Assembly: GCA_028864975.1 (NCBI GenBank)
Contig: JAGWLG010000028.1
Location: 1 to 50,042 of the forward strand
Origin: Thermoplasmata archaeon
Lineage (GTDB): Archaea; Thermoplasmatota; Thermoplasmata; Lutacidiplasmatales; UBA184
Length of the DNA: 50,042 bases
Direction of reading: 5' to 3'
Below the pieces are notes generated by a model. That model saw only the letters and a program-made list of their open reading frames with translations, searched no databases and was not told where the DNA came from. Positions 1-50,042 of this stretch are shown one piece after another; positions within the stretch are counted from its first letter, which is position 1; every line of letters begins with the position of its first letter. The position numbers and the translations under genes are program-made.

Positions 1-2412
1 ATGACCAAAGTCTATGGCGGGGGGTGTCTCTCCATTCACGGGCCTCTCTCCTTTGGGTTCTTGCGGTTCCCAACAGGGGAGAGGTTCCCCTCGCCATCAA
101 CAAATTCCTACACACCACTCCGCGTGGGAGGATGGGCCTTGGAGGGGAACATCTATCGCTTCCCTCCGCTTACTGGCCCCGTGCCCGACCCTCCCCCCCC
201 GGAGCCCCCGGGTGACGTTCCTCCTCTTCCCAACCCGGCGTTGGAGGCCCTCCGACGGGTGCAACGGGGCACCGGCGCCTTCGTCTTCGTCGCGGGTGGG
301 CCCCGACAGGCCCGCTCCAGCCTCCTCTCGACCCTCGAACAGAACGCGAAGGACTTCGGCTGGGAGACGCTCCGGCTCAGAGCCCATCCTCTGGATGGAG
401 CCGTTCCGTACGGTGCCTTGCAACCGTGGCTCTCCCAGTGGTACCAGCCCATCGTCTCAGGTGAATCCTCGAGCCCGTCGGCGTCCAGGGCCGGCCCAGC
501 CTTCGCCATGCCCTTGGTGGGGCTGATCGCCGGGCTCCCCGCGCAATCGGCGCCGGAGACTGGCCCCTCCCCACGAAGTCCATCCTCCTCGGCCCAACGG
601 ACCCTGCGGGACCGGATTTTCACCCCTGCCCAGCTTCGGGCGGAGCTCGTCGACCTCGTGCAGGGGAGGACCCGCAAGAACCCCGCCGTTGTGCTCCTGG
701 AGGACGCGGAGTTCCTGGACGCCGCCAGCTGGGAGTGGTTCGGCTTCCTCGGCGACCACATGTTCGACCTGCCCATCGCGGTCGCGCTATCCCTGGCGGA
801 GGAGGATATCCCCGATGAATCGCTGCGGGAGCGGCTCGCGTCGGCACCCTCCGCGTGGTGCCGCCTGGGCGGCGACGACGGCACGGGCCTCGCTCGTGAG
901 CAGCTCAGGGGGAGGCTCCGTGCACTTCCCGCCCGAACTCTGGAGGCCTTGCTGCTCGCGGTCCTGGCCGGACCGGACTCGGACCGCACGACGTTGAAGG
1001 CGCTCCTGAAGGTGAACGACCGCGAGCTCAACTTGGCGCTCTCCCCAGCGATGGACGCGGGACTGCTCCGGCTCCTCGATGAACACTACGAGAGCGCGGA
1101 ACCCACGCTGTATCCGGACCTTGCGGGGGTGGCGAAGCCCGCCGACGTGGCGTCGACCCACCGCGCCCTGGCGATGCTCATCTCCAAGCGCCCCACGCCC
1201 CCCGAAGGGAAGATCCTCTTCCGTTTGAGCGACCACTGGGCGGAGGCCGGGGAGGTTGGCCGAGGGGTCCCCGCCCTCCTCGCAGCGTCCCGGGAGGCCG
1301 AGCGGTGGGGCGCGCCCGAGCTCGCCGAGAAACGACTGCTCAGGGCGGTCCTCCTCTCCCAGACGGACCCGACGACCCGAGGGCGTGAGCTCGAGGAGAA
1401 GTCCTATTCGGAGCTTGCCCGCCTTCGGATGCGAGCGGGCCATCCGGCCGAGGCCCGCGACGCCTACCACCGAGCCATATCCCTGGCGAAGGAGCGCGGA
1501 GCCCGCGCCGTACAGTGGGCCGGCTACATCGCGGGGCTCTCGGATGCGCAGACCCGGCTGGGAGGACATCCGGACGAGCAGCTCAAGGAGGCGCTCGCGC
1601 AGGTCGAAGGGAGGTCGAACGAGCTCGAGGCCATGCTCCTCAGGTCGCTCAGTTTCTACTACCTGGAACGTGCGAGGTTCCACGAGTCGATCACCACGGC
1701 GGAGAGGGCCTGCGAGCTCGCCGAGAAGGGGAATGATGGCGTGCTCAAGATCCGGGCGCGCAATTCTGCGGCGAGCGCGTACATCTTCAGTGGCGTGATG
1801 CCGGAGCGGGCTCGGACCCACCTTCTGAAGGCGCTGGAGCACCGCAAGGAGATCGAGGGGACCGCGGACGAGATGCTCCTCGTCAACGTGATGGACGGGC
1901 TATCGCTCCTCGAATGCGGGCTGGGCAACGAGGCGGAGTCGCTTCGCTGGGGGGAGCGATCGCTCGACGAAGCTCGTCGGTGCGGTTACGGGACCTCGTT
2001 GCTGCTCGTCCTGGGAAACCTGCCCGAACATTACATCCACACGAAGGACTTTGCCCGGGCGAGGGAGCTCACCGAAGAGCTTCGAGCCTCCGCGAAGCGC
2101 CTGAACATCCCCGAGCGGGACAATTCCTATCAGCAGCTCTTCCTGGTCGAGGGGCGCATCGCCGCCGACACCGGGGATGTCGCGACGGCCAAGGAACGGT
2201 TCCAGAAGCTGATCGCGAGCTCCGAGAAAGGTGGCTCTCGAGTCTTCCTCTCTCAGGCTCTGGTCCATCTGACCGTCCTCTGTGCACGGAACCACGAGAT
2301 GGAGCAGGCTCGGCAGTTCCATCGCCGCCTCGAGAAGGAAGGGCTGCTGAAGACCCTGGTCGGGGAGAACCGCAGGCTCTTGGACGAGGTCGAGCCCCTC
2401 CTGCACGGGTGA
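1..2412 (+). CDS. STAND-like (AAA_16/MalT-type) NTPase-fold protein with degenerate Walker A and C-terminal TPR-like helical repeats
   Basis: 803-aa ORF. FVFVAGGPRQARSSLL sits at the P-loop position and VVLLEDAEFLDAASWEWFGFL matches the Walker-B region of LuxR/MalT-type ATPases. The C-terminal half is Ala/Leu/Glu/Arg-rich helical repeats. Start is uncertain (window edge; GTG at 181 is an alternative). Confidence 0.6.
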   Translation: MTKVYGGGCLSIHGPLSFGFLRFPTGERFPSPSTNSYTPLRVGGWALEGNIYRFPPLTGPVPDPPPPEPPGDVPPLPNPALEALRRVQRGTGAFVFVAGGPRQARSSLLSTLEQNAKDFGWETLRLRAHPLDGAVPYGALQPWLSQWYQPIVSGESSSPSASRAGPAFAMPLVGLIAGLPAQSAPETGPSPRSPSSSAQRTLRDRIFTPAQLRAELVDLVQGRTRKNPAVVLLEDAEFLDAASWEWFGFLGDHMFDLPIAVALSLAEEDIPDESLRERLASAPSAWCRLGGDDGTGLAREQLRGRLRALPARTLEALLLAVLAGPDSDRTTLKALLKVNDRELNLALSPAMDAGLLRLLDEHYESAEPTLYPDLAGVAKPADVASTHRALAMLISKRPTPPEGKILFRLSDHWAEAGEVGRGVPALLAASREAERWGAPELAEKRLLRAVLLSQTDPTTRGRELEEKSYSELARLRMRAGHPAEARDAYHRAISLAKERGARAVQWAGYIAGLSDAQTRLGGHPDEQLKEALAQVEGRSNELEAMLLRSLSFYYLERARFHESITTAERACELAEKGNDGVLKIRARNSAASAYIFSGVMPERARTHLLKALEHRKEIEGTADEMLLVNVMDGLSLLECGLGNEAESLRWGERSLDEARRCGYGTSLLLVLGNLPEHYIHTKDFARARELTEELRASAKRLNIPERDNSYQQLFLVEGRIAADTGDVATAKERFQKLIASSEKGGSRVFLSQALVHLTVLCARNHEMEQARQFHRRLEKEGLLKTLVGENRRLLDEVEPLLHG

Positions 2413-2460
2413 GCTCAGACCTGTCGAGCTTCGACCGGCGAGCCCGCCGTCAGAGCGTTC

Positions 2461-2496
2461 TTATACGTATGGTATGTTGCGACAACGCACGGAGGT
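2461..2496 (+). promoter_or_regulatory. TATA-like box (TTATA, 2461-2465) and Shine-Dalgarno GGAGGT (2491-2496) upstream of GTG 2503
   Basis: AT-rich motif in a GC-rich intergenic region; GGAGGT lies 6 nt before the GTG. Confidence 0.5.
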
Positions 2497-2502
2497 CCTG
2501 GG

Positions 2503-4737
2503 GTGATCCGCCGCCCGACACTTTGGCTGGCCCTGGCCCTCGCGTTCGCGAGCCTCGCGATCCTTGTCGCGGGAGGCACCTTCGGCTCCACTGACCTTCG
2601 CTCGACCTCGGAAGTGGCCCTTCTCCCCACCGCGGCCCATCTCTCACCGGCCAGTGCATCGGGTGCTTCCCCCTCCTCCCTCGGGAGCTTCTCCACCCCC
2701 TACGGCTCCTTCAACCTCCCCCAGGGCGGATGCACCACCGGCCTCAACGGCACCTGCCCCCACTTGACCCCCTCCATCTCCGCCTCCCCCTCCAAGATCT
2801 GCCGCTCGGGCGCCACCGGATGCGGCGGCGTCCCCTACGACACCAAGGTCACCCTCACCGTCAACGCCACCGGCACGACCCTCACCAGCCCTCCCAACGT
2901 CCAGGTCGTCTTCGTCGTCGAGACCACCCTCTTCGACGGCGTCTATGACGACCTCGCCGGCGAGCCCGGGCTCTCCTCCTGCGGAGGACCCTGCGCCGAG
3001 TCCAACGGCGTCCCCTTCTTCACGGCCAACGCCGGGACCATCGCCACCAAGATCGCCACCCACTTCGGCGCCTCCACCTCCTCCTGCAACCCCACCGGGC
3101 AGAACTCCGTCTGCTTCGCCTTGGTCGACTACTTCTCCACCCAGGGGGCGGACCATGACGACGGGGACGGGAGCGAGTACAACCCCGACGTCACCACCTT
3201 CGTCCCGGCGAGCCAGTTCCAGGCCCAGGTCCAGAACACCTTCCAGGCCTTCGAGCTGGGCGGCGGATGGGTCTACGGCGACTCCGACTTCTCCGACAAC
3301 ACCCTCTCCTCCTCCGCCATCACCGGGGTCTACGGCGCCGAGCGCGGCAGCGGCCTCGCCTGGAACCCCAACGCCGACCACGTCATCGTCTGGATGGGCT
3401 CCTCCGTCCCCCGCGACCCCAACTACGTCTCCAGCTACGCCCCCACCGACTCCAACTTCAACTCGGGGAACTCCGGGAACTGCGAGCCCCCCTACTTCGG
3501 TGGCCAGCCCAACTGCTACGGCTGGGCTGAGCCCTCCAACTCCATCGGCGCCTACGCCAAGGCCAACAACATCGTCATCGACACCGTCGACCTGGCGAAC
3601 GGGGTCACGCTCCTCAACGCTGGGGACTACCTCTCCACCGGGGCGCCCGCCCAGGCGGACGTCAACCACGTCCTCCAGGCCGGCTGCGACATGGCGGTCG
3701 CGACGAGCGGCAGCTGGGAGGGCCCGAGCGGCTTCTCCTGCTCGGCGGCCGCGACAGGGACGGGGCAGGGGAACCTGACCTGCGCCCAGGGGTCCAGCTG
3801 CGAGGCGCGCGGGGCGGAGTACAACCCCGCCCGCGCCTGGTCGACCAACCCCGCCCTGGGCTGGGCGCTCACCAACATCAACTTCCCCTCCACCTCCTCG
3901 AACGTCAGCGCGAAGGGGACCACCGGGGACACGTTCAACTACATCCCGGCCCCCTACTTCGCCGTCGACTCCGCGAAGGGGTTCACGGTGAAGTGCTCGC
4001 GCCTTCCCTCGAGCCCCCCGCTCCCCGGGCCCTGCAGCGCGACCCCCCAGTTCGGCCCGTTGGGCTCGCTCAACCAGGGGGTCGGGTGGGCTTGGCCGGA
4101 CAACACGATGTACCTGGGCGACAGCTGGTCCGTGACCTTTGACGTCATCGCCCAGCCGAGCTACCCGAACGGCCAGCTCAAGCTCCCGGTCCCGTTGGAT
4201 GCCTGCCTGCCCCCACCCCAAGCCGGCTCGGGTCCGTGGTCGACCGCCTGCAAGCCGATCCCGGGGAGCGGACCCGCCTCGTACACCAGCATGGAGTATG
4301 TCACGTATGCCGGGTCGCAGCTCTCTCCCGCCCAGTCCTTCCCTCCGGCGTTCGTGACCGTGGTCTCGCCGTACATTCCGCCTCCTCCACCTCCACCGCC
4401 CCCGCCGCCTCCGCCTCCGCCCCCGCCGCCCCCTCCGGGGATGCCGGTGCTGAACCCTGTCCAGGTGCCGCTCGCGAACCCGCTCGCCAACCCGCTGATG
4501 AACCCCGTGGTCCAGCCGGTGGCGCAGGTCCTGTCCACCCCGACCATCAACGTCAACGTCGTCGCGAACCCGCTCGCCACCCCGCTCATCACCGCCGGGT
4601 GGATCGGGACCTTCTCGGTCCTGGGGGTCGCGACGCGGGTCAAGCAGCGTCGGATGGTCGCGATGCGGAACGTCTCCCAGGGCGCCCGCAGGGGCGCCCC
4701 CGGCGGCGGGACCGCCTCCATCGGGGTGACCGAGTAG
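2503..4737 (+). CDS. Secreted/surface protein with divergent Cys-rich vWA-like domain, 20-Pro linker and C-terminal anchor-like segment
   Basis: N-terminal hydrophobic signal LWLALALAFASLAILVAGG. vWA-like strand order VVFVVETT / FALVDY / HVIVWMGS / IVIDTVDL. Poly-Pro at 4378-4437, then a hydrophobic stretch and basic residues (RVKQRR). Strong similarity to the N-terminal domain of 29304-32828. Confidence 0.75.
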   Translation: MIRRPTLWLALALAFASLAILVAGGTFGSTDLRSTSEVALLPTAAHLSPASASGASPSSLGSFSTPYGSFNLPQGGCTTGLNGTCPHLTPSISASPSKICRSGATGCGGVPYDTKVTLTVNATGTTLTSPPNVQVVFVVETTLFDGVYDDLAGEPGLSSCGGPCAESNGVPFFTANAGTIATKIATHFGASTSSCNPTGQNSVCFALVDYFSTQGADHDDGDGSEYNPDVTTFVPASQFQAQVQNTFQAFELGGGWVYGDSDFSDNTLSSSAITGVYGAERGSGLAWNPNADHVIVWMGSSVPRDPNYVSSYAPTDSNFNSGNSGNCEPPYFGGQPNCYGWAEPSNSIGAYAKANNIVIDTVDLANGVTLLNAGDYLSTGAPAQADVNHVLQAGCDMAVATSGSWEGPSGFSCSAAATGTGQGNLTCAQGSSCEARGAEYNPARAWSTNPALGWALTNINFPSTSSNVSAKGTTGDTFNYIPAPYFAVDSAKGFTVKCSRLPSSPPLPGPCSATPQFGPLGSLNQGVGWAWPDNTMYLGDSWSVTFDVIAQPSYPNGQLKLPVPLDACLPPPQAGSGPWSTACKPIPGSGPASYTSMEYVTYAGSQLSPAQSFPPAFVTVVSPYIPPPPPPPPPPPPPPPPPPPPGMPVLNPVQVPLANPLANPLMNPVVQPVAQVLSTPTINVNVVANPLATPLITAGWIGTFSVLGVATRVKQRRMVAMRNVSQGARRGAPGGGTASIGVTE

Positions 4738-4798
4738 GCAGAGGTCGAGGCCAGGAACACTGGGGTCGTGGAGGGCTAACCAGAAAGACCCCCGAGGA

Positions 4799-6013
4799 AT
4801 GACCGCCGTCGTGCGGATCGCAAGTGCCGCAAGGAGACGACGCGGGCCGACCGGCCCGGTGCGGGGCACCCTCGGTGCCCTCGCGCTTCTCTTCGCGCTG
4901 GTCGTCCTCCTCGTTCCCATCGCTGGCTCCTTCGTCTCGACGACGCACGAGCTTGGGCCATTTCCCAAGGGAGAGGTTGCGGACTCTTCCTCAGCCCCAC
5001 CCCCCCGCCTGACCGTCGCCGCCTCTCCGACGAGCGGCACGGCTCCGCTCCAGGTCGAGTTCTGGGCCAATGTCACGGGAGGTACCGGGACACCCCAGAT
5101 CCGGTGGAGCTTCGGGGATGGCGGGGCAGGGAGCGGTTCGCCGATCGTTCACCCGTACTCGCAGCCTGGATGGTACAACGCGACCGCCAACGCCACCCTG
5201 AACGCGTCCGGCTGGTCCCAGACCGGGGTCGTCACGATCCACGTGACGAGGTCGGGGGCGGGCGGTCCCCCGGAGCTCTCGCTCTCCCCGGTGCCTTCGG
5301 CCGGGAACTCTCCGCTTCCGGTCAACCTCACCATCTCGGCGAGCGGAGGGACCCCACCCTACTCCGGAAGCGTCTGCTTCGGCGACGGGTCGCCCTGCGT
5401 TTCTCTTCCGTCGGGATGGAATGGGGCGCCGATCGTCCTGAATCACACCTACATCGCGGACGGTACGTTCGCTATCGTCGCTTCGGCGCAGGATGCGCAA
5501 GGGACCTCGACGTTCTCCACGACCGCCCTCTCGGTCCAGAACCCCTCCACGCTCATTGCTTACGGCATCGAGTCGCCCGGGTCGGGGAAGGCTCCGCTCA
5601 CCGTGAGCTTCGAGGCACAGGCCAGCGGCGGGACCGTACCGTACACCGCCGTCTGGGACTTCGGGGATGGGACCACCGCCACGGGAGAGGTGGGAGTGGT
5701 CCTGACCCACACCTACACGAACGGAGGAACGTTCATTCCGGCGCTGACGATCCACGACCACGCGGGTAGGTTGTCGGCCCCCTATACCCTCTCTCCGATC
5801 AAGGTCCAGTCCGCGCCGCCCCCGAAGAGCAACGCTTCGAACTGGCTCACCGGCGGGTGGTTGGGGCAGAACAGCACCACGATCGGCGTCCTCGGGTTGA
5901 TCCTGGTGCTGATCGTCTTCGTGCTCCTGGTCGAACGGCGCCGTCGGGAGGAGATCACGAGGCAGGCGCGCGAGCTCGTCGAGGAGATGGAGAACGCCAG
6001 GGAGCTTCCGTAA
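4799..6013 (+). CDS. PKD-domain membrane protein (3 PKD repeats, N- and C-terminal TM segments)
   Basis: WSFGDG, VCFGDG and WDFGDG motifs within SG.APL.V.F repeats; C-terminal TM IGVLGLILVLIVFVLLV followed by ERRRR. Confidence 0.85.
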   Translation: MTAVVRIASAARRRRGPTGPVRGTLGALALLFALVVLLVPIAGSFVSTTHELGPFPKGEVADSSSAPPPRLTVAASPTSGTAPLQVEFWANVTGGTGTPQIRWSFGDGGAGSGSPIVHPYSQPGWYNATANATLNASGWSQTGVVTIHVTRSGAGGPPELSLSPVPSAGNSPLPVNLTISASGGTPPYSGSVCFGDGSPCVSLPSGWNGAPIVLNHTYIADGTFAIVASAQDAQGTSTFSTTALSVQNPSTLIAYGIESPGSGKAPLTVSFEAQASGGTVPYTAVWDFGDGTTATGEVGVVLTHTYTNGGTFIPALTIHDHAGRLSAPYTLSPIKVQSAPPPKSNASNWLTGGWLGQNSTTIGVLGLILVLIVFVLLVERRRREEITRQARELVEEMENARELP

Positions 6014-6014
6014 G

Positions 6015-7514
6015 GTGGGATCGCTCGTGGGTCGTCGCCGTCGCTCCCTGCTCCCCCACCTCCGACCGTTCCTTCTTCCCGCGGCGTTTCTCCTGCTCGT
6101 TCAGGTCCTTGCGGGCGGGGCTTCGGGGGTGGGAGGTGGGGCTCCGTACCCACCCGCTTCGACGCAACCTTCGCTCTCCGTCGCCATCGCGGCGAACCTG
6201 ACGCAGGGAGCCGTGCCCCTGCTCGTAGACTTCCAGGCGACGGTCTCGGGGGCCGGAACCTCGGCGCTCCTCAACTGGTCCTTCGGGGACAACACTTCGT
6301 ACCGCAACACCACCGCGATAAACGTCGCGCACTACTACAGCCACGTCGGGGTGTACAACGTCTCGGTCGAGACCGCATGGTCGAGCAGCACGGCCACCAA
6401 TTCGATCAAGATCATCGTTGAACCCTCCCCGCTTCGGGTTACGCTCGCGGCCCTCCCGCTCACCAAGTCGCCGTTGACCGTCGTGTTCCACGCGAACGTC
6501 ACCGGGGGGACGGGGACCTACAGCAGCCTCCAGTGGGAGTTCGGCGACGGCCGGACCGGCAGTGGGGCTGACCAGCTCGAGACCTACCTCAACGCAGGGA
6601 CCTACCTGGCGAACTTCACGGTGACCGACAGCGACGGGGCCGTGGTGACCCGCAATGTGACCCTTCACCTCACGCTGCCTCCGACCAACGCCACGGTGGG
6701 GCCGACGTTGGGATCGATCGTCCTGAGCTACCTTCCCTGGGCCATTGCCATCATCGCTGTCATCGTCGCCATCTTCTTCGCTCGCCGGCCTCCGCGGAGG
6801 AGCTGGCCCCAGGGGCCCGAGGCGGCCTCGGGAGGTGCCTCCGGACCGAGCCCTGAGGAGGGAGGGGACGAGGGCTCGGCACCGAAGGGGACCCACGCAC
6901 CCAGCACGTCCATAGTGGAGCAAGCGCCGTCGCCAGCGCCTCTACCCTTACCCAAAGTGTCGGCGGCGGAGGTGTCAACCCCGGTCGAGGGGGCTTCCGC
7001 CACAACGGAGGGCTCGCAGGTGTCCTCCCTCGGACCGAGCGACCTGGCCCCTGAGCCTACGACAATCCCTCCGGTGGAAGTCACGGCCCCTCCGTCCGAG
7101 CCGTCAGCGCCCTCGACGACGGCCGAACCCGTCCCACCCTCTCAGGAGAAACCGGAGAGACCCCCCGTGGTCCCCCGCGAGACCCTGCGTCTCTCGTTCC
7201 GGCTCGTCGTGCACATCGCAGCCCAAGGGGCGCTCGGGTCGCACGAGGTCGCGCCGGCGTCGCTCACCCAGGCCGGGATGGCCCAGGCGATGGGCGCGAA
7301 GCAGAACACCATCGCGACCATCCTGAAGCGGCTCGAGGTCGCGGGCGTGCTCACTTCCGACGTACGACATGTGAAGGGAGCTCCGCGACGGATGAAGGTC
7401 TACCGCCTCACGACCAGGGGGGAGGCGCTCGCCAGGGACATTCGTTCCAGGCGATCGGAGCGCGGGAGCCACACGCTCCGGGGCCCACGACCTGACGAGC
7501 CTGGGGAAGCGTAA
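6015..7514 (+). CDS. PKD(x2)-TM-Pro/Ser/Glu linker-winged-helix (MarR-like) fusion; putative membrane-tethered transcription regulator
   Basis: Signal/TM at the N-terminus, WSFGDN and WEFGDG PKD motifs, TM LPWAIAIIAVIVAIFFA. C-terminal LTQAGMAQAMGAKQNTIATILKRLEVAGVL...RRMKVYRLTTRGEALA is a wHTH pattern. Confidence 0.8.
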   Translation: MGSLVGRRRRSLLPHLRPFLLPAAFLLLVQVLAGGASGVGGGAPYPPASTQPSLSVAIAANLTQGAVPLLVDFQATVSGAGTSALLNWSFGDNTSYRNTTAINVAHYYSHVGVYNVSVETAWSSSTATNSIKIIVEPSPLRVTLAALPLTKSPLTVVFHANVTGGTGTYSSLQWEFGDGRTGSGADQLETYLNAGTYLANFTVTDSDGAVVTRNVTLHLTLPPTNATVGPTLGSIVLSYLPWAIAIIAVIVAIFFARRPPRRSWPQGPEAASGGASGPSPEEGGDEGSAPKGTHAPSTSIVEQAPSPAPLPLPKVSAAEVSTPVEGASATTEGSQVSSLGPSDLAPEPTTIPPVEVTAPPSEPSAPSTTAEPVPPSQEKPERPPVVPRETLRLSFRLVVHIAAQGALGSHEVAPASLTQAGMAQAMGAKQNTIATILKRLEVAGVLTSDVRHVKGAPRRMKVYRLTTRGEALARDIRSRRSERGSHTLRGPRPDEPGEA

Positions 7515-7529
7515 GCCACCCGACCCGGC

Positions 7530-9692
7530 TCAGTCCTCGGGCGCAGGGAACCCTGGGAGGAGCGGGTCGTGAGGACTACGTCGCTCGGGGGCTCCGCGCC
7601 CCTCCTCTTCGTCCCCGCCCTTTCGGAAGAACTCCCGGGCGATCTGCGGGAGCTCGTGAACGACCTCGAGGCCGGGCATGGCGGCCGCAAAGGTCTTGGC
7701 CCGTCGGTCGAGAATGACCCCCAGCCCCCGGTCGTGCTCGCTTCGGATCATCCGACCGAGCGCCTGGAGCATCGCCCGCTGCGCCGGGGCCCGCATGGCA
7801 TACTCCCACCCGTGTCCCGTGGTGTGGTCGAGGTAGCGCACGAGGGCCTGGCGCTTGACCGTCGGGCGGGGGAAAGGGACCCCGACCAGGACGACGGCCT
7901 CGAGCTCCTCGTCCGGGAAGTCGATCCCCTCCGCGATGCGCCCTCCGCACACGCCCAGGAGGACCCCCGCCCCCGGGGAACGCTTGAACCCCTCGACGAG
8001 CTTCCAGAGCCCCGCGGAAGACAAGGAACGGCTCTCCAGCACGGCCCCCCGGGGGAGCGCGGAGGAGAGGCCCATGGCCAGGAACCGGTCCAGCAGCGCG
8101 AAGCTCGGGAAGAAGACCGCGGTCTTTACCGGGAGCGCGCGGAGCGTTGTGACGAGCGCATCGTAGAGGCGGCGCAGCGCGTCCGGGTCCCCCGCCACCT
8201 CCTCGTGCCGGCTCGAGACCTCGGGGGCGTAGAACAGACGGCGGTGCTCCGGCGGGAAAGGGGAAGGGACGGTGAGGATCTCGCTCTCCTCCGGCAGCCC
8301 CAACGTATCGCGGTACTCCTCAAGCGGAGCAAGGGTCCCGGACATGTGGACCGAGAGATGGCAGGCGCGCACCGGCGCCGCCGCCTCTCGCGCGTCGAGG
8401 GCGTAGGCCTCGAGCTGTCGCCGAGGGCTCTTCCGCGCGACCTTGACGTACTCGGGAGGCTCGGCCCGAGCCCAAGTGAGCATCGTCTCGGCGACGTTGC
8501 CCACGTACGACCGGGGGAGCCGACGCACCTTGCGCCGTTCCTCCCGCAACCTCTCGCCCCACTCGGCGAGCTCCATGAGCATCGGGTTCAGGTCGCGGCT
8601 CGTCCCTCCGAGCTCGATCAGGAGCCGCTCTTCCATGACCCCCGGTGGGAGCAGGCCGTCCTCCTCGGCCGTGAACTCGTCCACGACCTCCCGGTGGGCA
8701 GCGTGGACCGCCTCCACCAGGCCCCGCGCCGTGCGAGGGAGAGAGCTGGCGGAAAGGAGCGGGAAGTCCCCTAGCTCCTGCAGCTCCGCCCGGGCTCGGC
8801 TGATCGTCTCCTCCCCTAGGGTGAGCGAGGCGACCTCGCGCAGGAACTCGGGAAGATTGTGGGCCTCGTCCACGACCAGGTCGACCTGGTCCGACGCGAC
8901 CCCCATCCAGTCGAGGAGCGAGCGGCGTATCCTGGGATGGAAGTAGAAGATGTAGGGGGCGACCACGAGGGAAGCGCTGCGCGCGAGCCGCTTCGCGAGC
9001 TCGTACGGACAGAGGTTCTCCTGCTTCGCCCACTCGGCGAAGCGGGGCGAGTTGGGGACCTCCTTCGCGACGTGCTCCTGGAGCGTCGGGAGGTCGGACG
9101 ACAGCAAGCGCCCGTAGTAGGGACAGCCTTCAAGGTCGGTGAGCTCGAGCGTACCGGAGGGAAGCGGGGTGGTCGAGCTCGCGGCCGGGGCGTCCCCTCC
9201 CGGGGAGGCTTGGGCCCCCATGCGCTTCTCGGTCGCTCGCTTCCGGTCGGAGCAGAGCTTTCCGAACTCTTCCGCCGTCGCGGTCTCCATCTCGGTCAGG
9301 TCCTCGAGCAGGAGGCAGCGCCCTTGCCGCCCCTCGAGGGAGACCGCGAGGATGGGACTGCCCATCCTCCGTGCGATCGCCTGGACCTCCGAGAGGACGT
9401 GGGCCCCTTGCGAGTGGGTCCGGACCAGATAGAGCACCTTGTGGCCAGCCCTTCGCCCGTGGGCGAGGAGCGGTGCGAGGGCGCTGACGGTCTTGCCGGA
9501 ACCCGTGGGGGCGTCGAGGAGCAGGACCCCACCTTTCTCCGTATGGCGATGGACCGCCTCGACGATCGCGGTCTGGGAAGGCCGGAGGCGGTAGGGGAAG
9601 TACGAGGACCAGGGGGGCTCGGGCTCATGCAGAGCCGGGGAAGCTTGCGCCGCGGCGGGCCCGGGAACAGGAACGGGGGGCTCCTCGGCCAA
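7530..9692 (-). CDS. xpd: XPD/Rad3 (DinG-family) Fe-S DNA helicase
   Basis: Walker A DAPTGSGKT, DEAH box (VVDEAHN), four Fe-S Cys (GRC, KLC, GCPY, LCPYE), SGTL, motif VI QALGRMIRSEHDRG. The TTG start is uncertain. Confidence 0.92.
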   Translation of the reverse strand: MAEEPPVPVPGPAAAQASPALHEPEPPWSSYFPYRLRPSQTAIVEAVHRHTEKGGVLLLDAPTGSGKTVSALAPLLAHGRRAGHKVLYLVRTHSQGAHVLSEVQAIARRMGSPILAVSLEGRQGRCLLLEDLTEMETATAEEFGKLCSDRKRATEKRMGAQASPGGDAPAASSTTPLPSGTLELTDLEGCPYYGRLLSSDLPTLQEHVAKEVPNSPRFAEWAKQENLCPYELAKRLARSASLVVAPYIFYFHPRIRRSLLDWMGVASDQVDLVVDEAHNLPEFLREVASLTLGEETISRARAELQELGDFPLLSASSLPRTARGLVEAVHAAHREVVDEFTAEEDGLLPPGVMEERLLIELGGTSRDLNPMLMELAEWGERLREERRKVRRLPRSYVGNVAETMLTWARAEPPEYVKVARKSPRRQLEAYALDAREAAAPVRACHLSVHMSGTLAPLEEYRDTLGLPEESEILTVPSPFPPEHRRLFYAPEVSSRHEEVAGDPDALRRLYDALVTTLRALPVKTAVFFPSFALLDRFLAMGLSSALPRGAVLESRSLSSAGLWKLVEGFKRSPGAGVLLGVCGGRIAEGIDFPDEELEAVVLVGVPFPRPTVKRQALVRYLDHTTGHGWEYAMRAPAQRAMLQALGRMIRSEHDRGLGVILDRRAKTFAAAMPGLEVVHELPQIAREFFRKGGDEEEGRGAPERRSPHDPLLPGFPAPED

Positions 9693-9791
9693 GGTTCTCC
9701 TCTGGTGTGGGGGAGCTCTGCGGAAAAAGGAGAGGGTTCCACGCGAAGCCTTGCTGAGGAAGGGGAAGCGCGGGCCCCTGAAGAGACCGGC

Positions 9792-10121
9792 CTAACCGTA
9801 GGAGTAGCGGACCCCGTAGGGGCCCCGGGGCATGTTCCACGTCACGGATCCCTGGTCGCAGGCGATGGCGCATGTCCCGCACTCGACGCAGTCCTCGTAG
9901 CGGAACACCAGCTTGCCATTGATCCGGTTGTAGCACTGCGCGGGGCAGGCGTAGGTGCAGAAGGAGTGCGGGCACTTCTCGCAGATCGCGGGCTTGACCG
10001 TGATGTGGGCATGCTCCTCGCTGTCGGTGTTGAACTTGAGCGAGCCCAGCCGGCGCTTGATCTCGATGGCCTGGAGGGGCGCGGCCGTGCCGCTGGGGGC
10101 TGCCGCCGCCGCCTCGGTCAT
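9792..10121 (-). CDS. fixX: FixX-like ferredoxin
   Basis: CEKCPHSFCTYACPAQCY and YEDCVECGTCAIAC; 4-nt ATGA overlap with the upstream fixC-like gene. Confidence 0.88.
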   Translation of the reverse strand: MTEAAAAAPSGTAAPLQAIEIKRRLGSLKFNTDSEEHAHITVKPAICEKCPHSFCTYACPAQCYNRINGKLVFRYEDCVECGTCAIACDQGSVTWNMPRGPYGVRYSYG

Positions 10122-11416
10122 AGAGAGAACACCGCCGTAACCGCGTCACGTCCCAGGGCCGTATAGGGTACCGCCGACCCTTTCACCGTCTCTTCCAGGA
10201 GCGAGCGCAAATGCTCCTTCGGCTGCCCCTTTTCGGTCATCATCCGCCGGAAGAAACTGGAGAGGAGCGCGGGGTAGGCCTGGTGGAGCCGTGGGTTCCA
10301 GCGCAGACGCGCGGCCCGAGGATCGGCCTGGCCGAGCCCGTCGAGCATGCCCGCCGCCCGGAGACGAGAAGGGTATCGGGCGAGCATGCGCCCCGAGGTG
10401 TCCTTCGTCTCGATCGCCTCACGAGCGGTGGCCGCGGCCGCGGTCGCGCTCTGCAGGGTCAGGTCCGCCCCTCGCACGGCGATGCCGGAGGAGGCCCCCG
10501 CCAGCGCCGCGTCTCCCACGACAAGGAAGCCGTCGCCGTAGAGCGACATTCGAGAGGACCTTTTCGTGGGGATGGAGAGCGTCGTGGTCGAGCGACGTGC
10601 GCCGCCTCGGAGGAAGGGGGCGATCTCAGGATGGGTTTCGAACCGGTTCATGACCTCCTTGGGACCGATCCCTGACGTCGACACTGACCGATCATGGACG
10701 ACCACGCCGACATGTACCGAGGCGTTCCCCGGATAGACGAACCCCAACGCCATGGCGCCCTTGGGGAGGTACCCAAGGACCGTTTCGAAGGTGAAGCCGC
10801 GTCCAGGCCCCGCGCCGAACTTGTCATCCACGCGGGAAGGGGGGAGGTCGAAGACGCTCTCCACAACGCTCTCGTCTCCGACCCCACCGGAGCGAGCGCC
10901 CGCTCGGACCCCGGACTTGGCGGCCAGGGGGAGGACCCCAGGGTCCTCGAAGATCGTCAGAGCGGCTTCCGAGCTCTTTCCGCCGGCCTTGACCCCGGTC
11001 ACACGGCCCGCCCGGTCGGCCAACACCGCTTCGACGACGGCATCCTGCACGACCGTGGCCCCCGCGCGTTGCGCCCGACCCCGTGCCCAGGCCTCGGCCG
11101 GGGCACGGTCCAAGACCCACCCCGTTGAGGTGGTCGCCCAAGCCAGGTCGCGGAAGTTGATCGAGAGCGCAGCGTCCGAGGTGAGGAAGCCGACCCGCCG
11201 TTCGACGATCCTCCGCAGGAGCGGCGCTCCGGGACCCTTGCCGAGGGGACTCGCCGCGACGTCGGTCCGCCACAGCACCCCTCCCGCGGGGCGAGGGGCC
11301 GAGCCGCCCTTGGGCTCCAAGAGCAGCACCGAGCGGCCCGCGGCCCGCAGGTCGCTCGCGATCAGGCCGCCCGCGACGCCGTTGCCCACGACGATGACGT
11401 CGAACCGCTCCGACAT
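10118..11416 (-). CDS. fixC: FixC/geranylgeranyl-reductase-family FAD oxidoreductase
   Basis: N-terminal dinucleotide fold FDVIVVGNGVAG, LYGDGFLVVGDAA and a RG.DL motif; translationally coupled to fixX. Confidence 0.78.
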   Translation of the reverse strand: MSERFDVIVVGNGVAGGLIASDLRAAGRSVLLLEPKGGSAPRPAGGVLWRTDVAASPLGKGPGAPLLRRIVERRVGFLTSDAALSINFRDLAWATTSTGWVLDRAPAEAWARGRAQRAGATVVQDAVVEAVLADRAGRVTGVKAGGKSSEAALTIFEDPGVLPLAAKSGVRAGARSGGVGDESVVESVFDLPPSRVDDKFGAGPGRGFTFETVLGYLPKGAMALGFVYPGNASVHVGVVVHDRSVSTSGIGPKEVMNRFETHPEIAPFLRGGARRSTTTLSIPTKRSSRMSLYGDGFLVVGDAALAGASSGIAVRGADLTLQSATAAAATAREAIETKDTSGRMLARYPSRLRAAGMLDGLGQADPRAARLRWNPRLHQAYPALLSSFFRRMMTEKGQPKEHLRSLLEETVKGSAVPYTALGRDAVTAVFSL

Positions 11417-11622
11417 CGAAGGCCCTCGGCTTGGCTACAGGGCCCTCCTAGAAAACGCCGCCGCTCGGGCGACATCACCTACGACGGCGCACTTCTCCCT
11501 GCTCCCCCATAGGCGCGCGCGAGGGCTCGCTCGGCGCTCTCGAGCGGGGCGGGAAGGATAGGGTCGAGGTCGACCGGCCCTTGGAGCAGCACGGGGTGCC
11601 GCCAAGAGCGCGACCGAGCCGG

Positions 11623-13101
11623 TCAGAGCTTCTTGAGCTCCTGCACGAGCTTCGCGACGGTCTCCTGAGCGTCGCCGTAGACCATCCGCGTGTTGTCCTT
11701 GTAGAACAGGTCGTTCTCGATCCCCGCGAACCCCTTGCCCTGGCCGCGCTTGAGCACCAGCACGTGCTTGGCCGCGTCCACGTCGAGGATGGGCATGCCG
11801 AAGAGCGGGCTCCCTTGGCGGCGGGCGGCAGGGTTCACCACGTCGTTCGCTCCGATGACCATGACGACGTCCGCGGAAGCGAACTCCTGGTTGATCTCGT
11901 CCCGGTCGAAGAGGTGGTCGTAGGGAACGCCGGCCTCCGCCAGCAGGACATTCATGTGCCCGGGCATCCGGCCCGCGACCGGGTGGATGGCGAACTTGAC
12001 CTGGACGTCCTTCTTCTCGAGGACGTCCATCATCTCCTTGACCTTGTGCTGGGCCTGGGCGACGGCCATCCCGTAGCCGGGGGCGACGATGACCTTCCCT
12101 GCGTAGGCCAGGAGGGCCGCGGCATCGGCCACCTCCATGGGCTTCATCGAGCCCTTGATCTCGGTGCCGGTCTCCTCCTTCGAGCCGAAGGCGCTGAAGA
12201 GCACGTTCGAGATCGACCGGTTCATCGCCTTCGCCATGAGCAGCGTCAGGAGCGACCCTGCGGACCCTACGAGCATCCCGGCGACGATCATCGCGTAGTT
12301 CGAGGTCGCGAAACCGTCCAGCCCGACCGCGATCCCTGTGAAGGCGTTGAAGAGCGAGATCACGACCGGCATGTCGGCACCGCCGATCGGTACGGCCATC
12401 ATGAACCCGTAGGCGAGTCCCAGGACGAAGAAGAGCAGCAGGGCCGTGTTGATGCCGAAGTAGGGAAGAGCGACCGTCGTGCCGATCGCCCCGACGTGCC
12501 CGCTGTCGTTGAGGAGCGTGACCGCCCCGAAGACGATGGCCGCAAGGAGCACGATGACGTTCACGAACTGCTGTCCGGGGAAGGTGATCGGCTTCTGCCG
12601 CATCCAACCCTGGAGCTTGAGGAAGGCGATCAGGCTCCCCGCGAACGAGACCGCGCCGATGAGCCCCCCGACCACGGCGAGCGAGAGGTACCCCACGGTG
12701 TCGGTGCGAGCGATGAGCGCGAGACCCGCGATCCCGGCGGCGGCCCCGCCCCCCATCCCGTTGTAGATCGCGACCATCTGGGGCATGTCGGTCATCTTGA
12801 CCCGGATGGCCCAAAGGTAGGCGAGGCCGCCGCCGAGCAGGACGGCCACGGCCATGAGCGAGAGGTTCACCTCGAGCTGGCCGGTCGAGATGCCCGGGTT
12901 GACCGTGAGGAAGGCCTGCCAGCTGATCCCCGGAAGGATCCCGGAGATGAGGATCGCGAGCAGCATCCCGGCACCCGCCCAGAGGATCCCCTTGCGGGCC
13001 GTCGCGGGGTTGCTCATCTCGTGGAGCGCGTAGATGAAGAGGATCGTGGCGAGGATGTACACCCCGTCCTTGACGTAGCCGAGCAAGACCGGGTCGACCA
13101 T
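11623..13101 (-). CDS. pntB: NAD(P)+ transhydrogenase beta subunit
   Basis: GGADMPVVISL, YGMAVAQAQ, HPVAGRMPGHMNVLLAEA, VIGANDVVNPAA; multiple TM helices. Confidence 0.96.
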   Translation of the reverse strand: MVDPVLLGYVKDGVYILATILFIYALHEMSNPATARKGILWAGAGMLLAILISGILPGISWQAFLTVNPGISTGQLEVNLSLMAVAVLLGGGLAYLWAIRVKMTDMPQMVAIYNGMGGGAAAGIAGLALIARTDTVGYLSLAVVGGLIGAVSFAGSLIAFLKLQGWMRQKPITFPGQQFVNVIVLLAAIVFGAVTLLNDSGHVGAIGTTVALPYFGINTALLLFFVLGLAYGFMMAVPIGGADMPVVISLFNAFTGIAVGLDGFATSNYAMIVAGMLVGSAGSLLTLLMAKAMNRSISNVLFSAFGSKEETGTEIKGSMKPMEVADAAALLAYAGKVIVAPGYGMAVAQAQHKVKEMMDVLEKKDVQVKFAIHPVAGRMPGHMNVLLAEAGVPYDHLFDRDEINQEFASADVVMVIGANDVVNPAARRQGSPLFGMPILDVDAAKHVLVLKRGQGKGFAGIENDLFYKDNTRMVYGDAQETVAKLVQELKKL

Positions 13102-13102
13102 C

Positions 13103-13420
13103 TCAGGACTCCTTCTTGCCGCCGCCGGGGCCTTTCTTCGACCGGTCGAACATCTCCAGGATCCGGTCGGTGACCGCGTACCCGCCCGTCACGTTGGCCG
13201 CCCCGAGCACGACGGCGACGAACCCGAGGACCTCTTCGGCGGGGTTGGTCGCGAAGGCGAGCGCGACCATGGCGCCCACGAGCACGACCCCGTGGATGAA
13301 GTTCGAGCCGCTCATGAGCGGCGTGTGCAAGAGCGAGGGAACGCGCGCGATCACCTCGTAGCCGGTGAAGGCGGCGAGCACGGCGATGAACGCGGCCGAG
13401 ATCGGGTCGATGGTCGTCAC
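13103..13420 (-). CDS. pntAB: NAD(P)+ transhydrogenase alpha subunit part 2 (membrane)
   Basis: VPSLLHTPLMSGSNFIHG and NVTGGYAVTDRILEMF; GTGA overlap with pntAA. Confidence 0.95.
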   Translation of the reverse strand: MTTIDPISAAFIAVLAAFTGYEVIARVPSLLHTPLMSGSNFIHGVVLVGAMVALAFATNPAEEVLGFVAVVLGAANVTGGYAVTDRILEMFDRSKKGPGGGKKES

Positions 13421-14559
13421 TTCGCGCCCCCCGCGAGCAGGTCGCGCGTCGGGGCGTACTTGACCTCCCCGTTCGTCACGAGGACGCTCGCGGCCAGGAT
13501 CTCGTCGGTGAAGGAGGTCGTGAGCTTGCCGTCCTTGCCCACCAGGAGCTCCAGGAAGGCCTGGAGGTTCTTCGCGTAGAGCTGGCTCGAGTGGAAGGAG
13601 AGACGGCTCGGGAGGTTCAAGGGACCCAGGATGCTGACGCCGTTCACGACCACGGTCTCCCCGGGCTTCGTGAGCTCGCAGTTCCCTCCCGACTCAGCGG
13701 CCAGGTCGACGATGACCGATCCAGGGCGCATGTGCGCGACCATGTCCTTGTCGATGAGCCGGGGCGCTTTCCTCCCGGGCACGTTCGCGGTGGTGATGGC
13801 CACGTCCGCGTCGGCGACGGCCTCGGAGACGAGCTTCTGCTGCATCGCCTTCTCTTCGGCCGTGAGCTCGCGTGCGTACCCTCCCGTCCCTTTCGCATCG
13901 ATCTGGAGCTCCAGGAACTTCGCGCCCAGCGAGCGGACCTGCTCGCCCGCTTCCCGGCGCACGTCATAGGCCGAGACCATCGCCCCAAGACGGCGGGCCG
14001 TCGCGATCGCCTGGAGGCCCGCGACCCCCGCACCCATGATCAGCACCTTCGCCGGCCGGACCGTTCCTGCGGCGGTCGTGAGCATCGGGAAGTACTTCGG
14101 ACAGGCCTCGGCGCCTAGGAGGACGCTCTCGTACCCGGCGACGTTCGCCTGGGAGGAGAGGGCGTCCATCACCTGCGCCCGCGTGATGCGCGGGACGAGC
14201 TCCATGGAGAAGGCGGTGAGCTTGCGGTCGCGCAGCGAGACGATGGTGTCGAGGGCGCGGGTGGGGTTCATGAAACCCACGACGATCGCGCCCGGTTTCA
14301 TCCAGGCGACCTCCTCGACGCTCGGAGGCTGGACCTTGAGCAGGATGTCCGCCGAAGCGACCACGTCCTTGCGGTCGGGGACCACCTTCGCGCCGACCTT
14401 GGCGTACGCTTCGTCGGTGTAGTACGCGTTCGTCCCCGCGCCGGCCTCGACCTTCACCTCGACCCCAGACTTCGTGAGGCGGGCGATCACCTCGGGCGTG
14501 AGGGCCACCCGTCGCTCCCCGACGGTGGTCTCCCGAGGGACGGAAACGGTGACCGGCAT
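13417..14559 (-). CDS. pntAA: NAD(P)+ transhydrogenase alpha subunit part 1 (dI)
   Basis: VPRET..GERRVALTP, QVMDALSSQAN, GAGVAGLQAIATARRLGA, DLAAESGGNCELT. Start placed at ATG 14559 rather than the ORF-track 14634. Confidence 0.95.
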   Translation of the reverse strand: MPVTVSVPRETTVGERRVALTPEVIARLTKSGVEVKVEAGAGTNAYYTDEAYAKVGAKVVPDRKDVVASADILLKVQPPSVEEVAWMKPGAIVVGFMNPTRALDTIVSLRDRKLTAFSMELVPRITRAQVMDALSSQANVAGYESVLLGAEACPKYFPMLTTAAGTVRPAKVLIMGAGVAGLQAIATARRLGAMVSAYDVRREAGEQVRSLGAKFLELQIDAKGTGGYARELTAEEKAMQQKLVSEAVADADVAITTANVPGRKAPRLIDKDMVAHMRPGSVIVDLAAESGGNCELTKPGETVVVNGVSILGPLNLPSRLSFHSSQLYAKNLQAFLELLVGKDGKLTTSFTDEILAASVLVTNGEVKYAPTRDLLAGGAK

Positions 14560-14739
14560 GGGCTTCGCGCGGTCCCACGCGGACGGGTAGATATTGGCTA
14601 CGGAGGCGGGGGTCCCGACGAGGGGCCGCGACAATCCACCTTCCCTCCGACAGAAGACGTACCGGTTCGGGAGGACGTTGACGGGCCCGCGAGTGCTGCG
14701 AGGGCCTGGCCCTCGCCCTACGCCGGTGACAGCGTCGGT

Positions 14740-17610
14740 CTAACCTTCCGCGGGCTCGGACCCGGGAGCGTCGTGCTGGCTCTGGAACGCGGATCCGGCT
14801 CCTGGCTCCGGTGTCGTGGAGGGGACGGCCTCGGGCGCGACCTGCATCGAGGACGCGGAGCCCTCGACCGGCTCTTCCGGCTCGGCCCTTTGCGAAGAGG
14901 ACGTAGGGGGACCGCGCCGCGACCGACCCCTGCGGTAGCGAACGAGGAGAGCGGCGAGCACGCTCAGGACCCCGAGGAGAGCGAGGTCCAGGACCCCCAC
15001 GAGCGAGGTCGGGTAGAGTATCGAGAGGGGTCCTGGCAGCCACCCCGGCGGGCCGCCATGCGCAGCGGCCGCGGGCGGACTCGCGGGCTCCGTGAAGGAG
15101 ACCGTGTTCGAGGGAACGCTCGAGTAGGCCCCGGCTCGGGAGAACATGAAGCAGCTGTAGAAGGCCGACGGGGAGAGCCCGGTCACATTGTAGACGGTAG
15201 AGGCGGGAGGTATCGAACCGATGACCCGGGGCGACGCCCCTGCCGAGGAGGAGGTGCAGTTGAGGGTGTAGCTGCCGATCGAGGAGCCCGCGGTCGGGAG
15301 CTGCCAGGAGAGGACCGCGTATCCCGGCCCGACCTCCCCCACCGTCAGGTAGAGCGGGGGTTGGGGCAGTGCGAGCGTGGTGCCGGTCACCCAGACGCTC
15401 CACTGGCCCTGACCGGTCGAGTTGACGCCCGCCAGCGCCAACCAGTACTGGGTCGCCGGCGTCAGACCGCCGAAGCTGTAGGTGGTCGACGCCCCGCCCA
15501 GCGTCGCGATCTGGAACCCACCTTGTCCACCCGTCGGGGGAGAACCTCCGGCAGAGTAGCCGAGCGCGTAGGAGATGAGCGTCCCGGGAGGGGGGGTCCA
15601 CGCGAGGGAGATGGACGTCGTGGTCTCTCCCGTGACGGACAGGCCCGCAGGCGCCCTCGGGACATTGTAGAGGACCACCTCGGTCAAGGTCGAGGGGGAG
15701 GAGGACAGGACGGTCAGGTTGGTGTAGGCCTGGTTCAGCGATTGGACCGACATCCCGCTCCCGGTGACCTGCCACTGGACGAAGACGAAGCCGGGATTGG
15801 GGACGGCGAGGAGAGGGTAGGGGGTCCCGACGGAGGCCGTCACGTTCTGTCCGCTCGAGTAGGTGCTGCCCCCGATCTCGACCGAGGCGGCGTTCGCCGG
15901 GAAGGAGACGAACGTGATCGCGGTCCGGGTGACGAAAGAGACCGTGACCGTGGCGGGAGAGCTGCCGGTGATGGTCAACGTGGTCGAAGGGTTCGTCGCC
16001 GATCCGACGGAGACCGAGCCGGTCGACGACCACCCGCTGAACACGTAGCCGGAAGGGGCGCTGACGGACATCGGAAAGGTGGCCCCGCCGGGAAAGGCCT
16101 GCGACTGCCCGTTCGTGAAGCTCGAGCTCCCTACGGTGATGACCCCCACGGTCGACGGGAGCGTGTAGAACGTGACCGGGGTCCCGATGATCTTGAGGTT
16201 GCACCCCTGCCCGGCGGTCGAGCTCTGTCCCCGGGAGTCCGTCACCTTGACCGTCGGGTTCACCGTGCCCAACGCGGTGTACACGTGGTTCGCCGGGTTC
16301 CCCGAGCCCGTCGTACCATCCCCGAAGCTCCAGGCGTACGTGTAGGGGGAGGTCCCACCCGTCACCGCGGCCGTGAAGCGGAGCGTGTCGAGCGTGTTGA
16401 CACTGTCCCCGCAGTTCACCGACCTCCCCGTGGTGAGGTCGAAGATGGACATGCTGACGGATAGGCCGATGACGTTGAAGGAACAGCCCTGTCCCGTGGT
16501 GGCCGTGTTGCCAGAGCTGTCGGTGACCGTCAGCAGCGGGGTGACAGTTCCGGGCGCCGAGTACACGTGGTTCGCGGGGTTCCCGGACCCGGTACCCCCG
16601 TCGCCGAAGCTCCACGCCCAGGAGTAGGGGGACTGGCCCCCCGACACGGTCCCGGTGAACTGGATGTTGTCCCCGGTGTTGAACGTCCCCCCGCAGGATA
16701 GGGAGCTCCCCGTGGTCGTGTCCTTCATCCCGTAGGAGGAGCTCATGCCGCCGCCCCCCACCGTGAGCGCGGCGTTGTAAGCGACCGCGATGTTCCAGCT
16801 GTAGCTGGCGGTGAGCCCTCCACCAGAGCACATGACTAGGTGCCATGCATCGTACTGGCCCGAGCAGGAGTAGGTCGTCGTGTAGACCAGGCTACCCGCG
16901 TTGTAGGAGGGTCCGAGCACGCCGGGGTCGAAGCTCGCCCCGTAGCGGTTGCTCTCGTATCCCAGGTAGTTCGTCCCAGCGGCGAAGGAGATGAAGTGGA
17001 TCCAGCTGGAGGAGCAGGACCCCCAGTTGCTGTTCGCGTAGTTGAGCGCCCAGGAGTCCGGCGACTGGCTCCCGGCACCGCCCCCGCACCAGGAAGAGGA
17101 GAGGTCCTGCATGATGTCGTTCACCCCGTCGGTCCCGAACGAGGTCTCCGGGCCGGTCTCGGTCACGATGTTGATCTCGGGAACGCCGTAATGAGTGGAG
17201 ACCGTCGAGATCATGTTCCCGTACGTCGAGAGCTCCCAGCGGATGTCGCTCTGGGCCTGCGAGAAGCTGTAGTCCGACCCCGACGAAGGGTACCCGTAGC
17301 CCGAGACCTGGAACCCACCGCTGTCGATCTCCCACGCGAGGCCGGACCCACAGGAGATGTAGTTCGAACAGGAGACCCAGCCTCCCGTACCTGGGTCCGG
17401 AGGCAGCTGCGGGCGTTCGACCCAAGCGGGCGCCCCCGGCAGAGACGCTGGAGCGCCGGACCCGACGGCGAAGTGCACGCTCGCGCCGCTCGTGCCCCAC
17501 GCTCCGGGGAACAGGAGCGCAGCCAGGAGCAAGGCGGGCCCCCATGCGAGGTCAGCGCCAGTGGAAGGGCCGCTCGCGAGCCTGCGAGCGGCGGGCGATT
17601 GCCAGACCAC
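14740..17610 (-). CDS. Membrane-anchored surface protein: putative lysozyme-like/SLT domain + 2 PKD + beta-sandwich spacer + 2 FN3 + TM
   Basis: Signal-like N-terminus. YGVPE-x9-ETSF (E155), IMQ (166-168), AGTNYL (211-216), YNAG (236-239). Two ~85-aa Cys-clamped PKD repeats (WSFGDG), FN3 motifs (APAGLSV...SISLAWTPP; YAVLSWQLP), C-terminal TM then RYRRGRSRR. Confidence 0.75.
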   Translation of the reverse strand: MVWQSPAARRLASGPSTGADLAWGPALLLAALLFPGAWGTSGASVHFAVGSGAPASLPGAPAWVERPQLPPDPGTGGWVSCSNYISCGSGLAWEIDSGGFQVSGYGYPSSGSDYSFSQAQSDIRWELSTYGNMISTVSTHYGVPEINIVTETGPETSFGTDGVNDIMQDLSSSWCGGGAGSQSPDSWALNYANSNWGSCSSSWIHFISFAAGTNYLGYESNRYGASFDPGVLGPSYNAGSLVYTTTYSCSGQYDAWHLVMCSGGGLTASYSWNIAVAYNAALTVGGGGMSSSYGMKDTTTGSSLSCGGTFNTGDNIQFTGTVSGGQSPYSWAWSFGDGGTGSGNPANHVYSAPGTVTPLLTVTDSSGNTATTGQGCSFNVIGLSVSMSIFDLTTGRSVNCGDSVNTLDTLRFTAAVTGGTSPYTYAWSFGDGTTGSGNPANHVYTALGTVNPTVKVTDSRGQSSTAGQGCNLKIIGTPVTFYTLPSTVGVITVGSSSFTNGQSQAFPGGATFPMSVSAPSGYVFSGWSSTGSVSVGSATNPSTTLTITGSSPATVTVSFVTRTAITFVSFPANAASVEIGGSTYSSGQNVTASVGTPYPLLAVPNPGFVFVQWQVTGSGMSVQSLNQAYTNLTVLSSSPSTLTEVVLYNVPRAPAGLSVTGETTTSISLAWTPPPGTLISYALGYSAGGSPPTGGQGGFQIATLGGASTTYSFGGLTPATQYWLALAGVNSTGQGQWSVWVTGTTLALPQPPLYLTVGEVGPGYAVLSWQLPTAGSSIGSYTLNCTSSSAGASPRVIGSIPPASTVYNVTGLSPSAFYSCFMFSRAGAYSSVPSNTVSFTEPASPPAAAAHGGPPGWLPGPLSILYPTSLVGVLDLALLGVLSVLAALLVRYRRGRSRRGPPTSSSQRAEPEEPVEGSASSMQVAPEAVPSTTPEPGAGSAFQSQHDAPGSEPAEG

Positions 17611-17677
17611 GCCCAGAAATGGTCGGGGGTCCCAATTTAGCTTCGGGGGACCGAGGACACCCTACGGATTCCGGAGC

Positions 17678-18835
17678 TCACGCGGAACGCGGGACGGCCG
17701 CCGCGGGGGGGGCCACGGAGCGTATCGGGACCGGGCGCGGCTCGGGCCCGGTGTACGACGCGTCCGGCCGGATGATCCGATTGTTCCCCGCCTGTTCGAG
17801 CAGTTGGGCCGCCCACCCCGCCGTTCGTGCGATGCCGAACGTCGCGGAGAAGAGCTCTCGAGGTATGCCCACCGCCTCCAGGACGACGCCGGCGTAGAAC
17901 TCCACGTTCGTGTAGAGAGGCTGGTTGGGCCGTGCCTTGCGAAGGGCCTCGAGGCCGGCCTTCTCAACGGCCTCAGCGAGCGTGAAGCGCTCGGCCCTTG
18001 CGTAGCGTTGGGCGATCTGCTTGAGCCGCTTCGCGCGAGGGTCCTCGGTTCGGTACACCCGGTGGCCAAATCCCATGAGGCGCTCCTTGCGCGCGACCGC
18101 CTCGGCGATCCAACGCTCGGCGTTGCCCGGAACTCCCACGGCATCCAGCATGTCGAGGACGAGAGATGGGGCTCCGCCGTGCAGCGGCCCCTTCAGGGCG
18201 CCCACCGCGGCCGACATCGCGCTCGCGGGGTCCGACTGCGTCGAGAGCACCACGCGGGCCGCGAAGGTGCTGGCGTTCATCCCGTGGTCCGAGAGCAGCA
18301 CGAAGTACTCCTCGAGCGCCCGGGCGAGGTCCGGGTCGGGCAAGCGGCCCTCAAGCATGTAGAGGTAGCTGCTCACGTGTCCCAGCGTGGTGTCCGGGGG
18401 GACGGAGGGCAATCCCCGTGAGGCCCGGTACCACATGGCGAGCCACGTCGGCGCCCGAGCGATGAACGGGAGCATGTCCAGATCGCGGGGCGGGAACGCC
18501 TTGAGCCCCGCGCCCATGAGCGAGATCCCGCTTCGCAGGGCCTCCATCGGGAGGCTCCCCTTCGGGATCTTTCCCACCAGCTGCTCGAGCTCGGGAGGGA
18601 GCGGCCGGAGCGGGTACCATGCCGCCTTGAGCTCCTGGAGCTCCGAGACCGTGGGGAGCTCACCCTTCTGCAGGAGGTGGACGACCTCCTCGTAGCTGAT
18701 CTGCTCGGAGAGCTCGCTCGCGTCGTACCCCCGGAAGTGGAGGGTGCCTTCCTCCCCGCCGACGTGGGTGATCTTCGTCTCCCCGACGACGACTCCTTCG
18801 AGCCCAGGGGAGGACTTCGCTGCCAAACCGACCAC
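17678..18835 (-). CDS. gltA: Citrate synthase (CitA/2-methylcitrate synthase-like family)
   Basis: GLEGV, DHGMNASTF, GPLHGGA, GFGHRVY, NVEFYAG. Confidence 0.93.
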   Translation of the reverse strand: MVGLAAKSSPGLEGVVVGETKITHVGGEEGTLHFRGYDASELSEQISYEEVVHLLQKGELPTVSELQELKAAWYPLRPLPPELEQLVGKIPKGSLPMEALRSGISLMGAGLKAFPPRDLDMLPFIARAPTWLAMWYRASRGLPSVPPDTTLGHVSSYLYMLEGRLPDPDLARALEEYFVLLSDHGMNASTFAARVVLSTQSDPASAMSAAVGALKGPLHGGAPSLVLDMLDAVGVPGNAERWIAEAVARKERLMGFGHRVYRTEDPRAKRLKQIAQRYARAERFTLAEAVEKAGLEALRKARPNQPLYTNVEFYAGVVLEAVGIPRELFSATFGIARTAGWAAQLLEQAGNNRIIRPDASYTGPEPRPVPIRSVAPPAAAVPRSA

Positions 18836-18868
18836 GCCTCTCGGAAGGACCCCGAACCTGGGGGGGCC

Positions 18869-19822
18869 TCAGAGCGGCATCGTCGCAAGGAGCTTCAGGT
18901 CTTCGGACACCGCCTTGGCGCTCGCTTCAAGCGCGGTCTGCTCGTCCGATGACAGGTCGATCTCGTGGATCTTCGAGATGCCCGACCGGCCGATGATCAC
19001 CGGGACCGAGAGGAAGACGTCCTTGAACCCGTACTCGCCGTCCAGCTGGACGGAGCAGGAGAGCAGTCGGTGCTCGTCGCGGGCGACGGCCAGCGCCATC
19101 TCCAGCTGCGCCGCGCTCGGGGCGTAGAAAGCGCTCCCGGTCTTCAACAGGTCGACGATCTCTCCGCCGCCTTTCTTCGTCCGCTCGACGATCGCCTTGA
19201 GCTTCTCAGGGGGAAGCAGCTTCGTCACGGGGACCCCGTTGACCGAGCAGTGGGAGAGGACGGGGACCATGGTGTCCCCATGCGTTCCGAGCGTGAACCC
19301 GATCACGTCGCGGGGGGTGACCCCCAGCGCGTCGGCGACGAACCAACGGAACCGGGCGGAGTCCAGCGCGCCGCTCTCCGCGATGACACGCTCGCGCGGG
19401 AAGCCGGTCACTTTCCTCACGTAGTAGGCCATGACGTCCACGGGGTTCGTGACCACGATCACGACCGCCTCCGGGGCCTTCGCGCGGATCGCTTCCGCAT
19501 GCCCCTTGACGATCTGGGCGTTGCGGCTCAGGAGGTCGGAGCGGCTCATCCCCGGTTTCCTTGCCAGCCCGGCCGTGAGGATGACCAGGTCGGAGCCATC
19601 GACCGCCTCTTCGAGGCGGGTCGAGCCCCACACCCGGGTTGAGAATCCCATGACCGGCGCGGACTCCTGGATGTCGAGGGCCTTGCCCTGAGGGAGCCCC
19701 TCGACGATGTCGAAGAGGACGAGCTCGCCCGCGACGTCCGTTTCCGCGAGCCGCTGGGCCAGCGTGCCGCCGATGTTCCCCGCGCCGATCACACAGATCT
19801 TGGAGAGACCGATCTTCGCCAT
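18869..19822 (-). CDS. mdh: Malate dehydrogenase (LDH-like type)
   Basis: VIGAGNIG, ARKPGMSRSDLL, TNPVD, LDSARF, GTHGDTMVP. Start placed at ATG 19822. Confidence 0.95.
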   Translation of the reverse strand: MAKIGLSKICVIGAGNIGGTLAQRLAETDVAGELVLFDIVEGLPQGKALDIQESAPVMGFSTRVWGSTRLEEAVDGSDLVILTAGLARKPGMSRSDLLSRNAQIVKGHAEAIRAKAPEAVVIVVTNPVDVMAYYVRKVTGFPRERVIAESGALDSARFRWFVADALGVTPRDVIGFTLGTHGDTMVPVLSHCSVNGVPVTKLLPPEKLKAIVERTKKGGGEIVDLLKTGSAFYAPSAAQLEMALAVARDEHRLLSCSVQLDGEYGFKDVFLSVPVIIGRSGISKIHEIDLSSDEQTALEASAKAVSEDLKLLATMPL

Positions 19823-19977
19823 GGTAACCGCAACCTGCCGCCTCCTCGGCGACGAGGGCGGGGGAGCTCTCACGACCATAAGGTCGTTGGGGAGGGCAAG
19901 AGCGGGGACCCCACCGGGTGGATCGAGTCGGCCTTGACCGCGTCGTCGAACACCCCGAGGCCACCTCGAGACTACGC

Positions 19978-19984
19978 TTTAATA
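19978..19984 (+). promoter_or_regulatory. TATA-like box TTTAATA
   Basis: Lies about 32 nt upstream of ATG 20016 in the divergent mdh/coiled-coil intergenic region. Confidence 0.5.
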
Positions 19985-20015
19985 CCCCCCCGGAACGTTT
20001 TGGAATCGACCCCAA

Positions 20016-20267
20016 ATGGACCTGGACGCCATCCTGGCCGGCATCGCCGAGCGGGACAAGTGGAGCGGGCGGCTCTCCGCCCTTCAGGGAGAGCTCCGGC
20101 TCGTCCGCGCGCGACGCCGTCGCGCGGAGGGCAAGCTCCGCCGCATGGACCGGGAACTGAGGCGCCTGAGGGCGCTCGCGGAGCAGCTCGTTCGCAGCAC
20201 CCCGGTGCCGGGGCGAGGAGGCTGGGGACCCGGTGGCCCGCCGACAAGCTACCTCCCTATCCGATAA
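20016..20267 (+). CDS. Small coiled-coil hypothetical protein
   Basis: 83 aa with a heptad Leu pattern (LSALQGELRLVRARRRRAEGKLRRMDRELRRL); TATA-like box upstream. Confidence 0.6.
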   Translation: MDLDAILAGIAERDKWSGRLSALQGELRLVRARRRRAEGKLRRMDRELRRLRALAEQLVRSTPVPGRGGWGPGGPPTSYLPIR

Positions 20268-20460
20268 GATCAGCTCCCTCGAGGAGCAGGTCGAGACCGC
20301 ACGGGGGGAGCTCTCCCGGCTTCGGAAGGAGGAGTCCTATCTCCAGCAGCAGATGGAGAAGGCCGAGGGTCAGCTGCGGTACTACGAAGAGCTCTTGAAG
20401 GACCTTCGACGCCAAGCGGTGCCCCGCGAACGGCTCCGCGACGTGATGACCCGGATGTGA
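20233..20460 (+). CDS. Small coiled-coil hypothetical protein
   Basis: 75 aa with a clear heptad repeat (ISSLEEQVETARGELSRLRKEESYLQQQMEKAEGQLRYYEELL); start uncertain. Confidence 0.65.
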   Translation: MARRQATSLSDKISSLEEQVETARGELSRLRKEESYLQQQMEKAEGQLRYYEELLKDLRRQAVPRERLRDVMTRM

Positions 20461-20542
20461 CCGGAAGCTCCCTCCCGAGGGCGGGGGGAGTCGCTATACG
20501 CTTCCGAGACCTATCGCTCGGAGGCCGCACAGGCCCACATCC

Positions 20543-21469
20543 ATGCGTCTAGTCGTGTTCGGAGCCGGAGCTGTCGGGAGCCTCTTCGGGGCCCATCTCG
20601 CCCGCGCCGGCCACGATGTCCTGCTGGTGGGCCGCAAGGAGCACGTGAAGGCCATCGAACGGGACGGCCTGAAGGTCGAGGGCGTGACCAACATGACGGT
20701 CCGCCCGCGCGTGGCCGAGTCGCTTCGACCGGGCGAGCGCGCGACCATGGTCATCCTGACCGTGAAGTCCTACGACACCGCGGAGGCTTGCAAGGCCATC
20801 GCCCAGTCGATGACGCCGCGCCCCATCCTCTCCCTGCAGAACGGGCTCGGGAACCTGGAGGCGATGGAGGATGGGCTCCACGACGGCGGATGGACCACCC
20901 CCCGGCTCAACATCGCCCTGGGGGTGCTCAACTGGGGGGTGACCTTCCTCAACGCGGGCCACATCCGCCATGCGGGCTCCGGTTCCTTGATCCTCGGGGA
21001 CCTCTCGGGCGGTCGTGCCGCGAAACGCTTCGCCTCGCTCTTCGAAGGGGTGGGGATCCCCACCCAGTACAACGACGATGTCCTCCGCGCGGTCTGGAAG
21101 AAGGTCATCATCAACTGCGCGATCAATCCCGTCACGGCCGACCACAAGGTGCCGAACGGGGAGCTCTTGACCGACCCCCTGCGGGGCCAGTCGGTCTCCC
21201 TGATGCGCGAGGCGCTCGAGGTGGCCTCGGCGGAAGGCTATCCCTTCCCCGAGCACGAGGTGGAAGAGGAGCTCTTCCGGGTCCTTCGCCTCACAGCCGA
21301 GAACAAGTCGTCGATGCTCCAGGACGTGCTCCGAGGCAAGGCCACCGAGGTCGATGCGCTCTCCGGAGTGGTCCTACGTCTCGGCTCGGCGCACGGGCTC
21401 AAGCTCCCTCACACCGAGCGCATCTACAAGCGCTTGATGGCGAAGCAGCCCAAGGAACCCCGAGCATGA
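20543..21469 (+). CDS. panE: Ketopantoate reductase (PanE/ApbA)
   Basis: VFGAGAVG, VKSYD, LQNGLG, WKKVIINCAINP, SSMLQDVLRGKATEVD. Confidence 0.92.
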   Translation: MRLVVFGAGAVGSLFGAHLARAGHDVLLVGRKEHVKAIERDGLKVEGVTNMTVRPRVAESLRPGERATMVILTVKSYDTAEACKAIAQSMTPRPILSLQNGLGNLEAMEDGLHDGGWTTPRLNIALGVLNWGVTFLNAGHIRHAGSGSLILGDLSGGRAAKRFASLFEGVGIPTQYNDDVLRAVWKKVIINCAINPVTADHKVPNGELLTDPLRGQSVSLMREALEVASAEGYPFPEHEVEEELFRVLRLTAENKSSMLQDVLRGKATEVDALSGVVLRLGSAHGLKLPHTERIYKRLMAKQPKEPRA

Positions 21470-21579
21470 GCGTCTCCCGGGCGGGAACCCCGGGAGCGAG
21501 GAGACCCCCAGGGAGGGGCGAGGGGCTCGGCACGGTCGGAGCGTAACGCTCAAGGGACCACCACCTTAGCCCCGCCCCG

Positions 21580-22758
21580 ATGGTGAAACGCTCGGTTCGG
21601 GAGGCGGAGCTCCGGAGCAAGAGGGCCCTCGTCCGCGTCGATTTCAACGTCCCTTTGACCGAGGAGAGGAAGGTCGCGGACCCCCGGAGGATCGTCGAAG
21701 CCCTTCCCACCCTGCGGTTCCTCAAGGACCGCGGCGCCCGCTTGGTCTTGATGAGCCACCTCGGAAGACCCGACGGCCACCCGGACCCTCGTCTCTCCCT
21801 CCGCCCCGTCGCCGAGGAGCTATCGGAGCGTCTGGGTCAGCCCGTCCTCATGGCCGACGCGGCGGTCGGGCCCGGTGCCGAGAAGAGAGTGAAGGAGGCC
21901 GGGAACGGGGACATCGTGCTCCTCGAGAACCTCCGTTTCGACCCCGGAGAAGAGGCGAACGATCCGTCGTTCGCCCAGGGTCTGGCTCGGATGGGGGACC
22001 TCTTCGTTGAGGAGGCCTTCGGGACCGTCCACCGGGCCCACGCGAGCACGGTAGGGGTCGCGAAGCTCCTCCCCTCCTATGCGGGATTCTTGGTGGAGAA
22101 GGAGATGGGGGAGCTCTCCCGATTGATGACCACCCCCGAGCGACCCTTCGTCGCCCTGCTGGGAGGAGCCAAGGTGAAGGACAAGCTCCCCCTGCTCCAT
22201 CGGTTCCGAGAGAAGGCCGACACCCTCCTGGTCGGCGGCGCGATGGCCTTCCCGTTCCTCCAAGAGCTAGGCGGCCAACTCGGAGGGCAGCCCCCCGAAG
22301 CCGGGCTCGAGAAGGAAGTGAAGAGGTTCCTGGACGCGGAGAGCTCGAAAGGCGCGACGGTTCGGCTCCCGCTCGATTTCGTCGTGCAGGACCTGCGCGA
22401 CGGTACGATCCGCGAAGCGAAGGCGATGGAGGTCCCGGAGAACCATCGGGCGCTCGACATCGGACCTCGGACACGAGCCATGTTCGGGAACCACCTTCGG
22501 AGCTCTAGGACGGTCTTCTTCAACGGACCGATGGGGAAGATCGAGGACCCCCGGTTCGCGAACGGTACGCGCGAGGTCCTCTCCTCGCTCCGCGGCGTGC
22601 CCGGAGTGCACATCTCGGCCGGGGGGGACTCGGCCCGGGCGCTCGCCGACCTCGGGGTCGAGGACTGCTTCACCTACGTCTCGACCGGCGGCGGGGCCGC
22701 GATCGAGTTCATCGAGGGACGTGAGCTCCCGGGGCTCGCGGTCCTGCCCGACGGGTAG
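21580..22758 (+). CDS. pgk: Phosphoglycerate kinase
   Basis: RVDFNVPL, SHLGRP, LENLRF, HRAHAS, LGGAKVKDK, NGPMG, GGDS, STGGGA. Confidence 0.97.
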   Translation: MVKRSVREAELRSKRALVRVDFNVPLTEERKVADPRRIVEALPTLRFLKDRGARLVLMSHLGRPDGHPDPRLSLRPVAEELSERLGQPVLMADAAVGPGAEKRVKEAGNGDIVLLENLRFDPGEEANDPSFAQGLARMGDLFVEEAFGTVHRAHASTVGVAKLLPSYAGFLVEKEMGELSRLMTTPERPFVALLGGAKVKDKLPLLHRFREKADTLLVGGAMAFPFLQELGGQLGGQPPEAGLEKEVKRFLDAESSKGATVRLPLDFVVQDLRDGTIREAKAMEVPENHRALDIGPRTRAMFGNHLRSSRTVFFNGPMGKIEDPRFANGTREVLSSLRGVPGVHISAGGDSARALADLGVEDCFTYVSTGGGAAIEFIEGRELPGLAVLPDG

Positions 22759-22766
22759 GGGGGCAC

Positions 22767-23093
22767 GTGCCGGCGGAGGACCTGTGGGCCCCCGCCCGCG
22801 CACGCAGGACCTTGCTGATGGCCCTCGATATGCTCGTGATCCCCGCGGGGGTCGTCCTCGTGGTCGCAGCGCTCGACCCCCCCTGGCGGTTCCCGCCCGC
22901 TCTCTGGAGGAGCGAGCTGCTCCTCCTGGGCGCGGTGCTCACCGTGCTGGGCGTGGCCTCGCTCCGAGCGCTTGTCCTGGCCGGCCGAAAGGTGGGAGCG
23001 GTCTACGGGGTCAAGGCCGCTCGGCGGGCGGGCCTCCTGCCGCCCGAGCCTCCTTCCCGACCGACCGAGAGGTCGAGCGAGGGCCGTCCGTAG
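22767..23093 (+). CDS. Small two-TM membrane hypothetical protein
   Basis: Two hydrophobic segments; starts 8 nt after the pgk stop on the same strand. Confidence 0.55.
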   Translation: MPAEDLWAPARARRTLLMALDMLVIPAGVVLVVAALDPPWRFPPALWRSELLLLGAVLTVLGVASLRALVLAGRKVGAVYGVKAARRAGLLPPEPPSRPTERSSEGRP

Positions 23094-23183
23094 TCCGCGG
23101 GGCATCCTGCCACTCCTCGTCCCAGGAGCGACTTAACGCTTCAGGAGTGGTAGCGTAAATACTCCTCATTGTATAGCAATGAC

Positions 23184-23831
23184 ATGTCCGACAGCACCGT
23201 CCTTCCCGAAGCGCCCTTCCGTACGCCGCTCGAGCTTCGCGAGGCCCCCTCGGGGCGCGTGGTCGACTCCGCCGTCGACCCCCTCTTCGTGGACCGTTGG
23301 TCCCCGCGGTCGTTCCTCCCAGGCCCGGTCCCCCGCGAGCTCCTGGCGACGCTCTTCGAGGCCGCCAGGTGGGCCCCCTCCTCGAACAACGAGCAACCCT
23401 GGCTCTACGTCTACGCCACGGACGCCTGGGACCGTGCCCGGTTCCTCGAAGCGCTGGCCCCCGGGAACCGTGCGTGGGCCGAGCACGCCCCCGCCCTCGT
23501 CTTCCTCTTCGCACGCCGGACCACCACCGACGGCCGGCCGTACCGCACCTACGCTTTCGATGCCGGTGCGTCTTGGATGTCCCTCGCCCTCCAGGCACGG
23601 CTCCTGGGTCTGGACACCCACCCCATGGGAGGGTTCGATCCCGAGAAGGCCTACGCGGCCACCGGAGTGGACCCGGCGCGGTACGAGGCGATGATCGCGA
23701 TCGCCCTTGGCTACCGGGGTCCGGCGGACGCTCTCCCTGTCCCGCTGGCAGGCCGTGAGCGACCGAGCGGCCGCGTGCCGCAGGCCACCATCGCTCAGGA
23801 AGGGTGCGTCGCCTTCACGAGGGCCGACTAG
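23184..23831 (+). CDS. Nitroreductase-family flavoprotein
   Basis: RWSPRSF, LFEAARWAPSSNNEQPW, FDAGASWMSLALQA...THPMGGFD. Start placed at ATG 23184. Confidence 0.92.
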   Translation: MSDSTVLPEAPFRTPLELREAPSGRVVDSAVDPLFVDRWSPRSFLPGPVPRELLATLFEAARWAPSSNNEQPWLYVYATDAWDRARFLEALAPGNRAWAEHAPALVFLFARRTTTDGRPYRTYAFDAGASWMSLALQARLLGLDTHPMGGFDPEKAYAATGVDPARYEAMIAIALGYRGPADALPVPLAGRERPSGRVPQATIAQEGCVAFTRAD

Positions 23832-24276
23832 GAGCGCTCCGGGCGCTCCTTCGCGAGCGCGTACGAGGCCGCCCCGAAGGGCGCACCGCGGCCTCTTCCG
23901 AAGCGCGGGCCACGTCGCGGGAGGCGCGGTCCACGTTGCCGAGCAACCACCGAAGGTACGGTTCGTGGACGCGGAACGTCTCCAGCTCGACGATCTCCGG
24001 TACCTCGTACGGGTGGATCCTCGCGAGCTCCCGGAACAACGCGCCCACCTTCTTGGTCGAGGTCTTGAACAGGACCAGGACCTCTTGGGACTCCTCGACC
24101 TTACCCTTCCAACGGTACAGGGAGCGGGCGGGGAGCGCGGTCGCACAGGCGACGACCTTCCGCTCCACGAGCCGCAGGGAAGCCTCGGCGGCGCTCTTGC
24201 CGTCGGGGAACGTCGAGAGGACCAGGCGGAGGGGTCCGGCCCTCGGGCCCTCCCCCAGGCTGGGGGAGCTGGTCAC
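23815..24276 (-). CDS. cutA: Divalent-cation tolerance protein CutA
   Basis: LVERKVVAC, SLYRWKGKVEESQE, FKTS, HPYEVPEI. The GTG start overlaps the DP1 stop (GTGA). Confidence 0.9.
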   Translation of the reverse strand: MTSSPSLGEGPRAGPLRLVLSTFPDGKSAAEASLRLVERKVVACATALPARSLYRWKGKVEESQEVLVLFKTSTKKVGALFRELARIHPYEVPEIVELETFRVHEPYLRWLLGNVDRASRDVARASEEAAVRPSGRPRTRSRRSARSAPSRPS

Positions 24277-25910
24277 GAGGAAGCCCCCGAGGGCTTGGGG
24301 ACGAGAGGTCCCTCTTCCGGCCGCGAGCGGTGGAAGTCGACGACGCTCACGTCGCCTTGCGCGAGATCGACCACGGTCGCGCGGGCCGGTACGGGTCGGA
24401 TGTTGCGCATCCTCTGGTAGTCGGTCTCTCCCTGCCACGTGGAAGCGTTCAACAGCAGGATCCCCCGCCACCACTCGGCGCCGAACGTATGGGTGTGACC
24501 GGTGACGAAGATGTCCGGTACGGGGTCGACCACGAGGCCATCGCGCGGGAGGGAGGCGAGGGGGGTCTTGAGCCCGTAGGAGGGGGCGAGATGGCGCATC
24601 GAGAGCATCCGTTTCATCACCGGGATGGGCTGTTCGTAGCTCATCTTGGGCAGCTGCGGGATGAGGTCGTCGAAGCTCCGCCCATGGTAGGCCTCGATCA
24701 CGACCCCCTCGAGGGCGAAGACGGACGGGTTCGCGACCAGATGGACGTTCGGCGGCAGGTCTCGGGAGAGCTCGGGAGGGAGGGCGGGCTGGGGCTCGGC
24801 GGGACAGACCGCGTCGTGGTTCCCGGGGACGGCGACGATGTTCAGATGCGAGGGCAACTCCTTCACCCTGCGGGCGAGCTCCGCATACTGCTCGACGACG
24901 TCGGCGATCGCCAGGTCGTTCTCCTGGTGCGGATAGATCCCGATGCCATCCACGAGGTCCCCGGCGATCACCACGTGCTCGAGCCCTTCGGCGACCGCCC
25001 CATGTGTCCCCTCTCCGCGGACGAACCCGAGGAGCTCGTTCCAGCTGTCCGTGAGGAACCCCTTGGAGCCGATGTGCAGGTCGGAGAGGAAGAGGGCCTT
25101 GGACGCTCGGGGCGCCCGGGCCGTGGCGCGGGCCACGGGGACCTCGGGCCGTAGCACCGCGCGAGCGATCGGGAGCTTACCCGCTTCCTTGGGAACGAAG
25201 AGGCGGACGCCGAGGACCTCGTCCGGGAGGTAGGTCTCCCGGGCGGCAGGATGCTCCTTGGGGATGAGCACGCGGACCTGGCCGGACTCGTCCTCGAGGG
25301 TCAGGATAAGGAGCTTCTGACGCGGGGTCTCTCGGATGTCCCGCACCATCCCGATGACGGCCGCTTCTCCCGGAGATCGCAGGACCTCGGCCGCGCTGTG
25401 GATCGCCGTGAGGTCGGCCCGGCGGCGCAGGACCTTCGAGAGCTGGCGGAAACGGGAGACCAGGAGGCCGGTCACTCCCTCGAGCGGGGCCCGGGCCTCT
25501 GGAGGGGCGACGAAGCCTTCGCGGATCAGATGGAAAGGGCGCGGCGGGACGACCGATGGCGCGAGCGAGGCACGGGGTTCTTGGCTGGCGAGGGAGGGGA
25601 CGGGCGCGGAGGGAGGCGCCTCGGAGAGGGTCGCGGGGCGCTCCAGCATGAGGCCACCGCTCTCAAGGGCGCTGGGGAGCAAGGAAGCGTTGCCGTGGTT
25701 CCCGCCGTTGCCGCCGTTCCCTCGTTGGGCGACCCGGGAGAGATAGAGGTTCACCGTGTCCGGTGTGACGATGAGCGAGGGGGGCGCGGGGGAAGCGATC
25801 ACGCCCCTGGCGGCGTCCAGGGGCATCGGGGAGGCCAGGATCAGCGCGAGCGCGCTCTCCTCGACCAGGAGGTGGTGTTCCTCGAAGAGGGCCAGGACCC
25901 GGTCCCGCAA
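24273..25910 (-). CDS. polB: Archaeal DNA polymerase D small subunit DP1 (proofreading exonuclease)
   Basis: OB-fold IGMVRDIRET and calcineurin-like motifs SDLHIGSK, AGDLVDG, PGNHD, YHGRS, RHLAP, TGHTH. Confidence 0.95.
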   Translation of the reverse strand: MRDRVLALFEEHHLLVEESALALILASPMPLDAARGVIASPAPPSLIVTPDTVNLYLSRVAQRGNGGNGGNHGNASLLPSALESGGLMLERPATLSEAPPSAPVPSLASQEPRASLAPSVVPPRPFHLIREGFVAPPEARAPLEGVTGLLVSRFRQLSKVLRRRADLTAIHSAAEVLRSPGEAAVIGMVRDIRETPRQKLLILTLEDESGQVRVLIPKEHPAARETYLPDEVLGVRLFVPKEAGKLPIARAVLRPEVPVARATARAPRASKALFLSDLHIGSKGFLTDSWNELLGFVRGEGTHGAVAEGLEHVVIAGDLVDGIGIYPHQENDLAIADVVEQYAELARRVKELPSHLNIVAVPGNHDAVCPAEPQPALPPELSRDLPPNVHLVANPSVFALEGVVIEAYHGRSFDDLIPQLPKMSYEQPIPVMKRMLSMRHLAPSYGLKTPLASLPRDGLVVDPVPDIFVTGHTHTFGAEWWRGILLLNASTWQGETDYQRMRNIRPVPARATVVDLAQGDVSVVDFHRSRPEEGPLVPKPSGASS

Positions 25911-26015
25911 CGCACGCTCGAACGAACCGGTCCCCGCTCGCTCAACCCCTCATTTCCGTCAGCAAGGACGAGGAGAGCGAGGGCTGCACCGTGGACGCGA
26001 CCCCCACAGGCAGAC

Positions 26016-26762
26016 CTACGGTCGCCGCGGTATTTGAACCAGCTTGGGCGAACGGTGACTCGAACGCCCGCGGAACGACTTCGTCGCCCGACGGAGCCCT
26101 TCCCACGCGGGCCGGTCGAGCGAGGCCCAGAGATAGTGGGTCGCGTACGAACGGTACGGCCTCCAGCGCTCGCCGAGGCGAAGCATCGTCGAGCGGGCAG
26201 GGAGGTTCGCAAAACCGTAGAGATGGCGGAAGCCCTTGCGGACGCCCAGGTCGTCGACGGGGAGCACGTCCGGCCGCCCCAAGGCGAAGATGAGGTACAT
26301 CTCGGCGGTCCACCGACCGATCCCCAGGACCTGGGTGAGCGCTTCGATGATTCGTGCGTCCTCCCATCTGCGCAGTCGTCTCAGGTCGAGGCGACCGTCC
26401 ACGGTCCGCTCGGAGAGGTCGCGGAGGTAGCGCATCTTCTGGGGGGAAAGCCCGCAGGCGCGCAGGTCCGCTTCGGACCGGTCCACGAACCACTCGGCTC
26501 CCGGGAACTCTTCCGTCCGCGCCCGCTCCTTGAGGCGGCGGACGATGGCGTCCGCTGCGGAACCCGAGATCTGTTGGTAGACGATCGCCGAGGCGAGACC
26601 TTGGAATCCCTCGGTGGCGGAGCCCGGGGGCTCGACCCCTACGACCGAGATCACCTCCGCCATGACGGGGTCGACCCGTCGAAGATGCGCGACCGCTTGT
26701 TTCAGGACCGCTCGCCGGCCCGTGCGAGAGGCGCGACGTTCGCCCGCCACCACGAGGCTCAC
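26016..26762 (-). CDS. alkA: AlkA-like DNA-3-methyladenine glycosylase (HhH-GPD)
   Basis: SAIVYQQIS, GLSPQKMRY, LGIGRWTAEM...GRPDVLPVDDLGVRKG, WRPYRSYA. Start is GTG 26762 (overlapping the upstream stop) or GTG 26753. Confidence 0.9.
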   Translation of the reverse strand: MSLVVAGERRASRTGRRAVLKQAVAHLRRVDPVMAEVISVVGVEPPGSATEGFQGLASAIVYQQISGSAADAIVRRLKERARTEEFPGAEWFVDRSEADLRACGLSPQKMRYLRDLSERTVDGRLDLRRLRRWEDARIIEALTQVLGIGRWTAEMYLIFALGRPDVLPVDDLGVRKGFRHLYGFANLPARSTMLRLGERWRPYRSYATHYLWASLDRPAWEGLRRATKSFRGRSSHRSPKLVQIPRRP

Positions 26763-27580
26763 TCCTTCCGCGGCTCTCGACGCGCTTCGATGACCAGATG
26801 GAGCGGGACCTGCTCGATCCACTCGCGCGAGATCCTTCGGCCGACGAATCCCGGCCCAGGCGAAGGCTCCTCGAGGTCCAAGATCGACCATCCCGCGGCA
26901 CGGAGCGCGTGCGCGTACCAGGAGAGAGGGCGGTGGTACCCCACGGTGGTGGGGATCTCTCCCGTCTCTCGGGGGCCCCAGACATACCGGTCGGAGTGGG
27001 GTTGCCGGTAGTTCGTGATCTTCCGGTAGACGATGGGGGCTTGGGGCGTCGCTCCCAGGACCTCCACCGCCCAGGACGAGCGGGTGTCCACGTCGAAACA
27101 TGGGTGGCTGATGGAGAGGACGAACCTCCCTCGGTCCGTAACCACGCGACCGACCTCACGGAGGACCCCCTGGGCGTCCTCCATGTCCATGAGCGACATG
27201 TTCGCGACCGCCAGGTCGAAGCTTCCGTCCGCGAGGGGGTCCATGTCGGCGGCGTCGCCGAGATGGTAGGTGATGCCCAAAGGGCGCCGCCGCTCCTCCT
27301 GTCGGGCGAGGGCGATGAGCGCGCGCGACCGGTCGACCCCGACGACCTTCGCACCCTCCCGGGCGAGGCGCCGTGCGATGTAGCCGTTCCCGCAGCCCAC
27401 GTCGAGGACCCGGGTCCCCTTTGGTAGGCGGCCCAGCCGAGCGAAGAGGCCCGGGTCGATGAGCGTGCGGTGCCAGAGGTCTCCTTCGTCCCCTTGCTGG
27501 CGACCGTACCAGGCTCCGAAGCCCTCGACCTCGCGCGGACGCGGAACGTGGCCCTTCCGACTTCGGTGAGAGGTGGGCAT
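26759..27580 (-). CDS. Class I SAM-dependent methyltransferase
   Basis: VLDVGCGNG, GVD.S, GDAADM, FDLAVANMSLMD, LSISHPCF. Confidence 0.9.
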   Translation of the reverse strand: MPTSHRSRKGHVPRPREVEGFGAWYGRQQGDEGDLWHRTLIDPGLFARLGRLPKGTRVLDVGCGNGYIARRLAREGAKVVGVDRSRALIALARQEERRRPLGITYHLGDAADMDPLADGSFDLAVANMSLMDMEDAQGVLREVGRVVTDRGRFVLSISHPCFDVDTRSSWAVEVLGATPQAPIVYRKITNYRQPHSDRYVWGPRETGEIPTTVGYHRPLSWYAHALRAAGWSILDLEEPSPGPGFVGRRISREWIEQVPLHLVIEARREPRKE

Positions 27581-27593
27581 GCGCGGAGGCTCC

Positions 27594-28040
27594 TCAGTGG
27601 GGATGGAGGTGGCCCGTCCGTCCCCCCGCGACCTGGGGGGCGCCCACGACGAACTCTCCCAAGGCCACGCCCTTGACCCCTCGGAGGTCCTGCACGGCCG
27701 CCTGGATCTCCCGACCCCGTCCCATCAGGACCAGGACCTCCATGCAGGCCTCCCCCTGCAGGTGGACGTGGAGGGAGGAACGGATGTGCTCGCCCCACCG
27801 GTGCTCGGCGGCCGCGAGGCGCTCCAGGAGTCTCGGCGAACGGTGACGGTAAAGGAGCGTGAGGGTCGCGACCGCCTCGGCGTCCGGGTCCTCGAGGGTC
27901 TTCCCGGAGAGCTCCTGGCGGATCAGGGCTCGGAGCGCTTCGGACCGACTGGGGGAGTTCCGTTGACGCACCCACCGGTCCAGGGCCGAGAGGAGCTCGG
28001 GCTCGAGGGAGACCCCGAGCCGCACCACCCCTGCGGGCAT
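27594..28040 (-). CDS. nikR: Nickel-responsive regulator NikR
   Basis: RHH N-terminus (GVSLEPELL...SRSEALRALIR) and Ni-site pattern LLYRH...HVHL...CMEV. Start is ATG 28040, inside the longer ORF-track frame. Confidence 0.9.
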   Translation of the reverse strand: MPAGVVRLGVSLEPELLSALDRWVRQRNSPSRSEALRALIRQELSGKTLEDPDAEAVATLTLLYRHRSPRLLERLAAAEHRWGEHIRSSLHVHLQGEACMEVLVLMGRGREIQAAVQDLRGVKGVALGEFVVGAPQVAGGRTGHLHPH

Positions 28041-28042
28041 GG

Positions 28043-29149
28043 TCAGGCCACCTCGCGTTCGGGGCGGGGTTCCGGTGAAGGAGGCGCTCCTCCGAGCCCG
28101 GTCCGCTCGTAGCCCTTGATGCGATAGAGGGCGATCGCCACGAGCCAGGAGGCCACGAAGAGGGTGATGATCGCGAGGCCTAGGAGCTCGAAGACGGCGT
28201 CCGAGTTGACGAGGTTGAGGGAGCTCCAGATCCCTCCGCGCAGCCCGAGCTCGGTCGAGACCACGGCGAGCAGCTCGAGCCCTCCGATCGCAAAGGCCAC
28301 AAGGACCGAGATGACCGTCAGGGTGAGGTTGTAGTAGATCTTCCGGACCGGCTTCAAGAACGCCCATCCGTACGCGACGCGCATCGCGACCGCGTCGGAG
28401 GTGTCGACGAGGACCATCCCACAGGTGAACATCACGGGGAGGAGGAGGACGTCGAGCAGCGGCACGCCCTCTCCCTTGGCCCCCAGGGCGAGCGCTAGGA
28501 ATCCCACCTGGGAGGCGGTGTCGAAGCCCAGGCCGAAGAGGACCCCGACCGGATAGATCTGCCAGGGCTTCGAGACGAGGCGGAAGAGCGAGCCCATGTA
28601 GCGGTTCATGAACCCCCGCTTGGCCAGCGTCGCCTCGAGCCCCCGCTCGTCGAGCTCCCCCGTCCGTACCCGCCGGAAGATCCGGTAGACCTCCCGCGCG
28701 ATCACGACGTTGATGAGCCCGATCAGGAAGAGGAAGCAACCGGAGACCAGGGTCCCCGCGACGCCCCCGAACTGACGGAAGGCGGGGTCCCAGGAATAGA
28801 GGGCATCGGCGGTCGCGACGAGGGCGACCAGGAACCCGACGACGATCGTGGAGTGGCCCAAGGAGAACCAGGTGCCGACGGTGAGCGGGCGCTTCTCTTC
28901 CTGGAGGAGCTTCCTCGTCGTGTTGTCGATGGCGACGATGTGGTCGGCGTCGACCCCGTGCTGAAGACCGAAGACGTAGGCCGCGATCGCGAGCGCGCCC
29001 AGGATGGGGTAGGCGAATCCCAGGACGAACGTCGCGACGAACGCCGCCCCGGTCGCACCCAGGATGCCCGCGTAGAGCGCGACGACCTTGGCCTTCTCCC
29101 GAGGGGTCAGGCCGAGCCGGTCGCCGGTCGAAGGCGTCCCCCCGTTCAT
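28043..29149 (-). CDS. NiCoT-family (HoxN/HupN/NixA) high-affinity Ni/Co permease
   Basis: HGVDADHIVAIDN, FSLGHSTIV, LFGLGFDTAS, GMVLVDTSD; about 8 TM segments. Start placed at ATG 29149. Confidence 0.95.
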   Translation of the reverse strand: MNGGTPSTGDRLGLTPREKAKVVALYAGILGATGAAFVATFVLGFAYPILGALAIAAYVFGLQHGVDADHIVAIDNTTRKLLQEEKRPLTVGTWFSLGHSTIVVGFLVALVATADALYSWDPAFRQFGGVAGTLVSGCFLFLIGLINVVIAREVYRIFRRVRTGELDERGLEATLAKRGFMNRYMGSLFRLVSKPWQIYPVGVLFGLGFDTASQVGFLALALGAKGEGVPLLDVLLLPVMFTCGMVLVDTSDAVAMRVAYGWAFLKPVRKIYYNLTLTVISVLVAFAIGGLELLAVVSTELGLRGGIWSSLNLVNSDAVFELLGLAIITLFVASWLVAIALYRIKGYERTGLGGAPPSPEPRPEREVA

Positions 29150-29303
29150 CGGGAGGGCCAGGGCGGCGACGGTATTTACCTTATGTCGTCCCACGAAAAT
29201 CGTGCCACTGATGAGCCCGAACCGGTCGGGTCGGGGAAAACAGGAGAGGCATCGACTTTCGAAGGATGCCCGACGATTTATTTCCTAGGTAGGCGCTCAT
29301 TAC

Positions 29304-32300
29304 TTGCACGTAGGGGGAACGTTCGCATTGTCAACGGTCAGCATCCCGAGAGAAGTTCGAGCCTCGACCCTCCTGGCCCTCGCCGTCCTCGGAGCCTTGC
29401 TCCTCTCGGCGGCCCCCTCCGCAGGGCACGCGACCTCTGCAGAGGCGGCGCCGGTGGCCCATCTGGCGCCATCTTCGTGGGCGGAGCTGCGGGGACTGGC
29501 GGGAGCCTCCCCGACGCCCTCCGCCTTCGGGGCGGCCGCCTCCCCCGAACGGATCTCGCTCCCCTCGGTCCAGGTCTGGTTCGTGATCGAGACCACCCTC
29601 TACGACGGGGTCTATGACCCCAGCGCGGGCGACGTCGGGCGCAGCACCTGCACCGGCCCGTGCAACGAGTCGAACGGCGTGCCGTACTTCATCCAGAACG
29701 CAGGGCGCGTGGCCACGGTCCTTCAAGCGCTCCATCCCGGGCTCTCGCTGAGCTTTGGGCTGGTCGACTACTTCTCGACGAGCAACAGCGGTGCGGCGTG
29801 CGGGGGGACCACGTTCGCGGGCGACCACGACGATGGGGACGGCTGCTCCTTCCACGTGGACATCGCGACCCCTACGGCCGCGTCGAACTTCGGGGCCCAG
29901 GTCGTCGCCACGTTCCAGGCGACGCAGCTCGGCGGAGGCTATGTCCTCGGGGACACGGACTACTCGGACAACATGTTGACCTCTTCCTCGACCGCGTCGC
30001 TCTATGCCCTCCAGGAGAACTTCACCGGATCGTGGGGTCTCGCCCCCTACCATGTCGTCGCCTGGATGGGTTCCACGGCGCCCCGCGACCTCCAGTACCC
30101 CGAGAACTATGTGGCCAGCCAGAGCGACTGGACCACCGGCTGGGGAAGCACCTGCGAGCCCTCGCTCTTCCCGGGAGAGCCGACGTGCGAGGCTTGGCTC
30201 ACGACCCACCTGTCCGTGGGTCAGATCGCCCAACGCAACGGAACGATCCTCAACATGATCGACCTCGCCGCGGGGACGACGAACGCCTCCAGCGGGGACT
30301 ATCAGGTGGCGTCCACGGCGCTCAAGGACACGGCGCGGAACGACTCCTCGCGCATCCTTCGGGCCGGGTGCGAGATGGCGGTCGGGACCGGGGGGATCTG
30401 GGAGGGCCCGCGAGGCTACAACTGCACCGCCGCCCTGGGGACCTCGGGGCAAGGGAACCTGACCTGCCAGGTGGGCTCCTCGTGCTTCCTCTCGGCGAAC
30501 TCCACCAACCCCAACCGCGGCTGGTACTCGAACCCCGCGCTCGGGTTCGCTCTTACCCACCTCCACTTCCCCACGACGACGACGGCGCCCAACCCGCTGG
30601 GAGCCATCCTCGTGGCCTCCCCCTCGCAGATCCAGCTCGGACAGAGCACGACGCTCTCGGTCGTGGGGTCCGCGGGCTCGCCCCCCTACACCGAGAACTA
30701 CCTCGTGCTACCCCCGGGTTGCGTCTCGGCCAACAGCACCAGCCTCGCCTGTACGCCAACGATGGCGGGGAACTACACGCTGCTCGTCAACGTCTCCGAC
30801 ACGCGAGGGCAGCACGCGAACGCCACGACCCTTCTGATGGTCTCCACCAGCCCGCCTCTCGCCGCGTCCGATTCGGGGCACCCCCTCCGTGGCCCCGCGC
30901 CCCTCTCCGTGTACTTCTTCGCGAACGCCACGGGGGGGTACGCTCCGTACGTTTGGAGCTGGACCTTCGGCAACGGCGGCACATCGGCCCTGCAGAACCC
31001 GCTGTACGTCTACAATGCGGCGGGGAACTACTCCGCCCAGGTCGTCGTGACCGACAACAACGGCGCGCAGCTCGCTGCAGGTACCATCACGGTCCAGGTG
31101 CTTCCTCCGCTCACGGCCACGATGACCGCCACGCCCACCTCGGGTCCTGTGTGGCTGCATGTGAACTTCACCTCGACGGCCGCAGGCGGCACCGGGCCCT
31201 ACACGTACTTCTGGTCGTTCGGGGACGGGAACTCGACTCGGGGGGTCGCGGCCACCTCCCACGTCTACGAGCAGCAAGGGACGTTCCTCTCCTCCCTCAC
31301 CGTGAACGACAGCACCGGGGCCACCCTCACGACCTCGAGCTGGATCAGCGTCCTGCCGCCCCCGATCCTGGTCGCTGCGGCGGGTTCTCCGAACGGATCG
31401 GTCGCTCCGGTGAACGTGACCTTCAACGGGACCGCCTCCGGCGGCTCGGCCCCCTACACGTTCTCTTGGTACTTCGGCGACGGGACCTACGGGACCGGCC
31501 GGAACCCTTGGCACGTCTACGTGACCGGGGGGAACTTCACGGTCACGCTGACCGTAACGGACAGCACCTTCAGGTCGGGCACGAAGTCCTTCCTCCTTAC
31601 CGTTCTGGCCCCTCCCCCGCTCCAGGTCGCGGACAGTGCGACGCCGCTCTCCGGGGTCGCGCCGCTGGTGGTGCAGTTCCAGGGGACCGCCATCCAGGGG
31701 GCGCCGCCGTACTCCTACTTCTGGACCTTCGGCGATGGTTCGACCTCCACCTTGGCGTCGCCGTCCCACGTCTACCTCACGGTGGGGACCTATGTGGCGA
31801 GGTTCTCGGTCTCCGATGCGGCGGGGACCCTGGTCGTGGGCAACGCGATCTCCCTCACGGTCTCCGCCGGAGGGACGGCCCTGCGCGCCGCGGCCGCGGT
31901 GAACCCCTCCAGCGGCACGGCCCCGCTCTGGGTGAACTTCACCGGGGCGGCGGGCGGAGGCACGATCCCGTACTACTGGAGCTGGAACTTCGGTGACGGG
32001 TCCCTCCCCGTGAGCGTCGCCTCGCCGGCCCACCTCTACTCCACCCCGGGAACGTTCCATGCGGTGCTGACGGTGAGCGATAGCGCCGGCCATTCCGCCA
32101 ACGCTTCGGCGTGGGTGAACGTTTCGGGCGGAGGGACCCCGCTCTCCGTCACGCTCACCGCCAACCCCTCCGTGATCAACCTCGGCAACTCGACCACCCT
32201 GTCGGTCTCGCTCGCGGGCGGGAGGGCCCCCTACCAGTTCGCCTGGAGCGGTCTGCCGACCGGGTGCGTTGCCGGCGGAGGGATGATCTTCTCTTGCAAG

Positions 32301-32828
32301 CCGACCGTCGCGGGGACCTTCACGGTCACCGTCGCCGTGTCCGATGCCTCGGGCACGATCCAGACCCAGAGCGCCGCGCTCGTGGTCCGAGGTCCGACGG
32401 GCGGGGGCCCCGGATCGAACTCGTCCAGCACGCCCCTCCCGCTGTTGGAACTGGGGGTGCTCGTGCTGGTGGCCCTCGCCGCGATCGTCCTCGTCGCACT
32501 CTTGATGCGGAGACGGTCGAAGTCCGCGCAGCTGGGGGGCCCAGCCCCGCCCCCACCCTCGCAGACGGGCTGGACGAGCGCTTCTGCCGCAGGAGCTGGC
32601 GCTTTCAGCTATCCACCACCACCCTCCCTGGAGCCCCCGCCGCCCCCTCCGCCTTCCTCCCCGTCGCCTGCCCCGCCGCCGCTCTCTTCCGAGCCTGAAG
32701 CAACGTCCGAGAGCGGTGCAGAGGAGTCCCCGGCCGAGCCGTCCTCGTCGGAAAGCGACCAGGGGACCTCCTCCCCTGCCTCCTTCGAGGAACTGGGGAA
32801 CGAGCCGGCGGGCGACCCGCCCAGCTGA
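29304..32828 (+). CDS. Large surface protein: divergent vWA-like domain + Ig-like + 5 PKD + Ig-like + TM + Pro/Ser/Glu tail
   Basis: Signal peptide; domain paralogous to 2503-4737 (ETT.YDGVYD, DHDDGDG, WMGS..PRD, NPALG); five W.FG[DN]G PKD repeats; TM LLELGVLVLVALAAIVLVALLM then RRRSK. Start uncertain (TTG 29304 or 29328). Confidence 0.85.
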   Translation: MHVGGTFALSTVSIPREVRASTLLALAVLGALLLSAAPSAGHATSAEAAPVAHLAPSSWAELRGLAGASPTPSAFGAAASPERISLPSVQVWFVIETTLYDGVYDPSAGDVGRSTCTGPCNESNGVPYFIQNAGRVATVLQALHPGLSLSFGLVDYFSTSNSGAACGGTTFAGDHDDGDGCSFHVDIATPTAASNFGAQVVATFQATQLGGGYVLGDTDYSDNMLTSSSTASLYALQENFTGSWGLAPYHVVAWMGSTAPRDLQYPENYVASQSDWTTGWGSTCEPSLFPGEPTCEAWLTTHLSVGQIAQRNGTILNMIDLAAGTTNASSGDYQVASTALKDTARNDSSRILRAGCEMAVGTGGIWEGPRGYNCTAALGTSGQGNLTCQVGSSCFLSANSTNPNRGWYSNPALGFALTHLHFPTTTTAPNPLGAILVASPSQIQLGQSTTLSVVGSAGSPPYTENYLVLPPGCVSANSTSLACTPTMAGNYTLLVNVSDTRGQHANATTLLMVSTSPPLAASDSGHPLRGPAPLSVYFFANATGGYAPYVWSWTFGNGGTSALQNPLYVYNAAGNYSAQVVVTDNNGAQLAAGTITVQVLPPLTATMTATPTSGPVWLHVNFTSTAAGGTGPYTYFWSFGDGNSTRGVAATSHVYEQQGTFLSSLTVNDSTGATLTTSSWISVLPPPILVAAAGSPNGSVAPVNVTFNGTASGGSAPYTFSWYFGDGTYGTGRNPWHVYVTGGNFTVTLTVTDSTFRSGTKSFLLTVLAPPPLQVADSATPLSGVAPLVVQFQGTAIQGAPPYSYFWTFGDGSTSTLASPSHVYLTVGTYVARFSVSDAAGTLVVGNAISLTVSAGGTALRAAAAVNPSSGTAPLWVNFTGAAGGGTIPYYWSWNFGDGSLPVSVASPAHLYSTPGTFHAVLTVSDSAGHSANASAWVNVSGGGTPLSVTLTANPSVINLGNSTTLSVSLAGGRAPYQFAWSGLPTGCVAGGGMIFSCKPTVAGTFTVTVAVSDASGTIQTQSAALVVRGPTGGGPGSNSSSTPLPLLELGVLVLVALAAIVLVALLMRRRSKSAQLGGPAPPPPSQTGWTSASAAGAGAFSYPPPPSLEPPPPPPPSSPSPAPPPLSSEPEATSESGAEESPAEPSSSESDQGTSSPASFEELGNEPAGDPPS

Positions 32829-32872
32829 ATCGGGGCGGGGGACGGGAGCGAGGGGGGCCAGTCAGGGCCCGC

Positions 32873-33532
32873 TCACGTCCGGTAGCTTTCCTTCGCTTCG
32901 GTGGCGCCCTTCGGGTAGTCGGCCCTCAGGTGCCGGTAGAGCTCCTGGGGGTCCTTCTTCAGGTGGCTCTTGTACCAGGTGAGCACCACGTCCTTCAGGA
33001 TGTGGTGGACCTGCTGGACCCCGACGTTCTCCAGCGGCTCGTCCATGAGGACGGCCTGGGTGATGACACGCATCCAGCCGGTGTACTTGTGGTAGGTCTC
33101 GCCCTCGCACCACTCGAAGATCATCCGCAGGTGGGTCTTCCCCTCGGGGGTGGCGTAGTACCAGGCCTTGAGCGCCGAGCCGAGCCACCCCGGGGTCCGG
33201 TCCTTGAGCTCGACCGCCTTCACGGAGGTGAAGTCGAAGCTCTCCTTGAACGCCCACTTGTAGGGGAACTCGGTGAAGGTCGCGAACAGGGTCTGGGAGG
33301 GCTCGATGGTGAGGTGGACCGACAGGTCCTCGAAGAGGTTGTGGACCTCCCAGAAGTCCTGGAGGAGCCGTCGGTTGAGCGCGCTCCGACGGGAGGGGTC
33401 CTCCACCGACTTGGTGGTGAGCTGCTTCTTCGCCTGGACGATCTCCGTCCGGAGGGAGGCCAGGAAGTCGTCCTCGGGCAAGGCCACAGCGGTCGCGGCG
33501 GCGGCGTTCGGGTCGTCCTCGTCCGGGGGCAT
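32873..33532 (-). CDS. Hypothetical soluble protein
   Basis: Protein-like composition and G/C-ending codons; purine-rich SD-like sequence before ATG 33532; no motif recognised. Confidence 0.75.
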   Translation of the reverse strand: MPPDEDDPNAAAATAVALPEDDFLASLRTEIVQAKKQLTTKSVEDPSRRSALNRRLLQDFWEVHNLFEDLSVHLTIEPSQTLFATFTEFPYKWAFKESFDFTSVKAVELKDRTPGWLGSALKAWYYATPEGKTHLRMIFEWCEGETYHKYTGWMRVITQAVLMDEPLENVGVQQVHHILKDVVLTWYKSHLKKDPQELYRHLRADYPKGATEAKESYRT

Positions 33533-33868
33533 AGGGGGGTTCCTCTCTTCCTTCCGAGCTCTTCCGCGGGGCATGCGAGAACCTGGAGCGCGGCCACCTA
33601 CTTACGGGGGGTAGATGCCCCTTTCGGGCGTGGCCCGGCCCGTGAGAATGCCAAGGATCGTCGCACGACCGAGGTAGGACGTGGGGCGCGCGTGCCGAGA
33701 AATGCGGCAGCACGGGGGCTGCACCCGTGTGGGGTCCAGGCGGGCGTGTAGGGTGCGCGCCCTCCTCCACCTCGGTCCCCCAAGGACCGCGGGCCTTGGT
33801 CCCAGGTCTGGGACCCACGCGAGGGATTCGTCGCCTCGGTCTTTGACCCACGGCCTCACCGCCCCCGC

Positions 33869-34567
33869 ATGGTCGACATGCCGGAACCTGACCGTAAGGA
33901 GTCTCCCGAGACGGTGCCCCGGGCGAGGACCTCTCCCCGACCCTCCCGTCAGGACCTCCTGCTGAGCCATCTCACCGTCACCATCGTCGTGGCGCTGGTC
34001 GCGTGGTTCGCCTTCGCGATGGTGACCGGGGTGCCCGTGGGGCTCGGGAAGGGTAACTCCCCACCCGCTCCCTCCGGTGGGGGCACGGACTACGTCTACC
34101 TCCAGATCAAGGGGGGCTGCGCGTGGTGCAGCGCCCCGTACAATGCGAGCGACCAGTACACCCCGGCGAACTTCACGGTCCCCTCCCACACGTTGATCGT
34201 CCTGACCATCACGAACTATGACAACGGGCTCAACCAGGTGCCGTCGACCGCGACCCAGGTGAGCGGGGTGCTGGGGGATCTCGAGTACCAGGGCGCAGCT
34301 CCCCCCACCTCCTGGGGACAGCCCGCGTCGTCCGTCGATGCGGGGAGCATGTCGCACACCTTTACGGTACTGTCGGGGAGCTACTCCGGTCTTCCGAACG
34401 GGCTCAACGTGCCGGTCCCGGCCTCGGCGGGGCCGGACGGCACGTCCGTGACGGTCAAGTTCTTCCTGAACGAGACCGGGACCGTCTCCTGGCTCTGCCT
34501 TGCTCCCTGCGACCAGTGGTCCATGGGGACCGGGGGCTTCATGAGCGGCACCGTGACCGTGGTTTGA
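33869..34567 (+). CDS. Membrane-anchored cupredoxin-fold (sulfocyanin/CoxII-like) protein with atypical ligand loop
   Basis: N-terminal TM, YTPANFTVPSHTLIVLTITNYD, SHTFTV (H163), C-terminal WLCLAPCDQWSMGTGGFMSGTVTVV. Confidence 0.65.
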   Translation: MVDMPEPDRKESPETVPRARTSPRPSRQDLLLSHLTVTIVVALVAWFAFAMVTGVPVGLGKGNSPPAPSGGGTDYVYLQIKGGCAWCSAPYNASDQYTPANFTVPSHTLIVLTITNYDNGLNQVPSTATQVSGVLGDLEYQGAAPPTSWGQPASSVDAGSMSHTFTVLSGSYSGLPNGLNVPVPASAGPDGTSVTVKFFLNETGTVSWLCLAPCDQWSMGTGGFMSGTVTVV

Positions 34568-34604
34568 CCATCGCCCTCGGAGCTCTGGGGGAGGACCGAG
34601 CGCG

Positions 34605-35039
34605 ATGCGGTCGATGGCAGAGGGAGCCTCGGTCCGGGCGCTCGCTGCGGCATGGGCCCTGGTGGGACTTCTCCTGCTCGCCCCCGTCGCGTTGGGGAGC
34701 GCCTCGTTCCGGCCGGTGCCTGTCGGTGGAGGGCTCGGCTCGGGGCCCGCCGCCTCCCTCCCCGCCCTCAACCAGAGCAACGCCAGCGCGTGGGGCATCT
34801 CCTGCGCTCCGGTCGTTCTTGGCGGACTTTCCATGACCTGTGTCGCCTTCCTGAACTTGACCGAGCTCCTCCTGCTCTTCATCACCCTCGCCATCGTCGT
34901 CTACGTCTACCGTGGGGCACGCCACGCCGAGCTCCCCGGTGACGCGGTCGACTTCGATGTTCGCACGGAGCGCCCGTTCCCGATCCCGCGCCAGGAGGAG
35001 AAAGCGGAGCCCTCCGCAGACCCTGAGGAGGAGCCATGA
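34605..35039 (+). CDS. Small two-TM membrane protein, probable accessory subunit of the Rieske/cytochrome b operon
   Basis: Two hydrophobic segments; ATGA overlap with the Rieske gene. Confidence 0.65.
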   Translation: MRSMAEGASVRALAAAWALVGLLLLAPVALGSASFRPVPVGGGLGSGPAASLPALNQSNASAWGISCAPVVLGGLSMTCVAFLNLTELLLLFITLAIVVYVYRGARHAELPGDAVDFDVRTERPFPIPRQEEKAEPSADPEEEP

Positions 35040-35845
35040 TCTTCGAGGACGCCCGCGACGCGGAGCGGCTCTTCGAGCTCAGGATCGCTGCGTGGCTACC
35101 GCTCTGCCGACCCACCGCCCCGGGAGTGGTCCGTCGCGTGGTGCCCCTCGACCTTGACGACCCCCAGGACCGGGCCCAAGTGGACGAGGCCAAGCGGTCG
35201 ACGCTCAAGCTGCTCGCGGTGGGCGGGATCACGGCCCTCGCCGGGGGGGGACTGGGTGGGCTCCTGCGCTTCGCGCAGCCTCCTCCCGCGGGGGTCTCCT
35301 CCTACCCGAAGGTCCAGCTCATGATGGAGGACGGGAGCCCGCTCAAGGCCTCGAGCTACCCCTACGGGCCGAACGACGTGAACATCCACGCGTTCAACTA
35401 TCCCCTCACGAACGAACCGAACCTCCTGCTGGACCTTCCCGGCCCGGCCCCCAACGGCGTGGGACCGAACCGTTCCCTCGTCGCGTACTCGGCCATCTGC
35501 CAGCACTTGGGGTGCGTGCCTCCGTACGTGTCCTACTACGCTCCGGGCCAGTGCGGGTCCTACAACGGAGGGAAGGCGATCCTCCACTGCGTCTGCCACG
35601 GCTCCAGTTACGACCCGGCGGTGGCCGCCTCTGGGGGCGGGGCCTCGATCCTCTCGGGCCCCACCGTGAGCCCGTTGCCGCAGGTGATCCTGCAGTGGGA
35701 GCAGAGCACAGACGAGGTCTACGCTGTCTCGATGACCGGCCCACCGGTCAAGGGCCACACGAACACCCTCGTCGGGGGGACCTCCGTGGGATCCACGATC
35801 GGGGTCCAGCCTGCCCAGACCCCGACGCAGGTCTGCCCTTCGTGA
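35036..35845 (+). CDS. Rieske 2Fe-2S protein (SoxL/SoxF-like)
   Basis: CQHLGC and CVCHGSSY boxes; Tat-like AKRSTLKLL followed by a TM segment. Confidence 0.93.
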   Translation: MIFEDARDAERLFELRIAAWLPLCRPTAPGVVRRVVPLDLDDPQDRAQVDEAKRSTLKLLAVGGITALAGGGLGGLLRFAQPPPAGVSSYPKVQLMMEDGSPLKASSYPYGPNDVNIHAFNYPLTNEPNLLLDLPGPAPNGVGPNRSLVAYSAICQHLGCVPPYVSYYAPGQCGSYNGGKAILHCVCHGSSYDPAVAASGGGASILSGPTVSPLPQVILQWEQSTDEVYAVSMTGPPVKGHTNTLVGGTSVGSTIGVQPAQTPTQVCPS

Positions 35846-35855
35846 GGAACGAAAG

Positions 35856-37487
35856 ATGGAGAGCTCGGTCGAACGGAAGGCTGCGGAAGGGGGGCCGGGG
35901 GAAGGCTCCGAGGGCCCGCTCCAGGTGTACAACCGCACGCTGGACCGGATCTGGGCGTTCATCGTGCACCGCACCGGGTTGGAGAAGTGGGCGCTGCGCC
36001 CGCAGCCGGAGTTCAGCTTCCGCCCCGCGTACTGGACGGGGGCGTTCGTCGCGAGCGCCTTCTTCCTCCAGATCGCGACCGGGCTGCTGCTGCTCGTCTA
36101 CTACGTCCCCTCGGCCTCGCCGGCAACGAGCGGAGCGGCCCCTCAGGCCTGGGCGACGACAAGCTACACCATCCACGACGTGCCGCTCGGACAGTTGATC
36201 CTCTCCGCCCACCTCTACGGAGCCTACGCCACCATCTTCCTCGGCTTCATCCACTTCTTCCGAGGCCTCTACGCGGGCGCGTACAAGCCCCCTCGAGAGC
36301 TCTCCTGGATGGTCGGCACCTTCCTGCTCGTCGCCATGCTCGGGATGGGCTTCACGGGCTACCTCCTCCCGTACACCGCCCTCTCCGTCGGCGCGACCGA
36401 CGTGGGGCTCGCGCTCGCCAGTTCGGTCCCGTCGGTGGGGCCGCTGCTGGTGAACCTCCTGCAGGGGGACGGGACCTACCAGGGCCTTCTGTCGAGGATG
36501 TTCGCCCTCCACGTCGTCATCCTCCCGGCGATGCTGGCCGCGCTGCTCTACGCCCACATCTCGCTCTTCGAGGTCCACGGGATCGCCCCGCCCGCCACCA
36601 GCGACCCGAAGGCCAAGCGGGTCCTGACGCCCGCGGACGACCGAAAGATGACGCCGTGGTTCCCTCGGGTCTTCCTCTACATGGTCAAGTGGGGGCTGAT
36701 CTACGTGGGGGTCCTCCTGTTCGTCGCGGCGGCCTGGCCCTCGAGGCTGGCCGCCTACTTCGGTTCGCAGAACCAGGCGGGGGCCTCGCCCGAGCCCGAC
36801 TGGTACTTCCTATGGATGTACAAGCTCGCGGACTTCCAGTACGTCTCGCCCCTGGTGGCCGTGGGGACGGTCACCGCGCTCGTCCTCTTCGTGCTCTTCC
36901 TTCCCTGGATCGAGCAGGTGCTGGGGGTGGTCCATCCGGGGCTCAAGGTGGGGCGAACGCATCCTCGCGACCGTCCCTTCCTGCTCTTCACCGGGAACTT
37001 CCTCCTCTCGCTGTTCGCCCTGCTCACCGTCTGGGGCGGGGTGATGCCCGGGGTCGTCGTCCCCGTCGCGATGTACGGTGCCTATCTTGGGGGGCTCGCC
37101 CTGTTCAACGCTGCGGTCATCGCCCTGTTCTATTCGCGGTACCGTCGAAGGTACCTCTTCCGTGTGCGTTTCGCGCTTCCCCGCGTCGCGAGGCTAGCCG
37201 ACCCAGGACATGGTGAGCAGGGGTCTGGAACGAAACCTGCTCAGGCCCCCCTACCCGCGCGGGGCGTCTCTTTCCGTCGGATGTGCTTCGGGGCGGTCTT
37301 GACCGCGGCGCTGCTGGTCCCCCTGGGGTACCTCCTCACCCTTCCCTCGCTCACGGGTCGTGTGGTGGAGCAGCATTTCGCGGTGGGGATGGGCGTGCTG
37401 GTGCTGGGGGTCGCTGCCCTCCTCCATCTACTAGAAGGCGCCTACGCTCCCGCGCGCGTCCTTCGTCCCCGGCCCGTGTCGGGCTGA
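35856..37487 (+). CDS. Cytochrome b (fused b + subunit IV, extra C-terminal TMs)
   Basis: Four heme His (SAHLYGA, FIHFFRG, ALHVV, YAHI), GFTGYLLP, and the Qo motif PDWY. Confidence 0.93.
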   Translation: MESSVERKAAEGGPGEGSEGPLQVYNRTLDRIWAFIVHRTGLEKWALRPQPEFSFRPAYWTGAFVASAFFLQIATGLLLLVYYVPSASPATSGAAPQAWATTSYTIHDVPLGQLILSAHLYGAYATIFLGFIHFFRGLYAGAYKPPRELSWMVGTFLLVAMLGMGFTGYLLPYTALSVGATDVGLALASSVPSVGPLLVNLLQGDGTYQGLLSRMFALHVVILPAMLAALLYAHISLFEVHGIAPPATSDPKAKRVLTPADDRKMTPWFPRVFLYMVKWGLIYVGVLLFVAAAWPSRLAAYFGSQNQAGASPEPDWYFLWMYKLADFQYVSPLVAVGTVTALVLFVLFLPWIEQVLGVVHPGLKVGRTHPRDRPFLLFTGNFLLSLFALLTVWGGVMPGVVVPVAMYGAYLGGLALFNAAVIALFYSRYRRRYLFRVRFALPRVARLADPGHGEQGSGTKPAQAPLPARGVSFRRMCFGAVLTAALLVPLGYLLTLPSLTGRVVEQHFAVGMGVLVLGVAALLHLLEGAYAPARVLRPRPVSG

Positions 37488-37546
37488 GCGCCGTGCACGA
37501 AGCTCTTACCGTTGGGTATCCCACGAGAGAGCTGAGCGTTATACGG

Positions 37547-37577
37547 CGTGCGAGGGTCTCGCACGTCGCCTTAAATA
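37547..37577 (+). promoter_or_regulatory. Perfect 8-bp inverted repeat (CGTGCGAG-GGT-CTCGCACG) immediately upstream of TATA-like TTAAATA (37571-37577)
   Basis: Read directly from the sequence. It could be a terminator of the cytochrome b operon or a regulator site for dnaG. Confidence 0.45.
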
Positions 37578-37783
37578 GCCCTCTTGAGATTTGTCGACCG
37601 ACAAGGCTAGGGCTAGGAGGACGCTGATCCTCGCGCCCCGCACTACGGAGATGATCTTCATGCTTACAGCGTGGTTCTTCCGCCGATCCGGGACGCGTCG
37701 GGATAGGACGTAGTCCTTCGGTCCTTCGCCGCTGTCGCCCTTCCCCTACCACGGGGAAGAAGAACACAGAGGAAAGGAACACC

Positions 37784-39139
37784 ATGAACGTAGATCCGAC
37801 CGCGACGAAATACATGATCCGAGCCCGCATCACGGCCGACGGCGTCATCGAGAAACCCGATGTCGTTGGCGCGGTCTTTGGACAGACCGAAGGGCTCCTG
37901 GGCGAGGAACTCGACCTGCGCGACCTGCAGAAGAGCGGCCGCGTGGGACGTATCGAAGTGGAGATCGACTCCCGGAAGGGGAAGAGCGAAGGGGAGGTCC
38001 TGATCCCCAGTTCCCTGGACCAGGTCGAGACCGCGATCCTGGCGAGCGGGCTCGAGACCGTCGACCGTATCGGGCCGTGCAAGGCCCGCATCGATGTCGT
38101 CGCTGTCGAGGACGTTCGGAAGGTCAAGCGCTCCAAGATCGTCGACCGGGCAAAGGCCATCCTCGCCGGCATGCAAGAGGAGGCCAAGGAGACCGGGAGC
38201 GACCTTGCAGAGGAGGTGCGCAGCGCGGTCCAGGTGGCGGACATCGTCACCTACGGGAAGGACCGCCTCCCCGCGGGGCCGAACATCGACACCTCCGACG
38301 CCATCATCGTGGTCGAAGGACGCTCCGATGTCCTGCAGCTGCTCCGCTGCGGCATCAAGAACGTCATTGCCGTCGAAGGGACGAGCGTCCCCGAGACGGT
38401 CAAGGAGCTCTCGCGGGGGAAGACCGTCACGGCCTTCACCGACGGGGACCGCTCGGGGGAGCTAATCCTTCGGGAGATGCTCCAGACCATGGACGTCGAC
38501 TTTGTCGCGCGCGCGCCGCGCGGCCAGGAGGTGGAGCAGCTTCCCTCCAAGGCCATCCTGAAGTGCCTGCGGAACAAGATCCCGATCGCCCAGTACCTCG
38601 AGATGACGGGGTTCGAGGCGACGGGCGCCACACGGGGCGGCGAAGGCCGCGGCGGTGGTGGCGGTGGCGGCGACCGGGAGGAAGGCCGCGGCGCTCCTCC
38701 CCAGCACCGGCGTGACGAGGGTGGAGAGCGACGTGGCCCCCCAGGGCCCCCTCCGGGTCGCGGACCGGGAGCGCCCCCTCCTGCGCGGGCCCCTCCCCCG
38801 CCCCCTCCTCCGCCCCCGATGTCGCCCCGTCTCTCCAAGCTCTTCTCGGACTTGACGCAGCTCGAGAACCCCTCGCGCGCCCGCCTCCTGGGCGACGGGG
38901 ATGCGGTGCTCGCGGAGATCCCGGCGAAGGACGTGGTCGATGCGCTGGGCCAGGCCCCTGTCCCGGTGAAGACGCTCATCTTCGACGGTGTCGTCAGCCA
39001 GCGGCTGCTCGACGTGGCCCAGGAGAAGGGCGTCGGCGAGCTCGTGGCCGTCCGAATGGGCGCGATCGGCAAGCTCCCCGAGGGGGTCCGGGTCTATACC
39101 CGGGCGGACCTCGGTCCGGGCGCCGGCCCCGGGGCGTAG
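37784..39139 (+). CDS. dnaG: Archaeal DnaG-like protein (TOPRIM; exosome-associated type)
   Basis: KPDVVGAVFGQTEGLLGEELDLRDLQKSGRVGRIEV, VEGRSDV, AFTDGDRSG. Confidence 0.96.
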   Translation: MNVDPTATKYMIRARITADGVIEKPDVVGAVFGQTEGLLGEELDLRDLQKSGRVGRIEVEIDSRKGKSEGEVLIPSSLDQVETAILASGLETVDRIGPCKARIDVVAVEDVRKVKRSKIVDRAKAILAGMQEEAKETGSDLAEEVRSAVQVADIVTYGKDRLPAGPNIDTSDAIIVVEGRSDVLQLLRCGIKNVIAVEGTSVPETVKELSRGKTVTAFTDGDRSGELILREMLQTMDVDFVARAPRGQEVEQLPSKAILKCLRNKIPIAQYLEMTGFEATGATRGGEGRGGGGGGGDREEGRGAPPQHRRDEGGERRGPPGPPPGRGPGAPPPARAPPPPPPPPPMSPRLSKLFSDLTQLENPSRARLLGDGDAVLAEIPAKDVVDALGQAPVPVKTLIFDGVVSQRLLDVAQEKGVGELVAVRMGAIGKLPEGVRVYTRADLGPGAGPGA

Positions 39140-39283
39140 GGAGCCTCCTCCCTTCGTCCTGGACGCGGGGGAGCTCCCGCTCCCCCGCGCGCTGCCCCGG
39201 GCCCGCCGGTGAGGACGTTACCTGCTCGCGGGCCCTCCCCGGGGACTTATACGGGGCAGCATGCTCGCTCATCGGGGGCCACC

Positions 39284-40840
39284 ATGAACGGACCCGCTAG
39301 CCCCTCGAAGGAGGCGCCGGCGCGCCGCCCTGCTTCCCTGGATGAGGTGGAGACCACCGCTTCCATCCCCATCCCCACGGACCCGCTCGAGAGGATCATC
39401 GGTCAGGAGCGGGCGGTCGAGCTCGCTCGCGTCGCGGCGTTCCAGCGCCGCCATCTCCTGCTCGTCGGACCCCCGGGGATCGGGAAGTCGATGACGGCGC
39501 AGGCGCTCTCGCTGCATCTTCCTCGCCCTCAACAGGAGGTCCGGGTCGTGCACAATCCGGAGCTCCACGAGCGACCCACGGTGGAGGTGGTCGCGCGCGA
39601 GGAGGTGCTCAAGGAGCGGGAGCGAACGCGGAACCTGGAGGGCGAGCTCATCCGCCCTCAAGACGCGCCCCCGAACATCGCCGAGCGGCTCGGGTACCGC
39701 TGCCCGCGATGCAGCTTCTATTCGACGCCCACGGACCGCACCTGTCCGTCCTGCGGGAACCTGAAACAGTTCCTCCCCTCGGGAAGCAGCGGGAACCCCT
39801 TCCGAGACCTCCTGGGGGGGATCCAGGAGGTGATGGTCGGCGGGGGTTCCGGGCTCTCCGACACGGTGCGCACGACGCGACTGCGCGATGGGGTCGAGGA
39901 GGTGGTCGCTTACGAACGAGCCGGGGAGAAGATCCGCATGCTGGACCAGCGGATGCTCGAGCATCGACGGCAGCTCCAGAAGGAGTCGCCCCGCAAGGTC
40001 CTCGCGAAGGTCGACCGCAATCCCTTCGTCATGGCCACGGGCGCGAGCGAGACCGAGCTGCTGGGGGACGTCCGCCACGACCCGTACGGGGGGCACCCGC
40101 AGCTGGGTTCCCTTCCTTACGAGCGGGTGATACCGGGGGCGGTCCACGAGGCTCACGAAGGGGTCCTCTTCATCGACGAGCTCCCCCACATCGGCCACCT
40201 CCAGCGCTTCATCCTCACCGCGATGCAGGAGAAGCGGTTCCCGATCACCGGGCGGAACCCCCAGAGCGGAGGGGCCTCCGTCCGGGTGGACAACGTCCCG
40301 TGCGATTTCATCCTGGTCGCGGCCTGCAACATCCAGGACGTGAACAAGATCCTATCGCCGCTGCGCTCCCGCATCGCGGGCGGGGGCTACGAGATCCTCC
40401 TCGAGACCTCCATGCCGGACACCGAGAGGAACCGGATGAAGCTCGTGCAGTTCTCGGCCCAGGAGATCGCCAACGACGGTCGGATCCCTCATGCCACGAA
40501 AGAGACCCTGGTCGAGTTCATCCAGGAGGCGCGACGGCGTGCGGAGCACATCGACAACGCCCATCATGCCCTCACCCTGAGGCTCCGGGAGATGGGCGGG
40601 TTGCTGCGGGCTGCCGGGGACCTCGCGACGGTCGAGCATGCTCCGATGATCGAGCTGGCCCACCTCAAGGAGGCGATCCACCGCGTCCGTCCGATCGAGG
40701 AGCAGATTAAGGAGCGCTACGGGTCGTTCCAGGGAGGGATCCGCTCGGACGCGACCGATGCTCAGCGCGAGAGCATGGGGTACTACTACTGGAACCAGCA
40801 CCCGACCTCCGGCGGCGGCGCGCCCAGCCCGTACGGGTGA
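39284..40840 (+). CDS. LonB-type AAA+ ATPase lacking the protease domain and TM hairpin, with a zinc-ribbon insert
   Basis: DPLERIIGQE, Walker A GPPGIGKS, ETELLGDVRHDPYGG, HEAHEGVLFIDE. CPRC...CPSC at 39701-39757. The ORF ends without a Lon Ser-Lys domain. TTATA at 39247-39251 supports ATG 39284. Confidence 0.88.
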   Translation: MNGPASPSKEAPARRPASLDEVETTASIPIPTDPLERIIGQERAVELARVAAFQRRHLLLVGPPGIGKSMTAQALSLHLPRPQQEVRVVHNPELHERPTVEVVAREEVLKERERTRNLEGELIRPQDAPPNIAERLGYRCPRCSFYSTPTDRTCPSCGNLKQFLPSGSSGNPFRDLLGGIQEVMVGGGSGLSDTVRTTRLRDGVEEVVAYERAGEKIRMLDQRMLEHRRQLQKESPRKVLAKVDRNPFVMATGASETELLGDVRHDPYGGHPQLGSLPYERVIPGAVHEAHEGVLFIDELPHIGHLQRFILTAMQEKRFPITGRNPQSGGASVRVDNVPCDFILVAACNIQDVNKILSPLRSRIAGGGYEILLETSMPDTERNRMKLVQFSAQEIANDGRIPHATKETLVEFIQEARRRAEHIDNAHHALTLRLREMGGLLRAAGDLATVEHAPMIELAHLKEAIHRVRPIEEQIKERYGSFQGGIRSDATDAQRESMGYYYWNQHPTSGGGAPSPYG

Positions 40841-41077
40841 CCTGCCGAGCCAAGAAGCTCCCACTCCGAAGGATTGAGAGGAGGACCGCTAGGGCACCTT
40901 CGGGTGAGCGGCCCCTGGCCGGTCCAGCACCTGCACTTCGGGCACATCATCTCCACCATCGGCCCGATGGCGCCTACCGCGAGCGTCCTACCGTCGAACG
41001 GAACCGCTCGGAAGGCGCAGTGCCCTCCGAGGAGTCGGCGCCCACCGGTCCGATCCTAGCGGAGCCGAAGCTCCCGC

Positions 41078-41938
41078 CTACGGCCCGGGCCCGTCTAGAA
41101 AGCTCAGGATCGCTTCGGCGGTCTCCTTGGGCTTCTCGATCTGGGGCATGTGGCCGCAGTTCTCGAGCACCGAGAGCTTCGCTCCCGGGATCCGTTTCAC
41201 GGCCGCCTCCCCGATCGAGACGTTGAACTGGACGTCCTGGCGACCCCAGATGAGGAGCGTGGGGCAGCGGATCTTCTCCAGGTTCTGGGCGAGGCTTGCG
41301 TCGTGCTTTCGGACCGCCATCCCGGCGGCGAGGTAGGGCTTGCGACGCGCGCGTGGGCCCCATTCCTCCCTGAGCTGGCGGACCCATCCGTCCTCGACGA
41401 ACTTCGGGTCGCAGAAGCAGGACTTTCCGAGGAACTTGCGCCACTTCTTCTCCGAAGGGGCGAAGAACATGGCCGGTAGGATGAGGGGAGTGTAGAGCCG
41501 GACCGTGGAGGAGGGGAAGGGGTGAACGAGCCCTGCAGGGTCGAGGAGGACCAGACGGTCGACCTTCTCCGGGAGGTCCAACGCCGCCATCGCGGAGAGC
41601 ATCCCTCCGATGGAGTTCCCAACGAGTCCCCACGTCGGACCTGGAAGCGTTCGGAGGAACGCTCCCACGATCTTTCGGTACCGTGCCATGGAGTGGTCCT
41701 TGTCGGGAATGGCGGCGGACCGGTGATGATCCGGCAGGTCGAGACGAACGATCGGATGGCGGGCCCCCAGCGCGTCAACGACATGGTCCCAGGTCTCCGC
41801 GCTCGCGATGTACCCGTGGATGAGGAGGAGGGGGAGGCCGGGAGATGCGCCCGCCGGAGGCGTGCTCGAGAGATACCGGATCTTGACGCCTTCCACTTCG
41901 ACGAACTTCTCTTCGACCGTCAACGGAGCTTCACCCAC
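41078..41938 (-). CDS. Alpha/beta hydrolase
   Basis: LIHGY oxyanion motif, nucleophile elbow GNSIGG, WGRQD, CGHMPQIE. Confidence 0.92.
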   Translation of the reverse strand: MGEAPLTVEEKFVEVEGVKIRYLSSTPPAGASPGLPLLLIHGYIASAETWDHVVDALGARHPIVRLDLPDHHRSAAIPDKDHSMARYRKIVGAFLRTLPGPTWGLVGNSIGGMLSAMAALDLPEKVDRLVLLDPAGLVHPFPSSTVRLYTPLILPAMFFAPSEKKWRKFLGKSCFCDPKFVEDGWVRQLREEWGPRARRKPYLAAGMAVRKHDASLAQNLEKIRCPTLLIWGRQDVQFNVSIGEAAVKRIPGAKLSVLENCGHMPQIEKPKETAEAILSFLDGPGP

Positions 41939-42035
41939 TCGCCTCGGCGCTCAAGCCCCCTGATGCGACCACCACAAAAGGACGATGGACGTGCTCCATC
42001 ATCCTTAAGGCGGAGAATCGTAGCTCGCCTCTCGC

Positions 42036-42108
42036 GGGCGCGTAGTCCAGCGGTTAAGACGTCTCCCTGACACGGAGAAGATCCCCAGTTCAAATCTGGG
42101 CGCGCCCA
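42036..42108 (+). tRNA. tRNA-Val: tRNA-Val(GAC), no intron, CCA not encoded
   Basis: Acceptor GGGCGCG/CGCGCCC, D-arm GTC..GAC, anticodon stem TCTCC/GGAGA with loop CTGACAC (GAC at 42069-42071), T-arm CCCAG-TTCAAAT-CTGGG. TTAAG lies about 27 nt upstream. Confidence 0.97.
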
Positions 42109-42111
42109 CTT

Positions 42112-42163
42112 CAGATTTGTATCGGTACCCGCACAAATCTGCCCGATTCGGATTGGTACCGAT
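42112..42163. repeat. Nested inverted repeats directly after the tRNA
   Basis: CAGATTTGT (42112-42120) / ACAAATCTG (42133-42141) and ATCGGTACC (42121-42129) / GGTACCGAT (42155-42163). Confidence 0.8.
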
Positions 42164-42266
42164 TCAAGTCCTTCGCTGACCCGCCCGCCCCTTGAAAGTG
42201 GAGGCGCGGGATCGGACCCTGATCGGGGGGGAACCCCCTCGTGGGCAACCGCCAGTGGTCGATCCA

Positions 42267-42866
42267 ATGACTCAACGCGGGGCTGCCATCCGGGCGTGGA
42301 CAACTCCGCCGAAGAATGCCAGGTGCGTGTTCCAGGGGAGGGTGTTCAGCGTCTACCGATGGCAGCTGAGGCTGTTCGACGGACGCCACGTGAGGAACGA
42401 GGCGGTATGGCGACCTGCGACAGTGAATGTCATCGTGACCGTCGGAAACAAGGTTCTGATGACCCCGGAACGGCAACCGGGAATCGCGGGGGGAGGATGG
42501 TACCAGGGCATGCCCGGAGGGCGCGCCAGGGAAGGCGAAACCCCGCTCCAAGGGGCCAAGCGGGAGCTTCTCGAGGAGACCGGGTATGCCTCCGAAGACT
42601 GGACCCTACTGTCCATCGATCCGGCCAGGCCCGTGACGCGTTGGGTGGTCTGGTGGTAGCTGGCGCGCGACGGCAAGAAGGCCGCGGTTCCGGCGACCCA
42701 CCCGAGCGAGATCGTCAAGGTGGAACAGGTGGACCTCGACGAGTTTCTGACCAGAGCTGTGCGGATCTTCGGCAACATCGTTACCAACTTCGCCGAGATG
42801 AAAGGAGACCGGCGGAAGCGGGCTACCTTCGCTCGGAAGGCGTACGGATCCCGGGCCGAGCGTTAG
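42267..42866 (+). pseudogene. NUDIX hydrolase interrupted by an in-frame TAG at codon 131
   Basis: Intact Nudix box PGGRAREGETPLQGAKRELLEETGY. TAG at 42657-42659, after which the frame continues LARDGKK...EIVKVEQVDLDEFL to TAG 42864-42866. Confidence 0.8.
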
Positions 42867-42935
42867 CCCGGGCCTACCCCGACTCGTCCTTCCCAGGCGG
42901 GTCTTGGCTAGGGTTGTACAGGAATCCATTAATCC

Positions 42936-42948
42936 TATTGAATCAATA
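42936..42948. promoter_or_regulatory. Perfect palindrome TATTGA-A-TCAATA, putative antitoxin operator
   Basis: Lies between ATTAAT (42928-42933) and ATG 42957 of the antitoxin. Confidence 0.55.
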
Positions 42949-42956
42949 TCTTGTCG

Positions 42957-43184
42957 ATGGCAACCACCCACGAAAGGGCGACCACGATCACGGTCCCCTT
43001 GCATGTGCGCGAACGGCTGCGTGACTATCAGACCGGAGGGAAGAGCGTGGCAGAGGCCATCGAGCACCTTATGGACGAGATCCCTCCTGATTACTTCCGC
43101 CGGGACATCCAACGCGCCTTGCTCGAGCGACCACGCATCAGCCTCAAGGAGTTCCGCAGGCGGTTCCGTCTGCCGGATCGTTAG
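42957..43184 (+). CDS. Putative RHH-type antitoxin
   Basis: TTITVPLHVRERL...KSVAEAIEHLM; 1-nt overlap (TAG/GTG) with the toxin gene. Confidence 0.75.
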   Translation: MATTHERATTITVPLHVRERLRDYQTGGKSVAEAIEHLMDEIPPDYFRRDIQRALLERPRISLKEFRRRFRLPDR

Positions 43185-43522
43185 TGTCTCGACTCACCTT
43201 CGGACCCCGAGCGGTCCAGTCCTTGCCCCTGCTCCCCCGCCGGGTGCAGCTATGCTTCAACCGAGCCTTCGAGGACATCGAGAAGAATCCGAGGTCTCCC
43301 ACACCAAATGCGAACGTCCATGCCCTCGAGGGCTACTCGAACGTCTGGACGCTCCGCTACCTCGAGAGGGGAGGTGGGTGGAGGGGGATCTACGCGATTG
43401 ACGGGCAAGAGGTCGTCTTCGTCGTGTTCGGTCATCGGAAGTCGGTCTATGCCCAGCTCCACGCACTCCTCCCGCCCGAAGGGGAGTACCTCTCGCGCAC
43501 CTCCGTCGAACGGCGGCGATGA
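43184..43522 (+). CDS. relE: RelE/ParE-family toxin
   Basis: VHALEG..VWTLR...GWRGIYAIDGQEVVFVVFGHRKSVY. Confidence 0.82.
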   Translation: MSRLTFGPRAVQSLPLLPRRVQLCFNRAFEDIEKNPRSPTPNANVHALEGYSNVWTLRYLERGGGWRGIYAIDGQEVVFVVFGHRKSVYAQLHALLPPEGEYLSRTSVERRR

Positions 43523-43557
43523 CCCCGGGAATCGGAGAGCTCGTGGCCTCTCGGTGA

Positions 43558-43622
43558 GAGATTTGAACTGGTACCGGTCCTAGAATGGGGGCGCCCATGC
43601 CGATACCCGCACAGATCTGCCC
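43558..43622. repeat. Internal att-like junction between the two cassettes
   Basis: 43558-43598 aligns ungapped with 45357-45397 (26/41). 43586-43598 matches the tRNA end 42097-42109 (11/13). 43604-43622 matches 42126-42144 (18/19). 43559-43571 is the exact reverse complement of tRNA 42085-42097. Confidence 0.75.
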
Positions 43623-43951
43623 TACCTGAGGGTCCTTGTGGCCCGTGATGCCGCTCAACGGCGCCTCCCAGCCCGCCGCGCGAGTGCCCCGGCCGAACGT
43701 CGCCGCTCGGACAAGACCGGACTGACAAATGGCGGCCGCAGCGCTCTCCTCCACGCCTCTCCCGGTCTCTCGTCTGGCCCGGCCTCCCTCCCTCGCGAGG
43801 TCGAACAAGGTCAGCCCTCGGCTTCCGGCTGCTGCTCGCGGCGGCCCAGTGGCCTGTGTCTTTCGCTCCGGGAACCCGCAGGGAGGTCAGGGCCGTGCCC
43901 CCCGTCCTCGAGTCGATCGAAAGCGCGGCGAGCGCTGGAGACGCTCTCAGC

Positions 43952-44308
43952 CTAGGCGCGTGGCGCCGCCAGGGGCCTGTCGCCAGCGTGGCCGCCGATC
44001 GACCGGTGGGGCCCTGCGAGGGCCCGCATGACCCTTACTCGCAGCTCGAGGGCGCGGCGTCCAAGGGGGCTCGTGGAGAAGACTTCCCTCCGGGCCTGCC
44101 GTACGTAGAAGCGGTCGATTAGTCCCCTGTCCTCGAGGTAGTCGATCACGCGGTAGAACTGCGTCGGATGAGAGATTCCGGCACGGTTCTGAAGTTCCGC
44201 ATCCGGGAGCGGGCCGCGAAGCGCCTCTTCCAAGACCCGGCCGGCCCGTTCATTCTCCTGAAGGAGGAGCCAGCCAAGCGCCTCCCGAAGGGGGTCAGCC
44301 TCAGGCAT
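43952..44308 (-). CDS. Small winged-helix (MarR/ArsR-like) DNA-binding protein
   Basis: RVLEEALRGPLPDAELQNRAGISHPTQFYRVIDYLEDRGLI...FSTSPLGRRAL. Start ATG 44308, with palindrome ACACTAGTGT at 44316-44325 just upstream. Confidence 0.75.
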   Translation of the reverse strand: MPEADPLREALGWLLLQENERAGRVLEEALRGPLPDAELQNRAGISHPTQFYRVIDYLEDRGLIDRFYVRQARREVFSTSPLGRRALELRVRVMRALAGPHRSIGGHAGDRPLAAPRA

Positions 44309-44431
44309 AGGATTCACACTAGTGTAAGTCGCCGGAGCGTAAGTACCGATAGGGGTGTGGACTCCACCCCTACGGTGCCTTGACAACAGCCTAATACCGC
44401 GCAGAGCACTCGCTTGAAAGAGGGAACCAGC

Positions 44432-44665
44432 ATGACCGACGGCGCCAGCCATGGGGGGCCGCCTCCCGAGAAGGACGCCGATGCGTCTTGGCTCTTCTCT
44501 CAGAACCTCTCGGTCTACGCCGGGGAATGGGTCGCAGTCCTTCGACGGCACATTCTCGCCCACGGCCCGAAGCTCAAGCAGGTCCGAGCGGAGGCCAAGG
44601 CAAAGGCGAAGGGAGAGCACCCCCTCTTCTACTCTGTGCCGACCGGCTTCACGGTGGGCCGGTAG
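44432..44665 (+). CDS. DUF5678-like small protein
   Basis: LSVYAGEWVAV....ILAHG..LKQVRAEA......PLFYSVP; abuts the protease gene. Confidence 0.75.
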   Translation: MTDGASHGGPPPEKDADASWLFSQNLSVYAGEWVAVLRRHILAHGPKLKQVRAEAKAKAKGEHPLFYSVPTGFTVGR

Positions 44666-45218
44666 GTGCCAGGGGTGCCCGAACGCCGCGCGTTCAACGG
44701 ATCGTTCCAATTCAGTCGAGTTCCGCTCCCGACACCCGTGAACGGGGTCGAGGTAGTCTTGCGACCCTACCTGACGGTCCGACTCAGCTACGGGAGGAAT
44801 GAGCCGATCAGGTTCACGGCGCTGGTGGACACGGGGGCGGACTTCTCGCTCGTCTCCCGAGAGGTCGCCGAGGAGCTGGGGGGTGGTCCCGGAGGCTCTC
44901 GCGGGTCCTGACTATCCGTTCCAGGGCGTGGGCTCCCGGAACGCCGCGCGTTCGGTCGAGCTTCACCTTGAGACCGGGTACAAGGATGAGGGCCTTTCGA
45001 TCGACATGCCCTTCCTGGTCATCATGAACGACGCCCTTGGGCAGACCCGGGACATCCTCCTCGGACGGCACCCTCTGTTCCACTCCTTCGACTTTGGCTT
45101 TCGCATGGGCTTCACCGACGATCCCGAGATCGGAAAGTGGACGATGCGGGAGGTACGAAAGCGCCGCGACGCGGGCAGCGTCGTCCGCAAGCCACGGCTG
45201 GTCGGACCTCCGCCCTGA
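44666..45218 (+). pseudogene. Retropepsin-like aspartyl protease split by a frameshift in a G6 run
   Basis: RPYLTVRL...ALVDTGADFSLV in one frame; YPFQGVG...DILLGRHPLFHSFDF in the next. Removing one G from 44878-44883 joins them. Confidence 0.78.
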
Positions 45219-45356
45219 GTTCTTCGACCGAGCGCGATGGCGAGACCGGGGCCTGTGCGCCTCCGAGCCAAGGATTGAGGAGCCTCACCCACCTTGAGTG
45301 ATCGCTCGGGCCCCGACGCCTGAGGGTCGTCCGAGACTTCGGGGCCTGGTATTTGG

Positions 45357-45397
45357 GAGATTTCTATCTGTACCGGCACCGATCTAGGCGCGCCCAC
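45357..45397. repeat. Distal att-like junction (attR candidate)
   Basis: Ends in a 15/16 direct repeat of the tRNA-Val 3' end. Confidence 0.7.
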
Positions 45398-45471
45398 GTT
45401 TCAAGAGTTTCGTGGCTCCCTCCTTGTCGGAACCCCAGGGAGGAACAGGGGAAACGAACGTGGAAGGGGTT

Positions 45472-45723
45472 CTACTTCCCTTCCTTGACCTCTCGGATCT
45501 CGTCCGCAACGAGACCGTGAGCTTCCTTGTGGACCTTGGCCGCAGCCTCGGCCGTGGGGGCTTCCACCAGGCAGAAGACCGTTCCGGTTTTCTCATCGAC
45601 CCAATAGCTTCGATAGTTGACCCCGTGCTTCCCCTGGACCTTCAGGTCCTTCTGGTGCGCTTCAGCGACAGCGGCGGCGGTAACTCCCTTGACGTTTCGG
45701 TGCGTGTCCATCTACAGGGGCAT
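45472..45723 (-). CDS. DUF4242 / SCO4226-family nickel-binding protein; in-frame TAG at codon 4 (M-P-L-stop-M-D-T-H)
   Basis: MDTH...AVAEAHQKDL...YWVDEKTGTVFCLVEAPTAEAAAKVHKEAHGLVADEI. ATG 45723, TAG 45714-45712, second ATG 45711; TTTAT about 28 nt upstream. Confidence 0.85.
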
Positions 45724-46329
45724 GCGGGAGGAGACCCTTCACACATCGATAAACTTGCCGCTCCGCGAAGACCTTCGGGATTGTAGCCTGGCGACCGGCG
45801 GTTCGAAACAGGGAAAGCCCATCTGTCGGTTCGCAGAACTCTGAGCACGCCGGTTCGCGAAATTACGACGACAGCAAGGGTTCCGCCATGGGAGGTCGCG
45901 GCTTCCGTTGAGAGCCATCCGTTTCCTCGATGCCCTTCTCAGCGATCAGGAGCATGACCGCGGGCGGGCCTAATCCGCGCGAGCTAGCTTGGGCGCCCCC
46001 TGGGGCAGCGGGACCTGCGACGGGTAGGGAACTCGTGGCCATCGTCCTGCGTCGTCCCTCGAAGCGGTGGGGCTTCCGCAGACAGGGCGGGCCCAGTTCC
46101 TGGGAATGGAGGCGTCCAAGTTGCCCTCGTTCGAGAAGAGCAGACATCAGCGGCCGTGCGTTCCCGCGACCTGGGACGATGACCGGTGGACCCTGGAGTT
46201 TACTCAACCCACCTTACTACTGAAGGCCTTTGGACTTGCCCTCGGGGGGAGCCATTCGGCGTCTGGCCGAGCGCTTTCCCCACGGGGTGCGAGGTCAAGG
46301 GCCGCTAATGCGGTAGGCCCAGCCGCGGG

Positions 46330-46452
46330 CTAGCCTCGCCGCTTCATCCGCATGGGGTTGCGGCGCCGACGAGCCGCGATCCTCTTCTGCCTGGCGAGAT
46401 GCGCGCGCTTCTTGTTCGCGGTGGACCTACGTTGGACGAGACCTGATGTCAT
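46330..46452 (-). CDS. Unannotated 40-aa highly basic protein
   Basis: MTSGLVQRRSTANKKRAHLARQKRIAARRRRNPMRMKRRG; SD-like GGAAGGA 5 nt upstream and TTATA at 46497-46493. Confidence 0.55.
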   Translation of the reverse strand: MTSGLVQRRSTANKKRAHLARQKRIAARRRRNPMRMKRRG

Positions 46453-46717
46453 GTATTCCTTCCGTCCGAGGCGTCCCCCATCGCTCGAGGGGTATAAGGC
46501 GGGTGGGAGAGGCGACCTCCCTCCCGCCCGTAGCCCTTGCCGAAGGAGAGCCCCTCAATGAGCGGGAAACCGCTCAAGTGCTGACGAGCTCCGCCCATCG
46601 AAGTTCGCCCTCCGATGCAAGCTGCGAAGCAACCGACCGGCCAGGTGACTCTCAGGCTCCGGAGGGCGTCCGGAAAGAGCTGATGGGGCGGAGGGAGCGA
46701 GCGCGGTGGGGAAGGAT

Positions 46718-47242
46718 ATGAAGGAGGAAGTTCAGCTTCGCAGGGCGACCCTACGTGACCTTCCGACCCTGGTTCTCCATCGTCGAGCGATGTGGGAAGC
46801 GCTCGTGGAGGTCCCCGAAGCCGCGCTCAACCGGGGAGACCGAGTGTATCGCCGGTGGCTTCGGGCTCGAATGCAAAGGGGAGACGCCGTCGCGTTCGTT
46901 GCCGAGACCCGTGGGCGGGTCCCGGTGGCGAGCGGAGCGGTCTTCGTGCGGGACATCGACCCGTCGCCCAGCGGGGTGGCGACCTCCCCGCACACCATCT
47001 CCATGTTCACGGAAAAGGGGTGTCGTGGGCAGGGGATCGCCAGGGACATCCTCCACGAGCTGCGCGATTGGTGCGAAGCTCGAGGATTCGCCGCGGTGAC
47101 CTTGTCCCCCGCGCCGAAGGCTCGCCGACTCTATCGACGGGTGGGGTTCGAGAGGGCGTGGGGTATGGTCCTGCGATTCCCCCCGCGACACCCGGGACCT
47201 CACGCTCGCCGCCGCCCGCCCCGCGGACCGCGCGAGGGCTAA
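46718..47242 (+). CDS. GNAT-family N-acetyltransferase
   Basis: LRRATLRDL, ISMFTEKGCRGQGIARDIL, ARRLYRRVGF. Start ATG 46718. Confidence 0.88.
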   Translation: MKEEVQLRRATLRDLPTLVLHRRAMWEALVEVPEAALNRGDRVYRRWLRARMQRGDAVAFVAETRGRVPVASGAVFVRDIDPSPSGVATSPHTISMFTEKGCRGQGIARDILHELRDWCEARGFAAVTLSPAPKARRLYRRVGFERAWGMVLRFPPRHPGPHARRRPPRGPREG

Positions 47243-47371
47243 CCTCGAGGTAACCTCGGCGGAGGGCTCATCTACCCCAACTCGCGTAGTAGGACCGATA
47301 CGCCTGCCCTCGGGCCTCAGCCTCTGCTGAGGTTCTTGGGGGCAGAGCTACTTCGAAGGAGGTGAAAACAT

Positions 47372-47767
47372 ATGTCTGCTATTACCGAAAAGAGACTGGG
47401 CTACGGCCTCGGTCTTCTGGGCGGCCTCCTGATCGGGCTGGCCGGGCTCGTGAGCCTGTTCACGAGCGCGGTCAACCTTGCGGTCGGACGGGCCGCGGGG
47501 GCCATCGGGTACGGGAGCGAGGGGATCGTCCTACTGATCCTCGGGGGGCTTGCCCTCCTCTTCGCGCACCTGGGGTACCGCCAGTGGAACGACCGGCCGA
47601 TCGTGAGCGGGGTCCTGCTCGTGGTCGTGGCCGCGTTGGGCTGGGGCGTCCTTGGCCTGGGGTCGAACGTGATCGCCTTCCTCGGTGCGATCTTTGTCCT
47701 CTTGGCCGGGGTCCTGTACCTCGTCGTCCCCGTCTCGACCAGGGTCGCTCAACCGGCTCCGGCGTAG
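47372..47767 (+). CDS. Small multi-pass membrane hypothetical protein
   Basis: About 4 Gly/Leu-rich TM segments; strong SD AAGGAGGTGA upstream. Confidence 0.85.
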   Translation: MSAITEKRLGYGLGLLGGLLIGLAGLVSLFTSAVNLAVGRAAGAIGYGSEGIVLLILGGLALLFAHLGYRQWNDRPIVSGVLLVVVAALGWGVLGLGSNVIAFLGAIFVLLAGVLYLVVPVSTRVAQPAPA

Positions 47768-47865
47768 GCCGTCCGGTGCCGCCGCTCGGGCGGGGGTCTT
47801 CCTTCGCCCGGGAACCCTTTCCAGCCAGTTTTCCATGACAGGGTTGAGGAAAGGCTGAACGCTCG

Positions 47866-48300
47866 TCAGCCCTGCTTCATCGCCCGCAGCTCGGCGCGAG
47901 TGGGCCGTCGTCCGACGGTGATCCAGATCCCGTCAGGGTCCTTGACGCTGGCCATCCAGCCCTCCGTCGTGCTGGGCTCGTACCCGGTGGGCCGACCGCC
48001 GTGCTTGAGGAGACGGCGATAGGCGCGCTCGAGGTCTCCCCGAGGGACCACGCCCAGGCTGAAGTCCAGGTGGTCGAGCGCGGTACCCGTGGAGTAACGC
48101 TCGAAGAACATGGACTTCGGCGGATACCAGTTGAGCTCGAGCAGATGACCCGAGCGAGGGTCACGGAGGAGGACCCAGAGACCCCCGCCCCACCCGCGGG
48201 TGTCCCCCCGCTTGACCACCCGGAATCCGAGCGCGTTACGGTAGAACCGAAGGCTGCGGGCCAGGTTGGTGACACGAACCCCGGGGTATTCGAAGCGCAT
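47866..48300 (-). CDS. VOC/glyoxalase-family protein
   Basis: GVRVTNLARSLRFYRNALGF, LELNWY, LDHLDF, SVKDPDGIWI. Start ATG 48300 (or 48348). Confidence 0.9.
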   Translation of the reverse strand: MRFEYPGVRVTNLARSLRFYRNALGFRVVKRGDTRGWGGGLWVLLRDPRSGHLLELNWYPPKSMFFERYSTGTALDHLDFSLGVVPRGDLERAYRRLLKHGGRPTGYEPSTTEGWMASVKDPDGIWITVGRRPTRAELRAMKQG

Positions 48301-48363
48301 GCGACCTCGGAAGGGCCCATCGTACTTGTAGTCGGCCGACCTCGCCATGACGGGTGGACGGCC

Positions 48364-49260
48364 ATGGCCAGCTCATCCCGTCTCGGACGCGCGCCCAAGG
48401 TCCTCGACCTCTTTCCCGACTTCGAGGAGTTCTGGGCCAGGGTCCGGGCGGACCCGATATCGAGCCAGCTCGACCGTTGGGAACGCGAGCACATGGCCCC
48501 TTGGCCCGAGCTCCTCTCGAAGCAGAAGGAGAACTATGCCGAGGAGGGATTCGACTGGAGGCGAGTCGCCCGCAAGTGGGTCTTCCCCTTCCTCGAGGAG
48601 CGCTTCCCGAGGATGCGAGCGATCCACCTCGACCTGGTTCGGAACTTGCCGAAGGCCTGGCGAAGGACCCGAAGTGCGCTGGGCATCCGGTTCCCCGTCC
48701 GGTTCGTGATCTACGTTGGCATCGGATGCGGCGCAGGTTGGGCCACGACGTACGAGGGGCGACCCTCGTGCCTCTTCGGGCTGGAAAACGCGGCGACGGA
48801 GCACGATGGGAAGGATGGGTGGACGTTCCGGACCGTCGCTCACGAGGTCGCGCACCTCGCCCACCAGCATTGGCGAGGCGAGCGCTGGGAGCACCGCCCG
48901 GACCCGTGGTGGATGCTCTACGAGGAGGGGTTCGCCACCTACTGCGAGCGACGCATCGAACCGGAAGGATTCCTTCGGCGAACGGGGAGGAAGGATTGGC
49001 TCCCTTGGTGCGATGAGCACCGCTCCTGGCTGGCCAGGAAGTTCCTGAGCGACGTGGCGGGGCGAAGGTCCCTCCGCCCGTTCTTCGGGTCGTGGTACAA
49101 TATCCGGGGCCAGATCGAGACCGGCTACTACCTGGGGTCCGAGATGATCCGCGAATGGACCGAGCGCGGATCGCTCCAAGAGGTCGCGCGCCTCCCCCTG
49201 CCTGAGGTCCGTCTTCGTGCGCGAGCGACGCTTGGGCGCCTCGCGTCGAGGTCCTCCTGA
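48364..49260 (+). CDS. Putative Zn-dependent protease (DUF2268-like)
   Basis: AHEVAHLAH (HExxH), EEGFATY, GYYLG. Start placed at ATG 48364. Confidence 0.72.
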   Translation: MASSSRLGRAPKVLDLFPDFEEFWARVRADPISSQLDRWEREHMAPWPELLSKQKENYAEEGFDWRRVARKWVFPFLEERFPRMRAIHLDLVRNLPKAWRRTRSALGIRFPVRFVIYVGIGCGAGWATTYEGRPSCLFGLENAATEHDGKDGWTFRTVAHEVAHLAHQHWRGERWEHRPDPWWMLYEEGFATYCERRIEPEGFLRRTGRKDWLPWCDEHRSWLARKFLSDVAGRRSLRPFFGSWYNIRGQIETGYYLGSEMIREWTERGSLQEVARLPLPEVRLRARATLGRLASRSS

Positions 49261-49291
49261 GAGAACTTCACGAAAGGCGACAGCGCTCCCG

Positions 49292-50041
49292 TCAAGGACG
49301 GGCCCTCGACCTCGGGCGCACCCCTACCTTGCAGGAGCGCCGGTTTAGGCCCCGGCTCCAGGCGGTGGCGCTTCCTTCTCGGAGGACCGAAATCCTTGAC
49401 CGTTCTCCGGAAGCTGGAAAAACGTGACCGCGCCACGTCCTCCATCCTTCCGTACTTCGCGGGCATCTCCGGGTTCCCTCCCTGACGGGAGCCGAGGGAT
49501 CGCGCCCTCGGGCATCATGGCGGTTGTTTCGCTCCGCCCCGTGCCGCTCGGGCACGGGGCCAGAGTCGCTCTTCCGCGCCCCCGGAGAGGGGCCCTCGCG
49601 CTCGGGGCGAACGGTCCCCTGCTCGGACGGTGGCGTGGCAGGGGAAACTCCCAGTAGACCCTTCTCCTCCCCCGGGACCTCGTAGGGCTCCGGGATCGCG
49701 GGCGGGTCCTGCCCGAGGGGGTCGCCCCCCTCGGGCCATTCTCCATTCGGTGAAGATTGGAGCGTACATTGCCTCACCAGGCGGTCCACCACCGACGCGG
49801 CCATCGCGTCCCGAGCGAGCGCCCAGGGCGTCCCCGCCTCGTGCTTGACCATCCCCCGGACCAGCAGGTTCACCGCGGCGAGCGCGTCCCGGTCGTAGCT
49901 GAGACCACAGCCCCCGCACCGTGAGGTCTTCCACGTCGGGTGGACCACCCTCGCCCCGCAGAACGGGCAGAACGTCGAGCTCCCCCGCGCGTAGACCTCC
50001 TTCGTCCCGTGGGGGTAGCGGTAGGAGAGCACCCGCTGCAG
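49292..50041 (-). CDS. tnpB: TnpB/IS200-IS605 OrfB-like nuclease, C-terminal part (5'-truncated by the window)
   Basis: LSYR...G....SSTFCPFCG....SRCGGCGLSYDRDALAAVNL = zinc ribbon plus RuvC-III. The reading frame then runs on through a low-complexity tail. Confidence 0.8.
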   Translation of the reverse strand: MQRVLSYRYPHGTKEVYARGSSTFCPFCGARVVHPTWKTSRCGGCGLSYDRDALAAVNLLVRGMVKHEAGTPWALARDAMAASVVDRLVRQCTLQSSPNGEWPEGGDPLGQDPPAIPEPYEVPGEEKGLLGVSPATPPSEQGTVRPEREGPSPGARKSDSGPVPERHGAERNNRHDARGRDPSAPVREGTRRCPRSTEGWRTWRGHVFPASGERSRISVLREGSATAWSRGLNRRSCKVGVRPRSRARP

Positions 50042-50042
50042 C

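Follow-up and report, generated by a model that had tools for sequence, protein, structure and literature searches.

Antagonism of archaea against bacteria has been documented only recently, through the GH25 muramidase of Aciduliprofundum boonei (Metcalf et al., as cited there) and through the archaeal modular peptidoglycan hydrolases reported by Strock et al. (2025, PLoS Biol, PMC12352652), which include the LysM+SLT proteins of their S2 table. In that survey, Thermoplasmatota was named as a rich phylum for peptidoglycan hydrolases (PGHs), and proteins were selected by the presence of at least one Pfam catalytic PGH domain together with at least one Pfam cell-wall-binding domain. Archaeal peptidoglycan hydrolases have been known since 2014/2025; the family of SLT-like head domains described here was missed by standard domain searches. 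It was found through a 956-aa protein encoded in a stretch of 50,042 nucleotides from a Thermoplasmata archaeon (contig JAGWLG010000028.1), the whole of which is referred to below as the window. We consider it rather probable that this protein is a surface-tethered, divergent GH23/SLT-like enzyme of a peptidoglycan-free archaeon, with the peptidoglycan of touching bacteria or of wall debris as its target. The gene and its domains, all on the reverse strand, are as follows.

14740..17610 (-): whole gene, predicted to encode a 956-aa type I surface protein (ORF list, translation, Pfam domains)
17634..17639 (-): AT-rich TATA-like box TAAATT (sequence read)
17491..17610 (-): signal-peptide-like N-terminus, aa 1-40 (read by eye from the translation)
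16741..17403 (-): divergent GH23/SLT-like head domain, aa 70-290 (family alignments, PDB profile, hhalign, AF2/fold searches)
16201..16713 (-): two PKD domains, aa ~300-470 (Pfam PKD_4, E=2.1e-21, two stretches)
15691..16179 (-): two InlB B-repeat-like (Flg_new_2) beta domains, aa ~478-640 (PF18998)
15091..15654 (-): two fibronectin type III domains, aa 653-840 (Pfam fn3, E=1.3e-19, two stretches)
14941..15021 (-): single transmembrane helix, aa ~864-890 (Kyte-Doolittle and sequence)
14743..14940 (-): predicted cytoplasmic tail, a basic patch followed by a Pro/Glu/Ser-rich low-complexity tail of ~65 aa (sequence, positive-inside rule)

The ORF starts with GTG, its stop codon occupies 14740-14742, and an identical entry (P0002) exists in the protein collection. 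The TAAATT box lies 24-29 nt 5' of the GTG in a genome of 68% GC, which suggests that the gene may be transcribed from a promoter of its own, as a leaderless mRNA or one with a short leader. An overlapping ORF of 960 aa (13964-16846, reverse strand) was put down as an artefact of high GC, as it is the 14740-17610 frame that holds the Pfam domains. Within aa 1-40, a basic n-region with RR is followed by the hydrophobic PALLLAALLFPGAWG and then by small residues. The Flg_new_2 domains were matched in two stretches (Pfam PF18998, E=7.8e-6), and the TIGR02543 repeat was also matched. Kyte-Doolittle 19-residue windows exceeded 1.6 only at 861-874 of the 956-aa protein, and the transmembrane helix is directly followed by RYRRGRSRRG; by the positive-inside rule, this basic patch and the tail behind it are placed in the cytoplasm. 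The PKD/FN3 stalk and membrane anchor proposed in a first-pass annotation of this DNA were thereby confirmed, with InlB-type B-repeats between PKD and FN3 and with a single C-terminal transmembrane segment. Its proposal of surface display is likewise supported by the signal-like N-terminus, six cysteines in the head, the stalk domains, the transmembrane segment and the basic patch, from which an exported topology is predicted. PKD, Flg_new_2 and fn3 were the only Pfam domains above cut-off in the 956-aa protein, and a recognised wall-binding module was not found among its Pfam matches.

The first-pass annotation had also read a series of lytic transglycosylase (SLT) motifs at 16870-17230, corresponding to residues ~128-247. 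All of the motifs that it quoted were present, namely Y130-GNMISTVSTHYGVPEINIVTETGP-E155-TSFG, GVND-IMQ (165-168), AAGTNYLGYESNRYG (210-224) and SYNAG (235-239). The three that bear on a possible active site lie at the following positions.

17146..17148 (-): codon of E155, putative catalytic general acid, motif I (15/15 invariant; MltC/Slt70 alignment)
17107..17118 (-): motif II, D165-I-M-Q168 (aligned to GLMQ of MltC and Slt70)
16894..16908 (-): motif III, S235-Y-N-A-G239 (Y236, N237 and G239 invariant)

The spacing to the catalytic Glu was as claimed: from G to E, YGVPEINIVTETGPE spans 14 residues, as does YGVDESLILAIMQTE of E. coli MltC. E155 aligned on MltC Glu217 (Q in the 4cfo chain) and on E505 of the Slt70 precursor, and motif I reads E-T where SLT has E-S. 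Motif II is GLMQ in SLT, DIMQ in the window's clade and NVMQ in a sister clade, so that G is replaced by D or N and L by I or V; M167 and Q168 never vary in the family and pair with the MQ of MltC and Slt70. SYNAG was matched with AYNGG in MltC and with AYNAG in Slt70 (SLT consensus AYNxG), and the motif IV tyrosine, Y270, was paired by hhalign with the Tyr of 'RGYVKNV' in Slt70. When 15 sequences from two deeply diverged clades (28-65% identity) were compared, E155, M167, Q168, Y236, N237, G239 and Y270 were invariant. Conservation of E155, on which the first-pass annotation had staked its reading, was thus found in all homologues (15/15), and invariance of the Glu and the other SLT signature residues down to 28% identity is the pattern to be expected if an active site is maintained.

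The head has further features. The pre-catalytic helix (INIVTETGP) is unusually polar; the N-terminal beta-hairpin is conserved and includes two Trp residues that never vary; and the six cysteines (81, 87, 175, 199, 249 and 261) probably form three disulfides. Asp161 and Asp165, soon after E155, are invariant in the window's clade, and an insertion specific to this clade, ~27 aa long and placed between motif II and motif III, may remodel the groove. The altered motifs (ET and DIMQ), the polar helix and the insertion are counted against a wall-cutting head, as is the fact that GH23 also contains chitinases.

Relatives of the head were few. When 1.84 billion representative proteins were searched exhaustively, only two relatives were recovered; a scan of the genome-contig collection gave two loci, and a scan of metagenome contigs with alignment A1 gave 162 pattern matches, none of which was a relative. 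When the whole-family profile (alignment A3) was run on the source genome, only the window's copy was matched at E<=1. Of the 401 genomes examined in the class, 10 had a member; within the taxonomic family of the source organism, 1 of 59 further genomes did. Such patchy distribution was read by Strock et al. as typical of weaponised hydrolases (PMC12352652). More distant relatives within the Thermoplasmata show the SLT motifs in their textbook form (VESSGG, GNVMQ and AAYNAG), and in sister-clade proteins LysM, SH3_3 and Amidase_6/NlpC_P60 modules stand beside the SLT-like domain. Moreover, in two proteins (P0003 and L006) a GH25 muramidase is fused to the SLT-like domain. In P0003, the SLT-like domain occupies the place often held by the second catalytic domain in two-enzyme lysins.

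These observations bear on whether the head still acts as an enzyme. Its degenerate motifs (ET, DIMQ and the polar pre-catalytic helix) and the distance of the window's clade from canonical SLT would be compatible with a head that has lost catalysis and serves as a glycan-binding or adhesion module, by which the archaeon would attach to bacterial cells or wall fragments; such a head would target the GH25 paralogues or mediate episymbiosis. The absence of a separate wall-binding domain fits this as well, since the head itself would then have to bind. We nevertheless regard loss of catalysis as quite unlikely, given that none of the SLT signature residues, the Glu included, is lost across clades and that the SLT-like domain of P0003 sits where a second enzyme is usual.

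Because the head is so divergent, its relationship to SLT was assessed by several sequence methods. No Pfam family scored above cut-off in aa 70-290; SLT_2 reached E=0.14 in the window protein (11.8 bits, cut-off 24.3) and E=0.13-0.15 in two of three close relatives. In one sister-clade protein, an ORF at locus L018, Pfam SLT (PF01464) just passed its cut-off (21.8 bits, cut-off 21.3). SLT and SLT_2 were the only catalytic families that Pfam signalled, however faintly. The single head sequence gave 0 matches at E<=10 in a phmmer search of PDB sequences and nothing in an NCBIfam search; a three-sequence profile matched a ribosomal protein alone in the PDB, which was judged to be chance. With the whole-family profile, lytic transglycosylases made up 8 of the 10 matches among PDB sequences, with MltC (4c5f) at the top (E=0.0011), and E155, MQ and YNxG landed on the ES, GLMQ and AYNGG of MltC. 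Alignment A3, when compared by hhalign with five E. coli SLT domains, gave a probability of 77.8% (P=1.9e-5), with 132 columns aligned and the register as expected; in the controls (10 column-shuffled alignments and one reversed), P was at least 0.37 and the probability at most 0.2%. Together with the invariant residues, this shows the motif match to exceed chance. The sister clade alone reached 64.9% against the same five domains, and the window's clade was joined to the sister clade at 99.0% (P=4.7e-18); the window's clade alone was not significant against SLT (3.4%, P=0.013). The lysozyme-like relationship proposed in the first-pass annotation is thus supported, entirely through the transitive chain from the window's clade to the sister clade to SLT. 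Taken together, these comparisons point to a profile-profile homology that is moderate and transitive.

The predicted structure was examined as well. AF2 modelled the head as mostly helical, with a pLDDT of 49 and a pTM of 0.57 (a three-sequence run gave a pLDDT of 34). In a VIA comparison of this model with 48,161 chains, the best matches included SltB1 (Z 7.2), MltE (7.1), Tse3 (6.9), MltF (6.1), FlgJ (6.0) and a g-type lysozyme (5.8), with MltC in the range of 7.2-5.0, and essentially all of the first ~28 rows were lysozyme-like wall or chitin glycosidases; by the tool's own label, Z<8 is middling, and a Z of 7-8 is what the best match by chance typically reaches, with larger values for helical proteins. 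In Foldseek, the top PDB rows were GH23 g-type lysozymes, a GH23 chitinase and lytic transglycosylases (E>=0.27), and nothing in the PDB matched the head model at E<=0.001. The best matches in both searches were lysozyme-like, but the model was of low confidence and none of the scores was convincing. As a whole, the evidence from the predicted fold is weak but consistent. The ESM Atlas gave no feature match; its whole-protein model, also of low confidence, had only weak alpha/beta-hydrolase-like matches (TM<=0.40) and was disregarded.

Such scores raise the question of whether the SLT likeness could be convergent or spurious, with an unrelated helical domain carried on a generic archaeal surface-protein scaffold. 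The window's sequence is without a significant direct match in Pfam or the PDB, the AF2 model has low confidence with VIA Z-scores of the kind expected for a best chance match, and the hydrolase-like ESM Atlas matches would fit as well. Against this, four independent lines (Pfam SLT/SLT_2; the PDB sequence matches; hhalign with its negative controls; and the over-representation of lysozyme-like folds in both structural searches) agree in family and register, and murein enzymes occur as fusion partners. We judge a spurious likeness to be very improbable.

The source genome itself provides a natural head swap. In a paralogue of 843 aa (G000:C54), the PKD/B-repeat/2xFN3/TM stalk and anchor recur with a GH25 muramidase as the head, at 52% identity to the window protein over 584 aa; the genome contains four GH25 genes. 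The small subunit of PolD is encoded within the window, and searches for GT51, transpeptidase and SEDS, for which the controls were positive in 10 bacteria, gave no match in the source genome (89.6% complete). These results support the earlier view that the producer is an archaeon without peptidoglycan. A single Mur_ligase_M match was discarded as a sign of murein synthesis, as this family was also found in murein-free control archaea. That the protein serves as a housekeeping enzyme for a wall of the archaeon itself was rejected, since no murein polymerase genes were found in this genome. Pseudomurein is unlikely as a substrate, since it is beta-1,3-linked and lysozyme-resistant.

A different substrate would be chitin, chito-oligosaccharides or another GlcNAc glycan (from fungal or arthropod debris or exopolysaccharide), taken by a GH23-like head for nutrient foraging rather than from bacterial walls. 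A true GH23 chitinase, from Ralstonia sp. A-471, is among the fold matches (Foldseek ranks 7-16, VIA rank 16); sister-clade proteins contain LysM, a module that binds both peptidoglycan and chitin (PMC12352652); and the groove may be remodelled by the clade-specific insertion, while the G-to-D change in GLMQ brings an extra carboxylate. On the other hand, the fused or swapped partners are murein-specific, being GH25 muramidases and an NlpC/P60-type amidase, and the top sequence matches are lytic transglycosylases, not chitinases. Chitin or a similar glycan therefore appears to us an unlikely natural substrate.

In the reading that we favour, the protein would be exported, and its stalk of about six Ig-like domains (two PKD, two B-repeat and two FN3) would keep the head off the cell. 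The head would be stabilised by disulfides and belong, in highly diverged form, to the lysozyme-like GH23/SLT superfamily; in it, E155, at the end of the helix after YGVPE, may act as the general acid that protonates the beta-1,4 glycosidic bond of a MurNAc-GlcNAc glycan, with DIMQ and SYNAG lining the groove; cleavage would follow either lytic transglycosylase chemistry, which is non-hydrolytic and leaves 1,6-anhydroMurNAc, or hydrolase chemistry, which leaves reducing MurNAc ends. Given that the producer lacks murein, the substrate would most likely be the peptidoglycan of bacteria, or of wall debris, touching the archaeal surface. Neighbours would be lysed, sugars and peptides harvested from their walls, or both. 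A role in attacking bacterial walls or feeding on them is inferred, and gains strength from the GH25 head-swap paralogue and the GH25 fusion.

More tentatively, the family may be an unrecognised GH23/SLT branch of the Thermoplasmata's own (it was confined to this class in the sampled genomes), exchangeable with GH25 as a 'warhead' on a common cell-anchored stalk for contact lysis or grazing of bacteria. If this is true, such archaea would possess a contact-dependent antibacterial surface armoury, not diffusible secreted lysins. Some putative wall-cutting heads would stay tethered to their producer instead of being released, and would accordingly act at cell contact. Surveys by Pfam catalytic and wall-binding domains can miss diverged, lineage-specific heads of this kind. 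The pair of proteins in one genome, with GH25 or SLT-like heads on the same stalk, offers a testable system for archaeal use of bacterial walls. The SLT-like family would also add a remote GH23 branch with altered active-site motifs (ET and D/N-[IV]-MQ), which bear on the determinants of lytic transglycosylase versus hydrolase chemistry.

Among known systems, the family 1 lytic transglycosylases (PF01464, GH23; MltC, MltE and Slt70) have the same motif order and spacing as the window protein. Shared with those of E. coli are the helix-YGV segment, the catalytic Glu, xxMQ, an A..YL helix, (A/S)YNxG and a downstream Tyr. Unlike them, the window's head scores below the Pfam cut-off, has ET rather than ES and DIMQ rather than GLMQ, and possesses the polar pre-catalytic helix, the beta-hairpin with two Trp, probable disulfides and the ~27-aa insertion. 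Moreover, bacterial lytic transglycosylases are periplasmic or lipoproteins, whereas the window protein has a C-terminal transmembrane helix and an Ig-like stalk, and in a host without murein its head cannot be a housekeeping autolysin. Goose-type lysozymes and the Ralstonia GH23 chitinase, which belong to the same superfamily and gave the top Foldseek rows for the head model, share no significant sequence similarity with it. They are hydrolases with extra carboxylates near the catalytic Glu, to which Asp161 and Asp165 of the window's clade may be compared, although we take these positions not to correspond one-to-one with D86 and D97 of GEWL.

A further parallel is with the hydrolases of Strock et al., with which the window protein has in common a murein-directed domain (putative here), secretion, patchy distribution and domain shuffling, in an archaeon without murein or pseudomurein; its putative export signal was read from the sequence. 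In contrast to the sister-clade proteins, which carry LysM or SH3_3 together with Amidase_6/NLPC_P60, the window protein has neither a catalytic nor a wall-binding domain above cut-off, so that the filter of Strock et al. would not have kept it. The terms 'transmembrane', 'anchor' and 'tethered' are absent from the main text of that report (PMC12352652). Unlike the set described there, the window protein is predicted to be tethered to its producer, on a stalk that it shares with a GH25 paralogue.

The first-pass annotation had placed a lytic transglycosylase- or lysozyme-like head on an archaeal surface stalk at 16870-17230. The motif strings it quoted were all present exactly as given in a minus-strand ORF of 956 aa, in which these coordinates correspond to residues about 128-247. 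The following features were read in translation of this ORF:

14740-17610, minus strand: whole gene, 956 aa, GTG start
Y130-GNMISTVSTHYGVPEINIVTETGP-E155-TSFG: motif I stretch, with the putative catalytic Glu (E155)
D165-Q168: motif II, GVND-IMQ
residues 210-224: AAGTNYLGYESNRYG
residues 235-239: motif III, SYNAG

The proposed PKD/FN3 stalk and membrane anchor were likewise found C-terminal to the head, where Pfam detected PKD domains, InlB-type B-repeats (Flg_new_2), and FN3 domains, two of each, and hydropathy analysis revealed one TM helix (about aa 864-890); after it come RYRRGRSRRG and then a low-complexity tail. The head contains six cysteines. Because the protein has a signal-peptide-like N-terminal segment, the TM helix is single, and the RYRRGRSRRG stretch preceding the tail is basic, the predicted topology is head outside and tail inside. 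GC content of the window is 68%, and a TAAATT sequence located 24-29 nt 5' of the GTG suggests that the gene has its own archaeal promoter. The adjoining genes encode housekeeping functions (PntA, PntB, citrate synthase, malate dehydrogenase, and PGK), and nothing obvious marks the site as a genomic island. Judged by sequence, a DNA polymerase D small subunit (DNA_pol_E_B plus Metallophos; 24273-25910, minus strand) and an XPD-type helicase (7530-9692, minus strand) confirm the window as archaeal.

When the head (aa 70-290) was searched as a single sequence, no Pfam family scored above cut-off (the sole faint signal was SLT_2, E = 0.14, residues 127-162), and no match was obtained in NCBIfam or among PDB sequences. 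When 1.84 billion representative proteins were searched exhaustively with phmmer, only two further proteins were recovered: P0003 (966 aa), with an N-terminal GH25 muramidase and a C-terminal SLT-like domain, encoded on an archaeal contig (carrying tRNA-splicing endonuclease and Rpr2), and P0004 (444 aa; 45% identity). E155, D161, D165, M167, Q168, AAGT, and YN.GS are invariant in all three. A GH25 and SLT-like fusion with 62% identity to the window's head was also seen in locus L006 (JAKBKR010000311.1, 'MAG: bacterium isolate DX1.bin10'). As all other carriers of judgeable origin are archaeal (Thermoplasmata), the label 'bacterium' suggests that this MAG is mis-binned or mis-labelled.

Profile searching of 401 same-class genomes added more distant relatives in five to eight additional genomes, five of which gave E values of 1e-5 to 1e-8, and further members came from a 5.8-billion-protein index (one annotated 'amidase domain-containing protein [Thermoplasmata archaeon]'). 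This sister clade resembles textbook SLT (...LIYAIMLVESSGGQGGGNVMQ...AAYNAG) and matches Pfam SLT, one protein barely passing (21.8 bits versus a cut-off of 21.3). Its proteins bear LysM, SH3_3, and Amidase_6/NlpC_P60 modules: P0006 (genome G320, locus L017) fuses the SLT-like domain to SH3_3 and Amidase_6/NlpC_P60, and other members carry two SH3_3 domains and a C-terminal LysM. P0010 (976 aa; also locus L020, G206:C11) carries at its N-terminus a pro-kumamolisin activation domain, which in Pfam marks sedolisin-type peptidases, and has the SLT-like domain at about aa 690-920. In the 15-sequence family alignment (A3), columns invariant in both clades include E155, M167, Q168, Y236, N237, G239, and Y270; conservation of the putative catalytic Glu among homologues was thus borne out.

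The alignments were then compared by hhalign with an SLT reference alignment (the respective domains from Slt70, MltC, MltD, MltE, and MltF of E. coli).

hhalign comparisons (probability; P; aligned columns)
A3 vs SLT: 77.8%; 1.9e-5; 132
Sister clade alone vs SLT: 64.9%; 6.1e-5; 91
Window's clade alone vs SLT: 3.4%; 0.013; 113
Window's clade vs sister clade: 99.0%; 4.7e-18; 178
Controls (reversed and 10 column-shuffled SLT): <=0.2%; >=0.37

Since the window's clade reaches SLT via the sister clade, the SLT assignment of the head is transitive, with no direct hit, and moderately strong at the sequence level. When the A3 profile was run against PDB sequences, lytic transglycosylases made up eight of the ten matches at E<=10 (MltC, 0.0011; SltB1, 0.034; Slt, 0.36; MltB, 0.92). 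In the MltC alignment, the family Glu falls on the E of 'IMQTESSF', 'nvmq' on GLMQ, and 'aYnaG' on AYNGG; the 4cfo chain, presumably mutated at the catalytic site, has Q at the Glu position of MltC. Profile positions 64-112, which cover the helix and the Glu ('...YEVPEQ.FIITRSTTERSGG'), also matched 9k3e_C and 9pw2_B ('immunity protein of DddB' / 'MEI') with E values near 0.008-0.009; the match is probably due to chance, yet its local likeness to the SLT pre-catalytic helix is notable.

AF2 modeling gave a pLDDT of 34 on three sequences and of 49 (pTM 0.57) on A3, the latter predicting an N-terminal beta-hairpin followed by a mostly helical domain. With this weak model, Foldseek returned no significant match; its top rows, all non-significant, were g-type lysozymes, a Ralstonia GH23 chitinase, and lytic transglycosylases. 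VIA-align against 48,161 PDB representatives gave Z scores of 7.2 for SltB1, 7.1 for MltE, 6.9 for Tse3, 6.1 for MltF, 6.0 for FlgJ, 5.8 for g-type lysozyme, and 5.0 for MltC; the first 28 or so rows were nearly all lysozyme-like wall or chitin glycosidases, at middling absolute scores. These modeled fold matches are consistent with an SLT-like assignment without proving it. The closest family to the head is GH23/SLT family 1, to which it conforms in motifs I and III (motif II reads DIMQ for GLMQ) and, through the A3 alignment, in profile comparison while falling below the Pfam cut-off; as fold scores were also middling though positive-leaning, we label it SLT-like, a remote GH23 branch by sequence, and not an SLT member outright. 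The bridging clade, the PDB profile matches, and the invariant motifs together support the SLT/lysozyme-like head first proposed.

The SLT-like family is single-copy in the window's genome and patchy elsewhere (10/401 class genomes; 1/59 other genomes of the same taxonomic family); among 401 genomes sampled across the phylum, matches were confined to the same class. In this 3.6-Mb, 89.6%-complete genome, searches for GT51 transglycosylase, PBP transpeptidase, and SEDS polymerases gave no match (all matched in ten bacteria), in agreement with the suggestion that the producer has no peptidoglycan of its own. The lone Mur-ligase-domain match was discounted as a sign of murein synthesis, being also present in murein-free control archaea.

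Four GH25 genes were found in the genome, all within large ORFs:

C54 (L027:1267-3798), plus strand: 843-aa paralogue with GH25, PKD, InlB B-repeat, two FN3, TM, and tail
C97 (L028:1340-3952), minus strand: GH25 in a large PKD-bearing ORF
C15 (L029:3-1472), minus strand: GH25 in a large PKD-bearing ORF
C15 (L029:4433-7240), plus strand: GH25 in a large PKD-bearing ORF

The C54 paralogue shares 52% identity with the 956-aa protein across the stalk and anchor (584 residues), and the heads are unrelated; from these sequences, the pair reads as a head swap on a common scaffold. Of the contextual evidence that points to a putative murein glycan-cutting module in the head, the strongest is this swap together with the GH25 fusions in P0003 and L006. 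The two C15 genes lie about 3 kb apart, either side of a 1056-aa PKD/CarboxypepD_reg-like protein (L029:1542-4712, minus strand). Within the window, a 1174-aa ORF (29304-32828, plus strand) may be another head-on-stalk surface protein: its C-terminal half holds five PKD domains (about aa 690-1100), and Pfam gave no match for its N-terminal ~690 aa.

We propose that the 956-aa protein would be exported, and that its stalk, about six Ig-like domains long, would keep the head some tens of nanometres off the membrane. E155 would serve as general acid on the MurNAc-beta-1,4-GlcNAc bond of bacterial peptidoglycan, yielding either 1,6-anhydroMurNAc, as in lytic transglycosylase chemistry, or a product of hydrolysis. 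In the window's clade, Asp161 and Asp165 are invariant, with Asp165 taking the place of the GLMQ Gly; by analogy with g-type lysozymes, one of them might, speculatively, supply a water-activating base. Tethered to its producer, the head would therefore work on cells or debris touching the archaeon, and a role against bacterial walls, killing or foraging alike, is plausible and now has more behind it than in the first-pass annotation.

A literature search on Thermoplasmata and lytic transglycosylase returned nothing specific. Peptidoglycan hydrolases in murein-free archaea are a published category (PMC12352652, where the Aciduliprofundum boonei GH25 is among those cited). Strock et al. 2025 found that about 5% of archaeal genomes encode modular hydrolases, singled out Thermoplasmatota as prominent, and listed archaeal LysM+SLT proteins (PMC12352652); a word search of their main text did not find 'transmembrane', 'anchor', or 'tethered'. 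Their filter required both catalytic and wall-binding Pfam domains (PMC12352652), and would miss the window's protein because, unlike their set, it has neither above cut-off. What appears new by sequence is a GH23 branch that is confined to one lineage in the genomes searched, invisible to Pfam, altered in its active-site motifs, and interchangeable with GH25 on a cell-anchored stalk; such interchangeable heads provide a concrete, testable system.
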